Source: Escherichia coli | GTDB taxonomy: Bacteria; Pseudomonadota; Gammaproteobacteria; Enterobacterales; Enterobacteriaceae | Length of the DNA stretch: 64,000 bases | Strand: one strand, 5' to 3' | Assembly: GCF_009931435.1 (NCBI RefSeq) | Contig: NZ_CP043414.1 | Shown here: positions 1-64,000 of the stretch, piece by piece | Layout of the letters: every line of letters begins with the position of its first letter | How positions within the stretch are numbered: position 1 is the stretch's first letter | Translations under genes and position numbers: made by a program | The notes under the pieces: generated by a model | What the model was told of the DNA's origin: nothing | Database searches by the model: none | What the model saw: only the letters and a program-made list of their open reading frames with translations

Positions 1-697
1 TCAGGGGTTCACCAAAGCGATAGATGAAGCTGAACTGGTGGCGCTCGGCAAAGAGCTGGATGTTCCCGTAGTGACTGATTTAGGCAGTGGCTCGCTGGTT
101 GATCTTAGCCAGTACGGTTTGCCGAAAGAGCCAATGCCGCAGGAGTTGATTGCGGCGGGTGTCAGTCTGGTGAGCTTCTCCGGCGACAAGCTGTTAGGCG
201 GGCCGCAGGCAGGAATTATTGTTGGTAAAAAAGAGATGATCGCCCGCCTGCAAAGCCACCCGCTGAAGCGTGCATTACGCGCGGATAAAATGACCCTCGC
301 GGCGCTGGAAGCCACGTTGCGTCTTTATCTACACCCTGAAGCACTGAGTGAAAAATTACCGACTCTGCGTCTGCTTACCCGCAGCGCAGAGGTCATTCAA
401 ATCCAGGCACAACGTTTACAGGCCCCCCTTGCCGCACATTACGGCGCGGAGTTTGCGGTACAGGTTATGCCATGTCTTTCGCAGATTGGCAGTGGTTCGC
501 TGCCGGTTGATCGCCTGCCGAGCGCGGCATTAACGTTTACACCCCATGATGGACGCGGTAGCCACCTTGAGTCATTAGCCGCCCGCTGGCGTGAATTGCC
601 AGTGCCGGTGATTGGTCGTATTTATGACGGACGATTGTGGCTGGATTTACGCTGCCTTGAAGATGAGCAACGGTTTTTGGAGATGTTGTTGAAATGA
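1..697 (+). CDS. selA: L-seryl-tRNA(Sec) selenium transferase, C-terminal part (5' end lies outside the window)
   Basis: Open frame from the window edge to TGA at 695-697; translation matches SelA C-terminus as I recall it; stop overlaps selB start (ATGA); synteny with selB. Confidence 0.85.
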
Positions 698-2538
698 TTA
701 TTGCGACTGCCGGACACGTTGACCACGGCAAAACGACCTTATTGCAGGCGATTACTGGCGTAAATGCCGATCGTCTGCCGGAAGAAAAAAAGCGCGGCAT
801 GACCATCGATCTCGGCTATGCCTACTGGCCGCAGCCGGATGGTCGTGTTCCGGGTTTTATCGACGTTCCCGGTCATGAAAAGTTTCTTTCCAACATGCTG
901 GCGGGCGTCGGGGGTATCGATCACGCGCTGTTGGTGGTGGCGTGCGATGACGGCGTGATGGCACAGACTCGTGAGCATCTGGCGATTTTGCAGCTGACCG
1001 GTAACCCGATGCTGACAGTGGCGCTGACCAAAGCCGATCGCGTGGACGAAACGCGTGTTGATGAAGTTGAACGCCAGGTAAAGGAGGTGCTGCGGGAATA
1101 CGGTTTTGCTGAGGCAAAACTGTTTATCACCGCAGCAACCGAAGGCCGGGGAATTGATGCCCTGCGCGAGCATCTGCTTCAGTTACCAGAACGTGAACAC
1201 GCCAGCCAACATAGCTTCCGCCTCGCTATCGACCGTGCTTTTACCGTAAAAGGTGCCGGGCTGGTCGTCACCGGTACGGCGTTAAGTGGGGAAGTGAAGG
1301 TAGGCGATTCACTCTGGCTGACTGGTGTAAATAAACCGATGCGCGTGCGTGCGCTGCATGCGCAAAATCAGCCAACAAATGCAGCTCATGCCGGGCAGCG
1401 TATTGCGCTTAACATCGCGGGTGATGCGGAAAAAGAACAGATTAACCGTGGGGACTGGTTGCTTGCCGATGCGCCGCCGGAGCCGTTTACGCGGGTGATA
1501 GTCGAGCTTCAAACTCATACACCGTTGACCCAGTGGCAGCCGCTGCATATTCACCACGCCGCCAGCCACGTTACGGGACGCGTTTCGCTGCTGGAAGATA
1601 ACCTTGCCGAGTTGGTGTTCGACACGCCGCTGTGGCTGGCAGATAACGATCGCTTAGTGCTACGCGATATCTCGGCCCGCAACACGCTGGCGGGGGCGCG
1701 CGTGGTGATGCTTAACCCGCCGCGTCGCGGTAAGCGTAAGCCGGAATATCTGCAATGGCTGGCGTCTCTTGCACGGGCGCAGAGCGATGCCGATGCGTTA
1801 GCTATTCATCTGGAACGCGGAGCGGTTAACCTTGCTGATTTCGCCTGGGCGCGCCAGCTCAACGGCGAAGGGATGCGTGAACTGCTGCAGCAACCGGGCT
1901 ATATTCAGGCCGGTTACAGCTTGCTGAATGCACCGGTTGCCGCTCGTTGGCAGCGGAAAATTCTCGATACCCTGGCGACTTATCATGAGCAGCATCGCGA
2001 TGAACCAGGTCCTGGGCGCGAGCGTCTGCGGCGCATGGCGTTGCCAATGGAAGATGAAGCGCTGGTGCTGTTGCTGATTGAAAAGATGCGCGAAAGCGGC
2101 GACATCCTCAGTCATCACGGTTGGCTGCATCTGCCGGATCATAAAGCGGGATTCAGCGAAGAGCAGCAGGCTATCTGGCAAAAAGCGGAGCCGCTGTTTG
2201 GTGACGAGCCGTGGTGGGTGCGTGACCTGGCAAAAGAGACGGGAATCGACGAGCAGGCAATGCGTTTGACGCTACGCCAGGCGGCCCAACAGGGGATAAT
2301 CACTGCGATCGTCAAAGATCGTTATTACCGTAACGATCGGATTGTCGAATTTGCCAATATGATCCGCGATCTCGATCAGGAATGTGGTTCAACCTGCGCG
2401 GCGGATTTCCGCGATCGCTTAGGCGTAGGCCGAAAGCTGGCAATTCAAATTCTGGAATATTTTGACCGTATTGGCTTTACGCGTCGCCGTGGAAATGATC
2501 ATTTATTGCGCGACGCATTATTATTTCCAGAAAAATAA
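694..2538 (+). CDS. selB: Selenocysteine-specific translation elongation factor
   Basis: 614-aa ORF; N-terminal GTPase P-loop [11 protein letters not shown] and DVPGHEKF motifs; start overlaps selA stop. Confidence 0.93.
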
Positions 2539-2598
2539 GGGAACGATTAATTCATAATAAATATGAATTAATACAAAGTTCTTATTAATGTTAAGGAA

Positions 2599-2630
2599 GC
2601 ACGTTATTTGATGAATGTAACGTGCTTTTT
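2599..2630 (+). terminator. Putative rho-independent terminator after selB
   Basis: Inverted repeat gcacgtta...taacgtgc followed by a T5 run. Confidence 0.45.
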
Positions 2631-2727
2631 ATTAAAAATATTTTAATAAACGGTAATGTTGATCATATTTTCAAATGAAAATCCTCAGTAAGCTGCCGGC
2701 CCTTTTTTACTCTTTCAGGAGTGTGTT

Positions 2728-3879
2728 ATGGCAGCTTCAACCTTTTTTATTCCTTCCGTGAATGTTATTGGTGCTGATTCATTGAATGATGCAATGAATA
2801 TGATGGCAGATTATGGATTTACCCGTACCTTAATTGTCACTGACAATATGTTAACGAAATTGGGTATGGCGGGCGATGTGCAAAAAGCACTGGAAGAGCG
2901 CAATATTTTTAGCGTTATTTATGATGGCACCCAGCCTAACCCAACCACGGAAAACGTCGCCGCAGGTTTGAAATTACTTAAAGAAAATAATTGCGATAGC
3001 GTAATCTCCCTGGGCGGTGGTTCTCCGCACGACTGTGCAAAAGGTATTGCGTTGGTTGCAGCTAACGGCGGCGATATCCGCGATTATGAAGGCGTTGACC
3101 GCTCTGCAAAACCGCAGTTGCCGATGATCGCCATCAACACCACGGCGGGTACGGCATCAGAAATGACCCGTTTTTGCATCATCACCGATGAAGCACGTCA
3201 CATCAAAATGGCGATTGTGGATAAGCACGTCACTCCGCTGCTTTCTGTCAATGACTCCTCGCTGATGATCGGTATGCCGAAGTCACTGACCGCTGCAACG
3301 GGTATGGATGCCTTAACGCACGCTATCGAAGCGTATGTGTCTATTGCCGCCACGCCGATCACCGACGCTTGCGCACTGAAAGCGGTGACTATGATTGCCG
3401 AAAACCTGCCCTTAGCCGTTGAAGATGGCAGCAATGAGAAAGCGCGCGAAGCAATGGCTTACGCTCAGTTCCTCGCGGGTATGGCGTTCAACAATGCGTC
3501 TCTGGGTTATGTTCATGCGATGGCGCACCAGTTAGGTGGTTTCTACAATCTGCCGCACGGTGTATGTAACGCCGTTCTGCTGCCGCACGTTCAGGTATTC
3601 AACAGTAAAGTCGCTGCTGCACGTTTGCGTGACTGCGCTGCCGCGATGGGTGTTAACGTGACAGGTAAAAACGACGCGGAAGGTGCAGAAGCCTGCATCA
3701 ATGCCATCCGTGAACTGGCGAAGAAAGTGAATATCCCGGCAGGCTTGCGTGACCTGAACGTGAAAGAAGAAGATTTCGCGGTACTGGCGACCAATGCCCT
3801 GAAAGATGCCTGCGGCTTTACTAACCCGATTCAGGCAACTCACGAAGAAATTGTGGCGATTTATCGCGCGGCGATGTAA
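2728..3879 (+). CDS. yiaY: Iron-containing alcohol dehydrogenase family protein
   Basis: 383-aa ORF; Fe-ADH family hallmarks (GGGSPHD motif, His-rich metal site HAIEAY/HAMAHQ); SD-like GGAG upstream; synteny. Confidence 0.9.
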
Positions 3880-4079
3880 TCATCATTCCCACAATGGCTG
3901 GCTAATTGTCAGCCATTTTTTCAACTCTCTCAAAATTTGCGATTTTTGAGAGAGTTTTAGTTATCTCTGTAATCCTTGCCCGTAAATTCGTGATAGCCGT
4001 CGTAAAGCTATCACCAGCTGGCGAAGATTTCGCCAGTCACGTCTACCCTTGTTATACCTCACACCGCAAGGAGACGATC

Positions 4080-5618
4080 ATGACCAACAATCCCCCTTCA
4101 GCACAGATTAAGCCCGGCGAGTATGGCTTCCCCCTCAAGTTAAAAGCCCGCTATGACAACTTTATTGGCGGCGAATGGGTCGCGCCCGCCGACGGCGAGT
4201 ATTACCAGAACCTGACGCCGGTGACCGGGCAGCTACTGTGCGAAGTGGCGTCTTCGGGTAAACGAGATATCGATCTGGCGCTGGATGCTGCGCATAAAGT
4301 GAAAGATAAATGGGCGCATACTTCGGTGCAGGATCGCGCGGCGATTCTGTTTAAGATTGCCGATCGAATGGAGCAGAACCTCGAACTTTTAGCGACGGCT
4401 GAAACCTGGGATAACGGCAAACCCATTCGCGAAACCAGTGCTGCTGATGTGCCGCTGGCGATTGACCATTTTCGCTATTTTGCCTCGTGTATTCGGGCGC
4501 AGGAAGGTGGGATCAGTGAAGTTGATAGCGAAACTGTGGCTTATCACTTCCACGAACCGTTAGGCGTGGTGGGGCAGATTATCCCGTGGAACTTCCCGCT
4601 GCTGATGGCGAGCTGGAAAATGGCACCCGCGCTGGCGGCGGGCAACTGCGTGGTGCTGAAACCCGCACGACTCACTCCGCTTTCCGTTCTGCTGCTAATG
4701 GAAATTGTCGGTGATTTACTGCCGCCGGGCGTGGTGAACGTGGTCAACGGTGCGGGCGGAGAAATTGGCGAATATCTGGCGACCTCGAAACGCATCGCCA
4801 AAGTGGCGTTTACCGGCTCAACGGAAGTGGGCCAACAAATTATGCAATACGCTACGCAAAACATTATTCCGGTGACGCTGGAGCTGGGCGGCAAATCGCC
4901 AAATATCTTCTTTGCTGATGTGATGGATGAAGAAGATGCCTTTTTCGATAAAGCGCTGGAAGGCTTTGCACTGTTTGCTTTTAACCAGGGCGAAGTTTGC
5001 ACCTGTCCAAGTCGTGCCTTAGTTCAGGAGTCTATCTACGAACGCTTTATGGAGCGCGCCATCCGCCGTGTCGAAAGCATTCGCAGCGGTAACCCGCTCG
5101 ATAGCGTGACGCAAATGGGGGCGCAGGTTTCTCACGGGCAATTGGAAACCATCCTTAACTACATTGATATTGGTAAAAAAGAGGGCGCAGACGTGCTCAC
5201 CGGCGGGCGGCGCAAGCTGCTGGAAGGCGAACTGAAAGACGGCTACTACCTCGAACCGACGATTCTGTTTGGTCAGAATAATATGCGCGTGTTCCAGGAA
5301 GAAATTTTTGGTCCGGTGCTGGCGGTAACCACCTTCAAAACGATGGAAGAAGCGCTGGAGCTGGCGAACGACACGCAATATGGCCTGGGCGCGGGTGTCT
5401 GGAGCCGCAACGGTAATCTGGCCTATAAGATGGGGCGCGGTATTCAGGCAGGGCGCGTGTGGACCAACTGTTATCACGCTTACCCGGCACATGCGGCGTT
5501 TGGTGGCTACAAACAATCAGGCATTGGCCGCGAAACCCACAAAATGATGCTTGAGCATTACCAGCAAACCAAGTGCCTGCTGGTGAGCTACTCGGATAAA
5601 CCGTTGGGGCTGTTCTGA
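4080..5618 (+). CDS. aldB: NADP-dependent aldehyde dehydrogenase
   Basis: 512-aa product from ATG at 4080 (the track ORF extends upstream in frame); preceded by AAGGAG; ALDH catalytic motifs ([16 protein letters not shown]). Confidence 0.9.
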
Positions 5619-5627
5619 TGTAAGAAG

Positions 5628-5664
5628 CTGGTCGCATCGGGTATTCATTGCCTGATGCGACGCT
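5628..5664. repeat. REP-like palindromic element / aldB terminator hairpin
   Basis: gtcgcatc...gatgcgac inverted repeat containing the REP consensus-like GCCTGATGCGACGC. Confidence 0.5.
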
Positions 5665-5895
5665 TTCGCGTTTTACCAATTCAAATGTCTACGTCTTGAA
5701 TGACTGAATATTGATTGAACTTAATTACGAGTCTCCTCGCATCTTTTCAACAAGTTACTGCACACCGTTATTCTTCTTCCGAACGGCATTCCTGAGTCAA
5801 CTTTATCCCCCTGACGGCCCATATAAATCGCGCTATCGTGATTGTTATTGCTAAATGTGTGTGTGTCGTGTGTATAATCATGGAAGGGCAGGGAT

Positions 5896-6081
5896 GTGAA
5901 AAGTGCAGACGTGATCGCCATCCTGAAGCAGCATGGCTGGGAACATATTCGAACCCGTGGTAGTCATCATCAGTTCCGCCACCCTGTTCATCCGGGTCTG
6001 GTGACGGTTCCGCACCCTAAAAAAGATATTAAGCCCGGTACGCTGGCGCAAATTGGGCGTCAGGCTGGTTTAACATTTTAA
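5896..6081 (+). CDS. HicA-family mRNA interferase toxin (predicted)
   Basis: 61-aa ORF with GTG start; motif RTRGSHHQFRHP and C-terminal PHPKKDIKPGTLAQIGRQAGL resemble the HicA/YcfA family; 16 nt upstream of a HicB-like ORF; TATAAT at 5873-5878. Confidence 0.6.
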   Translation: MKSADVIAILKQHGWEHIRTRGSHHQFRHPVHPGLVTVPHPKKDIKPGTLAQIGRQAGLTF

Positions 6082-6097
6082 AATTTCAGGAGGCAAT

Positions 6098-6508
6098 ATG
6101 TTTTATCCCGCCTATATCCACAGTGATCCTGACGGCAGCGCCAGCGGTTTTTTCCCTGATGTTCCAGGCTGTTATTTTGCTGGTGATACGCTGGACAACG
6201 CTTTCCAGGATGCGCGAAGTGCACTGGTCGCGCACTTCGAAACCTTATGCGAGATGAATGAAGAGTTGCCGCTTCCAGGCTCTGTGGAAACACATCTGGT
6301 CCAGCGTGCGCAGGACTTTATTGGCGGGCAATGGTTGCTGGTGGATATCAATATGAATCAGTTCGAAGGTCGGGCTGAACGTATCAATATTACGATGCCG
6401 AAAAGATTACTGAACAAGATTGATACCTACGTGCGCAATAACCCAGACTACGCCAACAGAAGTGCGTTTCTGGCGGAAGCTGCCCGGCGTGTATTGCCGG
6501 GCGTTTAA
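6098..6508 (+). CDS. HicB-family antitoxin with C-terminal ribbon-helix-helix domain (predicted)
   Basis: 136-aa ORF; N-terminal HicB-like fold signature (YPAYIHSDPDGSASGFFPDVPGCYFAGDT...ELPLP); C-terminal RHH-like segment INITMPKRLLNKIDTYV...NRSAFLAEAARRVL; SD AGGAGG 6 nt upstream of ATG. Confidence 0.6.
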   Translation: MFYPAYIHSDPDGSASGFFPDVPGCYFAGDTLDNAFQDARSALVAHFETLCEMNEELPLPGSVETHLVQRAQDFIGGQWLLVDINMNQFEGRAERINITMPKRLLNKIDTYVRNNPDYANRSAFLAEAARRVLPGV

Positions 6509-6840
6509 TCTCGCGTTTCGATGGTGAGCGGGCGGACCAGGCTGTACAGCCACAGACCAAAACAAGCGATGGTGCCAATCACCACGGTGAGGAACACACT
6601 GACTGACAGGCCTGCAAGCAATCCCGCAGGCAGGGCCAGCAGGCCGTGGATCACGGTGTCGTTCCATCTCACCTGATCGTAGCCAAACATGCCTAAAACG
6701 CCGCAAACCAGACCGTAAATCACCATTGGTGTTCCGAGGCCAATCAGCAATAAACGGTAGATAATTGAAGGTTTAATACGCTTTATCTGTACTGTGGATG
6801 TTTTACTGGGGTTATTCATTAGTTTGGTCAATAGTTCCAT
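6505..6840 (-). CDS. Hypothetical small inner-membrane protein (two or three predicted TM helices)
   Basis: 111-aa product from ATG at 6840 inside a 127-aa ORF; hydrophobic stretches IIYRLLLIGLGTPMVIYGLVCGVLGMF and LLALPAGLLAGLSVSVFLTVVIGTIACFGLWLY; convergent with the hicB-like gene and overlapping its 3' end by 4 nt. Confidence 0.4.
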   Translation of the reverse strand: MELLTKLMNNPSKTSTVQIKRIKPSIIYRLLLIGLGTPMVIYGLVCGVLGMFGYDQVRWNDTVIHGLLALPAGLLAGLSVSVFLTVVIGTIACFGLWLYSLVRPLTIETRD

Positions 6841-7001
6841 TATTTCAATATGATAAACCTCGACCTGTTGAAAAGCCAGGTAGCACACTTCAGAAAGTAT
6901 ATAAAAAACAATATGTCGTTATATAAATAAGGAAATTGCACTGCATCATGGCATTTCATAATATGCGTTAATTGTTCTTTTTTATATTCTCTGAGGGAAA
7001 T

Positions 7002-7325
7002 ATGTTCCTGGACTATTTTGCACTGGGAGTGCTTATTTTTGTATTTCTGGTGATATTCTATGGGATTATTATTTTACATGATATTCCCTACCTGATTGCT
7101 AAAAAACGTAATCATCCTCATGCCGACGCCATTCATGTTGCTGGTTGGGTGAGTCTTTTTACGCTGCATGTTATCTGGCCATTTTTGTGGATTTGGGCCA
7201 CGCTTTACCGCCCGGAGCGGGGATGGGGAATGCAAAACCATGACTCCTCCGTTGTGCAACTACAACAGCGTATTGCCGGGCTGGAGAAACAGCTCGCCGA
7301 CATCAAATCCTCTTCTGCCGAGTAA
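7002..7325 (+). CDS. yiaW: Small inner-membrane protein (DUF3302 family)
   Basis: 107-aa product from ATG at 7002 with GAGGGAAA SD; membrane helices; immediately followed by yiaV. Confidence 0.85.
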
Positions 7326-7330
7326 TACTT

Positions 7331-8467
7331 ATGGATTTACTGATTATTTTGACCTATGTGGCTTTCGCATGGGCAATGTTTAAGATCTTCAAAATTCCTG
7401 TAAATAAATGGACCATTCCCACCGCGGCCCTGGGTGGCATATTTATTGTCAGCGGTCTAATTCTGTTAATGAACTATAACCATCCGTATACCTTTAAAGC
7501 GCAAAAAGCGGTTATTTCTATTCCTGTTGTCCCGCAGGTGACAGGCGTGGTGATCGAAGTGACGGACAAGAAAAATACGCTGATTAAAAAAGGTGAGGTG
7601 CTATTTCGACTGGACCCGACGCGTTATCAGGCGCGGGTGGATCGGCTGATGGCGGATATCGTTACCGCAGAACATAAACAGCGGGCGTTGGGCGCAGAGT
7701 TAGATGAGATGGCGGCGAATACTCAGCAGGCAAAGGCCACGCGGGATAAATTCGCTAAAGAGTACCAGCGTTACGCACGCGGCAGCCAGGCGAAAGTAAA
7801 CCCGTTTTCAGAACGCGATATTGATGTGGCGCGGCAAAATTATCTGGCGCAGGAAGCCTCCGTAAAGTCATCGGCGGCGGAACAAAAACAGATCCAGAGC
7901 CAGCTGGATAGCCTGGTGTTGGGTGAACATTCTCAAATCGCCAGCCTGAAAGCGCAGCTCGCGGAAGCAAAATATAACCTTGAGCAGACGATAGTGCGTG
8001 CGCCGAGCGATGGTTATGTGACCCAAGTGCTGATTCGTCCGGGTACCTATGCCGCATCGCTGCCGCTACGTCCTGTGATGGTGTTTATACCCGATCAGAA
8101 ACGACAAATTGTGGCGCAGTTCCGTCAGAACTCCTTGCTGCGACTGGCTCCCGGCGATGATGCGGAAGTGGTGTTTAATGCTCTGCCAGGTAAGGTATTC
8201 AGCGGTAAGCTGGCAGCCATTAGTCCAGCTGTTCCCGGCGGAGCTTATCAGTCGACCGGCACCTTACAGACGTTAAACACAGCATCGGGTTCAGATGGCG
8301 TTATCGCGACCATTGAACTGGATGAGCACACTGAGTTGAGCGCTTTACCAGACGGTATTTACGCCCAGGTGGCGGTTTACTCTGATCATTTCAGCCATGT
8401 CTCGGTGATGCGCAAAGTGCTGTTACGCATGACCAGTTGGGTGCATTACCTTTATCTCGATCATTAA
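7331..8467 (+). CDS. yiaV: HlyD/EmrA-type membrane fusion (periplasmic adaptor) protein
   Basis: 378-aa ORF; N-terminal TM anchor, long coiled-coil region, C-terminal beta-barrel typical of membrane fusion proteins. Confidence 0.85.
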
Positions 8468-9438
8468 TCTTCGCTTTCCGCCGCTTGTTCAGGCCGCAGT
8501 TGCTGCGACTGAGCAAGCTGGTGGCGAATTTCACGCAGCATTTCATCCAGCACATACTGGACCCGCCAGGGCTGGTATTCCCGTTTACGGAAGATAGCCA
8601 CCAGATCCAGCCACCATTCATACGGTTGCTGAAAGCAGGGCACCAGCGTGCCGTCTTGCAGGTCGCTCTGCACACTTTTGTCTGGCGCAAACACAATCCC
8701 CAGGTGATTTCGTGCCAGCTCCAGCGCCGATTGCGTGTTGTCGCAAACGTAATTTCCCTTCACGCGATAATCCCGCACCTCTTTACTCCCGGCGACGTTG
8801 AAGCGCCAGATATTCGCGTCGTCGATCATCATCGAGTCGATCAAAATACAGGAGTGATGTTCGAGTTCGTCAGGACGGCTAATGGGATGTTTCGCAAGAT
8901 AGCGCTGACTGGCATAAGCGGTTACGGCATATTGCGTAATAAAACTGGCAACCAGCGATTCATCTTTTGGTGGAGCATAGCTGATTAAAACATCACAATC
9001 ATCGGGAAATTCGACACCTTCATAAAAGGCATTACGCTCAAGATTGCAGGTTTTTAGCGATAAGGTGATATCACCGATATCTTTAATTTTATCGATAACA
9101 TGTTTGGATAAATAGGTAATTATGCCGGTTGGGGCGTAGATGGTGACCCGACCACGTTTCTCATGCTTATAATCTGCAATAAAATTATTAAGTTGCTCGT
9201 TTCTGTCCAGCATGTCGTTGATGTACGGTAACAGCGCGGTACCAAAAGGTGTGAGCATCAGCTGCCGGGTGGTTCGGTCAAAGACTTTTAAACCTACTTT
9301 TGATTCAAAATCAGCAAGATATTTGCTGACGTTGGCCTGTGCGAATCCAAGTACAGTCGCGGCATGGCTGATATTTTCACTGGCAGCGATTACCGAGATA
9401 ATTTTTAACTCCCGGTACTTAAGTTGTAATTTTGTCAT
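8464..9438 (-). CDS. yiaU: LysR-family transcriptional regulator
   Basis: 324-aa ORF; N-terminal HTH ([19 protein letters not shown]) and LysR substrate-binding domain; divergent from yiaT. Confidence 0.85.
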
Positions 9439-9561
9439 CGCAACAGCCCAATTATATATAATTTTATATATTACTATATAAATATGAATCTTGCACCGGA
9501 GAAATTGTAAGCATTATTATGCCGACTCTTTTTTATCTTATTTTAAAATGGAATACCGGAC

Positions 9562-10302
9562 ATGTTAATTAACCGCAATATTGTGGCGTTATTTACGTTG
9601 CCTTTTATGGCAAGCGCAACTGCTTCTGAATTATCCATTGGTGCTGGTGCAGCTTATAATGAATCGCCTTATCGTGGTTATAATGAAAATACAAAGGCAA
9701 TTCCGCTGATTAGTTATGAAGGTGATTCATTTTATGTTCGTCAGACCACGTTAGGTTTTATTCTGTCGCAAAGTGAAAAAAATGAACTTAGCCTGACCGC
9801 ATCCTGGATGCCGCTGGAATTTGACCCTGCAGATAATGACGATCATGCCATGCAACAGCTTGATAAGCGTGATAGTACGGCTATGGCGGGGGTTGCCTGG
9901 TATCACCACGAGCGTTGGGGAACCGTGAAAGCCTCTGCGGCTGCGGACGTTCTGGATAACAGCAACGGCTGGGTGGGGGAGCTATCGGTATTTCACAAAA
10001 TGCAGATAGGTCGCCTGTCGCTGACACCTGCACTGGGCGTTCTCTATTATGACGAGAATTTCAGTGACTATTACTATGGCATTTCAGAGAGTGAGTCCCG
10101 TCGTAGCGGTCTGGCAAGTTATTCCGCGCAGGATGCCTGGGTGCCCTATGTCAGCCTGACGGCAAAATACCCGATAGGAGAGCACATCGTATTGATGGCG
10201 AGTGCCGGATACAGCGAGCTGCCGGAAGAGATTACCGACAGCCCGATGATTGATCGTAATGAGAGTTTTACCTTTGTCACCGGCGTGAGCTGGCGTTTTT
10301 AA
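9562..10302 (+). CDS. yiaT: MipA/OmpV-family outer membrane protein
   Basis: 246-aa ORF with signal peptide (ALFTLPFMASATA) and C-terminal aromatic residue typical of OM beta-barrels. Confidence 0.85.
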   Translation: MLINRNIVALFTLPFMASATASELSIGAGAAYNESPYRGYNENTKAIPLISYEGDSFYVRQTTLGFILSQSEKNELSLTASWMPLEFDPADNDDHAMQQLDKRDSTAMAGVAWYHHERWGTVKASAAADVLDNSNGWVGELSVFHKMQIGRLSLTPALGVLYYDENFSDYYYGISESESRRSGLASYSAQDAWVPYVSLTAKYPIGEHIVLMASAGYSELPEEITDSPMIDRNESFTFVTGVSWRF

Positions 10303-10349
10303 TTTACCGGTGGATGTCGGTGCGGCTGGCCTACGCTCTCGCACTGACC

Positions 10350-10437
10350 TTCAGGCTTGATAAGACGCGTTAAGCGTCGCATCAGGCAATGTGCACCCTA
10401 CGTTGGATGCGGCGCGAGCGCCTTATCCAACCTACGG
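10350..10437. repeat. REP/BIME palindromic repeat cluster
   Basis: Tandem REP-like units (GATAAGACGCGTTAAGCGTCGCATCAGGC; GGATGCGGCGCGAGCGCCTTATCC) between yiaT and the GH127-like gene. Confidence 0.6.
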
Positions 10438-12402
10438 ATGGCAATGCTTTTCCTCATTCACCCAGATCCGCATTTCGCCTTCACCCCGGTTGGCCCAGCT
10501 AAACCACGGGATAAACGTCAGAGTTTGCGGCTGGCGTTTGGCTGGCGCACTATCGTAATGCCACAGCTGTTGCTGCTCTGGATTGCTCTGTTCATACCGG
10601 TAACCCGGTGCCTGGATTAAGATCTTATGGTGGAACAATCCATTACCTTCAAATGTCGTAAATAGCGCATCGGCGGGCAGCCACAGGTTATGCAGTGACT
10701 CGCCGTTGTCGGCCTGTTCCAGGCAATACACCAGCGGGCCGCGCTGAATCGCCACTTTTCCGGCGACGTGACGCACCAGCGGGTTACCGTAAACGCGACG
10801 TACCGGCATTGGCAAAGTCAGATTCAGCGTGTCGCCCTCCTGCCATTCGCGGGTAATGTGCAAATACCCTTTACGAATATCCTGCTCGACCTCTTCCCCA
10901 TTCAATGTAATCTGCGGCTGTGTGCACCAGTCCGGCAGACGTAAAGCCAGCGTATGACGCACCGGCTGGGGCGATTCAACCGCAATTGTCACCTGTTCCT
11001 GCCACGGATAGTTTCCGCTAACCCGCAGACGCAGCGTGCCATTTTCTACCGGCACTTCCATGCTGTTTCCTGCGTAGATGTTGATATACAACGCATCTTC
11101 ACGCGGCGTGTAGAGATAATGACCAATCGAGGTTAGCACACGGGCGATATTTGGCGGACAACAAGCGCAACCAAACCAACGCTGGCGGATCGGCTTAACG
11201 TGATCGTAGATATGGTTGAATTTCAGCGATTTTGGATGTACTTCCAGCGGATTCACATAGAAGAAATGTTTGCCATCCAGCGCCATGCCGCCGAGCACGG
11301 TGTTGTACAGTGCGCGCTCCATCACATCGGCATATTGACTGTCGCCTTCCATTTCCAGCATTCGCCGGGCGAACATCATCAGACCGATGGAAGCACAGCT
11401 TTCGGCGTATACCGTGTCATTCGGCAGATCGTAATCGCTGCTGAACGCTTCGCCGCTGCTTTGTGAGCCAATGCCGCCGGTAATATATAACTGACGCTGG
11501 GCCATATTGTTCCACAGCCGCAGGCAGTCCTGACGCTTGCTTTCATCGTGACTTAAACGCGCGAGATGCGCGACGCCGGTCATCAGGTAGACAAAACGTA
11601 CCGCGTGACCAATGGCGGTTTGCTGCTGTGCGATGGGCAAATGTGCCTGGCTGTAGGCTTTGTCTTTCACCATCCACGCCGGGCCGTAGGTGTGCCAGTG
11701 CGAGGTCTGCCCGCGCTTTTCATATTCCTGGTCGTAATAGTGCGGTTGCGCACCACGCTGTTCGACAAAATAGTGGGTCAGCGCCAGGTAGCGCGGCTCT
11801 TCGGTCACTTCATACAGGCGCATTAGTGCCAGTTCAATTTCCGGGTGACCAGGATAACCGTGTAACTTACTTTCACCTGGACCAAATACGCTGTCGATAT
11901 GATCGGCCAGACGGCAAACCACTTCCAGCAAGCGCCGCTTGCCCGTGGCCTGGAAGAAGGCGACTCCGGCTTCAATCAGATGACCGGCGCAGTAAAGTTC
12001 ATGACACTCCGCCAGATTGCTCCAGCGTTCTTCGGGCGCTTTTACCGTAAAGTAAGTATTGAGATAGCCATCTTCGCACTGGGCGGAAGCGACCAGTTCG
12101 ATTACCTCGTCAGCAGTTTTTTCCAGTTCGGCATCCGGCTTCTGGCACAGCGACCAGGCTACCGCTTCCAGCCATTTGGCGACGTCGCTGTCCTGAAACA
12201 CCATCCCGTAAAATTCACCGTCTTGCAGTCCTGCGGCAATGCGAAAGTTTTCAATCGCATGGCTGGGTTCCGCTTCTGGGATACGATCGTTCAAGGCATC
12301 CCACTGATAAGGAATCACCACGTCGCGGACCAGTTGTTGGTACTGACCGAGGAACGGATCGCTGACCGTCAGTTTATGCAGATCGACTTCCGAAATGTTC
12401 AT
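10432..12402 (-). CDS. Glycoside hydrolase family 127 (DUF1680, beta-L-arabinofuranosidase-like) protein, cytoplasmic
   Basis: 656-aa product from ATG at 12402, preceded by AAGGAG with 6-nt spacer; no signal peptide; E-x-C (AESCAS) and C-x-CC (FGCACCPPN) motifs consistent with the Zn/Cys active site described for GH127 HypBA1. Confidence 0.75.
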   Translation of the reverse strand: MNISEVDLHKLTVSDPFLGQYQQLVRDVVIPYQWDALNDRIPEAEPSHAIENFRIAAGLQDGEFYGMVFQDSDVAKWLEAVAWSLCQKPDAELEKTADEVIELVASAQCEDGYLNTYFTVKAPEERWSNLAECHELYCAGHLIEAGVAFFQATGKRRLLEVVCRLADHIDSVFGPGESKLHGYPGHPEIELALMRLYEVTEEPRYLALTHYFVEQRGAQPHYYDQEYEKRGQTSHWHTYGPAWMVKDKAYSQAHLPIAQQQTAIGHAVRFVYLMTGVAHLARLSHDESKRQDCLRLWNNMAQRQLYITGGIGSQSSGEAFSSDYDLPNDTVYAESCASIGLMMFARRMLEMEGDSQYADVMERALYNTVLGGMALDGKHFFYVNPLEVHPKSLKFNHIYDHVKPIRQRWFGCACCPPNIARVLTSIGHYLYTPREDALYINIYAGNSMEVPVENGTLRLRVSGNYPWQEQVTIAVESPQPVRHTLALRLPDWCTQPQITLNGEEVEQDIRKGYLHITREWQEGDTLNLTLPMPVRRVYGNPLVRHVAGKVAIQRGPLVYCLEQADNGESLHNLWLPADALFTTFEGNGLFHHKILIQAPGYRYEQSNPEQQQLWHYDSAPAKRQPQTLTFIPWFSWANRGEGEMRIWVNEEKHCHP

Positions 12403-12412
12403 CTTGTGCTCC

Positions 12413-13813
12413 TTAAGGCTGTACATGACGCTGACGCAGGTCGCTAGCAATGCGTGACATCATAGGGTTATTGAGTTTGCAAAAGCGGATCGCCATCGCC
12501 AGCAGCAGGTGGAACAGCGCAGGCAGCAATGTTTCCATCGCCGCGATCCCGCCAAGCGAACTGGCGGTCTGGTTTTCCACGCCTGGCTGGTAGGCGACAA
12601 AAATAAACAGCAGGCTGATGATCCCGGCGCTGGAGGCCCAGGCCAGCTTGATGAAAAACAGATTGAAGGCGAAGTTCATGCCGGAAGAACGTACGCGGGT
12701 TTTCCACTCGCCGTAGTCATCGGCAAAGGCCATCAATGAGAAGTGCAATGGCAATGTGAAGCCAAGAATCACGCCATTACCAAGGATCACCGCCAGCCAC
12801 AGCGTTTGATAAGCCGGGCCAGAAGGCAGGAACCACATCAACACCGCCAGCGCGGCGAGGAGCAGGTTGGTGTAGTAGTAAATTTTGACGGTATCGAAAC
12901 GTCGCGTTAACGGGCTGACAATCACCGAGCCGATAATGGAGGCGAAGGTGACCATAGTGAAGAACAGCGACGTGTAGCCCGTACTGCCTTGTAAGACGTA
13001 GGTAATGAAGTACATATACCCACCGCCGCGAATATTAAAGACGTTAATCAGCAGGAAAGACATGACCAGCATCAGCAGCAGTTGGTCGTTGTTTCGCAGC
13101 CCGGCAAGATGTTCGCGCAGGGTAAATTTCCCCATTGTGGAGAGTGGCACCCGTTCACGAACCCAGAAGAAACAGCACAGGAACATCACCACAGCGATGG
13201 CGCACAGCACGCCGACGCCCAGTTGATAGCCGCGCGCGGCATTACCCTGACCGAAGAGATCTACCATCCACGGCAGGCCAACCGAAACCAGAAATCCCGC
13301 TACGCCGCAGAGAACGAATCGCCAGGACTGGCAGGAGATCACTTCATTGTGGCGGGTGGTCATGGTGTTGATCAGCGCGCAGTACGGCACGTTGATGGCG
13401 GTATAACCGACTGAAAGGAGCAGGTAAGTGCCGAACGCCCAGGCGATTTTTACTCCCATGCTGGCATCTGGCACGGTGAACGTCAGGATGCCGATAATGC
13501 CGATGGGAATGGCAATCCACAACTGCCACGGACGAAAGCGCCCCCAGCGACTTTGCGTCCGGTCGGCAATGACGCCCATCACCGGGTCGGAGATGGCATC
13601 AAACACGCGCAGTGCAATAAACAGCGTGCCGACCAGCGCCGGAGTTAAGCCAAAAACGTCGGTGTAGAAAAAGGTGAGAAAGTTCATGATCAGGCAAGTT
13701 ATTACGGTGCCGCCTGCGTCACCCAGGCCGTAGCCTATTTTTTCCCGTACAGATAACGCATCGTCAATTTTACCTTTAGCGATATCAGCGGTAGTAATCG
13801 GTGTAGAGGTCAT
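12413..13813 (-). CDS. GPH-family (MFS superfamily) glycoside/cation symporter
   Basis: 466-aa ORF; about 12 hydrophobic helices; N-terminal region with conserved Asp (GYGLGDAGG...[18 protein letters not shown]) typical of MelB/YicJ-like transporters; stop lies 10 nt upstream of the GH127 start. Confidence 0.75.
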
Positions 13814-14038
13814 AGATATTCCTCGTGCATAGGGAGCAATTTTTAGTTTTATTGAAATGACATGATTAATTCTGCCGTGAACGGGAATATCAACAAGGCG
13901 AGAAAAGAGTAAAAAAAGGTGACGATTCCGACCTGAATTTAAAAGTGTGAATTGGATCAGGTGAAATTAATGTTTTTGATTAATAATCAAAAGGTAATGT
14001 GTTTAATCATTAATGAATAAGCGGGAAATTACATATCA

Positions 14039-14854
14039 ATGCTCGAATTATCCATGACGTTACCGATTAAAGTGCAAAATGGTGGATTATTTATTTCCCG
14101 TGGCGTAGGGAGGCATCCTGCAAGGCGGCTGGAGTCATGGGAAATTATCTTTGTCGAAAAAGGTCGATTAACGATTCAGGAAGAAGAGCAGATATTTCAG
14201 GTTGATGCGGGAGAGAGTTTATTGCTCTGGCCGAAACGTCAGCACGTTGGTGTTGAGGATTTCCCCGCTGACCTTAAATTTTACTGGCTACATTTTGAGG
14301 TTAAAGCGCCGGACAACGATCCGCGCTGGCTCACTCATCTTAGCGTGCCGCAGCACACCAAAGTCGCCGACCCTCAGGCGTTGAGTGCACTGTTTCGCCA
14401 GTTTTTAAGCGAGCAGGAAAAACATCAGCGTAGCCCTGCGCTGGAGTTTATTGTGTTGTTGATTTTACAGCAGCTTACCTTCGACGTACGTCTTGATGAA
14501 CAAGCCGATACTGCAGGCACCGCCCTTGCCTGGAAAGCACAAAAGCTGATCCGCACGCAATATCATCGCCCGCTTTCTACGGCAATTTTGGCCCGCGAGC
14601 TCTACTGTAATGCCGATTATCTTGGGCGCGTGTATCGTCGGGTATTTCGTTTGACGTTGACAGAAGCTATCCATCGCCAAAGAGTGCGCGAAGCCGAAAA
14701 GCTGTTAATTAGCGAAGCGCGATCGCTCACGGAAGTGGCGGCGTTGTGCGGGTTTAATGACGTTGGCTATTTCCGACAGATTTTTCGCAAACACACCGGT
14801 TTAACGCCAGCTGCGTGGAAGCGACGTTACAGTAAGGAACATATCAATTCGTAG
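14039..14854 (+). CDS. AraC/XylS-family transcriptional regulator
   Basis: 271-aa ORF; N-terminal cupin-like sugar-binding domain, C-terminal double HTH (LTEVAALCGFNDVGYFRQIFRKHTGLTPAAWKRRY); divergent from the transporter gene. Confidence 0.8.
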   Translation: MLELSMTLPIKVQNGGLFISRGVGRHPARRLESWEIIFVEKGRLTIQEEEQIFQVDAGESLLLWPKRQHVGVEDFPADLKFYWLHFEVKAPDNDPRWLTHLSVPQHTKVADPQALSALFRQFLSEQEKHQRSPALEFIVLLILQQLTFDVRLDEQADTAGTALAWKAQKLIRTQYHRPLSTAILARELYCNADYLGRVYRRVFRLTLTEAIHRQRVREAEKLLISEARSLTEVAALCGFNDVGYFRQIFRKHTGLTPAAWKRRYSKEHINS

Positions 14855-14856
14855 TG

Positions 14857-14876
14857 CCGGGGCAATGAAGCCCCGG
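14857..14876. terminator. Hairpin between convergent AraC-type gene and sgbE (possible bidirectional terminator)
   Basis: ccgggg-caatgaag-ccccgg stem-loop; no clear T-run. Confidence 0.3.
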
Positions 14877-14885
14877 TCTGAGAGA

Positions 14886-15581
14886 TTACTGCCCGTAATA
14901 GGCATTGGCCCCATGCTTACGCAGGTAATGCTTATCCAGAAGTTCGTTTTGCATCGCAGGAAGCTGCGGCGCAAGCTGGCGCGAGAACAGGCCCATATAG
15001 GCGCACTCTTCGAGTACCACGGCATTATGCACCGCATCGGCGGCGTTATTGCCCCAGGCGAACGGACCGTGAGAATGCACCAATACCGCCGGGATTTGTG
15101 CCGGACTCCTGCCGCGTTCTTCGAAAGTTTCAATGATCACTTCGCCGGTCTGATATTCATATTCGCCGTTAATCTCCGCTGCGGTCATCTGTCGCGTGCA
15201 GGGGATTGCGCCATAGAAATAATCGGCGTGCGTAGTGCCCCAGGCAGGGAGATCCAGCCCGGCCTGTGACCAGATGGTGGCGTGGCGCGAGTGGGTATGC
15301 ACAATGCCACCGATTTCGGCATAGCGACGGTAAAGCGCCAGATGCGTTGGCGTATCGGACGAGGGCTTTTTGCTACCTTCCACCACCTTGCCGCTGGCTA
15401 TCTCAACCACCACCATATCGTCGGCGGTCATCACGTCGTACTCGACGCCGGAAGGCTTAATTACCATCCATTGCCGCGTCTCGTCTACCGCACTGACATT
15501 GCCCCAGGTAAACGTCACCAGATGGTGAGCGGGAAGCGCCAGATTTGCCGCCAGTACGTCGGCTTTCAATCGCTCTAACAT
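14886..15581 (-). CDS. sgbE: L-ribulose-5-phosphate 4-epimerase
   Basis: 231-aa ORF, class II aldolase/epimerase (AraD-like); last gene of the yiaK-sgbE operon. Confidence 0.9.
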
Positions 15582-16435
15582 ATAAATCCAGCCTCCTGCA
15601 TACGCGCTTCAATCCAGCGCCGTGCCTGAATAATCTCCAGCACCGGCTCTTTGGCTTTTTCGGTCCACATCTCAATCAGAAATGATCCGCGATAGTTCAG
15701 TTCATGCAGCGTTTTGAAGATGCCAACGAAATCGACGCAGCCTTCGCCAAACGGCACGTCGCGGAACTGTCCGGGGCTTTGCTCGGTGACTGGCTGGGTG
15801 TCTTTCAGGTGGATGGCGGCGATACGGTCAATGCCCAGTTTCAGTTCGGCGGGAACATCATTGCCCCAGGCGCTAAGGTTGCCGACGTCCGGGTAGACGG
15901 TGAACCACGGCGAGGCGAGCATCTCGTCCCACTTTTTCCATTTGCTGATGGAGTTCATAAACGAGGTATCCATAATCTCCACCGCCAGCATTACTTGTGA
16001 TGCCGCCGCCTGTTCGACAGCCCACGTCAGCCCTTCAGCAAAACGTTGCCGGGTACCTTCGTCATGGTCTTCGTAATAGACGTCGTAGCCCGCCAGTTGA
16101 ATGGTGCGAATACCGAGATCGCACGCCAGATGAATTGCTTTGCTCATGATCTCCAGTGCTCGCTGGCGTACCGCGTCGTCACGGCTACCAAAGGGAAAAC
16201 GACGATGTGCGGACAGGCACATCGACGGGATCCCAACGCCCGTTTCGATCATCGCGGCAACCAGCGAAGTCCTTTGTGCGGCGCTCCAGTCAAGGCGCGA
16301 CAGACGCTCGTCAGTTTCATCCACCGACATTTCGACAAAATCAAAGCCACAGCTTTTCGCCAGCACCAGCCGCTCCGGCCAGGAGAGATCTTTCGCCAGT
16401 GCTTTTTCATAAATCCCTAACGGATGATTACGCAC
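15575..16435 (-). CDS. sgbU: L-xylulose-5-phosphate 3-epimerase
   Basis: 286-aa product from GTG at 16435 ([13 protein letters not shown]...); overlaps sgbH stop by 8 nt; xylose-isomerase-like TIM barrel family. Confidence 0.85.
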
Positions 16436-17090
16436 GCGCGCCTCCCCAGATAGCGTCGATTTGCGCATGGAAGTCGGCCGCCACCTGCGCCGGATTTGCT
16501 GCGCCTGCCAGCGCCCGCCCGGCAATAAACGCTTTCACGCGGATATCTTTAAACAGCGGCAGGTCAGCAGGCGTAATCCCGCCGGTAACGGAAAGCTCAA
16601 GGCCGATATCGGAAAGCGCCTTCATGCGTGCCAGATCGGCTTCGCCCCACTGTTGCCCGCTGGCCTGCGCGTCACGGCCACGATGATAAATGGCCTGCCG
16701 CACGCCAATACGATGCCAGTCGCGGGCGTCGTCCAGCGTCCAGTTACCAAAAAGCTCTATCTGGATTTCACCACCGCAGCGTTGCGCCATCGCGTGGCCT
16801 TTTTCCACCGTCGCGAGCGGTGCGGCGCAGATGATGGTCATCCAGTTAGCGCCTGCACCAAACGCCTGTTGCGCGAGCGTTTCACCCGCGTCGGCGACTT
16901 TCCAGTCAGCAACGATGATTTTGTCCGGGCACTGTTCGCGCAAGGCTTTCACCGCGCCAAGCCCTTCGTTTAAACAGAGAATGGTGCCCGCTTCGACGAT
17001 ATCGACGCTGTCTTTTAACAGCGCAACGTCGCGCTGTGCGGCTTCAAGTGATGAGTGGTCGAGGGCCAGTTGCAGAAGTGGTCTGCTCAT
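16428..17090 (-). CDS. sgbH: 3-keto-L-gulonate-6-phosphate decarboxylase
   Basis: 220-aa ORF; orotidine-5'-phosphate decarboxylase-like family; overlaps lyxK stop (ATGA-type junction). Confidence 0.9.
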
Positions 17091-18583
17091 AATGTGTTCT
17101 CCTTAACGCGGGCATGAAAGCCCTGTAGTGCGGCAATGAGGTGCTGATAGCGTTGGTATTTTTGTTGGTAAAGCTGATGGGCGGTCATATCCGGTAACAG
17201 GGTGCGCACCGGGTGCTGTTGATCGCGCTGGGCTTCGCTGAAATCGCGATAAACACCGGTGCCGACGCGGGCGGCAAGCGCCGCGCCAAAACAGCCGGTT
17301 TCTTCCACCTGCGGCAGTTCGATACGTAAGCCGCTGACGTCCGCCAGCATTTGCATCCAGACATCGGAGTGCGCCGGGCCACCAGTCACGCGCAGGGTGT
17401 GAACATCAGTAAAACGTTCGCGCATCCGGTTGAGATGGGTCATATGGCTGAACACCACCCCTTCATAGATGGCCTGCAACAGGTGTGCGCGGGTGTGTAT
17501 GGCCTGCATCCCGTAGAAACCGCTGGTCATCTCGAGTCCGGCGTTGCTGCCGTACAGGAACGGCAGGAAAAAGAGATCGCCACCGGCTTTCGGTAAGCTG
17601 ACAACAGCCTGGTTGATCTCAGCAAACGAGATTTCTCCCCACTGCGCGGTAAACCATTCGAGATTGCCGGAAGAGGTAGGGCTGGCTTCGTGAACGATAA
17701 ATTCACCGTCGTTAACGTAGCGGCCATAGACATACGGATGCGCTTCACCGTCACGTAAACCGCAGGTTATGCCGCTGGTCACCGCCCAGGTGCCCATTAC
17801 CGCATTGAGGGTAAATTCGTCTTCGATTCCGGCGCAGAGTGCGGTAGAAACCACATCAAACAGGCCGCCGACAACGGGCGTACCCGCTTTCAGACCGGTC
17901 AGTGCGGCTGTCTGAGCGGTGATTTCCCCGCAGATTTCGGCAGATCCGACAACAGGCGGCAGGGCGAGATTGATTTCACTGATCCCCAGACAGTCGGTGA
18001 GGCACGGGTCATATTCCCCGCGACTCATGTTGTAGAGATTGGATTCGGAAATATTGCTCTCTTCGCAGCCTTTGACACCGGTTAAACACCAGCGCAGGTA
18101 GTCGTGCGTCATCATCACGCAGCCAATTTGCGCGTAGCGTTCTGGTTCGTGCACTTTCAGCCAGCGTAACAGCGACACCGGATGCCCGGTCCACAAGGTT
18201 TGTCGGGTCAGCGGGTAGAGTTTTTCCGGGATGCTATCTTCCTGCCAGCGACGAACGATTTCCATCGCCCGGCGATCCGAGGATAAAATGGCGTTACCGA
18301 GCGGCTTGTCGTTTTTATCCAGCAAAAACAAGCCCTTTCCCTGTGCGGAGATACCGATGCCGACAATTTGCTCCCCGCTAACGCTGGAATGGGTAAGCAG
18401 GGCGCGAATGACAGCCATGCAGCATTGCCACAGTTCTGCCATATCGCGCTCTGCCCAGCCTGGCTGCGGGCTTAATGCGCACAGCGGCAGGCGCTGCACG
18501 CCTGCCTCCCGGCCTTCGCGGTCATACAGTCCGGCTTTTAGCCAGCTTCCGCCACAATCTAACCCCAGCCAGTATTGCGTCAT
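17087..18583 (-). CDS. lyxK: L-xylulose / 3-keto-L-gulonate kinase
   Basis: 498-aa ORF, FGGY carbohydrate kinase family (MTQYWLGLDCGGSWLKAGLYD). Confidence 0.9.
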   Translation of the reverse strand: MTQYWLGLDCGGSWLKAGLYDREGREAGVQRLPLCALSPQPGWAERDMAELWQCCMAVIRALLTHSSVSGEQIVGIGISAQGKGLFLLDKNDKPLGNAILSSDRRAMEIVRRWQEDSIPEKLYPLTRQTLWTGHPVSLLRWLKVHEPERYAQIGCVMMTHDYLRWCLTGVKGCEESNISESNLYNMSRGEYDPCLTDCLGISEINLALPPVVGSAEICGEITAQTAALTGLKAGTPVVGGLFDVVSTALCAGIEDEFTLNAVMGTWAVTSGITCGLRDGEAHPYVYGRYVNDGEFIVHEASPTSSGNLEWFTAQWGEISFAEINQAVVSLPKAGGDLFFLPFLYGSNAGLEMTSGFYGMQAIHTRAHLLQAIYEGVVFSHMTHLNRMRERFTDVHTLRVTGGPAHSDVWMQMLADVSGLRIELPQVEETGCFGAALAARVGTGVYRDFSEAQRDQQHPVRTLLPDMTAHQLYQQKYQRYQHLIAALQGFHARVKENTL

Positions 18584-18586
18584 GGC

Positions 18587-19573
18587 TTATTGCACCTCAT
18601 CCACGGCTTTCAGCAGTTCATCGCCCTGCGGAACATCTTTTACAAACATGTCGCGGACCTGAGTACCCAGTACGTCGCTAAAGGCTTTGCGATCAAGTTC
18701 GGTGATGACTTCCACGCCAGCGTCTTTCATGCCGTCGATGATTTTTTGCTGATTTTCGGCGACCAATTTGCGCTGGTAATTACCCGCTTCTTGTGCAGAT
18801 GAAATTAGCGCTTGCTGGAACTCCGGGCTTAAGCCATCAAACTTCGCTTTGTTGATCACCACCAGAAGTGGGGAATAGGCATGGTGCGTCAGAGAAAGGT
18901 ACTTCTGCACTTCATAAAATTTGGCTGACCAGACGACGTTGATGGGATGTTCCTGAGCGTCGATAGTGCGCGTTTCCAGCCCGGTATAGACTTCGGCAAA
19001 CGGCATCGGAATCGGGTTAGCGCCAAAGACTTTGAATGCGGCGATATTCATCGGGCTATTGTTGGTGCGTATTTTCAGCCCTTTCAGGTCGGCAGGTGTT
19101 TTAACTGGCTGGCGTGAGTTGGTGACATCGCGCCAGCCGTTTTCCCAGTAGGCCAGTACTTTCAGTCCCTTACCTTCAAGGGAGGCCTTCAGTTCATCGC
19201 CGACTTTGCCGTCGAGCGTTTTATGCGCGTGGGCGGTATCGCGGAACAGGAACGGGACATCAAGCAGGTTCATCACTGGTGATAACCCGGCAAAGTTATT
19301 CGACCCGGACATCTCCATATCAATAGTGCCGCCACGCACGCCGCTGATCATCGCTTGCGCGTTGCCGAGAGTACTGTCCGGGAACAATTTTAATTTCAGC
19401 TCACCTTTGGTTCTCTCCTGTAATAATTCATTAAATTTTTTCGCTGCAATATGTTGTGAGTCGATTTGTGAAGTTTCATAACCGAAACGTAATGATTGTG
19501 CCGCCAGCGAAGATGTGCTGAACGCCGCCACTCCGGCAATTAATAAAGCGTAGGTTACAGAGCGTAATTTCAT
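18587..19573 (-). CDS. yiaO: TRAP transporter periplasmic solute-binding protein (2,3-diketo-L-gulonate)
   Basis: 328-aa ORF with signal peptide; DctP-family. Confidence 0.9.
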   Translation of the reverse strand: MKLRSVTYALLIAGVAAFSTSSLAAQSLRFGYETSQIDSQHIAAKKFNELLQERTKGELKLKLFPDSTLGNAQAMISGVRGGTIDMEMSGSNNFAGLSPVMNLLDVPFLFRDTAHAHKTLDGKVGDELKASLEGKGLKVLAYWENGWRDVTNSRQPVKTPADLKGLKIRTNNSPMNIAAFKVFGANPIPMPFAEVYTGLETRTIDAQEHPINVVWSAKFYEVQKYLSLTHHAYSPLLVVINKAKFDGLSPEFQQALISSAQEAGNYQRKLVAENQQKIIDGMKDAGVEVITELDRKAFSDVLGTQVRDMFVKDVPQGDELLKAVDEVQ

Positions 19574-19585
19574 TATATTTTCCTT

Positions 19586-20863
19586 TTAATTAATCCATTT
19601 CAACGGGAGGATGATGAGATCGGGAATAAAAACAAATACGACTAATAATGAATATAAAACCAGGACGTAAGGGAAAACGCCTCTGACTGCATCATCGAAT
19701 TTGAGTTTAGCCACCCCTGAAATAACGTTAAGCACATTACCGATAGGCGGTGTAATTAAGCCGATTGAGCAGTTGATGATAAACATGACTCCGAAGTAAA
19801 TCGGATCGATTCCTGCCTCTTTAACTAAAGGCATTAATACCGGGGTAAGAATTAACACCGTCGGCGTTAAATCCATGACCATGCCGACAATCAGGATAGC
19901 CACCATAATGACGATAAACAGCAGACGCGGTGAATCGACCAACGGTTGCAGTAAATCAGAAACCATCATCGGCAGTTCAGCAATGGTGATCAGCCAGGCG
20001 GAAACTTGTGCCGAGGCCACCAGAAACATTACCACTGAGGTGGTTTTCGCCGCGCCAATAAGTACATGCCAAAGTGTGGCGAAGGTCATTTCACGGTAAA
20101 TAACCGTGGCGACAAATAACGCATAGAAAGCAGCAACGGCCCCGGCTTCGGTAGGGGTAAACAGACCGGAGCGAAAGCCGCCAATAATAATGACCGGAAG
20201 AAATAGCGCCCAGATACCGGAAACAAAAGAGTGCCAGATTTCTCGTTTCGTTGCTTTTTGCTGACGGGGTAAATTAAGACGACTGGCCTGCCACCACCAT
20301 GTGAGCATCAGCGTTGCGCCCATCATAATGCCTGGGGCAATGCCCGCCATAAACAACTTACTGATGGATAATCCGCTGGAAACACCGAAGATAATAAACG
20401 GAATGGAAGGGGGAATAATTGGCGCGATAATCCCGCCAGAGGCAATCAGCCCCGCAGCACGGTTGACCGGGTAGTTAGCGCTGCGCATCATCGGCACCAG
20501 TAGCGCGGCAACGGCGGCGGTATCCGCAACAGCAGAACCGGAAAGGCTCGCCATAATCATTGCCGCCAGCACGCCTACGTAGCCCAACCCGCCTGGTTTA
20601 TGCCCGACCAGTTTCATCGGCAGGTCAACAATGCGTTTTGATAAGCCGCCCGCATTCATGATTTCACCCGCCAGTACAAAGAACGGAATCGCCAGCAGGG
20701 AGAAGCTGTCAGCACCGTTTACCAGCGTTTGCGCCATGATCTGGACATCAAACATATCCAGCCAGAACATAAGCGCCGCCCCGCACAACAGTAGCGACCA
20801 GGCAATAGGCAAACCGATGGCAATGCCACCCAACAGGCAGCCCAGAAAAATCAGCACAGCCAT
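19586..20863 (-). CDS. yiaN: TRAP transporter large permease subunit
   Basis: 425-aa polytopic membrane protein, DctM family. Confidence 0.9.
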   Translation of the reverse strand: MAVLIFLGCLLGGIAIGLPIAWSLLLCGAALMFWLDMFDVQIMAQTLVNGADSFSLLAIPFFVLAGEIMNAGGLSKRIVDLPMKLVGHKPGGLGYVGVLAAMIMASLSGSAVADTAAVAALLVPMMRSANYPVNRAAGLIASGGIIAPIIPPSIPFIIFGVSSGLSISKLFMAGIAPGIMMGATLMLTWWWQASRLNLPRQQKATKREIWHSFVSGIWALFLPVIIIGGFRSGLFTPTEAGAVAAFYALFVATVIYREMTFATLWHVLIGAAKTTSVVMFLVASAQVSAWLITIAELPMMVSDLLQPLVDSPRLLFIVIMVAILIVGMVMDLTPTVLILTPVLMPLVKEAGIDPIYFGVMFIINCSIGLITPPIGNVLNVISGVAKLKFDDAVRGVFPYVLVLYSLLVVFVFIPDLIILPLKWIN

Positions 20864-20865
20864 GA

Positions 20866-21339
20866 TTAAGCTCCTTGCGGTGGCGGCGTTAGAGAATTGC
20901 TACGCGTGATGAGTTGATATAAAAGGTGCAGCTCAAAGAATGCGATAACGAGGCTGGTGGGCAGACAAGCGGCATACATCAGGCCGATGGGCAAGCCGAG
21001 GATCGGTGAATAATCGCTCCAGTCCTGAATTGTTTTTAGCGTTGCGCCCCAGGCCAGTGCGCCACAAATAAATAATATTAAGGAGTGGGTAACCAGAGCG
21101 ACTCGTCGCTGCCACGCGGGGGAGAGTTTCTCCACCAGAAAGGTAACCTGAACGTGGGCGTTATCCATAAAAGCCACAATCGCGCCAATAAAGGTTAACC
21201 AGACAAATAAATAACGCGACAATTCATCTACAGATAAAATACTTGTCTGAAAACCATATCTTAAAATAATGTTTATAAACACAATACAGGAAAGTACGGC
21301 GAGATTAATCGCCAGTATTGCTTCAAGTATTTTTTTCAT
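20866..21339 (-). CDS. yiaM: TRAP transporter small permease subunit
   Basis: 157-aa membrane protein, DctQ family; 2 nt upstream of yiaN. Confidence 0.9.
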
Positions 21340-21446
21340 AGCTATTCCTTGAGGCTATGTTTGTCATAATTCAAGTTGCATGTGCAGCAACCTGAATTAT
21401 TAATATAGTTAGAGCAATAACATTACCCAGGCGTTCTGGTGTTCGA

Positions 21447-21917
<471 letters not shown>

Positions 21918-21925
21918 TTATCTCC

Positions 21926-22918
21926 TTATAACGCCTGGATTTTTGCCCATACGCTATCATCAACGGTAATACCGTTACGGCGGTTTTCTGCCAGCAGGGT
22001 GGTAAATTCGTGGCCGGGTAAGCGAATGGCCTGGTTTTCATCGGCGCGTTCAGCGGTAGTAACATAATCCATGATGCGTTGCAGCTTGGCATCGCGGGTG
22101 GGGCCGTCGATAAGCTTGTCCACTTCAATGGCGATAAAGATTTGCGAAACGCCATATTCGTCGCTGTTATCCTGGGTGACTTCGGCAACGGATGCGCCGT
22201 CGGAAAGGAGAGTAGCGATCATATCCAATACGATCGACATACCGGAACCTTTCCAGTAACCCATTGGCAAAATGCGGCGATTTTTCTCGATTACACCAGG
22301 TTCTTTGGTGAGGTTGCCTTCATCGTCAAAGCCGCCATCGACCGGAAGCTGACGACCTGCAAGGCGGTTAACTTCTAACATGCCGTAGGAAAACATCGAC
22401 ATATCGACCATGGTGATTGGGGTAGAAGGAATGGCGACGATCAGCGGGTTAGTGCCGATGCGACACTCTTTTGCGCCCCACGGCGGCATTACGGCGATGG
22501 AGTTGGTCCAGCAAATGCCAATATAGCCTTTTTCCGCCGCCTGCCAGCCGTAGCTGCCGCCGCGCATCCAGTGGTTGGCATTACGTAGAGCCACCAGACC
22601 AATACCGTGATCGGCAGCCAGTTCAATGGCGCGATCCATCATCTTTTTCGCTGTCAGGTTACCGATCGAACGCTGGGCGTCCCACTGTTCAATTGCGCCG
22701 AGGCTGGTTATACGTTTGGCCTCGGCATCGGGAATGATATCGCCATTACCCAGTTGTTGGATGAAGCGTGGGAAGCGGTTAACACCGTGAGAATAAACAC
22801 CGGATTCGGTGGTGCGGGCGAACATCTCTGCACAGGCATCAGCCGTTTCGCTGTCAACACCGCGTGAAATTAAGACCCGATTAAAGGCTGCTTTTAACTG
22901 CTCAAATGTCACTTTCAT
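21926..22918 (-). CDS. yiaK: 2,3-diketo-L-gulonate reductase
   Basis: 330-aa ORF, Ldh_2 (malate/L-lactate dehydrogenase type 2) family; first gene of the operon, divergent from yiaJ. Confidence 0.9.
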
Positions 22919-23118
22919 CCCTGGCTTCCTTGTTTTTTTGATCGCTTTTTTGGCTTAAAATTTCAATATGCGAAATCTGATTTCAAATATATCGATCGCT
23001 TTTTAACAAAGCAATCTGATTGATGAATTTCAAAAAACTTAAAAATCAAGTGGTTATAAATTATCTGTCGAGATCGTGAACTACGACACACTTTGCGCTA
23101 CCATCAGGACGCGACAAA

Positions 23119-23967
23119 ATGGGGAAAGAAGTGATGGGAAAAAAAGAGAACGAGATGGCGCAGGAAAAAGAGCGTCCAGCCGGAAGCCAGAGTCTGTTTC
23201 GCGGGTTGATGCTGATTGAGATTTTGAGCAACTATCCGAACGGTTGTCCGTTGGCGCATCTTTCGGAGCTGGCTGGTTTAAATAAGAGTACCGTCCATCG
23301 CTTATTGCAGGGATTACAATCCTGCGGCTATGTGACCACCGCGCCCGCCGCAGGGAGTTACCGCCTGACTACCAAATTTATTGCCGTCGGGCAGAAGGCG
23401 CTGTCTTCGCTGAATATCATTCATATCGCCGCTCCGCATCTTGAGGCACTGAACATCGCCACTGGTGAAACCATTAACTTCTCCAGCCGCGAAGACGATC
23501 ACGCTATTTTGATTTATAAGCTGGAACCCACGACCGGGATGCTGCGAACCCGAGCTTATATAGGCCAGCATATGCCGCTCTACTGTTCCGCAATGGGCAA
23601 GATCTATATGGCGTTTGGTCACCCGGACTACGTGAAGTCATACTGGGAAAGCCATCAGCATGAGATCCAGCCGTTAACCCGCAATACCATTACCGAGCTG
23701 CCCGCGATGTTCGACGAACTGGCGCACATTCGTGAAAGCGGAGCGGCGATGGACAGAGAAGAAAACGAACTCGGCGTCTCCTGTATTGCTGTTCCGGTGT
23801 TTGATATTCATGGGCGGGTGCCGTACGCCGTGTCGATTTCTCTTTCGACATCACGTCTGAAACAGGTGGGGGAGAAAAATCTCCTGAAACCACTGCGTGA
23901 AACCGCGCAGGCTATTTCTAATGAACTGGGATTTACTGTCAGGGACGACCAGGGCGCGATCACATAA
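23119..23967 (+). CDS. yiaJ: IclR-family transcriptional repressor of the yiaK-sgbE operon
   Basis: 282-aa ORF; N-terminal HTH (LAHLSELAGLNKSTVHRLLQGL) and IclR effector domain. Confidence 0.9.
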   Translation: MGKEVMGKKENEMAQEKERPAGSQSLFRGLMLIEILSNYPNGCPLAHLSELAGLNKSTVHRLLQGLQSCGYVTTAPAAGSYRLTTKFIAVGQKALSSLNIIHIAAPHLEALNIATGETINFSSREDDHAILIYKLEPTTGMLRTRAYIGQHMPLYCSAMGKIYMAFGHPDYVKSYWESHQHEIQPLTRNTITELPAMFDELAHIRESGAAMDREENELGVSCIAVPVFDIHGRVPYAVSISLSTSRLKQVGEKNLLKPLRETAQAISNELGFTVRDDQGAIT

Positions 23968-24068
23968 CGCTCTGGACAAGTGCCAAAACTTTAACATTTC
24001 CTTCGTTGGATCAAAGCAGTAGGGACGCGCTCTCTGGCACTCTGCTGTTTTAGTGCAAAGGAGTGATC

Positions 24069-24542
24069 ATGAACCGGTTTATTATTGCGGATGCGACGAA
24101 ATGTATCGGTTGCCGTACCTGTGAAGTGGCTTGCGCAGTGTCGCATCAGGAGAATCAGGATTGCGCTGCGTTGTCACCCGGTGAGTTTATTTCGCGTATT
24201 CGTGTCATTAAAGATCATACTTACACCACGGCAGTAGCCTGTCATCAGTGTGAAGATGCACCGTGCGCAAATGTGTGCCCTGTTGACGCGATAAGTCGCG
24301 AACATGGGCATATTTTCGTTGAACAATCACGTTGTATTGGCTGTAAAAGCTGTATGCTGGCTTGCCCGTTTGGTGCGATGGAGGTCGTTTCTTCACGCAC
24401 AAAGGCGAGGGCGATTAAGTGCGATCTGTGCTGGCATCGGGCGACGGGACCGGCTTGTGTTGAAGCTTGCCCAACACAAGCGTTGCAATGCATGGATGTC
24501 GAGAAAGTGCAGCGGCATCGGCTACGGCAGCAGTCTGTTTGA
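24069..24542 (+). CDS. ysaA: 4Fe-4S ferredoxin-type protein
   Basis: 157-aa product; four CxxCxxCxxxCP-type cysteine clusters. Confidence 0.85.
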   Translation: MNRFIIADATKCIGCRTCEVACAVSHQENQDCAALSPGEFISRIRVIKDHTYTTAVACHQCEDAPCANVCPVDAISREHGHIFVEQSRCIGCKSCMLACPFGAMEVVSSRTKARAIKCDLCWHRATGPACVEACPTQALQCMDVEKVQRHRLRQQSV

Positions 24543-24590
24543 AACGTTTTTCCGGCGTTTTTTAACGCAGGAATAGTGCGCTTTGTTTAT

Positions 24591-24690
24591 GCCGGATGCG
24601 GCTTAAACGCCTTATCCGGCCTACAAATTATTCCAAATTCAATATATTGCAGAAATGATGTAGGCCTGAAAAGCGTAGCGCATCAGGCAA
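24591..24690. repeat. REP/BIME element
   Basis: GCCGGATGCGGCTTAAACGCCTTATCCGGCCTACA ... GTAGGCCTGAAAAGCGTAGCGCATCAGGC palindromic units between ysaA and avtA. Confidence 0.6.
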
Positions 24691-24693
24691 TTT

Positions 24694-25947
24694 TTAATGA
24701 CTTTCAGCCCAGGCGCGTTCAATCTCTTCCGCCAGAATCTTCACCCCCGCTTCAATTTTATCCGGCTCCGGCACGTAGTTCATACGCATACATTGATGTG
24801 TATGTGGCCACGGTTTATCCAGCCCTGGGAAGAAGTTGTGCCCCGGCACCATCAGCACGCCCCGTGCTTTCAGGCGCTGGTAGAGCTGCTCGGTCGTAAT
24901 TGGCAAATCCTTAAACCATAGCCAGAGGAAAATGGCTCCTTCCGGTTTATGAATCAGGCAGCGATCTTCCGGTAAATAGCGGCGAATGATAGCGATAGTT
25001 TCCTGAACACGCTGGTAGTAAAACGGTTTGATGACTGTTTCAGACAGGCGCAGCAGATCGTTACGTTTAATCATTTCACACATTATCGCCGGACCAATAC
25101 CGCCAGGCGCCAGGCTGATAATGCCGTTCATGTTGGTGATGGCGGTGATGATTTTTTCATTGGCGATGATAATGCCGCAGCGCGAACCCGGTAGTCCCAG
25201 CTTGGAAAGACTCATGCACAGTACAATATTCGGATTCCACAGCGGGCGCGCTTCGCTGAAGATGATGCCTGGGAACGGGACGCCATAAGCGTTATCAATC
25301 ACCAGCGGAATACCGTGCTGATTCGCCAGTGCGTCCAGTTTCAATAATTCTTCGTCAGTAATCACATTGCCTGTTGGATTCGTCGGTCGGGAGACGCAAA
25401 TCATCCCGGTTTCTTCGCCAATATGCAGATGCTCAAAATCGACGTGGTATTTAAACTGGCCTTCCGGCAGCAGTTCAATATTCGGACGCGCAGAGACAAA
25501 CAGATCTTCTTCCAGTCCGGCGTCAGCGTAGCCAATGTATTCCGGTGCCAGCGGAAACAGCACTTTTTTGATCCGACCATCGGCACGGCGTCCGGCAAAC
25601 AGATTAAATAAGTAGAAAAACGCGCTCTGGCTGCCGTTTGTTAGTGCAATATTCTGTGGTTCGATATCCCAACCCAACTTCTCGCGTAGCATTCCGGCAA
25701 GCAGTGTGAGTAGCTCCGTTTTCCCCTGTGGACCGTCGTAATTGCACAGTGCATCAGTCGCTTTGCCACTTTCCAGCATGTCGGTCAGTAGCGTCTGGAA
25801 GTAGTCCTGCATTTCCGGGATCTGCGCTGGATTACCGCCGCCGAGCATAATCGCGCCAGGCGTGCGTAAACCGTCGTTCAGATCTTCCATCAGCAGCGTA
25901 ATGCCGGAGTGGCGGGTAAATTTGTCACCAAAAAGGGAGAATGTCAT
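24694..25947 (-). CDS. avtA: Valine-pyruvate aminotransferase
   Basis: 417-aa product from ATG at 25947 (MTFSLFGDKFT...); class I aminotransferase with SLSKLGLPG PLP-lysine motif. Confidence 0.9.
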   Translation of the reverse strand: MTFSLFGDKFTRHSGITLLMEDLNDGLRTPGAIMLGGGNPAQIPEMQDYFQTLLTDMLESGKATDALCNYDGPQGKTELLTLLAGMLREKLGWDIEPQNIALTNGSQSAFFYLFNLFAGRRADGRIKKVLFPLAPEYIGYADAGLEEDLFVSARPNIELLPEGQFKYHVDFEHLHIGEETGMICVSRPTNPTGNVITDEELLKLDALANQHGIPLVIDNAYGVPFPGIIFSEARPLWNPNIVLCMSLSKLGLPGSRCGIIIANEKIITAITNMNGIISLAPGGIGPAIMCEMIKRNDLLRLSETVIKPFYYQRVQETIAIIRRYLPEDRCLIHKPEGAIFLWLWFKDLPITTEQLYQRLKARGVLMVPGHNFFPGLDKPWPHTHQCMRMNYVPEPDKIEAGVKILAEEIERAWAESH

Positions 25948-26124
25948 AGCGGGATATCTGTCGAACTCTGTAGCAAGGAAGGTAACAATAACGCTACATT
26001 TGCTGGGGTGCAAATCGGTCTGTTGAAGTGGGAGTGGTGCTTTATCCTGCAACTCTGATTAGGGCTGACATTTTATCCTGGTTGGCGGCTTCCCGAGGTA
26101 CTGACGAACGGGAAGCCGGAAACG

Positions 26125-28155
26125 TTACTGTTGCCCCGCCCAGACGACCAGCACTTTATCGTCGCCATGCTCACGAACAAAGCCGTAGCCCTGCTTCAGC
26201 GAAAGTGTCGTTTGTTTGCCCGCGCCAATTGCGGGATGACGGGCGCGGAACTGGCTGATTTTCTGCCAGTGCGCGACGCTAGCGGCAGATTTACCGCTAA
26301 CATCCTGCCAGTTCATATCCGAACGCGTGCCTTGCAGCGGATCAGAACCGGTAGGACCGAACGGACGAGAGGATTCATCACCATAAAAGATTTGTACTGC
26401 ACCTGGCGCTAATAACAATAACTCTGCTGCTTTGTCGCCCCCTTCACGAAACAAACGAGTATCATGCGACGAAAGATAGCTCAACACGTTGAAATCCTGC
26501 AATTTCTCTGCCATTTGCTGCCAGGTCGTATCCATCTGCGCCAGACAATCGACCGCTTTCGCCGCCTGCTCCTGATAATCGAAATTGATCATCGCATCGA
26601 AGCCGTGGCGATAGTAGTCACTTTGCATCACGCCGTGGCCCCAGGCTTCACCGGTCATCCAGAACGGTTTGTCATCTAACGCTTTATCGGGATTCGCTTT
26701 TTTCCATTCGCGAAGTGCGGCGCTGGCTTCGGTTTTCAGTTGCTGCCAGGCGGGCAACTCAACATGCCTGGCGGTATCGACCCGAAAACCATCAATTCCG
26801 TAGTCACGGACCCACTGGCTTAACCAATGGGTTAAGTAATCTCGAGGGGTAAAGCCGTCAATGGCTTTAGCGTGGGTATCCGTTTTGTTGTTATAGAACA
26901 CTGGCAGGCCAGAAGCGGTCGTTGATTCGGTTTTGATATCCGGTAAAAAGGCCAGCGACATGGTGAGATCGTCAAATCCAGGATTGTCGTAGTCGCCGAT
27001 ATCCGTTCTGATCCAGTTTTTTCCCCACCATTTATCCCAGCCTGTTTTGTCGCTGAAATTAATGTAATCGTTAAAGCTATGCCAGGTTTGCCCGGCGGCG
27101 GGCTTCCAGTCGCTCCAGCGGTCACCTAACGTTTTTTTCAGCTCATCACCAGAAAGGTATAACGCGCCAAACTGATACTCCTGCATATCCGCCAGTGTGG
27201 CATAGCCGGTGTGGTTCATCACGACATCAAAGAGAATACGAATACCGCGCTGATGCGCGCTATCAACCAGCGTCCGGAGATCGGTTTCGCTGCCCATATT
27301 GGCATCAAGATTCGTCCAGTCCTGTGTGTAATAACCGTGGTAGGCATAATGCGGGAAATCGCCTTTTGTACCGCCGCCGACCCAGCCGTGAATTTGCTCA
27401 AATGGGGCACTTATCCATAAAGCATTGACGCCCAGCTGCTGGAGGTAATCCAGTTTGTTGGTCAGGCCGCGTAAATCGCCGCCGTGAAAAGTGCCAATTT
27501 CTGCCATACCGTCTTTATGACGTCCGTAACTCTGGTCATTACTGGGATCGCCGTTTTCGAAACGATCTGTCAGCACAAAATAAACCGTGGCGTTATGCCA
27601 GTCGAAAGGGGCGGATGTGTCAGTTTCTGCCCGTTCCAGCAGGAGTAAACCGTTGCTGGTGGCAGCGGGTTGTAACGTTATTTGACCGTTCTTCACTATC
27701 GCAATTTGCTGGCTGTAATAATCCCGGACTGCGGCTCCCTCCGGAAAAGTGGCGCTGACATCCAGCGTGAGCGGTAATCCATCCCATTTCGGGCATTCAC
27801 GGACCAGGCTTGCTACCGGTTCGACGGCGTTCTGGATGGAAATCATCAATGTTGGTGTACCGGAGCGGGTGTCTAGTTGCAGCGTATATTCGCCGTCCCT
27901 GAACAATCGCCACTGAGGCGGCGTGTTGCTACAAGGTTGCAGGGAAAGCATCTGATTGAGTTTTATCGCATCCGCAGGCTGCCAGCACTGTTGGTCAAAA
28001 TTTAGCGTTAGTGGACGCGTACCTTTGGGCAACTGCGCGTGGCTGACAAATGTTCCCGTTCCCTGTTCGCTAAAGGCAGGGAACCCCGGAGAAGTCCAGC
28101 TGGCGGCAACGGCGAAGCCAGGAAGGAGTGTCAGAAAACAGGCGGCGAGTTTCAT
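26125..28155 (-). CDS. malS: Periplasmic alpha-amylase
   Basis: 676-aa ORF with signal peptide; GH13 catalytic regions (DVVMNH, GFRVDTARH). Confidence 0.9.
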   Translation of the reverse strand: MKLAACFLTLLPGFAVAASWTSPGFPAFSEQGTGTFVSHAQLPKGTRPLTLNFDQQCWQPADAIKLNQMLSLQPCSNTPPQWRLFRDGEYTLQLDTRSGTPTLMISIQNAVEPVASLVRECPKWDGLPLTLDVSATFPEGAAVRDYYSQQIAIVKNGQITLQPAATSNGLLLLERAETDTSAPFDWHNATVYFVLTDRFENGDPSNDQSYGRHKDGMAEIGTFHGGDLRGLTNKLDYLQQLGVNALWISAPFEQIHGWVGGGTKGDFPHYAYHGYYTQDWTNLDANMGSETDLRTLVDSAHQRGIRILFDVVMNHTGYATLADMQEYQFGALYLSGDELKKTLGDRWSDWKPAAGQTWHSFNDYINFSDKTGWDKWWGKNWIRTDIGDYDNPGFDDLTMSLAFLPDIKTESTTASGLPVFYNNKTDTHAKAIDGFTPRDYLTHWLSQWVRDYGIDGFRVDTARHVELPAWQQLKTEASAALREWKKANPDKALDDKPFWMTGEAWGHGVMQSDYYRHGFDAMINFDYQEQAAKAVDCLAQMDTTWQQMAEKLQDFNVLSYLSSHDTRLFREGGDKAAELLLLAPGAVQIFYGDESSRPFGPTGSDPLQGTRSDMNWQDVSGKSAASVAHWQKISQFRARHPAIGAGKQTTLSLKQGYGFVREHGDDKVLVVWAGQQ

Positions 28156-28474
28156 GGCGGATGAGTCCTTATTGCTGCGATTTCAGACAGTTTGCCAGCG
28201 ATAAGCCAGACAAAACTCATCCCTGAGCGGTAAGTCCACAGGATGAGAAGCAAGGGTGAGCGATCGCGCGCAAAAAACGGCTGAATTTTGCGATAAACCC
28301 CACATTTTCTGCGATTTAGCGCCAATCTGAATCGTTAACTCGTGACATAGTTTCAGATTTGGACTATTCCTTGGGGTGCTCTTGACAGCTATTTTTGATA
28401 TGATTTGAGATTCAACTCTCAAATTTGTGAAAAATATAAGGTGTTGGAATGATTAAATCCGACCAGGAGACCTG

Positions 28475-29299
28475 ATGATTTTGACTCCCATACGACGATA
28501 TGGGGCGATGATTCTTATGTTACTCACTCTGGTGTTTTCGAGTGAGGTGTTAGCGAAGACGCACACAACAACAGCGAGTCAAAAGTCCCACTTAATTAAA
28601 GCTAGTAATAAACAGGTAAGCAGTAAACAAGAGTATTCTCGCAATAGTGCAAAGAGTAGTTCACTTCCTGATTTGCGAAAATACCCTTCCGGAACACCAA
28701 GGAAAAAAGCGTTTCTCCGGACCGTAATGCCTTACATTACCAGCCAAAATGCGGCCATTACTGCGGAACGTAACTGGCTCATTTCAAAACAGTATCAGGG
28801 CCAATGGTCACCTGCTGAGCGTGCGCGTCTGAAAGACATCGCCAAACGCTACAAGGTGAAGTGGTCTGGTAATACGCGAAAAATCCCGTGGAATACCTTG
28901 CTGGAACGCGTAGACATTATTCCTACCAGTATGGTGGCGACGATGGCTGCAGCAGAAAGCGGTTGGGGAACGTCGAAGCTGGCGCGTAGCAACAACAACC
29001 TATTCGGCATGAAGTGCATGAAAGGACGTTGTACCAATGCGCCGGGTAAAGTGAAGGGGTACTCACAGTTCAGTTCTGTCAAAGAATCGGTGAGCGCCTA
29101 TGTCACTAACCTGAATACTCACCCGGCTTACTCTTCGTTCCGTAAATCGCGTGCACAACTGCGTAAAGCGGATCAGGAAGTGACTGCCACAGCGATGATT
29201 CACAAGCTGAAGGGCTACTCGACCAAAGGGAAGAGTTATAACAACTACCTGTTCGCAATGTACCAGGATAACCAACGGTTAATCGCGGCGCATATGTAA
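28475..29299 (+). CDS. bax: Bax-family protein (putative glucosaminidase-like)
   Basis: 274-aa ORF with N-terminal signal/TM; synteny between malS and xylR. Confidence 0.85.
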   Translation: MILTPIRRYGAMILMLLTLVFSSEVLAKTHTTTASQKSHLIKASNKQVSSKQEYSRNSAKSSSLPDLRKYPSGTPRKKAFLRTVMPYITSQNAAITAERNWLISKQYQGQWSPAERARLKDIAKRYKVKWSGNTRKIPWNTLLERVDIIPTSMVATMAAAESGWGTSKLARSNNNLFGMKCMKGRCTNAPGKVKGYSQFSSVKESVSAYVTNLNTHPAYSSFRKSRAQLRKADQEVTATAMIHKLKGYSTKGKSYNNYLFAMYQDNQRLIAAHM

Positions 29300-29312
29300 T
29301 TGTATTCCCTGA

Positions 29313-29395
29313 AGCCTTATCCGACTTGTTGGTCGGATAAGGCGTTCACGCCGCATGCGACAACCACGCAGCGTTGCCTGATGCGACGCCGACAA
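29313..29395. repeat. REP/BIME element
   Basis: GCCTTATCCGACTTGTTGGTCGGATAAGGCGTTCACGCCGCATGCGAC...GCCTGATGCGACGCC between bax and xylR. Confidence 0.6.
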
Positions 29396-29407
29396 TTCTC
29401 ATCATCG

Positions 29408-30586
29408 CTACAACATGACCTCGCTATTTACATCGCGATACTCTTTTGGCGTCGTGTCATATGCTTTTTTAAAAACAGAGTAGAAATATTGCAGCGATGG
29501 ATAACCGCACATTTGCGATATCTCATTGATCGATAAGGTGGTTGAAATCAGCAGACTGCGCGCTTTCTCCAGCTTCTCGGCATGAATCATGGCATGGATG
29601 GTTTCACCCACCTCCTCTTTAAAACGCTTCTCAAGATTGGAGCGCGAGATCCCGACGGCATCGAGTACCTGATCCACTTTAATCCCTTTACAGGCGTGAT
29701 TACGAATGTAATGCATGGCCTGAATAACGGCGGGATCGGTCAGCGAACGGTAATCTGTTGAGCGCCGTTCAATGACGCGAACTGGTGGGACCAAAATCCG
29801 CTGTAGCGGCATTTCTTCTTTATCTAATAATCGATGCAACAGTTTTGCCGCCTGATATCCCATTTGCCGTGCGCCCTGAGCGACCGAAGAAAGGGCGACA
29901 CGCGATAGATAGCGGGTCAGTTCTTCGTTATCGATGCCAATCACGCATAATTTTTCCGGTACGGGAATATGTAGATGTTCACATACTTGCAGAATATGCC
30001 GCGCCCGGGCGTCAGTAACGGCAATAATCCCGGTTTGCGGTGGCAGCGTTTGTAGCCAGTCTGCCAGCCGATTTTGCGCGTGTTGCCAGTTCTCTGGCGC
30101 TGTTTCTAACCCCTGATAAACCACTCCGCGATACTTTTCTTCGGCGACAAGCTGACGGAATGCATATTCGCGTTCAGTGGCCCAACGTTTGCCGCTGGAT
30201 TCCGGAAGACCATAAAAAGCAAAGCGGTTAACGCCTTTCTCTTTTAAATGCAAAAATGCGCTTTCAACCAGTGCATAGTTATCGGTGGCAATGTAATGAA
30301 CGGGTGGGTAACTTTCGGCAAGGTGATACGAACCACCAACCCCAACAATGGGGACGTCGACGTTAGCCAGTGCTTGCTCGATTTGTTTGTCATCGAAGTC
30401 GGCAATGACGCCATCTCCTAACCAGTCCTTGATTTTATCAATGCGGGCGCGGAAATCTTCTTCAATGAAAATATCCCATTCCGATTGTGACGCCTGTAAA
30501 TATTCCCCTACGCCTTCTACTACCTGACGGTCATAGGCTTTATTAGCATTGAACAGCAATGTGATGCGGTGACGTTTAGTAAACAT
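29408..30586 (-). CDS. xylR: Xylose operon transcriptional activator (AraC family with periplasmic-binding-protein-like domain)
   Basis: 392-aa ORF; C-terminal AraC HTH; synteny. Confidence 0.92.
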   Translation of the reverse strand: MFTKRHRITLLFNANKAYDRQVVEGVGEYLQASQSEWDIFIEEDFRARIDKIKDWLGDGVIADFDDKQIEQALANVDVPIVGVGGSYHLAESYPPVHYIATDNYALVESAFLHLKEKGVNRFAFYGLPESSGKRWATEREYAFRQLVAEEKYRGVVYQGLETAPENWQHAQNRLADWLQTLPPQTGIIAVTDARARHILQVCEHLHIPVPEKLCVIGIDNEELTRYLSRVALSSVAQGARQMGYQAAKLLHRLLDKEEMPLQRILVPPVRVIERRSTDYRSLTDPAVIQAMHYIRNHACKGIKVDQVLDAVGISRSNLEKRFKEEVGETIHAMIHAEKLEKARSLLISTTLSINEISQMCGYPSLQYFYSVFKKAYDTTPKEYRDVNSEVML

Positions 30587-30663
30587 GGTTCTTTTCCTGC
30601 TGAATCATGCAAAAACTCAAAACCGGTAATAAGTTACCGGTTTTGAGAAAATTTTTATCAAAA

Positions 30664-31845
30664 TCAAGAACGGCGTTTGGTTGCGGAGTCCATCCATACT
30701 GCCAGCAACAGAATCGCACCTTTAACGATATACTGCCAGAAGGTCGGTACATCCATCATACTCATGCCGTTATCCAGTGAAGCCATGATGAATGCCCCCA
30801 TTACCGCTCCAGCCACGCTCCCGACGCCGCCTGCCAGACTGGTGCCGCCAATCACACATGCTGCAATTGCGTCCAGCTCGGCGATATTTCCCGCAGAAGG
30901 TGAACCAGCGCCAAGTCGAGAACTGAGGATTAATCCGGCGATGGCTACCATTAATCCGTTAATAGCGAACACGGCAAGTTTGGTGCGTTCAACGTTAATC
31001 CCGGAGAGCCGTGCTGCTTCCAGATTGCCGCCGATGGCATAAATGCGTCTTCCAAATGCCGTCCGCGTTGCCATAAACATTCCGCCGAGTAACAGCAACG
31101 TCAGCAGCAGAACAGGAGTGGGAACGCCACGGTAATCGTTCAACAGCCAGATTGCGCCTAAGATGATAATCGCCGTTAATGCCTGGCGACCGACAACTGC
31201 GGTAGAGGCCGGAGACTGCAAACCCAAAGCCTGACGGCGCATTCTTCCGCGCCATTGCCAGCCAACAAAAGCCATTAAGCCAAGCGCGCCAATGATGAAG
31301 CCGGTGCTGGCGGGTAGATAGCTTTGCCCGATTTGTGACATCGCGGCGCTGGTGGGGGATACAGTCGTGCCGTTGGTGATGCCAATGAGTATGCCGCGAA
31401 ATGCCAACATGCCCGCGAGGGTGACAATAAATGAAGGGACTTTGCGGTACGCGACCCACCATCCGTTCCAGGCACCGAGAAGCAGTCCCAGAACCAACGT
31501 CACAATGATGGTAAGTGGCAAAGGCCAGCCTAGCCAGACGTCACAAATCGCCGCGACGCCACCTAATAGCCCCATCATTGAGCCGACGGAAAGGTCGATT
31601 TCAGCAGAAATTATGACGAACACCATTCCTACCGCGAGGATGCCGGTAATCGCGGTCTGGCGTAACAGGTTGGAGACGTTACGGGCGCTTAAGTAGGCAC
31701 CATCGGTGGTCCAGGTAAAGAACAGCATGATTGCGATGATAGCTGCAATCATCACGAAGACCTGCAAATTCAGTGACTTCAGCCCGGAAAAGCCACCGGA
31801 TGTCGGTACGGCCAATTTCACTTCAGACGGATTGCTTTTCGACAT
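30664..31845 (-). CDS. xylH: D-xylose ABC transporter permease
   Basis: 393-aa polytopic membrane protein; overlaps xylG 3' end. Confidence 0.92.
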
Positions 31846-33364
31846 GATGTTCGCTCCTCAATGCGGCTTCCATCACCTGCTCCTGAGTCAGGTTATGATT
31901 TATCAGGTTGGCTTTTAGTTTCCCTTCATGCATCACCAGTACACGATCGCTAAGGCCGAGCACTTCAGGTAATTCGGAAGAGATGACAATAACGGCAATA
32001 CCCTGCTGGACGAGTTGGTTAATTAATTTGTAGATCTCGTATTTCGCGCCAATATCGATACCCCTGGTAGGTTCATCAAGAATGAGAATGCGCGGCTTGA
32101 GTAACAGACAGCGAGCGAGGATCGCTTTTTGCTGATTGCCGCCGCTCAAACGTCCAATAGCAAGGTCGGGGGACGACGTTTTAACTTTGAGTTGCTGGAT
32201 TGATTCCAGAATACATTTTTGCTCTGCCGCGTCATCAAGCTGGCTAATACCGCCGGTAAATTTATTGAGTGCGGCGAGGGTAATATTTTTACCAACCGCC
32301 ATTACCGGAACGATGCCGTCGCGCTTTCTGTCTTCGGGTACCATCGCAATCCCCTGGGCGATGGCTTGCTGACAGTTACGAATATCTACCTGTTTGCCAT
32401 CAATATAAATTTTTCCTTCCCATTGTCCGGGCCACACGCCAAACAGGCACTGAATGGTCTCGGTACGTCCGGCACCAACGAGTCCGGCAATACCCAGTAT
32501 TTCGCCACGTTTCAGGGAAAACGAGACATCATTAACTCGTTTAATATGACGATTAACCGGATGCCATGCCGTCAGATGTTCAATACGTAATATTTCATCT
32601 CCGGTGGTATGTGGTTCATTAGGGTAAAGCGCGGTTAACTCTCGCCCGACCATCATGGTGATAATATCGTCTTCACTCATTCCGGCAGCATCACGCGTAC
32701 CAATGTGCTGACCGTCGCGAATAACGCAAATCGTATCGGAAATCGCTTTGACTTCGTTGAGTTTGTGCGAAATATAAATACAGGCGATACCGTGCTGTTG
32801 TAGATCGCGAATAATATCCAGTAAAACCGACGTTTCCTGCTCAGTTAATGAGGCTGTCGGTTCATCGAGAATTAACAAGCGCACCTGTTTATTAAGTGCC
32901 TTAGCAATTTCAACCAGTTGTTGTTGCCCTAGCCCTAAATCGCCAACGCGGGTATCTGGTGAAATAAGTAAACTGACCTGTGCGAGCAGCTTCTGACAGC
33001 GTAGCGTCATCAGATCATAATCCATAATGCCATTATGGGTTATTTCGTTACCCAGGAAAATATTTTCCAGTACGGTCAATTCTTTCACCAGGGCCAATTC
33101 CTGGTGAATGATAGCGATACCTTTGCGTTCGGTATCGCGGATGTGACTCGCCTGAATCTCTTCTCCCGCAAAAATAATGTCGCCTTCGTAGGAGCCATGG
33201 GGATAAATACCACACAGCACTTTCATCAGCGTTGATTTACCAGACCCATTTTCCCCGCAGAGTGAGACTATTTCGCCGGCATTCAACCGCAAGCTAACGT
33301 TATCAATCGCCTTCACACTGCCGAAGGTTTTGGTAATGTTCTTCATTTCAAGTAGATAAGGCAT
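31823..33364 (-). CDS. xylG: D-xylose ABC transporter ATP-binding protein
   Basis: 513-aa product from ATG at 33364; two Walker A motifs ([18 protein letters not shown]) and ABC signatures. Confidence 0.92.
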
Positions 33365-33441
33365 AACGACTCCACCTAAGCCAATTAATTTACACGGCAT
33401 GGAGAGAAATCACGCCCCCGCTCTGTGCCGGGGCGTAACGC

Positions 33442-34434
33442 TTACAGCTCGCTCTCTTTGTGGAATCCGTCTTTAACTACCGTATCTTTGATGTTGTTTT
33501 TATTCACATCGATCGGTGTCAGCAGGCGGGAGGGAACATCTTTCAGACCATTATTCAGTGTGGTATCTGCTTTTGGTTCCTGACCATTGCCCAACTCAAC
33601 GGCAATTTCTGCGGCAGTATTTGCCAACAATGTAATAGGTTTATACACCGTCATAGTTTGCGTACCGGCAGCAATACGTTTAATACCTGCGAGATCCGCA
33701 TCCTGGCCGGATATTGCTACTTTCCCTGATAAACCTTGCGCGCTTAATGCCTGAATTGCCCCGCCTGCGGTGGCATCGTTTGAGGCAACCACGGCATCAA
33801 TTTTGTTATTATTGGCGGTCAGCGCGTTTTCCATAATTTTCAGTGCGTTTTCCGGTAACCAGCCATCAACCCATTGGTCACCAACGACTTTAATTTTTCC
33901 GGAATCAACGTAAGGTTTTAACACTTTCATTTGTCCGGCGCGGAACAGCTTAGCGTTGTTATCTACCGGCGAACCGCCCATCAGGAAGTAATTACCTTGC
34001 GGAACAATATCGACCAGGGCTTTTGCCTGCAGTTCACCGACTTTTTCGTTATCGAAAGAAATATAAAAATCGATATCCGCATCGTTAATCATACGGTCGT
34101 AAGCTAATACTTTAATACCTTCTTGTTTGGCTTCTTTTACAACGTTACTTAATACCTGACCGTTATACGGAATAATGACAAGAACATCGACACCCCGGTT
34201 AATCATGTTTTCAATCTGCGACATTTGTGTTTCTTCATTGCCATTTGCAGACTGTACAAATACTTTCGCGCCGAGAGATTCTGCCTTTTTCACAAAGATA
34301 TCTCGATCTTTTTGCCAGCGTTCAAGACGGAGATCATCAATCGCCATACCTATTTTGACTTCTTTGGCGTGCGCCGCAACGTTGGTAAGCAGAAGTGAGG
34401 TGCAAAGGGTGAGTAGAATGTTCTTTATTTTCAT
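33442..34434 (-). CDS. xylF: D-xylose ABC transporter periplasmic binding protein
   Basis: 330-aa product from ATG at 34434 with signal peptide (LLLTNVAAHA). Confidence 0.92.
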   Translation of the reverse strand: MKIKNILLTLCTSLLLTNVAAHAKEVKIGMAIDDLRLERWQKDRDIFVKKAESLGAKVFVQSANGNEETQMSQIENMINRGVDVLVIIPYNGQVLSNVVKEAKQEGIKVLAYDRMINDADIDFYISFDNEKVGELQAKALVDIVPQGNYFLMGGSPVDNNAKLFRAGQMKVLKPYVDSGKIKVVGDQWVDGWLPENALKIMENALTANNNKIDAVVASNDATAGGAIQALSAQGLSGKVAISGQDADLAGIKRIAAGTQTMTVYKPITLLANTAAEIAVELGNGQEPKADTTLNNGLKDVPSRLLTPIDVNKNNIKDTVVKDGFHKESEL

Positions 34435-34799
34435 GGTGTAGGGCCTTCTGTAGTTAGAGGACAGCTTTAATAAGTAACAATCACCGCGATAAACGTAACC
34501 AATTTTTAGCAACTAAACAGGGGAAAACAATTACAGATTTTTATCTTTCGATTACGATTTTTGGTTTATTTCTTGATTTATGACAGAGATCTTACTTTTG
34601 TTGCGCAATTGTACTTATTGCATTTTTCTCTTCGAGGAATTACCCAGTTTCATCATTCCATTTTATTTTGCGAGCGAGCGCACACTTGTGAATTATCTCA
34701 ATAGCAGTGTGAAATAACATAATTGAGCAACTGAAAGGGAGTGCCCAATATTACGACATCATCCATCACCCGCGGCATTACCTGATTATGGAGTTCAAT
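34435..34799. promoter_or_regulatory. Divergent xylA / xylF promoter-operator region (XylR and CRP control expected)
   Basis: 365-bp AT-rich intergenic region between divergent xylF and xylA; contains TGTGA-type CRP half-sites (e.g. acacttGTGAattatctca...agTGTGAaat); role assigned from established knowledge of the xyl regulon. Confidence 0.6.
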
Positions 34800-36122
34800 A
34801 TGCAAGCCTATTTTGACCAGCTCGATCGCGTTCGTTATGAAGGCTCAAAATCCTCTAACCCGTTAGCATTCCATCACTATAATCCCGACGAACTGGTGTT
34901 GGGCAAGCGTATGGAAGAGCACTTGCGTTTTGCCGCCTGCTACTGGCACACCTTCTGCTGGAACGGGGCGGACATGTTTGGTGTGGGGGCGTTTAATCGT
35001 CCGTGGCAGCAGCATGGTGAGGCACTGGCGTTGGCGAAGCGTAAAGCAGATGTCGCATTTGAGTTTTTCCACAAGTTACATGTGCCATTTTATTGCTTCC
35101 ACGATGTGGATGTTTCCCCTGAGGGCGCGTCGTTAAAAGAGTACATCAATAATTTTGCGCAAATGGTTGATGTCCTGGCAGGCAAGCAAGAAGAGAGCGG
35201 CGTGAAGCTGCTGTGGGGAACCGCTAACTGCTTTACAAACCCTCGCTACGGTGCGGGTGCGGCGACGAACCCAGATCCAGAAGTCTTTAGTTGGGCGGCG
35301 ACGCAAGTTGTTACAGCGATGGAAGCAACCCATAAATTGGGCGGTGAAAACTATGTTCTGTGGGGCGGTCGTGAAGGTTACGAAACGCTGTTAAATACCG
35401 ACTTGCGTCAGGAGCGTGAACAACTGGGCCGCTTTATGCAGATGGTGGTTGAGCATAAACATAAAATCGGTTTCCAGGGTACGTTGCTTATCGAACCGAA
35501 ACCGCAAGAACCGACCAAACATCAATATGATTACGATGCTGCGACAGTCTATGGCTTCCTGAAACAGTTTGGTCTGGAAAAAGAGATTAAACTGAACATT
35601 GAAGCTAACCACGCGACGCTGGCAGGTCACTCTTTCCATCATGAAATTGCCACCGCCATTGCGCTTGGCCTGTTCGGTTCTGTCGACGCCAACCGTGGCG
35701 ATGCACAACTGGGCTGGGACACCGACCAGTTCCCGAACAGTGTGGAAGAGAATGCGCTGGTGATGTATGAAATTCTCAAAGCAGGCGGTTTCACCACCGG
35801 TGGTCTGAACTTCGATGCCAAAGTCCGTCGTCAAAGTACTGATAAATATGATCTGTTTTACGGTCATATCGGCGCGATGGATACGATGGCGTTGGCGCTG
35901 AAAATTGCAGCACGCATGATTGAAGATGGCGAGCTGGATAAACGCATCGCGCAGCGTTATTCCGGCTGGAATAGCGAATTAGGCCAGCAAATCCTGAAAG
36001 GCCAAATGTCACTGGCAGATTTAGCCAAATATGCTCAGGAACATAATTTGTCTCCGGTGCATCAGAGTGGTCGCCAGGAGCAACTGGAAAATCTGGTAAA
36101 CCATTATCTGTTCGACAAATAA
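34800..36122 (+). CDS. xylA: Xylose isomerase
   Basis: 440-aa product from ATG at 34800 ([15 protein letters not shown]...); conserved metal-binding regions. Confidence 0.95.
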
Positions 36123-36193
36123 CGGCTAACTGTGCAGTCCGTTGGCCCGGTTATCGGTAGCGATACCGGGCATTTTTTTAAGGAACGATCGAT

Positions 36194-37648
36194 ATGTATA
36201 TCGGGATAGATCTTGGCACCTCGGGCGTAAAAGTTATTTTGCTCAACGAGCAGGGTGAGGTGGTTGCTTCGCAAACGGAAAAGCTGACCGTTTCGCGCCC
36301 GCATCCACTCTGGTCGGAACAAGACCCGGAACAGTGGTGGCAGGCAACTGATCGCGCAATGAAAGCTCTGGGCGATCAGCATTCTCTGCAGGACGTTAAA
36401 GCATTGGGTATTGCCGGCCAGATGCACGGTGCAACCTTACTGGATGCCCAGCAACGGGTATTACGCCCTGCCATTTTGTGGAACGACGGGCGCTGTGCGC
36501 AAGAGTGCACTTTGCTGGAAGCGCGAGTTCCGCAATCACGGGTGATTACCGGTAACCTGATGATGCCCGGATTTACTGCGCCTAAATTGCTATGGGTTCA
36601 GCGGCATGAGCCGGAGATATTCCGTCAAATCGACAAAGTATTATTACCGAAAGATTACTTGCGTCTGCGTATGACGGGGGAGTTTGCCAGCGATATGTCT
36701 GACGCAGCTGGCACCATGTGGCTGGATGTCGCAAAGCGTGACTGGAGTGACGTCATGCTGCAGGCTTGCCACTTATCTCGTGACCAGATGCCCGCATTAT
36801 ACGAAGGCAGCGAAATTACTGGTGCTTTGCTACCTGAAGTTGCGAAAGCGTGGGGTATGGCGGCAGTGCCAGTTGTCGCAGGCGGTGGTGATAATGCAGC
36901 TGGTGCGGTTGGTGTAGGAATGGTTGATGCTAATCAGGCAATGTTATCGCTGGGGACGTCGGGGGTCTATTTTGCTGTCAGCGAAGGGTTCTTAAGCAAG
37001 CCAGAAAGCGCCGTACACAGCTTTTGCCATGCGCTCCCGCAGCGTTGGCATTTAATGTCTGTGATGCTGAGTGCAGCGTCGTGTCTGGATTGGGCCGCGA
37101 AATTAACGGGCCTGAACAATGTCCCAGCTTTAATCGCGGCTGCTCAACAGGCTGATGAAAGTGCCGAGCCAGTTTGGTTTCTGCCTTATCTTTCCGGCGA
37201 GCGTACACCACACAATAATCCCCAGGCGAAGGGGGTTTTCTTTGGTTTGACCCATCAACATGGTGCTAATGAACTGGCGCGAGCAGTGCTGGAAGGCGTG
37301 GGTTATGCGCTGGCAGATGGCATGGATGTCGTACATGCCTGCGGCATTAAACCGCAAAGTGTTACGTTGATTGGTGGCGGGGCGCGTAGTGAGTACTGGC
37401 GTCAGATGCTGGCGGATATCAGCGGTCAGCAACTCGATTACCGCACGGGGGGGGATGTGGGGCCAGCACTGGGCGCAGCAAGGCTGGCGCAGATTGCGGC
37501 GAATCCAGAGAAATCGCTCATTGAGTTGTTGCCACAACTGCCGTTAGAACAGTCGCATTTACCAGATGCGCAGCGTTATGCCACTTATCAGCCACGACGT
37601 GAAACGTTCCGTCGCCTCTATCAGCAACTTCTGCCATTAATGGCGTAA
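36194..37648 (+). CDS. xylB: Xylulokinase
   Basis: 484-aa ORF; FGGY kinase N-terminus MYIGIDLGTSGVK. Confidence 0.95.
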   Translation: MYIGIDLGTSGVKVILLNEQGEVVASQTEKLTVSRPHPLWSEQDPEQWWQATDRAMKALGDQHSLQDVKALGIAGQMHGATLLDAQQRVLRPAILWNDGRCAQECTLLEARVPQSRVITGNLMMPGFTAPKLLWVQRHEPEIFRQIDKVLLPKDYLRLRMTGEFASDMSDAAGTMWLDVAKRDWSDVMLQACHLSRDQMPALYEGSEITGALLPEVAKAWGMAAVPVVAGGGDNAAGAVGVGMVDANQAMLSLGTSGVYFAVSEGFLSKPESAVHSFCHALPQRWHLMSVMLSAASCLDWAAKLTGLNNVPALIAAAQQADESAEPVWFLPYLSGERTPHNNPQAKGVFFGLTHQHGANELARAVLEGVGYALADGMDVVHACGIKPQSVTLIGGGARSEYWRQMLADISGQQLDYRTGGDVGPALGAARLAQIAANPEKSLIELLPQLPLEQSHLPDAQRYATYQPRRETFRRLYQQLLPLMA

Positions 37649-37815
37649 ACGTTATCCCCTGCCTGACCGGGTGGGGGATAATTCACATCTATATATATCA
37701 GTAATTAATTAATATTTAGTATGAATTTATTCTGAAATCATTTGTTAATGGCATTTTTCAGTTTTGTCTTTCGTTGGTTACTCGTAATGTATCGCTGGTA
37801 GATATGGAGATCGTT

Positions 37816-38157
37816 ATGAAAACCTCAAAGACTGTGGCAAAACTATTATTTGTTGTCGGGGCGCTGGTTTATCTGCTTGGGCTATGGATCTCATGCCCAT
37901 TGTTAAGTGGAAAAGGCTATTTTCTTGGCGTGTTAATGACGGCAACTTTTGGCAACTATGCATATCTTCGCGCAGAAAAACTCGGGCAACTGGATGATTT
38001 TTTTATCCATGTCTGCCAGTTAGTTGCGTTAATCACTATCGGTCTCTTGTTTATCGGTGTTTTAAATGCGCCTATCAATGCTTATGAAATGGTGATTTAT
38101 CCCATCGCCTTTTTTGTTTGCTTGTTTGGTCAAATGCGTTTGTTTCGCTCGGCATGA
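37816..38157 (+). CDS. yiaB: Inner membrane protein YiaB
   Basis: 113-aa product from internal ATG (MKTSKTVAK...); hydrophobic helices; paralogous to the next gene. Confidence 0.8.
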   Translation: MKTSKTVAKLLFVVGALVYLLGLWISCPLLSGKGYFLGVLMTATFGNYAYLRAEKLGQLDDFFIHVCQLVALITIGLLFIGVLNAPINAYEMVIYPIAFFVCLFGQMRLFRSA

Positions 38158-38202
38158 GCAACATAAAGCTCTTACACATTCAGGAATGAAAGGAATACTG
38201 TG

Positions 38203-38640
38203 ATGGACAACAAAATATCAACCTATTCTCCGGCATTTAGTATTGTGTCATGGATAGCTCTTGTTGGTGGTATCGTTACCTATCTGTTAGGGCTATGGAA
38301 TGCAGAGATGCAGTTAAATGAAAAAGGATATTATTTTGCCGTGCTGGTGCTAGGACTGTTTTCTGCGGCATCTTATCAAAAGACCGTTCGGGACAAGTAT
38401 GAAGGCATACCGACCACCTCCATTTATTATATGACCTGCCTGACTGTCTTTATTATCTCTGTTGCGTTATTGATGGTAGGTCTGTGGAATGCGACGTTAT
38501 TACTCAGCGAAAAAGGTTTTTATGGGCTGGCTTTCTTCTTAAGCTTGTTTGGTGCAGTAGCGGTGCAGAAGAATATTCGTGATGCCGGAATAAACCCACC
38601 AAAAGAAACACAGGTTACCCAGGAAGAATACAGCGAATAA
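38203..38640 (+). CDS. yiaA: Inner membrane protein YiaA
   Basis: 145-aa membrane protein with internal duplication resembling YiaB. Confidence 0.8.
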
Positions 38641-38681
38641 TTCACGTAAGCCCGGTCAGTCCAATGTGACCGGGCTTTTAT

Positions 38682-39677
38682 TTAACTCACTAGTCTGTTT
38701 CTGTCGATTCGTTGTACCAGCACAGAAAGTAACAAACTCGCTGCCAACGTCGCGCAAAAGATCCAAATAATATCGAGTATTGGCCAGTTTTTAAGCTCAA
38801 TCCCCCGGGTACGCAGTGCATGGATAATCAAGGCGTGGAATCCGTATATACCCAACGAATGGCGGGAGATTAAGCCAAGTCCGCGAATGGTACGCGTATC
38901 CAGCGTGTTTTTAACCAGAGTCAATAGCGTGATTGCGCAGATAAAAACCATCGGCCCACAGTAAAGATACCAGGTATCGGCAAAATTTCCGCGCCACTGC
39001 AATTCATATAATGTCCCGCGAGAGATAATAAAAACCCCCGTCGCAAACAGTGCGGCGCACACCCACGACAGTGCTTTATGCTGTGTGTCCATCATCCCTA
39101 TAGCGCGGCCCAACATGCCATACAGGATGTAGTAAAAAGTATCGCCATTGATATATAAGTTAATTGGCAGCCATTCAAAACCGTCAATTTTCTGCGGCAC
39201 TGTGTTTGGGTTAGCGATAATACCAATCACCACCATTAGTACCAGCAACATTTTTCCGCCGACGTTCTTCACCTGAATCAGCGGTGAAACCAGATAAATC
39301 ACCGCAATCGCGAAGAAAAACCATAAGTGGTAAAACACTGGCTTTTGCAGCAGGTTTTTCAGCGCTAACTCCACATTGATGGAGGTAAACAGCGCAATGT
39401 AGAGCAGTGCGATTGCGCTATAAAAAAGCAGACATAAGCCGATACGTAAGAAATGGCGCGGCTGGGCGCTGCGTTCGCCAAAAAAGAGATAGCCGGAAAT
39501 CATGAAAAATAGCGGCACGCTGACACGAGAGGCAGAATTCAGAACATTGGCGATATCCCAGGTGACGGGGCTAACACTATGAGCATTGGTCACATACCAG
39601 GTAGTGGTGTGAATCATCACCACCATTAAACATGCTATCCCTCGCAGGTTATCAATCCAGTAAATTTTGGGCTGCAT
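38682..39677 (-). CDS. wecH: O-acetyltransferase (acyltransferase family 3), enterobacterial common antigen modification
   Basis: 331-aa polytopic membrane protein of acyltransferase_3 family. Confidence 0.85.
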
Positions 39678-39851
39678 CTGTGTCTCTGTATCTGGTTAAA
39701 AAAAGTCTGACCGATAAATCATTCGGTTGGCGCACTGGAATAATCTGAGTTTTATCACTACAGCTTATAGAGGCTTAAGGAAATTCGTAAGATATCAGCC
39801 ACTATACCGATATAAATAATAAGACTCACCTGCAAACCAGACGGTAATTTA

Positions 39852-40160
39852 ATGATGATGAACTCTTTCTTTCCGGCAATGGCGCTTATGGTGCTTATGG
39901 CGCTAGTGGGTTGTTCTACACCGCCACCCGTGCAGAAAGCACAACGGGTAAAGGTTGATCCTCTGCGTTCGTTGAATATGGAAGCGTTATGCAAGGATCA
40001 GGCGGCAAAACGTTATAACACCGGCGAGCAAAAAATCGACGTCACCGCCTTCGAACAGTTCCAGGGAAGCTACGAAATGCGTGGTTATACCTTCCGGAAA
40101 GAGCAGTTTGTCTGTTCTTTTGACGCGGATGGCCATTTTTTGCATCTTTCCATGCGTTAA
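39852..40160 (+). CDS. ysaB: Putative lipoprotein YsaB
   Basis: About 100-aa ORF with lipoprotein signal (LMVLMALVGC|S); start among three consecutive ATGs is uncertain. Confidence 0.75.
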   Translation: MMMNSFFPAMALMVLMALVGCSTPPPVQKAQRVKVDPLRSLNMEALCKDQAAKRYNTGEQKIDVTAFEQFQGSYEMRGYTFRKEQFVCSFDADGHFLHLSMR

Positions 40161-40254
40161 GCCCTGCTTTTTCCCGTTTCGTACTGTATATCTTCCATCC
40201 AGCGGGTATACTGATCCCTTCCTTTAAATCCACACGTATCCAGCACGAAATAAT

Positions 40255-41166
40255 ATGCAAAAGTTTGATACCAGGACCTTCCAGGGCTTGATCCTGACCT
40301 TACAGGATTACTGGGCTCGCCAGGGCTGCACCATTGTTCAACCATTGGACATGGAAGTCGGCGCGGGAACCTCTCACCCAATGACCTGTCTGCGCGCGCT
40401 GGGGCCAGAACCGATGGCGGCTGCTTATGTTCAGCCTTCTCGTCGCCCGACCGATGGTCGCTACGGCGAAAACCCCAACCGTTTACAGCACTACTATCAG
40501 TTCCAGGTGGTCATTAAGCCATCGCCGGACAATATTCAGGAGCTGTACCTTGGTTCTCTGAAAGAGCTGGGCATGGACCCGACTATCCACGATATCCGTT
40601 TCGTGGAAGATAACTGGGAAAACCCGACTTTGGGTGCCTGGGGGCTGGGCTGGGAAGTGTGGCTGAACGGCATGGAAGTGACGCAGTTCACTTACTTCCA
40701 GCAGGTTGGTGGTCTGGAGTGTAAACCGGTTACCGGCGAGATCACCTACGGTCTGGAACGTCTGGCCATGTACATTCAGGGCGTAGACAGCGTTTACGAC
40801 CTGGTCTGGAGCGACGGCCCGCTGGGTAAAACCACCTACGGCGACGTGTTCCATCAGAACGAAGTGGAGCAGTCCACTTACAACTTCGAATACGCGGATG
40901 TGGACTTCCTGTTCACCTGCTTCGAGCAATACGAGAAAGAAGCGCAGCAGCTGCTGGCGCTGGAAAATCCGCTGCCGCTGCCAGCCTACGAGCGTATTCT
41001 GAAAGCCGCCCACAGCTTCAACCTGCTGGATGCGCGTAAAGCCATCTCCGTCACTGAGCGTCAGCGCTATATTCTGCGCATTCGCACCCTGACCAAAGCA
41101 GTGGCAGAAGCATACTACGCTTCCCGTGAAGCCCTCGGCTTCCCGATGTGCAACAAAGATAAGTAA
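40255..41166 (+). CDS. glyQ: Glycine--tRNA ligase alpha subunit
   Basis: 303-aa ORF ([25 protein letters not shown]...). Confidence 0.95.
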
Positions 41167-41175
41167 GAGGCGGCT

Positions 41176-43245
41176 ATGTCTGAGAAAACTTTTCTGGTGG
41201 AAATCGGCACTGAAGAGCTGCCACCAAAAGCACTGCGCAGCCTGGCTGAGTCCTTTGCTGCGAACTTTACTGCGGAGCTGGATAACGCTGGCCTCGCACA
41301 CGGCACCGTTCAATGGTTTGCTGCTCCGCGTCGTCTGGCGCTGAAAGTAGCTAACCTGGCGGAAGCGCAACCGGATCGTGAAATCGAAAAACGTGGCCCG
41401 GCAATTGCTCAGGCGTTCGATGCTGAAGGCAAACCGAGCAAAGCGGCAGAAGGCTGGGCGCGTGGTTGCGGTATTACCGTTGACCAGGCTGAGCGTCTGA
41501 CTACCGATAAAGGCGAATGGCTGCTGTATCGCGCCCACGTGAAGGGCGAAAGCACTGAAGCACTGTTGCCGAATATGGTTGCGACTTCGCTGGCGAAACT
41601 GCCGATCCCGAAACTGATGCGTTGGGGTGAAAGCGACGTGCACTTCGTGCGTCCGGTGCACACCGTGACCCTGCTGCTGGGCGACAAAGTCATTCCGGCA
41701 ACCATTCTGGGCATTCAGTCCGATCGCGTGATTCGCGGCCACCGCTTTATGGGCGAGCCGGAATTCACTATCGACAATGCTGATCAGTATCCGGAAATTC
41801 TGCGTGAGCGCGGGAAAGTCATCGCCGATTACGAAGAACGTAAGGCGAAGATTAAAGCCGATGCCGAAGAAGCGGCGCGTAAGATTGGCGGTAACGCTGA
41901 CTTAAGCGAAAGCCTGTTGGAAGAAGTCGCTTCGCTGGTGGAATGGCCGGTTGTGCTGACCGCAAAATTCGAAGAGAAATTCCTCGCGGTGCCGTCTGAA
42001 GCGCTGGTTTACACCATGAAAGGTGACCAGAAATACTTCCCGGTGTATGCGAACGACGGCAAACTGCTGCCGAACTTTATCTTCGTTGCCAATATCGAAT
42101 CGAAAGATCCGCAGCAAATTATTTCCGGTAATGAAAAAGTCGTTCGCCCACGTCTGGCGGATGCCGAGTTCTTCTTCAACACCGACCGTAAAAAACGGCT
42201 GGAAGATAACCTGCCGCGCCTGCAAACCGTGTTGTTCCAGCAACAGCTGGGTACACTGCGCGACAAAACTGACCGCATCCAGGCGCTGGCTGGCTGGATT
42301 GCTGAACAGATTGGCGCTGACGTTAACCACGCAACCCGTGCGGGCCTGCTGTCCAAGTGCGACCTGATGACCAACATGGTCTTCGAGTTCACCGACACCC
42401 AGGGCGTTATGGGGATGCACTACGCGCGTCACGATGGCGAAGCGGAAGATGTTGCCGTGGCGCTGAACGAGCAGTATCAGCCGCGCTTTGCCGGTGATGA
42501 CCTGCCGTCTAACCCGGTAGCCTGTGCGCTGGCGATAGCTGACAAGATGGATACTCTGGCGGGTATCTTCGGTATCGGCCAGCATCCGAAAGGCGACAAA
42601 GACCCGTTTGCGTTGCGTCGTGCCGCACTTGGCGTGCTGCGTATTATCGTTGAGAAGAACCTCAATCTTGACCTGCAAACCCTGACCGAAGAAGCAGTGC
42701 GTCTGTATGGCGATAAGCTGACTAATGCCAACGTGGTTGATGATGTTATCGACTTTATGCTCGGTCGCTTCCGCGCCTGGTATCAGGACGAAGGTTACAC
42801 CGTTGACACCATCCAGGCGGTACTGGCGCGTCGTCCGACTCGTCCGGCTGATTTCGATGCCCGAATGAAAGCGGTATCGCACTTCCGTACCCTGGATGCA
42901 GCTGCAGCACTGGCGGCGGCGAACAAGCGTGTATCTAACATTCTGGCGAAATCTGACGAAGTGCTGAGCGACCGCGTGAATGCCTCTACTCTGAAAGAGC
43001 CGGAAGAAATTAAACTGGCGATGCAGGTTGTGGTGCTACGTGACAAGCTAGAGCCGTACTTTGCTGAAGGTCGTTACCAGGATGCGCTGGTCGAACTGGC
43101 TGAGCTGCGTGAACCGGTTGATGCCTTCTTCGATAAAGTGATGGTCATGGTTGATGACAAAGAATTGCGAATCAACCGTCTTACCATGCTGGAGAAACTG
43201 CGCGAATTATTCCTGCGAGTTGCGGATATTTCGCTGTTGCAGTAA
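41176..43245 (+). CDS. glyS: Glycine--tRNA ligase beta subunit
   Basis: 689-aa ORF, 9 nt downstream of glyQ. Confidence 0.95.
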
Positions 43246-43262
43246 TAACGTCGTTATTAAAA

Positions 43263-43288
43263 AGCCTGCCATCTGGCAGGCTTTTTTA
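43263..43288 (+). terminator. Rho-independent terminator of glyQS
   Basis: agcctgcc-atct-ggcaggct stem-loop followed by a T6 run. Confidence 0.75.
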
Positions 43289-43566
43289 TCGCTAAATAAT
43301 AGAGCAACCTTTAATAATCTTCTGATGAATAAAGATTGTCTCATATATTAATTTTATGAGATTTTTTTAGGATTATATCAAGGAGAAGAAACGAACTTAT
43401 TAAGCTAGAATAGCTGCGGGTGCTTGAGACTGTTTGTCTCAGGTATTCACCGAAAGGCAGACAGAGAAAAGCCCCACCTGACTATAAATCAAAGTGAGGC
43501 TACCCTATGCCTGAACACCATAAGGTTAGCCTCTTACTCGTTGGAAATCAACACAGGAGGCTGGGA

Positions 43567-43719
43567 ATGCCGCAGAAATATAGATTACTTTCTTTAATAG
43601 TGATTTGTTGCACGCTTTTATTTTTCACCTGGATGATAAGAGATTCACTGTGTGAATTGCATATTAAACAGGGGAGTTATGAGCTGGCGGCATTTTTAGC
43701 CTGCAATTTGAAAGAGTAA
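43567..43719 (+). CDS. hokA: Hok-family small membrane toxin (type I toxin-antitoxin)
   Basis: 50-aa ORF MPQKYRLLSLIVICCTLLFFTWMIRDSLCELHIKQGSYELAAFLACNLKE; strong SD AGGAGG; an in-frame upstream ATG at 43507 is treated as not the start. Confidence 0.85.
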   Translation: MPQKYRLLSLIVICCTLLFFTWMIRDSLCELHIKQGSYELAAFLACNLKE

Positions 43720-43907
43720 GAGTCTTCGGCGGGAAGTTATTCCCGCCTTTCTTACGGCGTTGCGCATTCTCATTGCACCCAAATTTATTCTTCACAAAAA
43801 TAATAATAGATTTTATTACGCGAACGATTATTTATTTCCTGAATAAACAAATAAAAAAATCCCCGCCATTTGGCAGGGATCTTAGATTCTGTGCTTTTAA
43901 GCAGAGA

Positions 43908-44120
43908 TTACAGGCTGGTTACGTTACCAGCTGCCGGGCCTTTAGCGCCGCTTTCGATGGTGAAGGACACTTTCTGACCTTCGTCCAGAGATTTGTAACC
44001 ATCGTTCTGGATAGCAGAGAAGTGTACGAACACGTCTTTAGAGCCATCGTCAGGAGTGATGAAGCCGAAGCCTTTGTCAGCGTTGAACCATTTTACGATA
44101 CCAGTCATTTTACCGGACAT
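43908..44120 (-). CDS. cspA: Major cold shock protein
   Basis: 70-aa [24 protein letters not shown]... with RNP1/RNP2 motifs. Confidence 0.97.
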
Positions 44121-44279
44121 AGTGTATTACCTTTAATAATTTAAATGTGCCTTTCGGCGATATGGCGTGCTTTACAGATTTTGAAGCGTTAAAGGAAATG
44201 CACTACGAGGGGTATCAACGATAACTCTTGAAGGGACTTGCCTTACTACACTGCTTTAATGGTCTGTACGTCAAACCGT
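44121..44279 (-). promoter_or_regulatory. cspA long 5' untranslated leader (cold-box / thermosensing region) with promoter immediately upstream
   Basis: About 160-nt leader upstream of the cspA ATG; extent assigned from established knowledge of cspA, not derived from the sequence alone. Confidence 0.6.
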
Positions 44280-44400
44280 TGATGTGCATTAAGCCACGCA
44301 TTGGCGGGTGATGCAACAATTATTTTTCATATTTATGATTAATCGGTTGGAAAACGGTCCTGTCATCAGGACCGTAAACAGAAATAAAGTGGATAAAAGT

Positions 44401-44691
44401 CTATTCCATCAACTGCTTACTTAACGCTGGGTTAGCTTGAATCAGACGCATCAATTTTAGTTCGGCACTTGAAGGCTTAACGCGTCGGGATTCCCATTCC
44501 TTTACCATGGCGACGGAAACGCCCAAAACCCGAGCGAAATCATCGATTTTTAACCCCGTACCTTTACGTAACTGCTCAATCTCGGTACAGGACGTTGTTC
44601 TGTGCGTCAGAGTAATCTTCTGCGTTTCATCTTTAAAAACAATCTGTTCCAGGCTGCTCAACAGCTCATGCATTGGATCTTTATATTCCAT
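44401..44691 (-). CDS. yiaG: XRE-family HTH DNA-binding protein
   Basis: 96-aa ORF; HTH segment GLKIDDFARVLGVSVAMVKEWESRR. Confidence 0.85.
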   Translation of the reverse strand: MEYKDPMHELLSSLEQIVFKDETQKITLTHRTTSCTEIEQLRKGTGLKIDDFARVLGVSVAMVKEWESRRVKPSSAELKLMRLIQANPALSKQLME

Positions 44692-45124
44692 TGAAAACTC
44701 CTCAAATCACACTGCGGGATCGTGAATTGCATCGAAGCTCATTAAGAATAGTCGGGAAAAACAGACACAGCGGGGTGTAGTCAGGGCATGCTCTGGCTAT
44801 GATTCGATTCAGCCAGTCATTTAGCGTGACTTATAGCCACCTAACGATCTGATAAATGCCGATATATCTCTTACCACTCCCGGTTTGTAAAGATTTCGAA
44901 AATCTAACGTTCTGAGAAGGCGTAAATCTCTGGCTACAAAAAAAGCAACGGCACTATCATTTTTTAACAATGAAACAACAAATTAACCTTGTTTCGTTTT
45001 CTCCATGATTTTACCAGGAAGATTACGTAGAAAGGGTATCCTGCAAGCCTGTCCTGGACTATCCTTGTCACGTCAGACACGCGTGTGTCGTTGTGCGCTT
45101 TTTTTGGGTGAAAGGAGTAAGAAA

Positions 45125-45835
45125 ATGGCGACAGGAAAGTCCTGCTCTCGCTGGTTTGCGCCTCTTGCGGCGTTATTAATGGTAGTTAGCCTGAGTGGGT
45201 GTTTTGATAAAGAAGGCGATCAGCGTAAAGCGTTTATCGACTTCCTGCAGAATACAGTGATGCGTAGCGGTGAACGTCTACCAACCCTGACTGCCGATCA
45301 GAAAAAACAGTTTGGTCCTTTTGTCTCTGATTACGCGATTCTGTATGGTTATTCTCAGCAGGTGAATCAGGCGATGGATTCCGGTCTGCGCCCGGTTGTA
45401 GACAGCGTTAACGCAATTCGCGTACCGCAGGATTACGTTACGCAAAGCGGCCCATTGCGTGAAATGAACGGTTCTCTGGGTGTGCTGGCGCAACAGCTGC
45501 AAAATGCGAAGTTGCAGGCCGATGCTGCGCACTCTGCGCTAAAACAGAGCGATGACCTGAAACCGGTCTTTGATCAGGCATTCACCAAAGTGGTAACGAC
45601 GCCAGCTGATGCTTTGCAACCGTTGATTCCGGCGGCACAAACTTTCACGCAACAACTGGTGATGGTTGGAGACTACATTGCTCAGCAAGGTACTCAGGTG
45701 AGCTTTGTCGCAAATGGCATCCAGTTCCCGACTTCGCAGCAGGCAAGTGAATATAACAAACTGATTGCGCCATTACCGGCACAGCATCAGGCGTTTAATC
45801 AGGCCTGGACTACAGCAGTTACTGCAACCCAATAA
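45125..45835 (+). CDS. yiaF: DUF3053-family lipoprotein
   Basis: 236-aa product from ATG at 45125 with AAAGGAG SD; lipobox LSGC. Confidence 0.85.
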   Translation: MATGKSCSRWFAPLAALLMVVSLSGCFDKEGDQRKAFIDFLQNTVMRSGERLPTLTADQKKQFGPFVSDYAILYGYSQQVNQAMDSGLRPVVDSVNAIRVPQDYVTQSGPLREMNGSLGVLAQQLQNAKLQADAAHSALKQSDDLKPVFDQAFTKVVTTPADALQPLIPAAQTFTQQLVMVGDYIAQQGTQVSFVANGIQFPTSQQASEYNKLIAPLPAQHQAFNQAWTTAVTATQ

Positions 45836-45884
45836 AGAGTAAAAGCCCGGGCGATTATCGGGCTTTACTCCACGCAGTCGCGGC

Positions 45885-46859
45885 TTAGTCCGCGACGTGC
45901 GGATTTACACAGTTCTTCTCAACCTTTCCTTGTAACGCATCAATCAAGTTATCCACGGCGCAGGCGGCCATGCCATAACGCGTCTCATGGGTGGCAGAAC
46001 CAATATGCGGTACGGCGACGACGTTGGCCATTGAGAGCAACGGCGAATCTACGGACAGTGGCTCTTGTTCGAAGACATCCAGCCCGGCGGCGTGAATTTC
46101 CCCTTTCTGCAATGCAGCAATCAGTGCATTTTCATCAACCACCGGGCCACGTCCGGCATTAATGAAAATGGCGGAGGATTTCATTTTGGCGAATTGTTCT
46201 GCGCCAAACAGATGATGCGTCTCATCCGTTAACGGCAGGATCAGGCAAACGAAATCTGACTCTTGTAACAGAGTATCCAAATCGCAGTAGCGGGCGTTGA
46301 AGCGTTCTTCTGCTTCTTTATGGTGGCGACGCGCGTTATAGAGGATGGGCATGTTGAAGCCAAGGTGCGCACGTTGTGCCAGCGCCATGCCGATCCGTCC
46401 CATCCCGACAATGCCCAGTGTTTTATGGTGAACGTCAGTGCCGTACCAGTCCGGGCCTATGCTCGCGGTCCATTCGCCTGCTTTTACCCGTTCTGCTACC
46501 TCCACAACCCGACGAGCGGTAGACAACACCAGCGCCATCAGCGTATCGGCGACGGTTTCTGTTAATACGGTTGGTGTGTGCATCAGCAGAATTTTTCGGG
46601 CGGTAAGCGCATCGACATCAAAATTGTCATAGCCGACGGAGATCGTTGATGTGGCACGCAGTTTCGGCATTTTTTCCAGCAATGCGGCATCAACATTCTC
46701 GTTTGAACCCAGTAAACCTTCAGCTTCGGCAAAAATTGCTGCATTTTGTTCGATGGTTTGTGGGCTGAGGTTTGCCACCTGATGAACGGTGAAATGCTCT
46801 TGCAGGCGTTGCAGTAAATCATCAGGTAAGGCTTTGTAGAGGATAACGGACGGCTTCAT
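45885..46859 (-). CDS. ghrB: Glyoxylate/hydroxypyruvate reductase B (2-ketoaldonate reductase)
   Basis: 324-aa product; D-isomer-specific 2-hydroxyacid dehydrogenase family with NAD-binding GxGxxG (GIVGMGRIG). Confidence 0.9.
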
Positions 46860-46962
46860 TCTTCTCTCCATTCACTGATAAGGCGATCACCTTAGCCTGA
46901 AATATGATGAAGGAAAACTGAAGAATGCCAGGTGATTTTTGCATCACCTGGCATGAAAGGGA

Positions 46963-47622
46963 TTACAGCGGGCTTAAGGTAATTTCTACACGGCGGTTTT
47001 GCGCCTTACCTTCTGCGGTGCTGTTGCTGGCGATTGGGTTAGCCGGGCCAAGGCCCTGAGTACGGATGCGGCTGGCGTCCACGCCCTGGGTGATCAACGC
47101 GCTGGCAACGGAATCCGCACGCTGCTGGGAGAGACGCATGTTCAGGTCGTGACCACCCGTGCTGTCGGTATAACCAATCACGTTAACCGCCGTTTTCGGA
47201 TACTCTTTCAGCACCATTGCCACGCCGGTTAGGGTGTTAGCGCCTGCCGGTTTCAGGGTCGCGCTGCTGCTGTCGAAGGTTACATTGTTCGGCATATTGA
47301 GGATAATGTTATCCCCGCTGCGGGTTACGCTAACACCAGTGCCGCGCATTTTGTCACGCAGCTTCGCTTCCTGCACATCCATGTAATAACCAACGCCGCC
47401 GCCCAGAGCTGCGCCTGCTGCTGCACCAATCAGCGCGCCTTTACCGCGATCTTTCTTCGAAGAAGAGAGCGCACCAATACCCGCGCCAACGAGAGAGCCC
47501 AGACCTGCACCGATAGCAGATTTACCTGCTTCGCGTTCACCTGTGTAAGGGTTAGTGGTGCAGCCAGATACCGCCAGAGCGCCACTCACTACGGCGGCAA
47601 TAAGATAAACACGTTTCTTCAT
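46963..47622 (-). CDS. yiaD: OmpA-family outer membrane lipoprotein
   Basis: 219-aa ORF; lipobox (SGC), Gly-rich region, C-terminal OmpA-like peptidoglycan-binding domain. Confidence 0.88.
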   Translation of the reverse strand: MKKRVYLIAAVVSGALAVSGCTTNPYTGEREAGKSAIGAGLGSLVGAGIGALSSSKKDRGKGALIGAAAGAALGGGVGYYMDVQEAKLRDKMRGTGVSVTRSGDNIILNMPNNVTFDSSSATLKPAGANTLTGVAMVLKEYPKTAVNVIGYTDSTGGHDLNMRLSQQRADSVASALITQGVDASRIRTQGLGPANPIASNSTAEGKAQNRRVEITLSPL

Positions 47623-47774
47623 TGTTAATCCTTAATAACCTTTTTATTCTTTGCCACGGGTTCCGTGGCGGGAGATTATGCCGCGTGAACATGAAGATTA
47701 TTCCTGGGAATACTCGGAAATTTGTAAGTAATATTTAACTGCTCAATACATCTAACCTTTCAGGAGCCTTCGGT

Positions 47775-50108
47775 TTGGCCAACTCATCCTCACGATATTC
47801 CGTTCTGACTGCCGCCCACTGGGGGCCCATGCTGGTTGAAACCGACGGCGAAACCGTGCTTAGCTCGCGTGGCGCGTTAGCCACAGGAATGGAAAACTCC
47901 TTGCAGAGCGCGGTTCGCGACCAGGTTCACAGTAATACGCGGGTACGATTTCCAATGGTGCGCAAAGGCTTTCTTGCGTCACCGGAAAACCCGCAAGGCA
48001 TTCGTGGGCAGGATGAATTTGTTCGCGTGAGTTGGGATGAGGCGCTGGATCTCATCCATCATCAACATAAACGCATTCGTGAGGCTTATGGTCCGGCGTC
48101 GATTTTTGCGGGTTCCTACGGCTGGCGTTCAAACGGCGTACTGCATAAGGCCTCGACATTATTGCAACGTTATATGGCACTGGCAGGCGGTTATACCGGG
48201 CATCTGGGGGATTATTCGACCGGCGCGGCACAGGCGATCATGCCGTATGTCGTGGGGGGCAGCGAAGTTTATCAACAGCAGACCAGTTGGCCGCTGGTGC
48301 TGGAACATAGCGATGTCGTGGTGTTGTGGAGCGCTAACCCACTCAATACGCTGAAAATTGCGTGGAATGCATCCGATGAGCAGGGGCTTTCTTACTTTTC
48401 CGCACTGCGTGACAGCGGGAAAAAGCTGATCTGCATTGATCCAATGCGATCGGAAACCGTCGATTTCTTTGGCGATAAAATGGAGTGGGTGGCACCGCAC
48501 ATGGGCACCGATGTTGCGCTGATGCTGGGGATCGCCCATACGCTGGTGGAAAATGGCTGGCACGACGAAGCGTTTCTGGCGCGTTGCACCACAGGTTATG
48601 ACGTCTTCGCCTCTTATTTGCTGGGCGAGAGTGACGGAATAGCGAAAAATGCCGAATGGGCGGCAGAGATTTGTGGGATTAACGCAGAGAAAATCCGCGA
48701 ACTGGCGGCTATTTTTCATCAAAATACCACCATGCTGATGGCTGGCTGGGGAATGCAGCGCCAGCAGTTTGGTGAGCAAAAACACTGGATGATCGTCACC
48801 CTGGCAGCAATGTTAGGGCAAATCGGCACGCCTGGCGGGGGCTTTGGTCTTTCTTACCATTTTGCCAATGGTGGTAACCCTACGCGCCGCGCTGCGGTGC
48901 TTTCATCTATGCAGGGCAGCTTGCCAGGTGGCACCGATGCGGTAGATAAAATCCCCGTAGCCCGTATTGTTGAAGCTCTGGAAAACCCTGGCGGTGCATA
49001 CCAACACAATGGCATGAACCGTCACTTCCCGGATATTCGTTTTATCTGGTGGGCGGGCGGCGCCAACTTTACTCATCATCAGGATACCAATCGCCTGATT
49101 CGTGCCTGGCAAAAACCGGAGCTGGTGGTGATCTCCGAATGCTTCTGGACGGCAGCGGCGAAACACGCCGATATCGTCCTCCCTGCAACCACCTCGTTTG
49201 AGCGTAATGACCTCACCATGACCGGCGATTACAGTAATCAGCATCTGGTGCCGATGAAGCAAGTGGTGCCTCCACGTTATGAAGCGCGTAATGATTTTGA
49301 TGTCTTTGCCGAGTTGAGTGAACGTTGGGAGAAGGGCGGCTATGCGCGGTTTACGGAAGGAAAAAGTGAGCTGCAATGGCTGGAAACGTTTTATAACGTT
49401 GCACGGCAGCGCGGGGCAAGCCAGCAGGTTGAATTGCCGCCATTTGCTGAGTTCTGGGAAGCCAACCAGTTAATTGAGATGCCGGAAAACCCGGACAGCG
49501 AGCGGTTTATTCGCTTCGCCGATTTTCGCCGCGATCCGCAGGCGCATCCATTAAAAACCGCCAGCGGCAAGATTGAAATCTTCTCGCAGCGTATTGCCGA
49601 TTACGCTTATCCGGATTGCCCTGGGCATCCAATGTGGCTGGAGCCGGACGAATGGCAGGGCAATGCCGAACCGGAACAGTTGCAGGTACTTTCTGCTCAT
49701 CCGGCACATCGTCTGCACAGCCAGCTGAATTACAGTTCTCTGCGCGAATTGTACGCGGTGGCAAATCGTGAGCCTGTCACCATTCATCCTGACGATGCCC
49801 AGGCGCGCGGCATACAAGATGGCGATATTGTTCGGTTGTGGAACGCACGCGGGCAAATTCTTGCCGGAGCGGTCATTAGCGAGGGAATTAAACCTGGCGT
49901 GATTTGCATTCATGAAGGGGCATGGCCGGATCTGGATTTAACCGCTGACGGTATTTGTAAAAACGGCGCGGTGAACGTTCTGACCAAAGATCTCCCCAGC
50001 TCGCGGCTGGGGAATGGCTGTGCGGGTAATACGGCGCTGGCATGGCTGGAAAAATACAACGGTCCGGAACTGACACTTACAGCGTTTGAACCACCGGCCA
50101 GCTCATAA
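47775..50108 (+). CDS. bisC: Biotin sulfoxide reductase (molybdopterin oxidoreductase)
   Basis: 777-aa ORF apparently initiating at TTG (47775) with CAGGAG SD 8 nt upstream. Confidence 0.88.
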
Positions 50109-50517
50109 TCCAGGTGGGTAGTTGGGTTTCATCCTGCCATGCGCAGTCGACAATGTGAAAACCCTGCGCATGGTAAAAATCTATCGCCGGTTGATTTTTT
50201 TGATAAACCTCCAGCATCAGATGGGGATGGCGCTGCTGCACATACTGCATTAGCGCCTTACCAATACCGCGTCTGACGGCCTTCGGTGCGACAAACATTG
50301 CAGCCAGAAATCGGCCTTCCATAATGCTGACAAAACCGAGAAGCTTACCGTCTTCTTCCCAGACCCAGTTTTGCGCGTTGGCAAGATAGGCATCCCGCAC
50401 CAGCGGAATGCAATCACGCCAGTAACTTGCTTTTATAAAGGGATGCCCCCAGGTTGTACTTTCCAGCCACAATTCGAGGATCGCGGGGAGTTCTGAACGT
50501 TGCGCTTCCCGAATCAT
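50077..50517 (-). CDS. yiaC: GNAT-family N-acetyltransferase
   Basis: 146-aa ORF; overlaps bisC 3' end (convergent) and the tag stop. Confidence 0.85.
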
Positions 50518-51077
50518 TCTTTATTTCCCGGATAGCAACAGCAGCCAACCACATGATCATTCACCAGCCCACATGCCTGCATAAAGGAGTAACAGATTGT
50601 GGTACCAACAAACTTAAAACCACGCTTTTTCAGGGCTTTAGATAGAGCGTCGGAGGCGGGCGTAGATGTAGGGATTTCGCTCAACGTTGTGGCTTGTGTC
50701 ACCTGTGGTTGATGATTGACAAACGACCAGACAAAGTCGGCAAACGGTTCGCCGTTCTGTTCCATTTGCAGGTACGCCCGCGCATTACCAATAATTGCCT
50801 GAATTTTCCCGCGATGGCGGATAATCCCGGCGTCCTGTACCAGTCTTTCGACATCCTCTTCCTGCATTGCAGCCACCTTCACCGGATCGAACTGATGAAA
50901 GCTGGCGCGATAGTTTTCGCGTTTTTTGAGGACGGTGATCCACGATAACCCTGCTTGTTGCCCTTCAAGGCAGATCATTTCGAACAGTTTTTTACTGTCA
51001 GTTTCAGGCACGCCCCACTCATTATCATGGTAGGCAATATAAAGCGGGTCCTGACTCACCCAGCCGCAACGTTCCAT
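50514..51077 (-). CDS. tag: DNA-3-methyladenine glycosylase I
   Basis: 187-aa product from internal ATG (MERCGWVSQDPLYIAYHDNEWGVP...); zinc-binding Cys/His C-terminus. Confidence 0.9.
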   Translation of the reverse strand: MERCGWVSQDPLYIAYHDNEWGVPETDSKKLFEMICLEGQQAGLSWITVLKKRENYRASFHQFDPVKVAAMQEEDVERLVQDAGIIRHRGKIQAIIGNARAYLQMEQNGEPFADFVWSFVNHQPQVTQATTLSEIPTSTPASDALSKALKKRGFKFVGTTICYSFMQACGLVNDHVVGCCCYPGNKE

Positions 51078-51228
51078 ACTTTCCCTCGCTATGTACCCGA
51101 TCGTAAAAATTTCAGCCGCTTTTCTTGACGCATCGGTGAAAAAGTCAATATTTAATACAGGGCTACTATGCCCGATATCCTTCATACAATGACAATAATA
51201 TTGCCGAATTCGGCTCTTCCCTGGAGTC

Positions 51229-51933
51229 GTGTTAATGATCATAAAAAAAAGCGGTGGTCGCTGGCAGTTAAGCCTGCTGGCGAGCGTGGTAATCAGTGCC
51301 TTTTTTCTCAACACAGCTTACGCCTGGCAACAAGAATATATCGTTGATACGCAACCCGGACATTCCACAGAGCGCTACACCTGGGATAGCGATCATCAAC
51401 CTGATTACAACGATATTCTGTCGCAACGTATTCAAAGTAGCCAAAGGGCGCTGGGACTGGAAGTCAATCTGGCGGAAGAAACCCCTGTGGATGTGACCAG
51501 CAGTATGAGTATGGGCTGGAATTTTCCTTTATATGAACAGGTTACAACCGGTCCGGTCGCGGCATTACATTACGATGGTACAACCACCTCGATGTATAAC
51601 GAGTTTGGCGACAGTACTACTACACTGACTGATCCGTTATGGCATGCCAGTGTGAGTACCTTAGGCTGGCGTGTTGACTCCCGGCTTGGCGATCTCCGAC
51701 CCTGGGCGCAAATCAGCTATAACCAGCAATTTGGCGAGAATATCTGGAAGGCGCAATCAGGCTTAAGCCGGATGACGGCGACAAACCAGAACGGCAACTG
51801 GCTGGATGTCACGGTAGGTGCTGATATGTTGCTCAATCAAAATATTGCCGCCTACGCTGCGTTATCTCAGGCAGAAAATACCACGAACAATAATGACTAT
51901 CTGTATACGATGGGGGTTAGCGCCAGATTTTAA
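51229..51933 (+). CDS. yhjY: Outer-membrane beta-barrel protein (autotransporter beta-domain-like)
   Basis: 234-aa ORF with signal peptide and C-terminal F (GVSARF). Confidence 0.8.
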   Translation: MLMIIKKSGGRWQLSLLASVVISAFFLNTAYAWQQEYIVDTQPGHSTERYTWDSDHQPDYNDILSQRIQSSQRALGLEVNLAEETPVDVTSSMSMGWNFPLYEQVTTGPVAALHYDGTTTSMYNEFGDSTTTLTDPLWHASVSTLGWRVDSRLGDLRPWAQISYNQQFGENIWKAQSGLSRMTATNQNGNWLDVTVGADMLLNQNIAAYAALSQAENTTNNNDYLYTMGVSARF

Positions 51934-52161
51934 CGTTATAGATACAATTGAAACCCATAAATAACAACTAATGTGGCGATAGTGGGGACTAACTTACTAA
52001 ATAATAAATTTGGTGAATAATTGTCGAGTCATTCATTCCTGAACTAATGCATTTCATTCCGTTCTGATGGCATTTCATGCCGTTTTTCCCCAGGCATAAA
52101 GTGCACTTCGTTATGGTTGTCAGCAGAGATTTTTCCTTTTTATTACTGCAGGAATACTGCC

Positions 52162-53370
52162 ATGACACCTTCAAATTATCAGCGTACTCGCTGGCTGACA
52201 CTCATCGGTACTATCATTACCCAGTTTGCCCTGGGGTCGGTTTATACCTGGAGTCTGTTTAACGGCGCGCTTTCTGCCAAGCTGGGGGCTCCGGTAAGCC
52301 AGGTTGCTTTCTCTTTCGGCTTGTTAAGTCTGGGGCTGGCAATTTCGTCTTCTGTTGCGGGCAAATTGCAAGAACGTTTTGGTGTTAAACGCGTCACTAT
52401 GGCTTCCGGCATTTTGCTGGGATTAGGTTTCTTCCTGACAGCACATTCCAACAACCTGATGATGCTGTGGTTAAGCGCCGGTGTGTTGGTTGGTCTGGCG
52501 GATGGTGCGGGCTACCTGCTGACGCTCTCAAACTGCGTGAAGTGGTTCCCGGAGCGTAAGGGACTCATCTCTGCGTTCGCTATTGGTTCTTATGGACTTG
52601 GTAGTCTGGGTTTCAAATTTATCGATACGCAACTGTTGGAAACGGTCGGTCTGGAAAAAACCTTTGTTATTTGGGGCGCGATTGTACTGGTGATGATTGT
52701 CTTTGGCGCAACATTAATGAAAGATGCGCCGAAGCAGGAAGTGAAAACCAGCAATGGCGTGGTGGAGAAGGATTACACGCTGGCAGAGTCGATGCGTAAA
52801 CCGCAGTACTGGATGTTAGCAGTTATGTTCCTGACCGCCTGCATGAGTGGCCTGTATGTGATTGGCGTGGCGAAAGATATCGCTCAAAGTCTGGCGCATC
52901 TTGATGCAATTTCCGCAGCCAATGCTGTGACGGTTATTTCCATCGCCAACCTTTCTGGTCGTCTGGTGCTGGGCATTCTGTCTGACAAAATCGCCCGTAT
53001 CCGTGTTATCACCATTGGTCAGGTCATTTCGCTGGTGGGCATGGCGGCCCTGCTGTTTGCACCATTGAATGCAGTGACGTTCTTTGCAGCGATTGCCTGC
53101 GTGGCATTTAACTTCGGCGGCACTATCACGGTGTTCCCGTCACTGGTCAGTGAGTTCTTCGGCCTAAATAATCTGGCAAAAAACTACGGTGTGATTTACC
53201 TCGGTTTCGGTATCGGCAGCATTTGTGGTTCGATTATCGCTTCACTGTTTGGCGGATTCTATGTGACTTTCTACGTGATTTTCGCCCTGCTGATTCTGTC
53301 ACTGGCGCTTTCTACGACGATTCGCCAGCCAGAGCAGAAAATGTTGCGTGAGGCGCATGGCTCCCTTTAA
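52162..53370 (+). CDS. yhjX: MFS transporter (oxalate/formate antiporter family; pyruvate-responsive in K-12)
   Basis: 402-aa product from ATG at 52162; 12 TM helices. Confidence 0.85.
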   Translation: MTPSNYQRTRWLTLIGTIITQFALGSVYTWSLFNGALSAKLGAPVSQVAFSFGLLSLGLAISSSVAGKLQERFGVKRVTMASGILLGLGFFLTAHSNNLMMLWLSAGVLVGLADGAGYLLTLSNCVKWFPERKGLISAFAIGSYGLGSLGFKFIDTQLLETVGLEKTFVIWGAIVLVMIVFGATLMKDAPKQEVKTSNGVVEKDYTLAESMRKPQYWMLAVMFLTACMSGLYVIGVAKDIAQSLAHLDAISAANAVTVISIANLSGRLVLGILSDKIARIRVITIGQVISLVGMAALLFAPLNAVTFFAAIACVAFNFGGTITVFPSLVSEFFGLNNLAKNYGVIYLGFGIGSICGSIIASLFGGFYVTFYVIFALLILSLALSTTIRQPEQKMLREAHGSL

Positions 53371-53693
53371 TGACCTGCCGCGAGCTACTGGGCTTTAGCC
53401 TTAGTGTGAATCAAACGCTTCAACGCAATGTATAAACAATGACGCGTAAAATTTGGGCCAGTGAACTGGCCCTTTTTACTGCTTTTTGTAACGCTAAAGT
53501 CTCTTTTCAAACTTGCATTTTTGTAAATTTGTGCTTCATGCACACTCTTTCCCCACACTTTTTCCCTTTGCTGTGGTCTACTTATTCGCGCGTGTAGATT
53601 TTACTTATCTGACTACCTCCGCACTTTTCCCCTGCCGGGCCTGAAAAGCCACTAAGCAGGGTGTTATCACCTGTTTGTCCAGGGTTTGTTTGC

Positions 53694-55385
53694 ATGAGAT
53701 ACATCAAATCGATTACACAGCAGAAGCTGAGCTTTTTGCTTGCAATCTATATTGGCCTTTTTATGAATGGCGCGGTTTTTTACCGCCGCTTCGGCAGCTA
53801 TGCGCACGATTTTACCGTCTGGAAAGGCGTTTCTGCTGTTGTTGAACTGGTCGCTACCGTACTGGTGACCTTCTTTTTACTGCGTCTGCTTTCGCTGTTT
53901 GGCCGCCGCAGCTGGCGAATTCTGGCATCGCTGGTGGTGCTCTTTTCTGCAGGTGCCAGCTATTACATGACTTTCCTTAATGTGGTCATTGGTTATGGCA
54001 TCATCGCATCCGTCATGACCACCGATATCGATCTGTCAAAAGAAGTTGTTGGTCTGAACTTTATTCTCTGGTTAATCGCCGTAAGCGCATTGCCTCTTAT
54101 CCTTATCTGGAATAACCGCTGTCGCTACACCTTGCTCCGACAACTGCGAACCCCAGGGCAACGTATTCGGAGTCTGGCGGTCGTCGTACTGGCGGGTATT
54201 ATGGTTTGGGCACCGATTCGTTTGCTGGATATCCAGCAGAAGAAAGTGGAGAGGGCGACAGGTGTTGATTTGCCGAGTTATGGCGGCGTTGTCGCGAACT
54301 CTTATTTGCCATCAAACTGGCTTTCGGCATTAGGTCTTTATGCCTGGGCGCGGGTCGATGAATCTTCCGATAACAATTCTCTCCTTAACCCTGCGAAGAA
54401 GTTTACGTACCAGGCTCCACAAAACGTTGATGATACATATGTCGTTTTCATTATTGGTGAAACCACGCGCTGGGATCATATGGGCATTTTCGGCTATGAA
54501 CGCAATACCACACCGAAACTGGCTCAGGAGAAAAATCTGGCGGCGTTTCGTGGCTATTCTTGTGACACGGCGACCAAACTTTCTCTGCGTTGCATGTTTG
54601 TGCGTCAGGGTGGAGCAGAAGATAATCCGCAGCGCACATTAAAAGAACAGAACATTTTCGCGGTATTGAAGCAGTTAGGATTCAGTTCTGATCTCTACGC
54701 TATGCAAAGCGAAATGTGGTTCTACAGCAACACGATGGCGGACAATATTGCTTATCGTGAGCAGATTGGTGCGGAACCGCGTAACCGCGGCAAGCCGGTA
54801 GATGATATGTTGCTGGTAGACGAAATGCAGCAATCGCTGGGGCGCAACCCGGATGGTAAGCATCTGATCATTCTGCATACCAAGGGGTCGCACTTTAACT
54901 ACACCCAGCGTTACCCGCGCAGCTTTGCGCAGTGGAAGCCAGAATGTATTGGTGTTGATAGCGGCTGTACCAAAGCGCAGATGATCAACTCCTACGACAA
55001 CTCGGTGACCTATGTGGATCACTTTATTTCCAGCGTGATTGATCAGGTTCGCGATAAGAAAGCGATTGTGTTCTACGCAGCTGACCACGGTGAGTCAATT
55101 AACGAACGCGAGCACCTGCACGGCACACCGCGTGAACTGGCACCGCCGGAGCAGTTCCGCGTACCGATGATGGTCTGGATGTCGGATAAATATCTGGAAA
55201 ATCCAGCCAACGCGCAGGCATTTGCGCAGTTGAAAAAAGAAGCTGATATGAAAGTGCCACGCCGTCACGTAGAGCTGTACGACACCATCATGGGTTGTCT
55301 TGGCTATACTTCACCGGACGGTGGTATTAACGAAAACAACAACTGGTGTCACATCCCGCAGGCGAAAGAGGTCGTGGCTAACTAA
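53694..55385 (+). CDS. eptB: Kdo2-lipid A phosphoethanolamine transferase
   Basis: 563-aa product from ATG at 53694; N-terminal TM domain plus sulfatase-like periplasmic domain. Confidence 0.88.
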
Positions 55386-55476
55386 GAGGCCTGCTGACTT
55401 TCTCGCCGATCAAAAGGCATTTTGCTATTAAGGGATTGACGAGGGCGTATCTGCGCAGTAAGATGCGCCCCGCATT

Positions 55477-55553
<77 letters not shown>

Positions 55554-55562
55554 AATTCGAAA

Positions 55563-55589
55563 AGCCTGCTCAGCGAGCAGGCTTTTTTG
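55563..55589 (+). terminator. Rho-independent terminator after proK
   Basis: agcctgctc-agc-gagcaggct hairpin followed by a T6 run. Confidence 0.75.
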
Positions 55590-55603
55590 CATTTGAAGCC
55601 CAT

Positions 55604-55889
55604 GAGGATGAGAACCTCCGGGGGCGGGGAGGTTCGACTCGAGCGAAGCGAGAGAACGTTGCGCCAGCAACGGCCCGCAGGGCGAGCCACGAAGTGGCGA
55701 GTAATCCTCTATCACCGACCAATTTAGAAAAACCAGCCTACGGGCTGGTTTTTTGCTTTCTGCGGCCTGAAGAGGATGAGAACTTCCGGGGGCAGGGAGG
55801 TTCGACTCCAGCAAAGCGAGAGAACGCTGCGTCAGCAACGGCCCGCAGGGCGAGCCACGCAGTGGCGAGTAATCCTCTGGCACCGACCA
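55604..55889 (+). repeat. Two tandem 118-nt repeat units (168-nt period), each ending with a copy of the tRNA-Pro 3' end
   Basis: Units 55604-55721 and 55772-55889 are about 92% identical by eye; each ends AGTAATCCTCT(A/G)(T/G)CACCGACCA; second terminator-like hairpin at 55733-55754 between units. Confidence 0.7.
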
Positions 55890-55898
55890 AATCTGAAC

Positions 55899-55985
55899 GT
55901 AGGCCTGATAAGACGCGTTAGCGCCGCATCAGGCAACGGCACCGCACTTATTGTCGGATGCGGCGTGAACGCCTTATCTGACCGA
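55899..55985. repeat. REP/BIME element
   Basis: AGGCCTGATAAGACGCGTTAGCGCCGCATCAGGC ... GGATGCGGCGTGAACGCCTTATC. Confidence 0.6.
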
Positions 55986-56520
55986 CACACCACATATTTC
56001 CCTGCCAAATTTGCGCCCCACATCTCACTATCCATTAACGGATTTGTGACAGAATCCATTGTCTTTTTTTATATTTGCTTAAATCTTTTTTTGCGTTACT
56101 TATGGCTGGCGCTGGCATTTTCCGCTGTGCGTTTTAGCGTTCATGGTATTAATCGCTCAGATATCCATCTTTTCCTCAGATTTTTTTCATTAAATGCATA
56201 AAACTTAATCACCAAATGTTGCTAAATATTAAGCTGATTGTTCTGGTTATGTTGGCGTAGCACAAATTTCTCTGCTGCAAATAGCTGTTTGAAGTTTTTT
56301 TAATCTTTGTTTGCGGATTCTCACCGTTGGTGTAAATCCCGGTTGGCTGTATTGACGTTTTCACATTCTGTTGACAGATTGTAGGTCACGAGGGGCATTT
56401 TATGGAGGATCCGCACTGTTACACTGATGTTAATTAGTACGGCATCCCCACCTCATAACGTTGACCCGACCGGGTAAAAAACAAAAAAGGTCAGGCAGCG
56501 ACAACCCACTGCAAAGGGTT

Positions 56521-56552
56521 AAAACAACAAACATCACAATTGGAGCAGAATA
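56521..56552 (+). promoter_or_regulatory. dppA translation-initiation region with CA-rich element (site of GcvB sRNA repression in characterised enterobacteria)
   Basis: AAAACAACAAACATCACAATTGGAGCAGAATA immediately upstream of the dppA ATG; function assigned from established knowledge. Confidence 0.5.
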
Positions 56553-58160
56553 ATGCGTATTTCCTTGAAAAAGTCAGGGATGCTGAAGCTTGGTCTCAGC
56601 CTGGTGGCTATGACCGTCGCAGCAAGTGTTCAGGCTAAAACTCTGGTTTATTGCTCAGAAGGATCTCCGGAAGGGTTTAACCCGCAGCTGTTTACCTCCG
56701 GCACCACCTATGACGCCTCTTCCGTACCGCTTTATAACCGCCTGGTTGAATTTAAAATCGGCACCACTGAAGTGATTCCGGGCCTCGCTGAAAAGTGGGA
56801 AGTCAGCGAAGACGGTAAAACCTATACCTTCCATCTGCGTAAAGGTGTGAAGTGGCATAACAACAAAGAATTCAAACCGACGCGCGAACTGAATGCCGAT
56901 GACGTGGTGTTCTCGTTCGATCGTCAGAAAAACGCACAAAACCCGTACCATAAAGTTTCTGGCGGCAGCTACGAATACTTCGAAGGTATGGGCTTGCCGG
57001 AGCTGATCAGCGAAGTGAAAAAGGTGGACGACAACACCGTTCAGTTCGTGCTGACTCGCCCGGAAGCGCCGTTCCTTGCTGACCTGGCAATGGACTTCGC
57101 CTCTATTCTGTCAAAAGAATATGCTGACGCGATGATGAAAGCCGGTACGCCGGAAAAACTGGACCTTAACCCAATCGGCACCGGTCCGTTCCAGTTACAG
57201 CAATATCAAAAAGATTCCCGTATTCGCTACAAAGCGTTTGATGGCTACTGGGGCACCAAACCACAGATCGATACGCTGGTCTTCTCTATTACCCCTGACG
57301 CTTCCGTGCGTTACGCTAAATTGCAGAAAAATGAATGCCAGGTGATGCCGTACCCGAACCCGGCAGACATCGCCCGCATGAAGCAGGATAAATCCATCAA
57401 CCTGATGGAAATGCCGGGGCTGAACGTCGGCTATCTCTCGTATAACGTGCAGAAAAAACCACTGGATGACGTGAAAGTTCGCCAGGCACTGACCTATGCG
57501 GTGAACAAAGACGCGATTATCAAAGCAGTGTATCAGGGCGCGGGCGTATCAGCGAAAAACCTGATCCCGCCAACCATGTGGGGCTATAACGATGATGTTC
57601 AGGACTACACCTACGATCCTGAAAAAGCGAAAGCCTTGCTGAAAGAAGCGGGTCTGGAAAAAGGCTTCTCCATCGACCTGTGGGCGATGCCGGTACAGCG
57701 TCCGTATAACCCGAACGCTCGTCGCATGGCAGAGATGATTCAGGCAGACTGGGCGAAAGTCGGCGTACAAGCGAAAATCGTTACCTACGAATGGGGTGAG
57801 TACCTCAAGCGTGCAAAAGATGGCGAGCACCAGACGGTAATGATGGGCTGGACTGGCGACAACGGGGATCCGGATAACTTCTTCGCTACCCTGTTCAGCT
57901 GCGCTGCCTCTGAACAAGGCTCCAACTACTCAAAATGGTGCTACAAACCGTTTGAAGATCTGATTCAACCGGCGCGTGCTACCGACGACCACAACAAGCG
58001 TGTTGAACTGTACAAACAAGCACAGGTCGTGATGCACGATCAGGCTCCGGCACTGATCATCGCTCACTCCACCGTGTTTGAACCGGTACGCAAAGAAGTT
58101 AAAGGCTATGTGGTTGATCCATTAGGCAAACATCACTTCGAAAACGTCTCTATCGAATAA
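56553..58160 (+). CDS. dppA: Dipeptide ABC transporter periplasmic binding protein
   Basis: 535-aa ORF with signal peptide (AASVQA). Confidence 0.95.
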   Translation: MRISLKKSGMLKLGLSLVAMTVAASVQAKTLVYCSEGSPEGFNPQLFTSGTTYDASSVPLYNRLVEFKIGTTEVIPGLAEKWEVSEDGKTYTFHLRKGVKWHNNKEFKPTRELNADDVVFSFDRQKNAQNPYHKVSGGSYEYFEGMGLPELISEVKKVDDNTVQFVLTRPEAPFLADLAMDFASILSKEYADAMMKAGTPEKLDLNPIGTGPFQLQQYQKDSRIRYKAFDGYWGTKPQIDTLVFSITPDASVRYAKLQKNECQVMPYPNPADIARMKQDKSINLMEMPGLNVGYLSYNVQKKPLDDVKVRQALTYAVNKDAIIKAVYQGAGVSAKNLIPPTMWGYNDDVQDYTYDPEKAKALLKEAGLEKGFSIDLWAMPVQRPYNPNARRMAEMIQADWAKVGVQAKIVTYEWGEYLKRAKDGEHQTVMMGWTGDNGDPDNFFATLFSCAASEQGSNYSKWCYKPFEDLIQPARATDDHNKRVELYKQAQVVMHDQAPALIIAHSTVFEPVRKEVKGYVVDPLGKHHFENVSIE

Positions 58161-58195
58161 TTAAAAGCCATACAAGGTTGATGGCAAACGCAAAA

Positions 58196-58300
<105 letters not shown>

Positions 58301-58467
58301 CAAAGCGTACTTTGTCAACAATCTGCATACCCGGTGGTGCTGTGCCTTTAAGTGCAGCGCCATCCGGCAGCAATACTTAATTCCTTGTCCTATAAGGGCG
58401 GGAATTGATTTGTGAGCAATACAGACTCGCAGTTCCAGGCTGCGGGTCACTACAGAGAATCCGGGTT

Positions 58468-59487
58468 ATGTTGCAGTTTATTCTCCGACGTTTGGGACTC
58501 GTCATCCCCACGTTTATCGGTATTACCCTTCTCACATTTGCCTTTGTCCACATGATCCCGGGCGATCCGGTGATGATCATGGCGGGTGAACGTGGGATCT
58601 CCCCAGAGCGTCACGCACAATTGCTGGCAGAACTCGGCTTGGATAAACCGATGTGGCAGCAGTATCTCCATTACATTTGGGGTGTAATGCACGGTGATTT
58701 AGGCATTTCGATGAAAAGCCGAATTCCGGTATGGGAAGAGTTCGTGCCGCGCTTCCAGGCCACGCTGGAACTTGGCGTCTGCGCGATGATTTTTGCGACC
58801 GCGGTCGGCATTCCGGTTGGTGTGCTGGCTGCGGTTAAACGCGGTTCTATTTTCGATCATACAGCCGTTGGCCTGGCGCTGACCGGCTACTCGATGCCGA
58901 TCTTCTGGTGGGGCATGATGCTGATCATGCTGGTTTCGGTGCACTGGAACCTGACGCCTGTCTCCGGTCGCGTGAGCGACATGGTATTCCTCGATGATTC
59001 CAATCCGTTAACCGGTTTTATGCTGATCGACACCGCCATCTGGGGTGAAGACGGTAACTTTATCGATGCCGTCGCCCATATGATCCTGCCCGCCATTGTG
59101 TTGGGTACTATCCCGCTGGCGGTCATTGTACGTATGACGCGCTCCTCGATGCTGGAAGTGCTGGGCGAGGATTACATCCGCACCGCGCGTGCCAAAGGGC
59201 TAACCCGCCTTAGGGTGATTATCGTCCATGCGCTGCGTAATGCCATGCTGCCGGTGGTGACCGTTATCGGCCTGCAGGTGGGAACATTGCTGGCGGGGGC
59301 GATTCTGACCGAAACCATCTTCTCGTGGCCAGGTCTGGGGCGCTGGTTGATTGACGCGCTGCAACGCCGCGATTATCCGGTAGTGCAGGGAGGTGTATTA
59401 CTGGTGGCGACGATGATTATCCTCGTCAACCTGCTGGTCGATCTGCTGTACGGCGTGGTGAACCCGCGTATTCGTCATAAGAAGTAA
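58468..59487 (+). CDS. dppB: Dipeptide ABC transporter permease
   Basis: 339-aa product from ATG at 58468 (MLQFILRRLG...). Confidence 0.93.
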   Translation: MLQFILRRLGLVIPTFIGITLLTFAFVHMIPGDPVMIMAGERGISPERHAQLLAELGLDKPMWQQYLHYIWGVMHGDLGISMKSRIPVWEEFVPRFQATLELGVCAMIFATAVGIPVGVLAAVKRGSIFDHTAVGLALTGYSMPIFWWGMMLIMLVSVHWNLTPVSGRVSDMVFLDDSNPLTGFMLIDTAIWGEDGNFIDAVAHMILPAIVLGTIPLAVIVRMTRSSMLEVLGEDYIRTARAKGLTRLRVIIVHALRNAMLPVVTVIGLQVGTLLAGAILTETIFSWPGLGRWLIDALQRRDYPVVQGGVLLVATMIILVNLLVDLLYGVVNPRIRHKK

Positions 59488-59496
59488 GGGGGCATC

Positions 59497-60399
59497 ATGT
59501 CACAGGTTACTGAAAATAAAGTGATTAGCGCGCCGGTGCCGATGACCCCGTTACAGGAGTTCTGGCACTATTTTAAACGCAACAAAGGCGCGGTTGTCGG
59601 GCTGGTTTACGTCGTCATCGTGCTGTTTATCGCGATCTTTGCCAACTGGATTGCGCCCTATAACCCAGCGGAACAGTTCCGCGATGCACTGCTCGCCCCG
59701 CCAGCCTGGCAAGAAGGCGGCAGTATGGCGCACTTGCTGGGCACCGATGACGTAGGTCGTGATGTGCTGTCGCGGCTGATGTACGGCGCGCGCTTGTCGC
59801 TGCTGGTTGGCTGTCTGGTAGTGGTGTTATCGCTGATTATGGGCGTTATTCTCGGCCTGATCGCTGGTTACTTTGGCGGCCTGGTCGATAACATCATCAT
59901 GCGCGTGGTCGATATCATGCTGGCGCTGCCAAGTCTACTGCTGGCGCTGGTGCTGGTGGCGATTTTCGGCCCGTCGATTGGTAACGCCGCGCTGGCGCTA
60001 ACCTTCGTTGCCTTGCCGCACTATGTGCGCTTAACCCGCGCCGCCGTGCTGGTGGAGGTGAATCGCGATTACGTCACCGCGTCTCGCGTGGCAGGTGCTG
60101 GGGCGATGCGTCAGATGTTTATTAACATCTTCCCGAACTGCCTTGCGCCGCTGATTGTTCAGGCGTCGCTCGGTTTCTCTAACGCCATTCTCGATATGGC
60201 TGCTCTTGGTTTCCTCGGCATGGGAGCGCAGCCGCCAACACCGGAGTGGGGCACCATGCTCTCCGATGTGTTGCAGTTCGCGCAAAGCGCCTGGTGGGTC
60301 GTAACCTTCCCCGGTCTGGCGATCCTGCTGACGGTGCTGGCATTTAACCTGATGGGTGACGGTCTGCGTGACGCGCTCGATCCCAAACTGAAGCAGTAA
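59497..60399 (+). CDS. dppC: Dipeptide ABC transporter permease
   Basis: 300-aa ORF with GGGG SD. Confidence 0.93.
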
Positions 60400-60409
60400 G
60401 AGGTTCGAG

Positions 60410-61393
60410 ATGGCGTTATTAAATGTAGATAAATTATCGGTGCATTTCGGCGACGAAAGCGCACCGTTCCGCGCCGTAGACCGTATCAGCTATAGCGTGA
60501 AACAAGGCGAAGTGGTCGGAATTGTGGGTGAATCTGGCTCCGGTAAGTCGGTCAGTTCACTGGCGATTATGGGGCTGATTGATTATCCGGGCCGCGTGAT
60601 GGCAGAAAAGCTGGAGTTTAACGGCCAGGATTTGCAGCGTATCTCGGAAAAAGAGCGCCGCAACCTGGTGGGTGCCGAAGTGGCGATGATCTTTCAGGAC
60701 CCGATGACCAGCCTCAACCCGTGTTACACCGTAGGTTTCCAGATTATGGAAGCAATTAAGGTACATCAGGGCGGTAATAAGAGCACTCGCCGTCAGCGGG
60801 CGATTGACCTGCTGAATCTGGTCGGTATTCCCGATCCGGCATCGCGTCTGGATGTTTACCCGCATCAGCTTTCCGGCGGCATGAGCCAGCGTGTGATGAT
60901 CGCCATGGCGATTGCCTGTCGGCCAAAACTGCTGATTGCTGATGAGCCGACCACCGCGCTGGACGTGACCATTCAGGCGCAAATCATCGAACTGCTGCTG
61001 GAGCTGCAGCAGAAAGAGAACATGGCGCTGGTGTTGATTACCCATGACCTGGCGCTGGTGGCGGAAGCGGCGCATAAAATCATCGTCATGTATGCAGGCC
61101 AGGTGGTGGAAACGGGCGATGCCCACGCCATCTTCCATGCACCGCGTCATCCGTATACTCAGGCATTGCTGCGCGCGCTGCCGGAATTTGCCCAGGACAA
61201 AGAACGTCTGGCGTCATTGTCTGGCGTCGTTCCTGGCAAATACGACCGTCCGAATGGCTGCCTGCTTAACCCGCGTTGCCCCTATGCCACTGACAGATGC
61301 CGTGCTGAAGAACCGGCGCTGAATATGCTCGCTGACGGGCGTCAGTCCAAATGCCATTACCCACTTGATGATGCCGGGAGGCCCACACTATGA
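60410..61393 (+). CDS. dppD: Dipeptide ABC transporter ATP-binding protein
   Basis: 327-aa ORF; Walker A GESGSGKS, signature LSGGMSQR. Confidence 0.93.
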
Positions 61394-62394
61394 GTACGCA
61401 AGAGGCCACCCTGCAACAACCGCTGTTGCAGGCGATCGACCTGAAAAAACATTACCCAGTGAAGAAAGGGATGTTTGCGCCGGAACGTCTGGTGAAGGCG
61501 CTGGACGGCGTTTCGTTTAATCTTGAACGTGGCAAGACGCTGGCAGTAGTGGGTGAATCTGGCTGCGGTAAATCGACCCTCGGTCGGCTACTGACGATGA
61601 TCGAAACACCTACCGGCGGCGAACTGTATTACCAGGGGCAGGATCTGCTCAAGCACGATCCGCAGGCGCAGAAGTTGCGTCGGCAGAAAATCCAGATCGT
61701 CTTCCAGAATCCCTATGGCTCGCTGAATCCGCGTAAAAAAGTCGGGCAAATTCTCGAAGAGCCGCTGCTGATCAACACCGGTTTAAGCAAAGAACAGCGT
61801 CGGGAAAAAGCGTTGTCGATGATGGCGAAAGTCGGCCTGAAAACCGAGCATTACGATCGCTATCCGCACATGTTCTCCGGCGGTCAGCGTCAGCGTATCG
61901 CCATCGCCCGTGGTCTGATGCTCGACCCGGATGTGGTGATTGCCGATGAACCGGTTTCCGCGCTGGACGTCTCGGTACGTGCGCAGGTGCTCAACCTGAT
62001 GATGGATTTGCAGCAGGAACTGGGGCTGTCTTATGTCTTTATCTCGCACGACCTGTCGGTGGTGGAACACATTGCTGATGAAGTGATGGTGATGTACCTG
62101 GGCCGCTGCGTGGAGAAGGGGACGAAGGAGCAAATCTTCAATAATCCGCGACATCCGTACACACAGGCGCTGCTCTCCGCGACGCCGCGCCTGAACCCGG
62201 ACGACCGCCGCGAGCGCATTAAGCTCACCGGTGAACTGCCAAGCCCGCTCAATCCACCGCCGGGCTGCGCCTTTAACGCCCGCTGTCGTCGGCGCTTCGG
62301 CCCCTGCACTCAGTTACAGCCGCAGCTAAAAGACTACGGTGGTCAACTGGTAGCTTGTTTTGCTGTTGATCAGGATGAAAATCCGCAGCGTTAA
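61390..62394 (+). CDS. dppF: Dipeptide ABC transporter ATP-binding protein
   Basis: 334-aa ORF; Walker [10 protein letters not shown], signature FSGGQRQR; start overlaps dppD stop. Confidence 0.93.
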
Positions 62395-62423
62395 CTCACA
62401 AAACCGGGGCCATGCGCTCCGGT

Positions 62424-63695
62424 TTACTCAATAAACTTCAATAGTGGTGACAAGCACAGCAAAATGCCGTACAGCAGAATCAGCCAGGCTTTAAACCCGC
62501 GAAGTTTTTCCAGTTGTGAGACTTTATAGATCAGGAAAAATGGAATGAGGCACGACACAATGCCATATAACGGGCTTCCCAACTGAAAGAACACCAGCAC
62601 CGATACACGAAACGAAACCCAAATCGTCAACGTAATGACGATAAAAGCGCAGATCGCCAGAGTCAGCATGCGTGAGTTAATTTTCTTGGTATCAATAATT
62701 CGGCTTAACAGATTGAGAATAATGCCTTTAATGGCCTCGTGGAAACCGAGATAAATGCCAAAGAATGCGGTCAGTACGGCAAAGATATTCAGCACCGTAG
62801 AGGTGATATGAATGATATGCCCAGGGATCACCTGTGCGGCCAGTGCCAGTGCCGAGATATTTTGTTCAAAGGCAGAAACGGCTTCTTCGTGGCTAATTGA
62901 GAAGGTAAACGAAAAGGCAAAAAACAGGATCACCGCGATGAGCGTGATATAACTAATTCGGTGGGTACGCAGCGCGAGCCGGGTTGCCAGTACTTTATTT
63001 GCTTCCCGTTTGCGGTAGGCAATATTCATCGGGTTTAGCACCTGAATAAATACCGCAGAAAAGAAGCAAAAAGGAATAGTAAGCAGGACGTCGCGGAAGA
63101 AGACGGTGGCTTGCGGGAAGGCGGTTATATTGGCGAAATTCCAGTGCGGGATCATCGCAAAACCGAAGACGACAATAATCCCTACTTTGACCACCACCAT
63201 TGGCCCGGAAATCTTAAACAGTAATCGTTCACCACCAGACGCAATTGCCACCAGTACGGCGAAAATGGCGACTTTATAAAGTAGAGATTGTGAAAGATCG
63301 GCATCGGTTAAACCGAAGGTTTTCAGGTACGAAGCGCTGTCGAAAACCACGGAGAGAGAGTAGATAAAAATTCCGTGGATAATCATCAAAAAGTAGATTA
63401 CCCCGAGGAAAATTCCCCAGTTCTTCCCCAGGTAATGGCTGATAATATCGGTGTAGTCATTACAGGAATCGCTTTCAGAGAGGGTTTTTAAATAAATGTC
63501 CTGCACTACCCAAGTGGCAGGATAAGCAATGATCGCTGCGGTAATAAATACCCAAATTCCCTTCAAGCCAATTTGAACTGGCATCAGCACGGTTCCGGCA
63601 CCAATCGCCATGCCTATGCATAATAAAACCCAGCCAAAGTCGTAGCGTGTAAACGGCAATTTCTGATCGTGTATCGGTAGTGTGTTGTGCTGCAT
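62424..63695 (-). CDS. yhjV: Amino acid (Ser/Tyr-type, HAAAP family) transporter
   Basis: 423-aa product from internal ATG ([34 protein letters not shown]...); polytopic. Confidence 0.8.
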
Positions 63696-64000
63696 AAAGT
63701 CCTGTCCAGAAAGAAGTCGGCCTCGCAAAAATGAATAAACCCAGTTTCTCTTGCGCAACAGGTGGAGAAGTCGAATACGCAGTATGTAAAAAATGAGGCA
63801 ACAGATTCACTGGGGAGGTCGCGAGGAGGCGCAATTCTACAAAATTGCGCATTTCACTACCAGTCTGGAGTCAGCTCGGATATGAACTGCAACTATTGCA
63901 AATAAAGAAATTAAGCTGGAAGGCATCACGCAATGAGGAAGATTGCCGGGTGCTGACGGTAAAAAGCAATCGTAAAATCAGCGGCAAGCCGGAAAGGTTC

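Follow-up and report, generated by a model that had tools for sequence, protein, structure and literature searches.

High-affinity binding sites of H-NS, for example those at proU and cspA, share the motif tCGATAAATT, to which footprinted sites score between 5.5 and 9 of 10 (Lang et al. 2007, PMC2094087). The palindrome described here, located between selB and yiaY, resembles such sites in its AT-rich sequence with central TpA steps, in belonging to an H-NS-bound region and in having a neighbouring gene silenced by H-NS and StpA; unlike the palindrome, the H-NS motif demands no strict dyad, no fixed 9-bp gap and no C:G pair. Dyad operators, including distal counter-silencer sites such as that of SlyA at fimB (PMC3173223), have in common with the palindrome conserved inverted half-sites, a fixed spacing, a free centre and a location in an H-NS-bound region, far upstream by the placement proposed below, whereas the palindrome comes without a known cognate protein or a second site, has half-site centres 18 bp apart and is contained in the transcribed 3' end of the preceding operon. 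Intrinsic terminators and the stabilising hairpins of 3' UTRs are likewise hairpin-forming elements of a 3' UTR, but the palindrome lacks both a U-tract and covariation and contains a single G:C pair.

We analyzed a 64-kb stretch of DNA (hereafter the window) from an Escherichia coli-like genome, containing the genes selA'-selB-yiaY-aldB. The selB-yiaY spacer is 189 nt long (2539-2727) and 71% AT, and RefSeq genomes matching positions 2400-2760 annotate selB and yiaY on either side of it. The features of the locus are listed below in window coordinates.

2536-2538, + strand: stop codon TAA of selB (ORF 694-2538; selB annotation in matching RefSeq genomes).
2543-2552, + strand: match ACGATTAATT to the H-NS motif (8/10 to the published tCGATAAATT).
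2546-2572, no strand: palindrome with perfect 11-bp arms and a 5-nt spacer (sequence and inverted-repeat search).
2546-2554, no strand: left conserved half-site ATTAATTCA, without variation in 14 sequences from Escherichia (window-type allele) and the C. freundii complex.
2555-2563, no strand: central 9 bp, TAATAAATA in the window, fixed in length and variable in sequence (8/9 columns vary among the 14 sequences).
2564-2577, no strand: right conserved half-site TGAATTAAT with the conserved extension ACAAA (cross-genus alignment).
2594-2630, + strand: intrinsic terminator hairpin of selAB, followed by a T-run (RNA fold and covariation; core stem 2597-2606 / 2618-2627).
2653-2670, + strand: conserved block with GATCATATTTT (2660-2670), a putative -35 or activator region of the yiaY promoter (conservation and motif scan).
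2689-2694, + strand: putative -10 hexamer of yiaY, TAAGCT (TATGCT in Citrobacter), proposed from its conservation pattern.
2728-3879, + strand: yiaY, encoding an iron-type alcohol / L-threonine dehydrogenase (ORF and RefSeq annotation).

The palindrome had been described, in a sequence-only reading of this DNA, as an 11-bp inverted repeat starting 8 nt past the selB stop codon and lying upstream of a separate terminator hairpin. Both descriptions were borne out: 7 nt separate the stop codon from the first base of the palindrome, the arms ATTAATTCATA (2546-2556) and TATGAATTAAT (2562-2572) are 100% complementary around ATAAA, and the downstream hairpin is a real terminator, with a core stem of 8-10 bp and a T-run after it. 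The further description of the repeat as entirely AT is wrong by one pair, C2553:G2565, which is the one C:G pair in the palindrome and belongs to its conserved core. AATT and TpA steps are found in each arm. Across orthologous loci, the palindrome starts at the 8th nt past the selB stop, except in two loci where the offset is 5 nt.

A search of the window for perfect inverted repeats (arms ≥11 bp, loops ≤10 nt) gave 9 places, as compared to 0.45 expected from Markov-1 simulations. The palindrome is the sole AT-rich one among them, the other eight being G+C-containing, terminator-like hairpins. When sequences of 189 nt were simulated at the composition of the spacer, the probability of obtaining at least one such repeat was 0.0036. 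Since a genome with thousands of spacers would yield a handful of these repeats by chance, the case for more than chance rests on conservation.

We scanned one genome per species using the SelB C-terminus, yielding 80 loci. The yiaY gene was located 3' of selB in Escherichia, Citrobacter, Intestinirhabdus, Yokenella, Pluralibacter, Atlantibacter and Franconibacter, and the palindrome was present only at loci with this arrangement. Past the selB stop of Enterobacter, Klebsiella, Raoultella, Leclercia, Kosakonia and others, no such palindrome was found, and G+C-rich hairpins or a convergent gene occupied the position instead. Loci that lack yiaY thus also lack the palindrome past selB, and it belongs to yiaY rather than to selB.

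The C. freundii complex and the window-type Escherichia alleles share a constant arrangement, ATTAATTCA-N9-TGAATTAAT-ACAAA, in which the central nine bases differ by sequence (TAATAAATA, GAAATCAAA, GGAATTAAA, TATAAAACA, TGGATTAAA and others). Variable columns among the 14 sequences amounted to 0/18 in the arms, 8/9 in the central spacer and 96/162 (59%) in the rest of the spacer region, and pairwise comparison of the window with C. freundii-complex species gave 18/18 identical positions in the arms, 3-6/9 in the centre and 92-94/162 (~57%) in the rest (Fisher p ~1e-4; for C. braakii, 18/18, 3/9 and 92/162), these arm-versus-spacer counts and the Fisher test ignoring shared ancestry and the contrast between arms and centre lying within the same sequences. 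No stretch of invariant columns in the spacer region was longer than ATGAATTAATACAA (2563-2576). Between Escherichia and Citrobacter, nothing in the selB-yiaY spacer is conserved better than the two outer 9-bp arms. This alignment shows the functional unit to be ATTAATTCA-N9-TGAATTAAT(ACAAA), with arms of 9 + 9 bp, and the perfection of the arms over 11 bp belongs to one E. coli allele. Partial decay of the palindrome was seen in the more distant Citrobacter amalonaticus, sedlakii, R56 and NCU1 as well as in E. albertii, and TTAATACAAAA was retained even in the decayed alleles of the K-12 type and of Citrobacter R56. In C. amalonaticus S646, an insertion of ~140 bp, partly G+C-rich, is located between the decayed palindrome and the terminator (locus ~3180-3320).

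These data bear on the reading that the palindrome has no function of its own, being a chance product of an AT-rich spacer whose conservation derives from the neighbouring block AATTAATACAAA or from slow local divergence. AT-only DNA is self-complementary at half of its positions, and the same spacer holds another perfect AT palindrome, with 10-bp arms, at 2628-2650 (TTTATTAAAA-ATA-TTTTAATAAA, directly after the terminator T-run); over 120 metagenome contigs of low GC and unrelated origin also carry the exact 18-base pattern of the half-sites, and the intact form has been lost from most E. coli without obvious cost. We nevertheless consider this reading very improbable, as the arms are invariant in two genera while the central 9 bp and 59% of the other columns vary, and as a perfect 11-bp repeat is rare at the composition of the spacer (the P value given above). 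At the position aligned to 2628-2650, the C. freundii complex has another palindrome, TGTTATTAAAATAACA (8/10 to the CRP consensus), and K-12 has none.

To describe the alleles within E. coli, we used the exact 33-mer 2545-2577. Of 5426 complete E. coli genomes, 1262 (23%), ST131 strains included, carry it as a single copy without annotation. With one place per genome in 1262 genomes, the element does not behave as a dispersed repeat of the REP or MITE kind. The other 77% of complete genomes lack the intact element; K-12, O157:H7 and E2348/69 carry a decayed allele (ATTAATTAAGTTTTAAAATAAATTAAT or ATTAATTAATTTTTAAAATAAATTAAT) in which the outer 7 bp of each arm are kept, TTCA has changed to TTAA and TGAA to TAAA. 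Conservation in close relatives, the check proposed together with the initial description, gave a divided answer: Citrobacter and 23% of E. coli genomes retain the palindrome, and it is decayed in the remaining E. coli, K-12 among them. The spacer exists in E. coli as two deeply diverged alleles, with 82-84% identity in the spacer versus 93-96% in the flanking genes; for the window and K-12, the values are 82% in the spacer and 93-94% in the coding DNA on either side.

Several rearrangements and differences were noted at the same locus. The whole selB-yiaY stretch of the window is ~7% diverged from K-12, which is unusually far. In E. coli ETEC1701 (locus 3145-3900), an IS1 is found immediately past selB, the 3' end of selB is altered, and the spacer and yiaY through part of yiaN are missing; judging from this arrangement, the deletion that removed the palindrome looks IS1-mediated. 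In E2348/69 (locus 5794-7089), a Fic-family gene is located between yiaY and aldB and yiaT-yiaW are absent; the window has no such gene.

We then compared covariation in the palindrome helix and in the terminator helix over the same 21 aligned sequences. In the terminator helix, 98.6% of cells were paired, with compensatory changes at 4/10 pairs; in the palindrome helix, 84% were paired, only 2/11 pairs showed any double change and 5/11 departed by mismatch only. The two innermost pairs of the 11-bp arms formed in 12/21 and 8/21 sequences. The terminator stems of the two E. coli alleles themselves differ by compensatory changes (GCACGTTA/TAACGTGC versus GCACATTG/CAATGTGC). Because the arms of the palindrome stay identical or break while a terminator stem 25 nt away covaries, the pattern favours sequence-specific recognition of double-stranded DNA over a selected RNA stem.

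In energetic terms, the RNA hairpin of the palindrome is predicted at -8.3 kcal/mol for the window (z = -7.2) and at -6.0 kcal/mol for C. werkmanii, and the -0.5 kcal/mol obtained for the K-12 allele does not improve on shuffled sequence. Folding of 2530-2640 gave -29.3 kcal/mol (z = -6.8) with a minimum-free-energy structure that includes the palindrome hairpin. The sequence-only reading had preferred a protein-binding site to an RNA stem, and this preference is supported by the conservation of the arms, the variable centre of fixed length and the near absence of compensation next to a covarying terminator. On paper, the predicted hairpin is not negligible. The palindrome was also rejected as an intrinsic terminator: it has one G:C pair and is followed 3' of the stem by ACAAAG rather than by a U-tract, and it is the hairpin at 2594-2630 that qualifies.

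A hairpin in the 3' UTR of selAB could still act at the RNA level, on translation termination, on RNAP pausing, or on mRNA stability or processing upstream of the terminator. The region is transcribed within selAB as far as the terminator, the hairpins of the window and of C. werkmanii have the energies given above, that of the window forms part of the predicted fold of 2530-2640, and the distance from the selB stop is constant. This reading is nonetheless quite improbable in our view, given that departures break pairing in the very sequences in which the adjacent terminator compensates, that 77% of E. coli carry the decayed allele, whose K-12 version barely folds, and that the absence of the palindrome after selB where yiaY is absent means that it is not a feature of selB. 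The stem, moreover, consists of 10 A:U pairs and one G:C pair without a U-tract and has no Rfam match; an Rfam scan of 2000-3200 by E-value gave chance-level matches only.

To place the locus in the context of H-NS binding, we scored the spacer against the published motif. The match ACGATTAATT shares the core CGATTAAT with the footprinted cspA site CCGATTAATC (Table 1, PMC2094087), and further matches of 7/10 were found on the reverse strand (TGTATTAATT) and in Citrobacter (ACAATTAATT). The CG flank of the match is not conserved in other lineages.

In MG1655, H-NS ChIP-chip regions extend over 3,755,059-3,756,664 under aerobic and 3,755,039-3,757,215 under anaerobic conditions (Table S3, PMC3688515), a size of 1.6-2.2 kb which, in a strain with the decayed allele, does not single out the palindrome. 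These tables use version-2 coordinates, as confirmed by a peak listed within ttdR that fits this gene only after adding 1,977, and we converted the version-3 positions of yiaY and selB by subtracting 1,977. The K-12 spacer (3,755,851-3,756,039, version 2) lies inside both regions, and the midpoint of the aerobic region falls at the start of yiaY. Wild-type K-12 does not transcribe yiaY under standard conditions (PMC12369378), and the gene is oxygen-regulated only in Δhns ΔstpA MG1655, with a fold change of 0.15 (Table S11, PMC3688515). Ler, an antagonist of H-NS, raises yiaY 5- to 9-fold in EPEC E2348/69 (PMC3891560), and the yiaY gene of Shigella flexneri shows a ~9-fold, FNR-dependent anaerobic induction (PMC4229854). 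In K-12, the spacer is an H-NS/StpA-silenced control region. As K-12 is still H-NS-bound and silenced with a decayed allele, H-NS can occupy the locus without the exact arms.

Other features of the surrounding region were recorded. An IHF ChIP-chip peak at 3,756,423-3,756,791 (K-12 version 2; Table S4, PMC3688515) is located ~400-750 bp upstream of the selB stop, inside the H-NS-bound region. Seven GATC sites are found within ~110 bp (2307-2413) at the 3' end of selB, where a high-density cluster of Dam sites has been described at which, in Δdam, the RNA polymerase signal goes up and protein occupancy goes down, with no known binding protein (PMC12369378).

Apart from the palindrome, conservation in the spacer is found at the terminator, at GATCATATTTT (2660-2670), at GTAAGCTGCC (2688-2697) and at the ribosome-binding site. 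Escherichia, Citrobacter and Intestinirhabdus all keep GATCATATTTT, in which there is a Dam site, as well as GTAAGCTGCC; a weak yiaY promoter probably has its activator/-35 part in the former and its -10 part in the latter. Within TAAGCT/TATGCT, the genera differ at positions 3 and 4 and agree at T1, A2, C5 and T6, a mostly -10-like pattern. In a motif scan, the 14-mer GTAATGTTGATCAT of the 2653-2670 block matched the FNR consensus at 7/10, with only its ATCAT half conserved; a yiaY start near 2701 would put this 14-mer at -41.5 and the centre of the palindrome near -142, upstream of the selAB terminator. A simple promoter scan of 2300-2900 gave no sigma-70-like site at threshold and none overlapping the palindrome, the tables of PMC3688515 list neither an FNR ChIP peak nor a predicted FNR site near yiaY, and no start or promoter data for yiaY were found in the supplements of PMC3064808 and PMC8282354. 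In C. freundii-complex loci, a sequence one mismatch from the FNR consensus, TTGATTGAAATCAG, lies ~50 nt past the selB stop, just 5' of the terminator stem, and is not found in Escherichia; the site of anaerobic control may be at different places in Escherichia and in Citrobacter.

The palindrome had also been suggested to be part of the yiaY promoter. That it would belong to the core promoter, as -35/-10 elements or as an immediately adjacent operator, accords with its presence in the only spacer upstream of yiaY and with the fact that it travels with yiaY, and is hardly credible otherwise: a terminator supported by covariation stands between the two, so that a transcript starting at the palindrome would meet it, no sigma-70-like hexamer pair covers the palindrome, and the promoter-like blocks are at 2653-2694, 100-140 bp downstream by our placement. 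The putative position near -142, 5' of the selAB terminator, likewise speaks against a core promoter element.

Taken at the DNA level, the palindrome may be a dyad that serves as a nucleation site for H-NS-family proteins or as a counter-silencer site, ~140 bp upstream of the putative yiaY promoter; we favour this reading tentatively, with slightly less than even confidence. Its 9-bp half-sites (ATTAATTCA and TGAATTAAT), in inverted orientation and at a constant distance of 9 bp within a short AT-rich selB-yiaY island, would form a high-affinity entry point for H-NS-family proteins or for a protein competing with them. From there, a silencing complex would spread over a weak, activator-dependent yiaY promoter ~100-140 bp downstream, and its release, for which Ler in EPEC and the loss of H-NS/StpA are known routes, would unmask the anaerobic induction of yiaY. 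In this scheme, the dyad as the bound site, the identity of the binding protein and the position of the promoter are all inferred. On the side of H-NS nucleation, there are the 8/10 motif match, the low-resolution occupancy in K-12 and the H-NS-dependent silencing reported in the literature. Counting against an H-NS-family protein are E2348/69, where Ler acts on a strain with the decayed allele, and the 77% of E. coli genomes that do without the intact element. An allele-specific response to Ler was discarded for the same strain, which was expected to be intact and carries a decayed, O157-like allele.

The H-NS motif does not explain the strictly conserved inner TCA/TGA, the sole C:G pair included, which is better suited to a dedicated dimeric regulator. 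Taken with the decayed alleles of K-12 and E2348/69, it agrees with such a regulator, or with a counter-silencer, about as well as with the favoured reading. As an operator, the element has half-sites conserved in two genera (14 sequences), a spacing that is always 9 bp and a variable centre. The alternative that it is the operator of a dedicated, putative dimeric transcription factor (repressor, activator or counter-silencer) controlling yiaY, decayed where the factor or the regulation was lost, is one that we regard as possible and rather unlikely. Invariant inverted half-sites with exact spacing and a free centre are a classic operator signature, both half-sites lost their C in the K-12-type allele, as relaxed selection after the loss of a partner predicts, and distal counter-silencer sites at -150 to -200 are known, such as that of SlyA at fimB (PMC3173223). 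On the other hand, none of the known motifs compared fits in orientation, spacing and key bases, the motif was not found in an enterobacterial context in the literature searched, no second site was detected among related loci, the palindromic form of the one similar site in the window is not conserved, and half-site centres 18 bp apart are unusual for a helix-turn-helix dimer. In its furthest form, a proposal that we hold only as a doubtful one, the dyad would date back to the common ancestor of Escherichia and Citrobacter and be the operator of a putative regulator or counter-silencer specific to yiaY, a cryptic gene for an anaerobic dehydrogenase; its decay in about three quarters of E. coli, together with the unusually divergent two-allele spacer, would be a natural regulatory polymorphism that alters when yiaY escapes from H-NS.

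The yiaY gene is, from published data, one of many lab-silent E. coli genes, held off by H-NS/StpA and otherwise anaerobically induced, and a conserved 27-bp dyad with natural intact and decayed alleles offers a cheap handle on the nucleation or release of silencing. Beyond this handle on yiaY, it is a single-locus regulatory site of a familiar type.

Known motifs were compared to the palindrome by scanning or by eye against consensus sequences, the comparisons by eye serving as leads rather than tests. ArgR, FNR, CRP, Fur (7-1-7), NsrR half-sites, Cra, MetR, EvgA, NagC/Mlc, ArcA, IHF, Fis, Lrp and Xer/dif all failed on orientation, spacing or key bases. For FNR (TTGAT-N4-ATCAA) and CRP (TGTGA-N6-TCACA), scan matches over the intact palindrome have 2-3 mismatches and are not conserved. 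The pentamers ATTCA and TGAAT are common to the palindrome and to ARG boxes, but those of ARG boxes face inwards and those of the palindrome outwards (ATTCA-N9-TGAAT). A pair of ARG boxes (TGAAT-N4-ATTCA, 21 bp centre to centre) was discarded on this account: the pentamers are everted, the implied boxes would be 23 bp apart and the outer halves are absent (GAACG 1/5, ACAAA 2/5).

String searches of the literature with the half-sites, 12-mers and "TTCA-N9-TGAA" retrieved only Vibrio HlyU and LuxR sites, plus primers. HlyU is a Vibrio protein of the ArsR/SmtB family that relieves H-NS silencing, and it is not known to have a homologue in E. coli or Citrobacter. HlyU operators (TAATTCAGACTAAATTA; PMC4330345) are AT-rich, have half-sites very similar to those of the palindrome (TAATTCA / TAAATTA) and are located ~164 bp upstream of the promoter; their spacer is 3 bp as compared to 9 bp in the palindrome, and the likeness, coming from a string match, is a lead rather than a test.

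We also searched for further copies of the dyad. In 434 kb of related loci, no second copy with up to 3 mismatches was found beyond the selB-yiaY position. The only other match to ATTAATTCA-N9-TGAATTAAT in the window was ATTAATTAATATTTAGTATGAATTTAT (37704-37730), in the xylB-yiaB spacer, with 2 mismatches, where 0.02 were expected from whole-window shuffles. This site was rejected as evidence for a shared factor (a regulon), as E. fergusonii, E. albertii, C. freundii and C. amalonaticus keep its right half and the sequence downstream, and not the palindrome. With its right side, ATG(A/G)ATTTATTCTGAAA, kept across E. fergusonii, E. albertii and Citrobacter, the site suggests that yiaB is preceded by a conserved element other than the dyad.

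A metagenome scan with the exact 18-base pattern returned mostly unrelated low-GC organisms, and 11 of the 13 matches on contigs of at least 49% G+C were this same locus; the scan brought no new context. At least 10 contigs (~35% G+C), most of them from sample Ga0105103, carry a longer dispersed palindromic repeat, AACCCG-ATTAATTCATAAACTTTATGAATTAAT-CGGGTT, often with a conserved flank caccttatattttcttggtcgcaag; these repeats form a family in an unrelated organism of low GC and share the 27-mer pattern by happenstance.

Follow-up and report, generated by a model that had tools for sequence, protein, structure and literature searches.

A predicted HicAB toxin-antitoxin pair with a ribbon-helix-helix antitoxin between aldB and yiaW in a minority of Escherichia coli genomes

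In those Escherichia coli chromosomes that carry two short open reading frames between aldB and yiaW, the question arises whether these frames constitute a working toxin-antitoxin operon and, if so, of what type and of what descent. A preliminary description of one such region had proposed an intact HicA/HicB-like pair and had taken it for a distinct, uncharacterised Hic paralogue at a second chromosomal site. We have analysed this pair within its surroundings, i.e. a stretch of 64,000 nucleotides from contig NZ_CP043414.1 that is referred to below as the window. As judged from the sequence and its relatives, the pair is very probably a functional, chromosomally inherited Class-4 type II toxin-antitoxin operon. 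It is real and it is ordinary: of a known kind, annotated with identical RefSeq proteins, and with close structural homologues of solved structure.

The layout of the locus is given in Table 1. The two frames (5896-6081 and 6098-6508), the 16-nt gap between them and the toxin-first order are as originally described. The placement between aldB and yiaW also holds, except that a convergent frame of 104 codons on the minus strand had been overlooked, the stop codon of which overlaps that of hicB by 4 nt. Its product is a predicted membrane protein that has no family match in Pfam, NCBIfam, PHROG or PADLOC. A GC-rich hairpin lies within the last codons of hicB; its T-run, TTTAATCT, was rated poor by the terminator scan, and the element is a candidate for a weak terminator-like site shared by hicB and the convergent frame. 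A search of Rfam at a permissive threshold gave no match within 5500-7100.

Table 1. Features of the hicAB locus (positions in the window, except where a locus handle is given).
Feature	Position	Strand	Remarks
aldB	4080-5618		upstream of hicAB
aldB terminator hairpin	5631-5661		inverted-repeat search
Conserved upstream block	5830-5842	+	GCGCTATCGTGAT, consensus GCGCTAnnGTGAT; 7-genus promoter alignment
GT-rich direct repeat	5859-5878	+	TGTGTGT 5860-5866, TGTGTAT 5869-5875, period 9
TATAAT -10 box	5873-5878	+	read from sequence
Weak Shine-Dalgarno-like sequence	5883-5894	+	GAAGGGCAGGGA, ahead of the hicA GTG; GAAGGAnAGGGAT in orthologues
hicA	5896-6081	+	61-aa ORF, GTG start; predicted HicA-family toxin
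Spacer hicA-hicB	6082-6097		16 nt
Shine-Dalgarno sequence of hicB	6088-6093	+	AGGAGG, strong, 4 nt before the ATG
hicB	6098-6508	+	136-aa ORF, ATG start; predicted antitoxin
GC-rich hairpin	6481-6503	+	last hicB codons; terminator scan, 9-pair stem with 7 GC pairs
Convergent 104-aa ORF	6505-6819; longest ORF to 6888	-	between hicB and yiaW; WP_001064341.1
yiaW	7002-7325		downstream of hicAB
HSDR_N-domain gene (other genomes)	L010 3233-4312; L004 5412-6488; L013 4420-5499	-	adjoins hicAB

Both proteins gave full-length matches when the proposed assignment to HicA and HicB was checked against profile models. The 61-residue protein, which contains RTRGSHHQFRHP and VPHPKKDIKPGTLAQIGRQAGL, matches Pfam PF07927 (HicA_toxin) with an E-value of 2.1e-23 (query 4-59, model 2-58 of 58) and PHROG 353 ('toxin') with an E-value of 8.7e-23; among the solved structures it is closest to the HicA of B. 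pseudomallei (4c26/6g26, E ~1e-16). Its AF2 model (pLDDT 91.5) has helices at residues 3-12 and 47-57 and strands at 16-21, 24-28 and 35-39, i.e. a predicted dsRBD-like alpha-beta-beta-beta-alpha fold, and Foldseek superposes it on the HicA of 6g26 with an rmsd of 1.0 A. Membership of the HicA family is thus borne out by profile, sequence and fold. The residues Gly22-Ser23-His24 align with a G-S-A sequence in 4c26/6g26, where Ala occupies the position of His24. Gly22 and His24 are needed for the toxicity of the B. pseudomallei toxin (BpsHicA), and the catalytic histidine is His24 in BpsHicA and His28 in YpHicA3 (PMC11594946). The GSHH motif is invariant in all seven sequences compared (the HicA of the window and its orthologues), and so is the whole HicA core across genera, Gly22 and His24 included.

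The 136-residue protein matches Pfam PF15919 (HicB_lk_antitox; E 9.1e-36, query 3-129, model 1-123 of 123), PHROG 497 ('HicB-like'; E 2.7e-33) and the HicB of B. pseudomallei (6g1n; E 2.8e-25, residues 2-133), whereas the K-12 HicB (6hpb) aligns over residues 1-66 only. The same division is seen at the level of structure: the AF2 model (pLDDT 88, and above 90 in the N-terminal beta-beta-beta-alpha-(alpha)-beta core) has full-length Foldseek matches to 6g26, 4p7d and 6g1n, and only the N-terminal domain, ~88 columns, matches the K-12 protein. This domain compares with the crystal structures 4p78_A and 6g1c at TM-scores of 0.78-0.87, normalised to the target. Residues ~1-90 are accordingly predicted by the model to form a partial RNase-H-like, HicA-binding domain, and residues ~94-135 are predicted to form a ribbon-helix-helix (RHH) DNA-binding domain rather than a helix-turn-helix (HTH). 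In the C-terminal part the strand motif R95-I-N-x-T-x-P101 precedes helices at 102-114 and 121-135, and there is an invariant motif, RINxTxP...RS.FLA.AA; the ribbon strand is unformed in the monomer model, and a strand of this kind pairs only in the dimer.

The contrast that had been drawn with the HTH-type HicB of K-12 therefore stands. As for the 'distinct paralogue', the pair does occupy another chromosomal site and does carry an RHH rather than an HTH domain, but the RHH type was already known and is represented by several crystal structures (PMC10865869, PMC11594946), the HicBs of B. pseudomallei and Y. pestis being of this type (PMC11594946). A toxin-first order with a short spacer characterises the Class 3/4 hicAB modules, and in Class 4 of Gerdes the hicB that follows hicA encodes a C-terminal RHH domain (PMC10865869). 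On the features read from its sequence, the pair in the window is a classical Class 4 hicAB.

The HicA and HicB of the window are identical to the RefSeq proteins WP_000833473.1 and WP_000499744.1, respectively, which are named as HicA and HicB family members, and PGAP assigns the labels HicA family toxin and HicB family antitoxin in all of the matches listed. NCBIfam has no match for either protein, so that PGAP must have drawn its names from some other source; in view of the matches in Pfam and the PDB, this null result is not counted against family membership. The accession WP_000833473.1 occurs once in the literature searched, as the E. coli HicA used for a BLAST query in a 2016 paper. According to a 2024 review of HicAB, the K-12 system is the sole experimentally validated one in E. 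coli, and our literature searches did not find an experimental study of the E. coli copy of the type present in the window. The word 'uncharacterised' is hence apt with respect to experiments, though not with respect to annotation.

When 5,426 complete E. coli genomes were searched with the locus by megablast, 505 (~9%) proved to contain the hicAB core, always as a single chromosomal copy and with at least 98.8% nucleotide identity (99% or more in 501 of the 505); ST648 is represented among these carriers. Homology searches yield hundreds of conserved homologues. Outside E. coli, HicB homologues with 73-80% amino acid identity are common in Enterobacter, Pseudescherichia, Trabulsiella, Yokenella, Lelliottia and Metakosakonia, and those of Serratia, Yersinia and Salmonella show 54-69%. 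The pair resides no more than a few kb from selB/aldB in Enterobacter, P. vulneris, Trabulsiella and Metakosakonia, and adjoins putA in Serratia. In all orthologous loci hicA directly precedes hicB in the same orientation, and both frames are full-length in the orthologues of five other genera. For both genes pN is 0.14-0.19 (0.23-0.32 in the comparison with Serratia) and pS, which is saturated, is 0.69-0.85, so that non-synonymous divergence is some five times smaller than the synonymous one.

A recent origin from a mobile element was considered and rejected: the plasmid and phage homologues are less than 60% identical, and hicAB has the same GC content as the window (50.7% against 50.8%). 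In the plasmid set, the matches that reach at least 99% are two 4.9-Mb E. coli chromosomes (NZ_CP141089.1 and NZ_CP134663.1) that are filed in PLSDB and hence produce spurious 'plasmid' matches at 99-100% identity. The flanks of hicAB contain no mobile-element genes. The constraint among orthologues, the window-like GC content and the distance of the plasmid and phage homologues together argue for an old resident instead of a recent insertion. As K-12 and most other E. coli retain just the tail of hicB, the pair is ancestral and was subsequently lost; comparative sequence data thus picture hicAB as an old chromosomal resident under purifying selection that has disappeared from most E. coli.

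What is left of the locus elsewhere supports this picture in some detail. In K-12 MG1655 (L002, NZ_CP174267.1, 3908-4087; corresponding to 6425-6508 of the window) a REP element precedes what remains of hicB, its last 27 codons, which with a 4-codon deletion read TYVRNNPDYANRSTFLG----RVLSGV* and lie unannotated between aldB and yiaW. This remnant is the best match in ~3,800 of the 5,426 E. coli genomes. The minus-strand neighbour has been shortened in K-12 as well, by a 171-bp in-frame deletion between short direct repeats that leaves 47 of the 104 codons (the 47-aa WP_001066080.1). In a cryptic Escherichia clade (L009/L010, 4791-4981) hicA is frameshifted at about codon 38 and hicB is intact. 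That the locus is lost in ~90% of E. coli and that hicA is frameshifted in the cryptic clade implies that hicAB is dispensable and prone to decay.

Other changes have been observed in the same neighbourhood. In E. coli C4 (L015, NZ_CP010121.1, 1788-3925) a gene for a GH127 glycoside hydrolase directly follows hicAB, and the 104-aa frame and yiaW-yiaV-yiaU-yiaT are missing, an arrangement that marks the interval between aldB and the GH127 gene as a rearrangement hot spot. An IS1A copy interrupts yiaW in E. coli HS-02 (L003, 3574-4677). Cryptic Escherichia carry a gene for a 431-aa Fic-domain protein between yiaY and aldB (L009/L010, 248-1546), which is absent at that position from the window and from K-12.

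The upstream region of hicA was compared among seven orthologous loci and proved mostly unalignable, with the exception of two blocks. The TATAAT sequence that had been noted ahead of the GTG start is indeed present. By itself it is not significant, there being 12 copies on both strands of the window, but it recurs with unchanged spacing to the GTG in six of the seven orthologous loci of other genera. It is overlapped by the GT-rich direct repeat, the best-conserved intergenic stretch in the alignment, where it reads TGTGTAT-nn-TGTGTAT and runs into TATAAT. The other block, in which the columns C5831, G5832, T5834, A5835, G5838, T5839 and T5842 are invariant, is located ~30 nt ahead of the -10 box. 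In both Y. pestis and B. pseudomallei the RHH-type HicB binds operator DNA that overlaps the -10 box, and the known operators of this type are palindromes overlapping that box (PMC11594946). We consider the repeat a candidate for the autoregulated promoter with a proximal operator, and the upstream block a candidate distal operator of HicB. The operator assignment is provisional because neither a palindrome nor a consensus -35 was found: an inverted-repeat search of 5619-6110 returned nothing save the aldB hairpin, and a sigma-70 consensus scan at the TATAAT gave no -35 element at 16-18 nt, with TTGCTA at 19 nt. CRP and CRP-S half-sites were also looked for in the upstream block; they matched poorly by eye and were rejected.

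The translation signals of the two genes differ. The combination of GTG and a weak Shine-Dalgarno sequence in hicA versus ATG and AGGAGG in hicB should keep the antitoxin in excess; the GTG start is kept in six orthologues. From the end of the -10 box to the GTG there are 17 nt, which with a standard spacing between -10 and +1 would place the transcript start near 5885, within the Shine-Dalgarno sequence of hicA. In the K-12 system a HicB-repressed promoter yields a transcript that is truncated at the ribosome-binding site of hicA and directs the synthesis of HicB only (PMC7167474, PMC10865869), and by analogy the same logic may apply here.

Taken together, the operon would work as follows. 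Free HicA, with its dsRBD-like fold and His24 acting together with Gly22, would be toxic by cleaving mRNA in a ribosome-independent manner, and the partial RNase-H-like domain of HicB would neutralise it by binding and blocking. The RHH domain of HicB would dimerise, bind the promoter via the conserved blocks and repress the operon, and an excess of HicA would loosen HicB from the DNA, as it does in the HicAB modules of B. pseudomallei and K-12. The GTG start and the weak Shine-Dalgarno sequence would keep the toxin scarce, and a transcript that probably starts within the ribosome-binding site of hicA would favour the synthesis of HicB.

The same mechanism could serve anti-phage abortive infection, ancestrally in concert with an adjacent nuclease-like gene, a role that we regard as unlikely albeit worth weighing. 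Gerdes proposed in 2024 that HicA modules act in defence (PMC10865869), and HicB-like genes are found in P2-like and HP1/HP2 phages. Moreover, a gene for a ~359-aa protein with an HSDR_N domain (PF04313/PF13588) adjoins hicAB in Enterobacter, Trabulsiella and cryptic Escherichia, and its product is 78% identical between cryptic Escherichia and Enterobacter, the same divergence as that of HicB. However, the orientation of this gene relative to hicAB varies (upstream and divergent in cryptic Escherichia, downstream and convergent in Enterobacter and Trabulsiella), and a tblastn search of the window with its product detected neither the gene nor a remnant. PADLOC has no model that matches HicA or HicB, and the GC content and flanks described above, equal to the surrounding chromosome and devoid of mobile-element genes, respectively, also plead against it.

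A more far-reaching combination of these elements seems improbable: hicAB could be an ancient resident of the selB-aldB region that was co-inherited with the HSDR_N gene as a single defence unit and is decaying stepwise, with a -10 box that, 17 nt ahead of the GTG, makes a HicB-only transcript. If this were true, the successive stages of decay would be represented by the loss of the nuclease (window), the frameshift in hicA (cryptic clades) and the 27 remaining codons of hicB (K-12), and the 'antitoxin-only autoregulated promoter' design known from K-12 would recur in the unrelated RHH class.

We likewise find little to recommend the view that the pair merely looks intact and is an inactive or decaying relic, in which HicA is non-toxic or untranslated and HicB acts as a small RHH transcription factor. 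Such a state would agree with the absence of the pair from most E. coli and the K-12 remnant, with the broken hicA next to an intact hicB in cryptic Escherichia, with the frameshifted HicB variants P0020 and P0068 in the protein database, and with the start codon, Shine-Dalgarno sequence and -10 position of hicA, which predict a very low translation of the toxin. It is at odds with the invariance of Gly22, His24 and the HicA core across genera and with the low ratio of non-synonymous to synonymous divergence, and neither gene of the window is truncated in comparison with the Pfam models or the orthologues. That these are chance reading frames without gene function, for which nothing more than their small size could be adduced, is refuted by the profile matches (E 1e-23 and 1e-35), the hundreds of conserved homologues and the confident fold matches.

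Reading the pair as a functional Class-4 operon introduces no new mechanism and no new family. Its contribution is a second HicAB, of the RHH type, carried by ~9% of E. coli genomes, along with a few smaller items: the remnant of hicB in K-12, the conservation of the GTG start and of the promoter blocks, and the different states in which the locus occurs. The pair also accounts for the unannotated hicB 3' fragment that accompanies a REP element behind aldB in K-12, and the natural states of presence, absence and remnant could provide an isogenic test bed for the roles of chromosomal toxin-antitoxin pairs.

Among the known systems, the RefSeq pair WP_000833473.1/WP_000499744.1 is the same gene pair at the same locus and shows no difference. 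The HicAB of B. pseudomallei (4C26, 6G26, 6G1N) has the same toxin-first operon; its HicA is 52-54% identical to that of the window, with superposable folds (TM 0.89), and its HicB is ~35% identical over the full length, including the C-terminal RHH domain. Host and locus differ, and BpsHicB has as its operator one palindrome that overlaps the -10 box (PMC11594946), whereas in the locus studied here conservation at that position is confined to GT-rich direct repeats. The HicB3 of Y. pestis (4P78, 4P7D) is of the RHH type like the HicB of the window (E 1.6e-21, residues 1-132), and the two operators of that system, one of which overlaps the -10 box (PMC11594946), resemble the two conserved blocks; HicA3, in contrast, is much more distant (E 1e-4), and hicA3 and hicB3 lie 174 bp apart instead of 16 nt. 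The HicAB of K-12 (yncN/ydcQ; 6HPB, 6HPC) belongs to the same family and shares the toxin-first order and the N-terminal fold of HicB (88 columns), but it occupies a different chromosomal site and its HicA is not detected by phmmer from the HicA of the window at E<=0.01. Its promoter gives rise to a transcript that begins at the ribosome-binding site of hicA (PMC7167474), a design to which that of the pair between aldB and yiaW is possibly alike.

Follow-up and report, generated by a model that had tools for sequence, protein, structure and literature searches.

A conserved GT-rich repeat on the -10 hexamer of an aldB-linked hicAB locus of Escherichia coli is probably a HicB operator

In a 64-kb stretch of Escherichia coli DNA (the window), we closely examined a chromosomal, aldB-linked hicAB locus and the GT-rich tract in front of its first gene. 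The aldB gene ends at position 5618; a REP-like inverted repeat comes next, at positions 5631 to 5661. The toxin gene hicA (5896 to 6081, plus strand) has a GTG start and encodes a protein of 61 amino acids, in which a Pfam search found PF07927 with an E value of 1.9e-23 and 82.7 bits against a cutoff of 27. The protein is similar to HicA of B. pseudomallei (PDB 4c26 and 6g26; E = 1.2e-16 for 4c26), and the GTG at 5896 is the start given by PGAP for hicA in 12 E. coli records (protein WP_000833473.1). After a gap of 16 nt follows the antitoxin gene hicB (6098 to 6508, plus strand), encoding 136 amino acids with PF15919 (E = 8e-36, 123 bits in a Pfam search) and a C-terminal ribbon-helix-helix (RHH) domain with the β-strand ERINITMP. 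Among solved proteins, HicB aligns over its full length with 6g1n, the HicB of B. pseudomallei (E = 2.8e-25), and with 4p78, HicB3 of Y. pestis (E = 1.6e-21). Residues 2 to 133 are aligned with 6g1n, including ERINITMPKRLL...RSAFLAEAA, and the C-terminal RHH domain lies within the aligned part. By its predicted HicA domain, its HicB fold with RHH domain and the order toxin before antitoxin, the locus is a HicAB type II toxin-antitoxin locus with an RHH-type HicB.

Downstream of hicB, a minus-strand open reading frame of 127 amino acids comes first, followed by yiaW and yiaV. The reading frame (6505 to 6888) converges with hicB and overlaps it by 4 bp at the hicB stop codon; it had no Pfam match, and at its position RefSeq carries a shorter hypothetical protein (315 nt in strain E200086 and 144 nt in a hicAB-negative strain). 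Other lineages carry this hicAB in a different setting, in which a type I restriction endonuclease gene separates hicA from aldB and a GH127 glycoside hydrolase gene takes the place of yiaW. These alternative neighbors indicate that the aldB-yiaW interval is a variable island with several configurations.

Of 5,426 complete E. coli genomes, 505 (about 9%) carry the hicAB locus, among them strains named ST648 and ST69; it was always single and always chromosomal. The REP-like repeat, which is of the GCCTGATGCGACGCT type and lies directly 3' of aldB, is common to hicAB-negative genomes, and these have extra REP copies where hicAB would be. About 90% of the complete E. coli genomes are without hicAB and yet retain a remnant of about 70 bp of the hicB 3' end between aldB or the REP elements and yiaW. 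Of this remnant, 49 bp are 98 to 100% identical to their counterpart in the window (6425 to 6500). The remnant suggests that the presence of hicAB at this site is the ancestral state and that most lineages have lost it by deletion.

The preliminary description of the locus had placed a GT run directly against a TATAAT hexamer upstream of the hicA GTG, and the sequence at 5856 to 5878 bears this out. The run reads TGTGTGTGTGT at 5856 to 5866, followed by C at 5867, GTGTG at 5868 to 5872 and TATAAT at 5873 to 5878, which ends 17 nt 5' of the GTG. A Shine-Dalgarno-like GGAAGG at 5882 to 5887 (plus strand) has the form GAAGG or GAGGG across genera and lies 8 nt before the GTG. A single uninterrupted (TG)5T is present in the window, where 100 dinucleotide-preserving shuffles give an expectation of 0.01; Tandem Repeats Finder, run on the window with a minimum score of 30, did not call the tract as a tandem repeat. 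On closer inspection, the tract consists of two copies of the heptamer TGTGTAT set 9 bp apart, the second of which overlaps TATAAT. Heptad 1 (5859 to 5866, plus strand) forms the first part of the putative HicB operator; its conserved core is GTGTGTAT, which reads GTGTGTGT in the window owing to a G at 5865. Heptad 2 (TGTGTAT, 5869 to 5875, plus strand) begins 9 bp after the corresponding position of heptad 1, and it shares its last three bases with the start of the hexamer. To the left, a TGT at 5856 to 5858 (plus strand) extends the run only in Escherichia, other genera being different here, and is the seat of a 2-bp polymorphism of one GT unit.

TATAAT at 5873 to 5878 (plus strand), a perfect sigma-70 consensus, is probably the -10 hexamer of hicA. 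Its position 17 nt upstream of the gene and its conservation together with the Shine-Dalgarno sequence across enterobacterial genera make this part of the preliminary description plausible; TATAAT is kept in five of six genera-level orthologues and replaced by TGTAAT in the remaining one. Against it, a sigma-70 scan called no promoter at the tract and found no -35 hexamer with at least four of six matches at a spacing of 16 to 18 nt. The best -35 candidate, TTGCTA, lies 19 nt from TATAAT, a distance that the loss of one GT unit would reduce to 17 nt; TTGCTA is a minority allele, the majority reading TCGCTA. An extended -10 motif (TGn) is likewise absent, as GTG precedes TATAAT at -15 to -13. 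An Rfam search of 5500 to 6700 at E <= 1 gave no match.

Further upstream, a box at 5830 to 5842 (plus strand; GCGCTATCGTGAT, consensus GCGCTAnnGTGAT) is kept in Escherichia, Enterobacter, Lelliottia and Citrobacter amid diverged neighboring sequence. A terminator scan reported a hairpin at 5826 to 5843; this is no more than the E. coli version of the box, which in other genera does not form an inverted repeat, and we do not regard it as a terminator. A CRP-like arrangement can also be read at 5830 to 5853, centered about 27.5 bp before the -10 hexamer, with 7 to 8 of 10 core matches in E. coli.

For comparison with other species, HicA relatives were collected with one genome per species, and the upstream regions of the closest were aligned. 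The block GTGTGTAT-nn-(A/G)TGTGTATAAT-CATGGAAGG, which extends up to the GTG, is kept in Enterobacter soli, E. genomosp. O, E. chuandaensis, Lelliottia and Citrobacter, while the flanks have diverged, and GTGTGTAT-nn-TGTGTATAAT-CATGGAAGG is also found in Escherichia sp. E1V33. In all five Enterobacter, Lelliottia and Citrobacter orthologues, the GTGTGTAT core is identical and equals the majority E. coli allele, and the same orthologues share the upstream box GCGCTAnnGTGAT. Neither an inverted-repeat search nor inspection of the cross-genus alignment by eye revealed an inverted repeat around the -10 hexamer, which indicates that the enterobacterial site is not of a palindrome type.

Among 80 hicAB relatives, the density of TGTGTA or its reverse complement TACACA is 21.3 per kb within 80 nt 5' of hicA and 0.15 per kb elsewhere in the same loci, a 144-fold enrichment, and 57 of the 80 loci have the motif. 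In 49 of these 57, a TAnnnT hexamer begins with the TA of the motif, and TGTGTATAAT is found exactly in 17 relatives. Within 100 nt upstream of hicA, the motif is arranged in palindromes or direct repeats that usually embed a -10-like hexamer. The palindromes have the form GTGTGTAT-A-ATACACAC with the -10-like hexamer at the center, for example GTGTGTATAATACACAC. Pseudomonas loci carry GATGTGTAnnnTACACATC with a second TGTGTA site 31 to 32 nt upstream, Rhizobium loci ATTATACACA-n4-TGTGTATAAT, and Caballeronia loci, whose HicB C terminus is nearly identical to that of the solved B. pseudomallei HicB, carry GCGTGTGTAAAGCTACACACGC. Direct repeats at 9 to 10 bp are found in Acetobacter (GTGTGTATCGTGTGTATA, identical to E. 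coli), Paraburkholderia, Photorhabdus and others, so that direct and inverted arrangements switch among lineages.

Presence of the motif follows the β-strand of the HicB RHH domain. With the strand R-x-N-x-T/S, 57 of 58 loci have the motif, and with other strands 0 of 20 (Fisher 1e-17, a value that ignores kinship, many of the Pseudomonas and Rhizobium loci being close relatives). Loci with K-x-N-x-T in HicB have GGTnGTnATAATnACnACC palindromes instead, and those with the Firmicutes-type K-x-T-x-T have ACGTAT/ACGTGT repeats. In RHH proteins such as Arc, MetJ and CopG, alternating residues of the β-strand read the major groove. Since the motif covaries with precisely this strand, HicB itself is indicated as the binding protein. 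The pattern suggests a recognition rule for RHH-type HicB proteins, in which R-x-N-x-T/S would go with TGTGTA arms and K-x-N-x-T with GGTnGT arms; such a rule could help to predict operators in uncharacterized hicAB loci. A text search of the literature for HicB and TGTGTA returned only a cloning primer for S. meliloti that happens to hold GTGTGTAT just upstream of hicA, and a paper on HicAB of an IncI2 plasmid contained no operator data.

Taken together, the conserved repeat motif, which overlaps TATAAT and varies along with the HicB β-strand, is probably a HicB operator, and we hold with good confidence that the GT tract is such an operator on the -10 hexamer, that is, an ordinary element of toxin-antitoxin autoregulation. 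In the proposed mechanism, the R-x-N-x-T β-strand of the HicB RHH domain would bind the two TGTGTAT heptads at 5859 to 5875, which lie about one helical turn (9 bp) apart. Bound HicB would occlude the -10 hexamer at 5873 to 5878 and thereby repress transcription of hicAB, and an excess of HicA would lift the repression, which has been reported for relatives. Transcription would begin near 5885, giving a leader of about 11 nt that carries the Shine-Dalgarno sequence. The GT periodicity would then be that of the recognition sequence GTGTGTA(T) plus the short extension specific to Escherichia. Binding and repression by HicB are predicted here from homology to these relatives together with the conservation, enrichment and covariation described above. 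Running counter to the operator reading are the lack of a recognizable -35 hexamer and the presence of direct repeats, as opposed to the inverted repeats or palindrome published for other systems.

The mechanism of HicAB autoregulation is already established for relatives; what is different in Enterobacteriaceae is the use of direct rather than inverted repeats. Among the relatives outlined in PMC11594946, HicB of B. pseudomallei (Winter et al. 2018) is described as an RHH repressor whose palindromic binding site overlaps the predicted -10 hexamer, and HicB3 of Y. pestis (Bibi-Triki et al. 2014) as an RHH repressor whose operators BS1 and BS2 flank PhicA3, the main one overlapping the -10 hexamer. 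In Y. pestis, PhicA3 is repressed by HicB alone or by the HicAB complex, and in relatives excess HicA is described to destabilize the repressor-DNA complex (PMC11594946). The B. pseudomallei proteins are the closest solved relatives of those encoded here, and the orthologous Caballeronia loci with GCGTGTGTAAAGCTACACACGC share the TGTGTA core; as far as that account goes, the B. pseudomallei site is a single palindrome with inverted arms, whereas two direct heptads 9 bp apart are found here. Y. pestis HicA3-HicB3 likewise has an RHH HicB and, of two operators, the main one on the -10 hexamer; in the same account, however, BS1 and BS2 are inverted repeats of 15 bp, and hicA3 and hicB3 lie 174 bp apart compared to 16 bp here. 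HicA3 is only a distant match to the HicA studied here (E = 1e-4). The hicAB locus of E. coli K-12 (yncN-ydcQ; Turnbull and Gerdes 2017) shares the species, the gene order and autorepression by HicB that is relieved by excess HicA, but is described with a helix-turn-helix HicB, with hicO in a second promoter, with a CRP-S/Sxy-dependent P1 and at another chromosomal locus, the HicB studied here being of the RHH type (PMC11594946).

Mixed direct and inverted TGTGTA arrangements, as found across the hicAB loci, have a counterpart in other repressors. The Omega (ω) repressor of pSM19035 and MetJ bind as RHH dimers to units of 7 to 8 bp in direct or inverted orientation, about one helical turn or less apart. 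The likeness is one of arrangement, and HicB differs in forming a tetramer with two distal RHH dimers (PMC11594946).

The upstream box at 5830 to 5842 may be related to this system as well. It lies 32 nt 5' of heptad 2, close to the two-site spacing of 31 to 32 nt in Pseudomonas, and could possibly be a secondary or degenerate HicB site or, alternatively, an activator half-site. An activator half-site at its GTGAT would fit the missing -35 hexamer. In a different explanation of the tract, the GTGTGTAT repeats would have their role in the mRNA leader or be read by a factor other than HicB, such as a CRP/Sxy-like host regulator or another sigma factor. We regard this as improbable, but some observations speak for it. 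A promoter with no -35 hexamer makes an activator plausible, and the CRP-like box in front of it may indicate an activator-dependent promoter. The upstream box contains CGTGA-N6-TCGCT and in the -2 bp lineage described below CGTGA-N6-TCACT, the latter matching TGTGA-N6-TCACA in 8 of 10 positions. Moreover, K-12 hicAB is described as having a P1 that depends on CRP-Sxy, and B. pseudomallei as having a predicted CRP-S motif (PMC11594946). However, Enterobacter does not retain the right half of the CRP-like site, and the repeat motif follows hicAB across Alpha-, Beta- and Gammaproteobacteria and metagenome-assembled genomes while changing with the HicB β-strand, which points to the repressor of the locus itself. 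An element in the mRNA leader is disfavored by the lack of an Rfam match and by the occurrence of the motif in both orientations and in palindromes, which favors recognition of double-stranded DNA. HicB thus remains the preferred reader of the repeats.

The preliminary description had further suggested, as a speculation, that the GT run varies in length by slipped-strand mispairing and thereby alters promoter strength. As it had proposed, the tract was compared among isolates: representative alleles were aligned, and allele-specific exact-match queries of 78 to 82 nt were then run against the 5,426 genomes. The 505 carriers fall into three tract length classes, counted by exact match, so that variants rarer than about 1% could be missed. 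The majority allele (...CGCTAATTGTGTGTGTATCGTGTGTATAAT) gave 320 exact matches, its 80-mer being identical in genomes from many lineages. Hap B (TTGCTAAATGTGTGTGTATCG...) gave six. Alleles shorter by 2 bp make up 135 of the 505 carriers, divided into hap D (CACTAATTGTGTGTGTCG..., 58 matches including strains named ST648) and hap E (CACTAATTGTGTGTATCG..., 77 matches). An allele longer by 9 bp, a duplication of the 9-bp unit GTGTGTATC, was matched only in strain E200086; Tandem Repeats Finder calls it as 9 bp × 2.9 copies, and it adds exactly one heptad unit. The window's own 80-mer with its uninterrupted (TG)5T had no exact match in the 5,426 genomes. About 43 carriers hold minor SNP variants, and the roughly ten of these among the matches listed all had the common length. 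In a variable-gap pattern scan of metagenome contigs, 13 of 15 loci were of the common length and two were hap D. Counted in GT units, the run is 5.5 in the window and 3.5 to 4.5 in the common alleles.

All 135 genomes with the -2 bp allele share a linked CA flanking SNP, and the four of these loci that were fetched have one HicB allele (WP_022646255.1) and the same neighbors, the type I restriction endonuclease and GH127 genes. Synthetic queries with the -2 bp allele on the majority flank and with a +2 bp allele each had no exact match in the 5,426 genomes. The length differences are single historical events fixed in lineages and not recurrent slippage. Thus, tract length does differ among isolates (-2 bp in 135 of 505, +9 bp in one), but in three classes only, each fixed by lineage.

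These data bear on the idea that the (GT)n run is a contingency repeat in a promoter spacer, whose frequent slippage would switch or tune the strength of the hicAB promoter. Well-known repeats of this kind are the (TA)n of H. influenzae hifA/hifB and the poly-G of Neisseria porA, phase-variable promoter-spacer tracts that are longer and vary within clones. The run studied here resembles them as a short repeat between promoter elements, at about -13 to -29 relative to the presumed -10 hexamer, with differences of 2 and 9 bp among E. coli strains and, in the window, a TTGCTA that the loss of a GT unit would bring from 19 to 17 nt of TATAAT. It differs in having 3.5 to 5.5 units and a length fixed in lineages. 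At 5.5 units, and with no call by Tandem Repeats Finder, the tract is below the number of units typical of phase-variable simple sequence repeats, and in place of many recurring length alleles there are three classes, of which the -2 bp class is linked to a SNP, with the same two lengths in the metagenomes. Furthermore, the 5.5-unit form is private to the window, one 80-mer is unchanged in 320 genomes, neither the -2 bp allele on the majority background nor a +2 bp allele had an exact match, TTGCTA is the minority form against TCGCTA, and across genera the conserved core of the tract has the form of a heptamer and not that of a length-variable repeat. We therefore consider a contingency repeat very unlikely and withdraw the suggestion of slipped-strand phase variation, the GT-richness being explained by the heptamer. 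In its place stands a testable assignment for the aldB-linked hicAB, namely a -10 hexamer and HicB operator at 5859 to 5878. That the tract is functionless, a chance GT-rich stretch in a fast-evolving intergenic region with several indels among E. coli lineages (9 bp at 5785 to 5793, 2 bp in the tract and the 9-bp duplication), is scarcely credible given the 0.01 occurrences of (TG)5T expected per window, the core shared by five orthologues from three other genera with diverged flanks, and the 144-fold enrichment across the family.

Within the HicB operator reading, the GT periodicity would make the site mildly prone to rare slippage or misalignment, as in the single loss of 2 bp, the single gain of 9 bp and an A/G exchange at 5865 on several backgrounds; such mutations would become fixed in lineages rather than switch. 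The window differs from hap B solely by G for A at 5865, which makes its uninterrupted (TG)5T a private allele on the hap B background. The G replaces the most conserved A of heptad 1 (TGTGTA), turning TGTGTAT into TGTGTGT and thereby breaking the heptad. G at 5865 occurs on three flanking haplotypes, those of the window, of hap D (58 ST648-type genomes) and of Escherichia sp. E1V33. All four combinations of C or T at 5848 with A or G at 5865 exist, so that the four-gamete test fails, which indicates that A has changed to G repeatedly or that recombination has moved very short tracts. The A-to-G change could plausibly stem from a transient misalignment within the GT run by which the repeat is "perfected". 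Since heptad 1 is without its core A in the window, in the 58 ST648-type genomes and in E1V33, it may be dispensable.

The A-to-G change on three haplotypes, one loss of a GT unit and one gain of a 9-bp heptad could also be taken to mean that the GT periodicity is a mutational soft spot, which would make the HicB operator a slow evolutionary tuning knob for hicAB, distinct from phase variation. We consider this doubtful. If it were true, with recurrent, misalignment-templated changes that have a regulatory effect, lineages would retune toxin-antitoxin expression through the operator.

Two minor observations concern the surroundings of the promoter. Upstream of the operator, a 9-bp indel (GGCATTCCT) at 5785 to 5793 is absent in about one-third of carriers (20 of 60 sampled entries). 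In addition, a 1.2-kb contig of a metagenome-assembled genome labeled 'Collinsella sp.' carries the majority E. coli hicA promoter allele and a HicA 97% identical to that of the window; this contig is probably an E. coli contamination of the bin.

Follow-up and report, generated by a model that had tools for sequence, protein, structure and literature searches.

The minus-strand open reading frame (ORF) that meets the antitoxin gene hicB tail to tail in the Escherichia coli DNA analyzed here is, judged by its homologues and substitution pattern, a genuine protein-coding gene under purifying selection and not a chance ORF. The account that we consider very likely as a whole is that it has been inherited vertically and encodes a 104-aa inner-membrane protein, which we infer to act as an accessory subunit, that it is independent of the HicAB module, and that it is being lost in E. 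coli.

Locus layout and coding status

The window, i.e., the entire stretch of 64,000 nucleotides that was analyzed, contains the following features around the ORF (coordinates are positions in the window).

to 5618, plus strand: aldB
5679..6424, plus strand: hicA promoter, hicA and most of hicB; segment with a REP-like replacement in most E. coli
5896..6081, plus strand: hicA toxin gene (HicA_toxin, E = 1.9e-23)
6098..6508, plus strand: hicB antitoxin gene (HicB_lk_antitox, E = 8e-36), convergent with the ORF
6481..6503, plus strand: GC-rich hairpin in the final hicB codons, followed by TTTAATCT
6505..6508, no strand: TTAA common to both convergent stop codons (hicB TAA 6506-6508; ORF TAA 6507-6505)
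6505..6819, minus strand: coding sequence of the ORF, predicted 104-aa two-pass inner-membrane protein (ATG 6819, stop TAA 6507-6505)
6536..6706, minus strand: 171 nt missing from K-12-type E. coli, between ACCAG direct repeats
6820..6888, minus strand: upstream in-frame extension of the ORF (GTG 6888, ATG 6840)
6820..7001, no strand: AT-rich divergent spacer of 182 nt between the ORF and yiaW
7002-7325, plus strand: yiaW (DUF3302)
7331-8467, plus strand: yiaV
8464-9438, minus strand: yiaU

The same gene set is present in the RefSeq genome of strain R32_14_1F, which is 99.9% identical to the window. An earlier note on this DNA had described the ORF as unannotated-looking; this does not hold, as the product is identical to RefSeq WP_001064341.1 (104 aa), which PGAP already annotates as a “hypothetical protein”. 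The geometry described in the same note is confirmed. The overlap with hicB amounts to 4 nt, with the TTAA lying within both stop codons: the plus strand at ~6497-6514 reads ...CCG GGC GTT TAA TCT CGC..., and the C-terminal end of the ORF on the minus strand reads GAT TAA. The ORF is also divergent from yiaW, from which it is separated by the AT-rich spacer.

A word-indexed single-sequence search, which retrieved Escherichia only, had suggested that the ORF is an orphan. This was overturned by the homology search that the earlier note had proposed as a check, run here as an exhaustive HMMER search of 1.84 billion cluster representatives, which returned 164 proteins at E ≤ 1e-3 and 26 at E ≤ 1e-10. 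Nearly all of the matches are 95-125 aa long, and most have ~100 aa. Orthologues of the ORF occur in four enterobacterial genera plus Pseudomonas, and the homologues span several genera and classes.

Pairwise dN/dS of the ORF (Nei-Gojobori) was about 0.05-0.3 overall. The values were 0.09 at dS 0.28 for E. coli versus E. whittamii, 0.13 for E. coli versus Escherichia sp. E1V33, 0.045 for Pseudocitrobacter vendiensis versus P. faecalis, and 0.14-0.30 between genera. The frame is intact in E. coli, E. whittamii, and sp. E1V33, and the within-Escherichia values of 0.09-0.13 were obtained at dS 0.23-0.28; purifying selection has therefore acted in the genus despite a weak ribosome-binding site. 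Homologues, conserved frame, and coding-like substitutions all agree with the proposal of a small membrane-protein gene made in the earlier note. The ORF evolves several-fold faster than its neighbour genes (omega 0.27 versus 0.01-0.08 for the same species pairs). Given this faster evolution and the deletion or truncation of the gene in ~99% of complete E. coli genomes, selective constraint on it is weak, and the intact allele of this strain may be heading for loss. No Rfam family matched positions 5500-7200 at E ≤ 1, and literature searches for the locus returned nothing on the ORF and no experimental evidence of its expression or translation.

Start codon, expression signals and membrane topology

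The longest version of the ORF (6505..6888, minus strand) encodes 127 aa from a GTG, and in-frame ATGs at 6840 and 6819 would yield 111 and 104 aa, respectively. We place the start at ATG 6819, which corresponds to Met24 of the 127-aa form and agrees with the PGAP call, because residue 1 of the best HMMER match (P0039, 104 aa, 57% identity) aligns to query residue 24 and its residues 1-103 to query residues 24-126. The homologues, from their own residues 1-5 onwards, cover residues ~31-124 of the 127-aa query. Reading upstream from the corresponding ATG, the frame meets a stop within 10-20 codons in Citrobacter amalonaticus, both Pseudocitrobacter species, and Franconibacter, and 7 of the 23 positions of the extension differ between E. 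coli and sp. E1V33, compared with 93% identity in the protein body. Hence, the starts at 6840 or 6888 considered earlier are not sustained: protein-level conservation does not extend into the 23 codons preceding ATG 6819, and stop codons close this stretch in other genera. The segment 6820..6888 is most likely 5′ UTR and promoter and not coding.

Inspection of the sequence revealed hexamers resembling a -10 element ~28-36 nt before the start in E. coli (TATCAT/CATATT) and at the same offset in C. amalonaticus (TATTAT/TATGAT) and Pseudocitrobacter (TATAAT), where the sequence reads TGATATAAT, an extended -10. Since these -10-like hexamers are found 28-36 nt upstream of ATG 6819, they imply a short 5′ UTR that excludes GTG 6888. 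None of the three candidate starts in the window is preceded by a good Shine-Dalgarno sequence, in line with the weak ribosome-binding site noted previously. AGGA or GGAGG is present in the orthologues of other genera and absent from the Escherichia alleles. For K-12, a published list gives the yiaW-aldB spacer as a SELEX site of the RpoD holoenzyme, assigned to yiaWV, together with a note on H-NS (PMC3946193).

In the Kyte-Doolittle profile of the 127-aa form, strong hydrophobicity is concentrated in two blocks (residues ~41-73 and ~78-122). For structural modelling and conservation analysis we used a family alignment of 61 members; a larger set comprised 119 family members. AlphaFold2 with the 61-sequence alignment gave a model (pLDDT 87, pTM 0.67) with a strand at residues 7-11, a helix at 17-44, a small hairpin at 51-56, a long helix at 59-95, and a strand at 99-103. 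The transmembrane (TM) prediction suggested as a check in the earlier note thus yields two TM helices in the AlphaFold2 model. Of the “two or three” hydrophobic helices expected there, two are borne out and a third is not, according to the model and the positive-inside rule applied to the 61 homologues. In these, the mean number of K+R is 2.5 in the N-terminal segment, 2.15 in the C-terminal segment, and 0.56 in the loop. N-terminal CxxC...CxxC zinc-ribbon fusions in P0046, P0099, and P0138, which are the only domain fusions among the longer family members, fit a cytoplasmic N-terminus. Based on the model, the K+R bias, and these zinc ribbons, the data fit a protein with two TM helices, both termini inside, and a periplasmic loop.

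In this predicted fold, a short cytoplasmic N-terminal strand would be followed by TM1 (~17-44), the periplasmic loop, and a long TM2 (~59-95). At the C-terminus, the chain would end in a second short cytoplasmic strand, which would pair with the first. Conservation across the 61 sequences includes an N-terminal basic segment (x-V-x-R-L/I-x-x-x-S-x-Y/F-K-L), the residues G27, G40, F45-G46, W52-N53, G70, and G82, and the invariant residues G59 and G88, the latter followed by L-W-x-Y-S-x-x-R-P. The best-conserved polar motif, F-G-x-D-x-V-x-W-N-x3-H-G, lies in the loop, so that the conserved W-N...H-G residues would face the periplasm. In one member, P0141, the entire domain occurs twice in tandem, which suggests that the domain pairs with itself or works as a dimer.

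Gene loss in E. coli and relation to hicAB

An undeleted ORF was found in 27 of 5,426 complete E. coli genomes, in which the alleles are 99.5-100% identical and uninterrupted. Fifteen of the 27 genomes also contain hicAB, and in the other 12 REP-like sequence has taken the place of hicAB, of which 84 nt of hicB are left. Most E. coli, as well as E. whittamii, show the same replacement: ~100 nt of REP-like sequence takes the place of the segment 5679..6424, and the 84-nt 3′ end of hicB is retained. Approximately 4,240 of the 5,426 genomes match the ORF only partially. The partial carriers that were examined (K-12 and an O157-like strain) share a 171-nt deletion between the 5-nt direct repeats ACCAG at 6536-6540 and 6707-6711. 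This deletion is in frame and removes residues 39-95, i.e., the end of TM1, the periplasmic loop, and TM2, so that an ORF of 47 aa remains. PGAP annotates this remnant as a “hypothetical protein” between aldB and yiaW, for example in the K-12 assembly NZ_AKVX01000001.1. The curated record NC_000913.3 has no annotated feature between yiaW and aldB, since K-12 holds the deleted remnant only. The names ysaC, ysaD, and ysaE were considered for the K-12 remnant and rejected, as ysaE adjoins hokA and the other two had no relevant match. In B2-like E. coli, hicAB is kept and a GH127/MFS island replaces the side comprising the ORF and yiaWVU.

The intact allele in the window is thus the rare and ancestral-looking state. 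E. coli can dispense with the ORF and is in the process of losing it. An unconserved frame in related genomes, which the earlier note had named as an observation that would speak against the gene, was not found across other species and was found in part within E. coli, where most genomes carry the deletion allele. These results settle the annotation: the ORF is a real gene starting at ATG 6819, and the 47-codon ORF of K-12 and other E. coli is its deletion remnant, adjoined by an unannotated hicB fragment. They also reveal a natural allelic series consisting of intact alleles with hicAB, intact alleles without hicAB, and the 171-nt in-frame deletion.

It could be argued that even the intact ORF is a decaying relic, which is no longer translated in this strain and has simply not been interrupted yet. 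An Escherichia lineage devoid of the Shine-Dalgarno sequences seen in orthologues elsewhere, the lack of an intact copy in 99% of complete E. coli genomes, the listing of the K-12 spacer as H-NS bound, and the omega value raised relative to the neighbour genes would all be expected of such a relic. We nevertheless consider this doubtful, because the frame is intact across E. coli, E. whittamii, and sp. E1V33 with the low dN/dS reported above, and because not one of the 27 nearly identical E. coli alleles is interrupted.

The arrangement of the ORF relative to hicAB and the flanking genes was compared across relatives.

Franconibacter: avtA, then the ORF, with aldB convergent; spacer of 45-50 nt with a terminator hairpin; no hicAB
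Citrobacter amalonaticus: yiaU, yiaV, yiaW, ORF, aldB; spacer with a hairpin; no hicAB
E. coli (window) and Escherichia sp. E1V33: hicAB between the ORF and aldB
Pseudocitrobacter faecalis: ORF-hicB-hicA trio on the other side of yiaUVW; same TTAA junction (...GAT TAA / TTA ACC...)
Pseudocitrobacter vendiensis: ORF present; no hicAB

Among the contexts examined, hicAB adjoins ORF homologues only in Escherichia and P. faecalis. No hicAB was detected beside the homologues in C. amalonaticus, Franconibacter, P. vendiensis, Pseudomonas, Achromobacter, or metagenomic contigs. The distant homologues (Pseudomonas, Achromobacter, and metagenomic contigs) are found in settings that are unrelated and in many cases variable, with IS elements, integrases, AlpA, or a Phd/ParE pair close by, and their neighbourhoods contain no conserved partner gene. 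ORFs of 57-72 aa located downstream of distant homologues were considered as a conserved partner and discarded, as they are mutually unrelated. The search for related loci, based on a three-sequence alignment, used strict patterns that recover close relatives only, so that its result says nothing on absence from Salmonella or Klebsiella.

Between E. coli and P. faecalis, synonymous sites have reached saturation in hicA and hicB and likewise in aldB, yiaV, yiaW, and yiaU. Since the hicAB genes are as saturated as the flanking genes, the association of the ORF with hicAB is old and not the result of a recent transfer. The hairpin at 6481..6503 is terminator-like for hicAB on the plus strand only and has no U-tract on the minus strand; located in the last hicB codons, it could terminate hicAB transcription. 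No terminator-like site was found downstream of the ORF on the minus strand, and transcription of the ORF therefore probably runs antisense into hicB. Transcriptional interference between the ORF and hicAB, as raised in the earlier note, is possible.

Whether the ORF and hicAB also form a functional unit, i.e., an excludon or a tripartite module with mutually exclusive expression or a role of the ORF in HicA/HicB action, is a separate matter, and we consider such a unit improbable. The 4-nt overlap of the stop codons with neither an intergenic nor a minus-strand terminator could point in this direction, as could the ORF-hicB-hicA trio of P. faecalis, which retains the same TTAA at another position relative to yiaUVW, and the persistence of this linkage between two anciently diverged hicAB copies. 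However, most family members have no hicAB neighbour, as seen in ten other contexts examined, including the P. vendiensis orthologue. Moreover, the two components are found apart in both directions: B2-like E. coli carry hicAB without the ORF, and 12 E. coli genomes as well as E. whittamii have lost hicAB and kept the ORF intact. In addition, no gene of the locus had a PADLOC match. The link to the toxin-antitoxin (TA) module proposed earlier consequently reduces to one of position, as hicAB is not adjacent to the members from Citrobacter, Franconibacter, P. vendiensis, Pseudomonas, Achromobacter, and metagenomes. Because most relatives have no hicAB, we conclude from these comparative data that the ORF is an old neighbour of aldB and not a third component of the HicAB module. 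According to this proposal, the ORF would be the older neighbour of aldB, and hicAB would sit at its 3′ end, with hicB terminating inside the last codon and stop of the ORF.

Family assignment and comparison with known systems

The protein and its relatives define a family of ~100-residue two-TM proteins, which comprises at least 164 clusters at 50% identity and has no Pfam, NCBIfam, or structural assignment. No Pfam, NCBIfam, PHROGs, or PADLOC model was reached at threshold by the family members scanned (the protein and 119 relatives), and a sequence-profile search of the PDB with the family yielded no match. Matches to Bac_rhodopsin, MgtE, PHO4, VMA21, and DUF2207_C were dismissed as sub-threshold hydrophobic noise. 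The family is unnamed, occurs sparsely among proteobacteria, and its members stand alone in variable contexts.

It is most improbable that the protein damages membranes as a toxin or acts like a holin (for instance as a type I-like toxin or an abortive-infection effector), an activity that would account for the frequent loss and the variable regions. In favour of it, the protein is short and highly hydrophobic, some of the homologues have integrases, IS elements, AlpA, and other TA pairs in their vicinity, and three of the 61 members have sub-threshold Phage_holin_3_6 matches (best E = 0.019). Against it, neither PHROGs nor PADLOC gave a match, and the locus and its relatives lack a conserved antitoxin, antisense RNA, or partner gene (the downstream small ORFs being unrelated and Rfam giving no match). 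In addition, a protein of 104 aa with a conserved, predicted periplasmic loop and paired terminal strands is unlike Hok/Ibs/Ldr-type toxins, and in enterobacteria the gene is syntenic with the core metabolism genes avtA/aldB.

With an accessory membrane protein as the preferred reading, the most likely action would be that the protein self-associates in the membrane and serves as a small accessory subunit, which binds another membrane protein via its TM hairpin and loop. A parallel for such an action would be that of the two-TM actinobacterial protein CofA on PBP1a. CofA (DUF3566) self-interacts and binds the TM helix of PBP1a, a class A penicillin-binding protein (PBP), for whose accumulation it is required (Sher et al., eLife 2020, PMC7205459). 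A self-associating, CofA-like accessory membrane subunit is our best guess for the ORF product, held with low confidence.

In the Pfam scan, none of the 119 members reached the cutoff of DUF3566 (PF12089; 22.2 bits). The best was P0041 (E = 0.33, 11.8 bits, 29 residues), and the window protein had no DUF3566 match at all. The Franconibacter daqui orthologue carries the UniRef label “DUF3566 domain-containing protein”. For a profile comparison, 32 aligned database proteins carrying PF12089 were compiled (set A5); the seed sequence used for fishing these served only to retrieve PF12089 carriers and is itself the basis of no conclusion. The hhalign comparison with A5 gave a weak match for the 61-sequence family alignment (probability 41%, E 2.8e-4, score 30.4) and a similar one for the 119 sequences (probability 38%, score 30.1). 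As controls, profile reversal gave scores of 16-17.5, and the scores from 50 block shuffles averaged ~16.5 and peaked at 25.9. The match of the 61-sequence alignment spans the N-terminal segment and TM1, and it is collinear over ~100 columns once the alignment threshold is relaxed. These values suggest a weak profile signal between the family and DUF3566, which is above that expected from composition and far from proof of homology.

Three known systems invite comparison with the locus. The first are excludons, i.e., convergent overlapping gene pairs as catalogued with ExcludonFinder (PMC12288877). The ORF and hicB resemble these in being arranged tail to tail with no intergenic terminator, so that their transcripts would overlap. 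The pair differs in that it is missing from K-12, where such catalogues were built.

The second is the adjacent YiaW (DUF3302), which is likewise a small inner-membrane protein (~107 aa); its gene lies on the opposite strand, 182 nt from the ORF. Its sequence is unrelated to that of the ORF product, which has no DUF3302 match, and yiaW is operonic with the HlyD-family gene yiaV. Furthermore, the adjacency is not conserved, as the ORF lies away from yiaW in Pseudocitrobacter and Franconibacter.

The third is CofA, which at low confidence appears to be the best mechanistic analogy for the family. Several differences have to be weighed. The hallmark D-P-W-S of DUF3566 and its C-terminal L-v-G-G-i-E-v-t-L are not conserved in the ORF family. 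An AlphaFold2 model of DUF3566 (pLDDT 80; helices at 8-39, 42-54, and 64-110) has a helical loop segment and lacks the terminal strands, so that the common structural ground is a generic two-TM hairpin only. The ORF family is also proteobacterial, lies outside the gyrA-tRNA context reported for cofA, and has no known link to a PBP. Both domains have ~100-120 residues, consist almost entirely of two TM helices, and have cytoplasmic termini, which are generic features that do not discriminate between families. In the profile alignment, “V-x-V-x-R-l-x-x-x-S-v-x-K-L” and TM1 of the ORF family face “L-q-v-r-R-v-D-P-W-S-v-L-K” and TM1 of DUF3566, “FG..tV.wNG” faces “mGVwd.lNG”, and “GLWlYS” faces “GAFVYN”. 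Some members also have N-terminal cytoplasmic extensions, as is the case in CofA/DUF3566, and the self-interaction of CofA has a counterpart in the tandem-duplicated member of the ORF family, which hints at self-association.

That the ORF product is a proteobacterial counterpart of CofA, which controls the stability of a bitopic membrane enzyme and is coupled to the antitoxin by convergent transcription where hicAB is kept, is a long shot. If it were true, the family would represent small two-TM cofactors that bind the TM helix of a bitopic enzyme, as CofA binds that of a class A PBP, and in the lineages retaining hicAB their expression would be coupled to the antitoxin via obligatory convergent transcription through the common TTAA. 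In other respects, the ORF is an ordinary accessory membrane-protein gene that also has a conserved convergent overlap with an antitoxin gene. In the comparison with these known systems, a CofA-like membrane cofactor offers a testable lead for the family.

Gene content beside aldB and the ORF

In some strains, the block formed by the ORF (the two-TM inner-membrane protein gene), yiaW, yiaV and yiaU does not come after hicAB, and genes for a glycoside hydrolase of family 127 (GH127) and an MFS transporter occupy its place. This hicAB-GH127-MFS arrangement adds a third structural haplotype at the aldB locus and was located as follows:

L003 (E. coli KKa019, NZ_CP091664.1) 3400-5925: hicAB, GH family 127 gene and MFS transporter gene

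The 3' side of the ORF is also dissimilar between Pseudocitrobacter vendiensis and P. faecalis (5300-6330 in L017 and L018, respectively), with a gene for a 246-aa MipA/YiaT-like outer-membrane protein in P. vendiensis occupying the position of hicB-hicA in P. faecalis. Since the gene contents of the two species differ, the slot 3' of the ORF carries alternative cargo.

Remnants of hicAB and REP-like sequence

A 3' fragment of hicB of approximately 84 nt, corresponding to about residues 108-136, has been kept in most E. coli, including K-12, and in E. whittamii, and is adjoined there by a REP-like insert. The K-12 copy has a 12-nt deletion, and the fragment carries no annotation in NC_000913.3. 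Extra REP copies are present at the post-aldB site in K-12 and E. whittamii, where hicA and hicB have been lost.

Window 6425-6508; K-12 (L002) ~1500-1570; comparison locus L014 5307-5387: hicB 3' fragment
Window 5619-5680: REP-like/terminator hairpin GGTCGCATC...GATGCGAC, directly 3' of aldB

In Escherichia sp. E1V33, hicA (L015 5742-5923) was recovered by tblastn as two overlapping pieces (residues 1-43 and 39-61), and because these fall in different frames, the sequence suggests a frameshifted toxin gene next to an intact hicB.

Family members and their contexts

One member of the ORF's protein family, P0141 (261 aa), contains the whole two-TM domain duplicated in tandem, and several others (P0046, P0099 and P0138) possess N-terminal CxxC zinc-ribbon extensions. 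The gene of family member P0073, whose close relatives P0248 and P0250 come from Achromobacter xylosoxidans, occurs together with an identical downstream 57-aa ORF on the metagenomic contigs L028, L029 and L030 (4001-4609). By its appearance, this 57-aa ORF may be a fragment from the C-terminal part of a periplasmic binding protein. The pair was found in three different flanking contexts, one adjoining a phage integrase and one adjoining AlpA, a pattern that suggests a small mobile segment.

Other genes of the window

The mechanically listed aldB ORF (window 3906-5618) begins at a TTG that precedes the annotated start codon by 59 codons. AldB has 512 aa in RefSeq, and a longer AldB protein was rejected, the upstream extension being an artefact of ORF listing. 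The convergent yiaV and yiaU ORFs overlap by 4 nt (window 8464-8467), as do those of hicB and the two-TM protein gene, and the yiaU-yiaV pair is among the E. coli excludons catalogued previously (PMC12288877).

Follow-up and report, generated by a model that had tools for sequence, protein, structure and literature searches.

Between yiaT and sgbE, the window analysed here (64,000 nucleotides of Escherichia coli DNA) carries a cassette coding for a GH127-family hydrolase, a GPH-family symporter and an AraC-type regulator, which is probably an operon that enterobacteria have passed on vertically and that serves to scavenge small beta-L-arabinofuranosides. Real but ordinary, this three-gene system for scavenging sugar leaves current understanding standing and adds to E. 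coli a testable, strain-variable carbohydrate-utilisation trait missing from the K-12 reference.

The three intact genes described at this position in the original prediction (466-aa GPH symporter, 656-aa GH127 protein and divergent 271-aa AraC-type regulator) were recovered as open reading frames exactly as claimed (Table 1), and the RefSeq gene models for the cassette in other E. coli have the same lengths (1401, 1971 and 816 nt, respectively). The protein encoded by the flanking yiaT is 100% identical to the annotated yiaT of E. coli R32_14_1F. On the minus strand the symporter/GH127 junction reads ...CCT TAA GGAGCACAAG ATG, so that the gap between the two genes is 10 nt; the Shine-Dalgarno motif AAGGAG (12414-12409) overlaps the symporter TAA stop (12413-12415) and stands 6 nt from the GH127 ATG. 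The predicted layout of a translationally coupled two-gene operon can thus be read directly from the DNA. At the yiaT side, where a REP/BIME cluster had also been predicted, an inverted-repeat search revealed two imperfect palindromes spanning 10353-10437, and the REP-derived Rfam family naRNA4 matched 10354-10432 with 67.8 bits (gathering threshold 59.5), identifying the element as a REP/BIME unit; canonical REPs are present elsewhere in the window. According to the 3'-end alignment, the GH127 gene takes its final Pro codon and its TAG stop from the end of this unit. The GC-rich hairpin between the AraC gene and sgbE is also found at the K-12 scar junction; a match of Rfam CRISPR-DR16 to 14857-14879 (20.7 bits, gathering threshold 35) was dismissed as being just this terminator-like hairpin.

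Table 1. Features of the yiaT-sgbE region, in window positions.
Feature	Position	Strand	Basis or detail
yiaT, left flank, MipA/OmpV family outer-membrane protein	9562..10302	+	ORF
REP/BIME unit, two inverted REP-like palindromes	10354..10432		Inverted repeats, Rfam naRNA4 RF02564
GH127 gene, 656 aa from ATG	10432..12402	-	ORF
Shine-Dalgarno AAGGAG for GH127 gene	12409..12414	-	Direct reading
GPH-family symporter gene, 466 aa	12413..13813	-	ORF
Putative promoter of the symporter-GH127 operon	13869..13896	-	-35-like TTGTTG 13896-13891, 16-nt spacer, -10-like CAGAAT 13874-13869
Highly conserved 30-bp block, putative AraC-type operator	13905..13934	-	Phylogenetic footprint, just upstream of -35
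Candidate CRP site TGTGA-ATTGGA-TCAGG (+ strand reading)	13946..13961		Footprint
AraC/XylS-family regulator gene, 271 aa	14039..14854	+	Divergently transcribed
GC-rich hairpin between convergent stops of AraC gene and sgbE	14856..14877		Minimum free energy -19.7 kcal/mol, z = -4.5
sgbE, right flank, L-ribulose-5-phosphate 4-epimerase	14886..15581	-	NF009002, 507 bits (cutoff 386)

Pfam and TIGR00792 matches agree with the families originally assigned to the three proteins. The hydrolase contains all three GH127 domains, PF07944 (E = 7e-112, residues 12-427), PF20736 (438-532) and PF20737 (534-649), corresponding to the catalytic (alpha/alpha)6 domain and the middle and C-terminal beta domains, and belongs to GH127 (formerly DUF1680). 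It shares 55% identity over 630 aligned residues (E=6.6e-237) with the Geobacillus GH127 beta-L-arabinofuranosidase 4QJY and was aligned at residue level with the HypBA1 structure 3WKW (E=2.3e-152), in which the nucleophile Cys417, the acid/base Glu322 and the zinc ligands have been assigned (PMC8106489). HypBA1 E322, E338, C340, C417 and C418 all align to identical residues, and the motifs AESCAS and GCACC, earlier proposed to fit the Zn/Cys site of HypBA1, fall on E338/C340 and C415/C417/C418. The alignment, by which the presence of the catalytic Glu and Cys was checked, gives E318 (HypBA1 Glu322) as the predicted acid/base, C414 (Cys417) as the predicted nucleophile, and E334, C336, C414 and C415 (Glu338, Cys340, Cys417 and Cys418) as the (Cys)3-Glu zinc site; the catalytic and zinc-ligand residues are invariant in 83 orthologues. 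As expected of a protein claimed to have no signal peptide, no hydrophobic stretch was found at its N-terminus. The hydrolase is predicted to be a cytoplasmic beta-L-arabinofuranosidase, and hydrolysis of non-reducing-end beta-L-arabinofuranosides (EC 3.2.1.185) is suggested by the 55% identity to 4QJY, a solved structure deposited as such an enzyme.

GH127 is a polyspecific family, and the hydrolase might instead be a member of other specificity, the operon importing some other glycoside; candidates are aceric acid, 3,6-anhydro-D-galactose, another furanoside or a glycoside feeding the L-xylulose/L-lyxose (yiaK-S) pathway. The sole NCBIfam match of the hydrolase is indeed to the aceric acid hydrolase model (equivalog NF049879), but its score of 457.7 bits is less than half of the cutoff of 950, with the best stretch limited to residues 252-649, the C-terminal two-thirds, and this assignment was rejected, whereas the two best solved relatives align over the full length and are both deposited as beta-L-arabinofuranosidases. 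A connection with yiaK-S, whose physiological substrate is to our knowledge unsettled, would fit the position of the cassette next to sgbE in many genera; however, O157-type strains lack yiaJ through sgbE but retain the cassette, whereas K-12 lacks the cassette but retains yiaJ-sgbE, and therefore the two units are separable. We consider another specificity unlikely and take beta-L-arabinofuranosides as the probable substrates. As a separate observation, homologues of the hydrolase in Bradyrhizobium (72% identity) occur without the symporter and the regulator, and in three loci an S9 prolyl oligopeptidase adjoins them; this neighbour is suggestive of glycopeptide substrates and is not conclusive.

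The symporter matched the GPH model TIGR00792 with 333.2 bits (cutoff 231.35) over model positions 1-437 of 437, as well as Pfam MFS_2 (PF13347) over its full length (E = 3e-73), and belongs to TC 2.A.2. Among the subfamily models YagG comes closest, the YicJ-like PRK11462 also being one of the best, and none of the named equivalog models YagG, YicJ-like, MelB and UidB reaches its cutoff. The cation coupling, the direction of transport and the substrate of the symporter are putative. The regulator combines an AraC_binding cupin (PF02311, 26-134) with a C-terminal double HTH (PF12833, 184-263, and PF00165) and is a member of the AraC/XylS family; no NCBIfam equivalog matched it at cutoff, and equivalence to AraC, RhaS/R or MelR is excluded.

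A generic sigma-70 promoter scan of the divergent intergenic region called no promoter. Our phylogenetic footprint, for which 71 intergenic regions representing about 25 genera were aligned, points to TTGTTG-16-CAGAAT as the promoter of the symporter-GH127 operon, both hexamers being invariant or nearly so; a TTGATA-17-ATTAAT promoter considered first was dropped because only the TTGTTG and CAGAAT hexamers are conserved across genera. The adjacent 30-bp block, AGGTCGGAATCGTCACCTTTTTTTACTCTT, contains a degenerate direct repeat (TCAYCTTTTT / TYSCCTTGTT, 21 bp apart) and may serve as the operator of the AraC-type regulator in a manner comparable to the AraC I1-I2 sites. The candidate CRP site matches 14 of 22 positions of the CRP consensus by manual count and has only one good half-site; one of its half-sites, TCACA in symporter orientation, is conserved across genera. 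The operon would thus be under AraC-type control, with CRP probably taking part.

The full cassette was found in 2313 of 5426 complete E. coli genomes, including BL21 and O157:H7, which agrees with the expectation that it is strain-variable and not core, and the exact K-12 scar junction in 2462 of them (~45%); a plasmid location accounted for 1 of 8241 matched places. All three genes are absent from the junction in K-12 W3110, as the original prediction had it, but the junction is not simply empty, for a deletion scar remains there as ysaC and ysaD, pseudogenes between sgbE (yiaS) and yiaT. Base-level mapping shows that the scar keeps ~190 bp from the 3' region of the GH127 gene (87% identical) and ~100 bp from the 3' end of the AraC gene; nothing is left of the symporter, and ysaC and ysaD are remnants of the GH127-GPH-AraC cassette. 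Furthermore, wherever a recovered enterobacterial locus is long enough to cover the three genes (~70 species), the divergent arrangement of the AraC gene and the GPH-GH127 pair is intact. Orthologues of sgbE and/or yiaT flank the cassette in many enterobacterial loci, among others in Citrobacter, Klebsiella, Raoultella, Enterobacter, Lelliottia and Salmonella diarizonae, and amino-acid identity among the enterobacterial orthologues outside Escherichia amounts to 79-88% for GH127, 80-94% for the symporter and 59-85% for the regulator.

The view of the cassette as an addition between core genes has accordingly to be reversed: it is ancestral at the sgbE-yiaT junction across Enterobacteriaceae, inherited and not an inserted island, and its absence from the K-12-containing lineage goes back to one old deletion in two parts, which left ysaC and ysaD. 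A horizontally acquired accessory island, present only in some E. coli, could account for the absence in K-12, the incomplete distribution among the complete genomes and the REP cluster at one cassette edge, yet it is at odds with the two fragments in the K-12 scar, the synteny across genera, a GC content equal to that of the flanks, the almost exclusively chromosomal location and the lack of any integrase, IS element or tRNA at the cassette; it was rejected as scarcely credible. It is also very unlikely that this ancestral operon is now a decaying relic without current function in E. coli. Deletion in at least 45% of complete genomes could be read that way, as could the AraC gene of some strains, which bears no annotation beyond 'helix-turn-helix domain-containing protein' and may be truncated; against this, all three genes have uninterrupted, full-length frames both in the window and in distant genera, the catalytic residues are invariant and the regulatory DNA is conserved. 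In addition, a patch of the AraC gene that diverges in DNA (85-89% identity) is better conserved in protein (95%), in keeping with purifying selection. The loss in about half of E. coli shows that the operon is dispensable in many niches.

In the mechanism we propose, the GPH symporter would import the glycoside together with a cation, most plausibly beta-1,2-L-arabinobiose or another short oligosaccharide or glycoside of beta-L-Araf, which may be set free from hydroxyproline-rich glycoproteins of plants or from side chains of pectin. In the cytoplasm, the translationally coupled GH127 would cleave the non-reducing beta-L-Araf by means of the zinc-held nucleophile C414 and the acid/base E318, and the released L-arabinose would enter the core araBAD pathway. 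The divergent AraC-type regulator would activate the operon from the conserved operator abutting the -35 element, probably with CRP. The sequence data establish the genes present, their families, the catalytic residues, the conserved synteny, the scar and the conserved non-coding blocks; the identity of the substrate, the direction and coupling of its transport, the inducer and the promoter and operator assignments are inferred, and the source of the substrate is conjectural because the cassette encodes no secreted enzyme releasing beta-L-arabino-oligosaccharides. Possibly, although we hold this tentatively, Enterobacteriaceae cross-feed on beta-L-arabinofuranosyl oligosaccharides (e.g., beta-1,2-arabinobiose) that other microbes of the gut or of plants free from extensin-type glycoproteins; still less probably, the operon serves for a plant or host glycoside not yet recognised. 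Cross-feeding, if it holds, would make the symporter the first transporter of the secondary (non-ABC) type for beta-L-arabinofuranosyl oligosaccharides, and presence or absence of the operon would shape niche differences in E. coli, a role hinted at by its co-segregation with invasive IBD isolates and environmental clade IV genomes.

The cassette had been supposed to be uncharacterised in Enterobacteriaceae. The literature searched mentions the genes in pangenome or transcriptome work only; it yielded neither a biochemical characterisation in E. coli or any other member of Enterobacteriaceae nor enzyme-assay, transport-assay or expression data for the hydrolase or its enterobacterial orthologues. 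The genes themselves are not new, since they carry RefSeq annotation in thousands of genomes, and the GH127 gene has been flagged in pangenome studies and linked there to invasive IBD isolates. For this gene our analysis offers a concrete, testable mechanism, and the pseudogenes ysaC and ysaD of K-12 are accounted for as what deletion of the operon left behind. BL21(DE3)-type hosts carry the intact cassette and therefore may show background beta-L-arabinofuranosidase activity, which may affect assays of recombinant GH127 enzymes in their crude extracts.

The design of a GPH symporter paired with a cytoplasmic exo-glycosidase is shared with the E. coli gene pairs yicJ-yicI, yagG-yagH, uidB-uidA and melB-melA, which use GH31, GH43, GH2 or GH4 enzymes in contrast to the GH127 of the cassette. 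Control by an AraC-family activator and CRP is likewise a known design, with melAB as an example (cited in PMC13304739). Ara127N of Geobacillus stearothermophilus T6 (PDB 4QJY/4QK0) has the same three-domain layout and the same catalytic Glu/Cys and zinc residues as the E. coli enzyme, although its host is a Gram-positive thermophile. The Ara127N gene belongs to a large L-arabinan utilisation cluster with ABC transporters and not to a cassette with a GPH symporter and an AraC regulator. The Bifidobacterium longum system consists of the extracellular GH121 HypBA2, an ABC transporter for beta-Ara2 and the intracellular GH127 HypBA1, the beta-L-arabinofuranosyl disaccharide being imported and then cleaved in the cytoplasm by the cysteine-nucleophile enzyme (PMC8106489). 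The E. coli cassette follows the same import-then-cleave logic with identical catalytic residues, but it has neither GH121 nor another secreted releasing enzyme, its hydrolase is missing a 12-residue insertion near HypBA1 residues 36-47, and it relies on a secondary GPH symporter in place of the ABC transporter and on an AraC-type regulator.

The gene order at the junction, taken from a six-frame ORF list of the window, is given below together with the conserved elements of the divergent intergenic region.

Coordinates of the genes and candidate regulatory elements between yiaT and sgbE
Feature	Position	Strand or orientation	Basis
yiaT	9562-10302	+	ORF list
GH127 hydrolase, 656 aa	10432-12402	-	ORF; start at an ATG with a preceding Shine-Dalgarno
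GPH symporter, 466 aa	12413-13813	-	ORF list
Divergent intergenic gap, 225 bp, AT-rich	between the 466-aa and 271-aa ORFs
Shine-Dalgarno of the symporter side, last of the conserved blocks		symporter orientation	conservation
-10-like CAGAAT, near-invariant, 16-nt spacer after the -35-like element	13874-13869	symporter orientation	conservation
Invariant CCTTGTTG with -35-like TTGTTG	13896-13891	symporter orientation	conservation
30-bp conserved block AGGTCGGAATCGTCACCTTTTTTTACTCTT	13934-13905	symporter orientation	conservation
Candidate CRP site GATC-N4-TCACA	13961-13946	symporter orientation	conservation; one good half-site
AraC-type regulator, 271 aa	14039-14854	+	ORF list
sgbE	14886-15581	-	ORF list

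Direct reading of the minus strand gave CCT-TAA-GGAGCACAAG-ATG at the symporter-hydrolase junction, in agreement with the earlier description of a 10-base gap and an AAGGAG overlapping the symporter stop codon. The three genes have a GC content of 0.52-0.56, equal to that of their flanks, and AT-richness is confined to the divergent promoter region.

Pfam matched the catalytic, middle and C-terminal GH127 domains of the hydrolase. Its best solved relative is the GH127 beta-L-arabinofuranosidase of Geobacillus stearothermophilus (4QJY, E = 6.6e-237; 55% identity over 630 aligned residues), followed by HypBA1 of Bifidobacterium longum (E = 2e-152), in which Glu322 is the acid/base, Cys417 the nucleophile, and Glu338, Cys340, Cys417 and Cys418 the (Cys)3-Glu zinc ligands (PMC8106489). 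By alignment these correspond to E318, C414, and E334, C336, C414 and C415, all of them invariant in 83 orthologues, as are four further conserved positions (H134, H186, H266 and Y382). No hydrophobic stretch was found at the N-terminus, in keeping with a cytoplasmic location. Aceric acid hydrolase, the sole NCBIfam match to the GH127 protein, was rejected as an identity, its 458 bits falling below the cutoff of 950. The symporter scored above the TIGR00792 GPH cutoff, with YagG and YicJ-like models as the closest subfamilies, and matched Pfam MFS_2 over its full length. The regulator combines an AraC_binding cupin domain with a double HTH; no NCBIfam equivalog model fits it.

Outside E. coli, one genome per species was scanned and the best 80 of 263 hydrolase relatives were kept. 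Among these, every enterobacterial locus reaching far enough carries the symporter gene immediately upstream of the hydrolase gene and a divergent AraC gene, an arrangement found in about 70 species, including Citrobacter, Klebsiella, Raoultella, Enterobacter, Kluyvera, Pantoea, Salmonella diarizonae, Buttiauxella and others. Many of these loci also share the flanks of the window, being bordered by orthologues of sgbE and/or yiaT in just the same way. This arrangement, conserved across genera together with its flanks, makes the cassette the ancestral state of the yiaT-sgbE junction and K-12 a case of loss. The original observation was confirmed and its reading as a glycoside-utilisation cassette supported, with two amendments: the operon is ancestral here and K-12 has lost it, and its genes had already been annotated and noticed.

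Between yiaT and sgbE, K-12 W3110 has two partial genes annotated as pseudogenes. One is a GH127 3' fragment of about 190 bp, 87% identical to window 10540-10729; it runs straight into what remains of the AraC gene, the final ~100 bp (window 14751 onwards). Since the pseudogenes are a GH127 3' fragment fused to an AraC 3' end, K-12 carries two deletions. One, flanked by short GCGGCTGG repeats, took out ~210 bp (window ~10330-10539) and with it the REP unit and the final 36 codons; the other, of ~4.0 kb, covers window 10730-14750. The named K-12 pseudogenes ysaC and ysaD are placed at exactly this junction by a strain genotype (PMC12361893).

Among 5426 complete E. coli genomes, with presence defined as at least 80% coverage, the cassette was found in 2313, always on the chromosome, with carriers including BL21-Gold(DE3) and O157:H7 strains. 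A 160-bp probe across the K-12 fusion point, scored by the same threshold, was present in 2462 of the 5426, and therefore one old deletion allele accounts for most cassette-negative E. coli. The cassette is intact in BL21-Gold(DE3)pLysS AG (NC_012947.1), a standard BL21(DE3) expression host, and is missing from K-12 cloning strains; background activity is possible when BL21 extracts are used to assay GH127 enzymes expressed in that host.

In O157-type strains the cassette is kept, yiaJ through sgbE are gone and an IclR remnant is left; K-12 lost the cassette and kept the yiaK-S/sgb genes. Functionally, the cassette is therefore separable from these neighbouring genes. In the O157-like strain ERL04-3476 (L003), where the whole yiaJ-yiaK...sgbE operon is deleted and the cassette retained, the 141-bp IclR (yiaJ) remnant (L003 10554-10694) abuts the AraC gene and is followed by ysaA and avtA.

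Bradyrhizobium species encode a GH127 protein that shares 72% identity with the E. coli enzyme, an unusually high value across classes that suggests horizontal transfer. They have neither the symporter nor the AraC gene beside it, and at three of their loci (L074, L075 and L079; e.g. L075 4701-8953) an S9 prolyl oligopeptidase gene lies directly upstream, a neighbour that hints at proline/hydroxyproline-rich glycopeptide substrates.

Window ~5750-14000 matches E. coli R32_14_1F at 99-100% identity. Within the AraC gene, a patch at 14150-14750 is only 85-89% identical to that strain (proteins 95% identical), the allele more closely resembling (95.5%) its counterparts in Escherichia whittamii and Escherichia sp. 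E1V33, and a second patch covers 16000-16250 (sgbU). No complete E. coli genome exceeded 95.7% identity over 14039-17090. The patches look as if they were imported by recombination from another, divergent Escherichia lineage. Between aldB and yiaW lies a hicA/hicB-like toxin-antitoxin pair (5896-6508; 61 and 136 aa), annotated HicA/HicB in R32_14_1F (L002 594-1206) and not present in the K-12 locus (L001).

The REP/BIME cluster proposed at the yiaT side was borne out by two imperfect palindromes (10353-10437) and by a match to the REP-derived Rfam family naRNA4 (10354-10432) above its gathering score. The hydrolase gene takes its last codon, for Pro, and its TAG stop from the end of the element. 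Orthologues in other genera terminate a few codons past a conserved WVNE; the Escherichia enzyme carries a 5-6 residue C-terminal tail (KHCHP), absent from those orthologues, because its stop and last Pro codon (10432-10437) fall within the REP element's terminal CCTACGG.

In an alignment of the divergent intergenic region from 71 loci, the regulator-proximal half showed no conservation and the symporter-proximal half contained sharply conserved blocks. Both the 30-bp block and the -35 are covered by a degenerate direct repeat, 21 bp apart. By its resemblance, the layout suggests putative class II activation of the AraC type, with a CRP site upstream; a generic promoter scan called no promoter in the region. 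In many non-Escherichia genera (L006, L014, L018, L024, L026, L034, L041 and L062) the 5' UTR of the symporter gene, which follows the inferred promoter, contains a GC-rich hairpin, AAAGCCCGC-N6-GCGGG. The hairpin is absent from Escherichia and may represent an attenuator or a small insertion resembling a REP.

The cassette genes are routinely annotated, in RefSeq as 'glycoside hydrolase family 127 protein | MFS transporter | AraC family transcriptional regulator'. Among IBD E. coli isolates, the GH127 gene has been singled out as an accessory gene that co-segregates with epithelial invasion (PMC11879602; also a commentary), and a published study found it enriched in environmental clade IV Escherichia. 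A GH127 gene, its orthology to the cassette gene unverified, was induced in Salmonella on lactulose, its specificity being uncharacterised according to the authors. In the literature searched, neither enzymological nor genetic work on an enterobacterial member was found. The cassette is an uncharacterised enterobacterial operon of known type, already annotated and noticed.

In the proposed mechanism, the symporter would bring in a small beta-L-arabinofuranoside, from which the coupled cytoplasmic GH127 enzyme would free L-arabinose usable by araBAD, and the operon would be switched on by the AraC-type protein, probably together with CRP. Unlike the HypBA2/HypBA1 system of B. longum, which has a secreted releasing enzyme (PMC8106489), the E. 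coli cassette is without one, and its substrate would therefore have to come from plants or other microbes.
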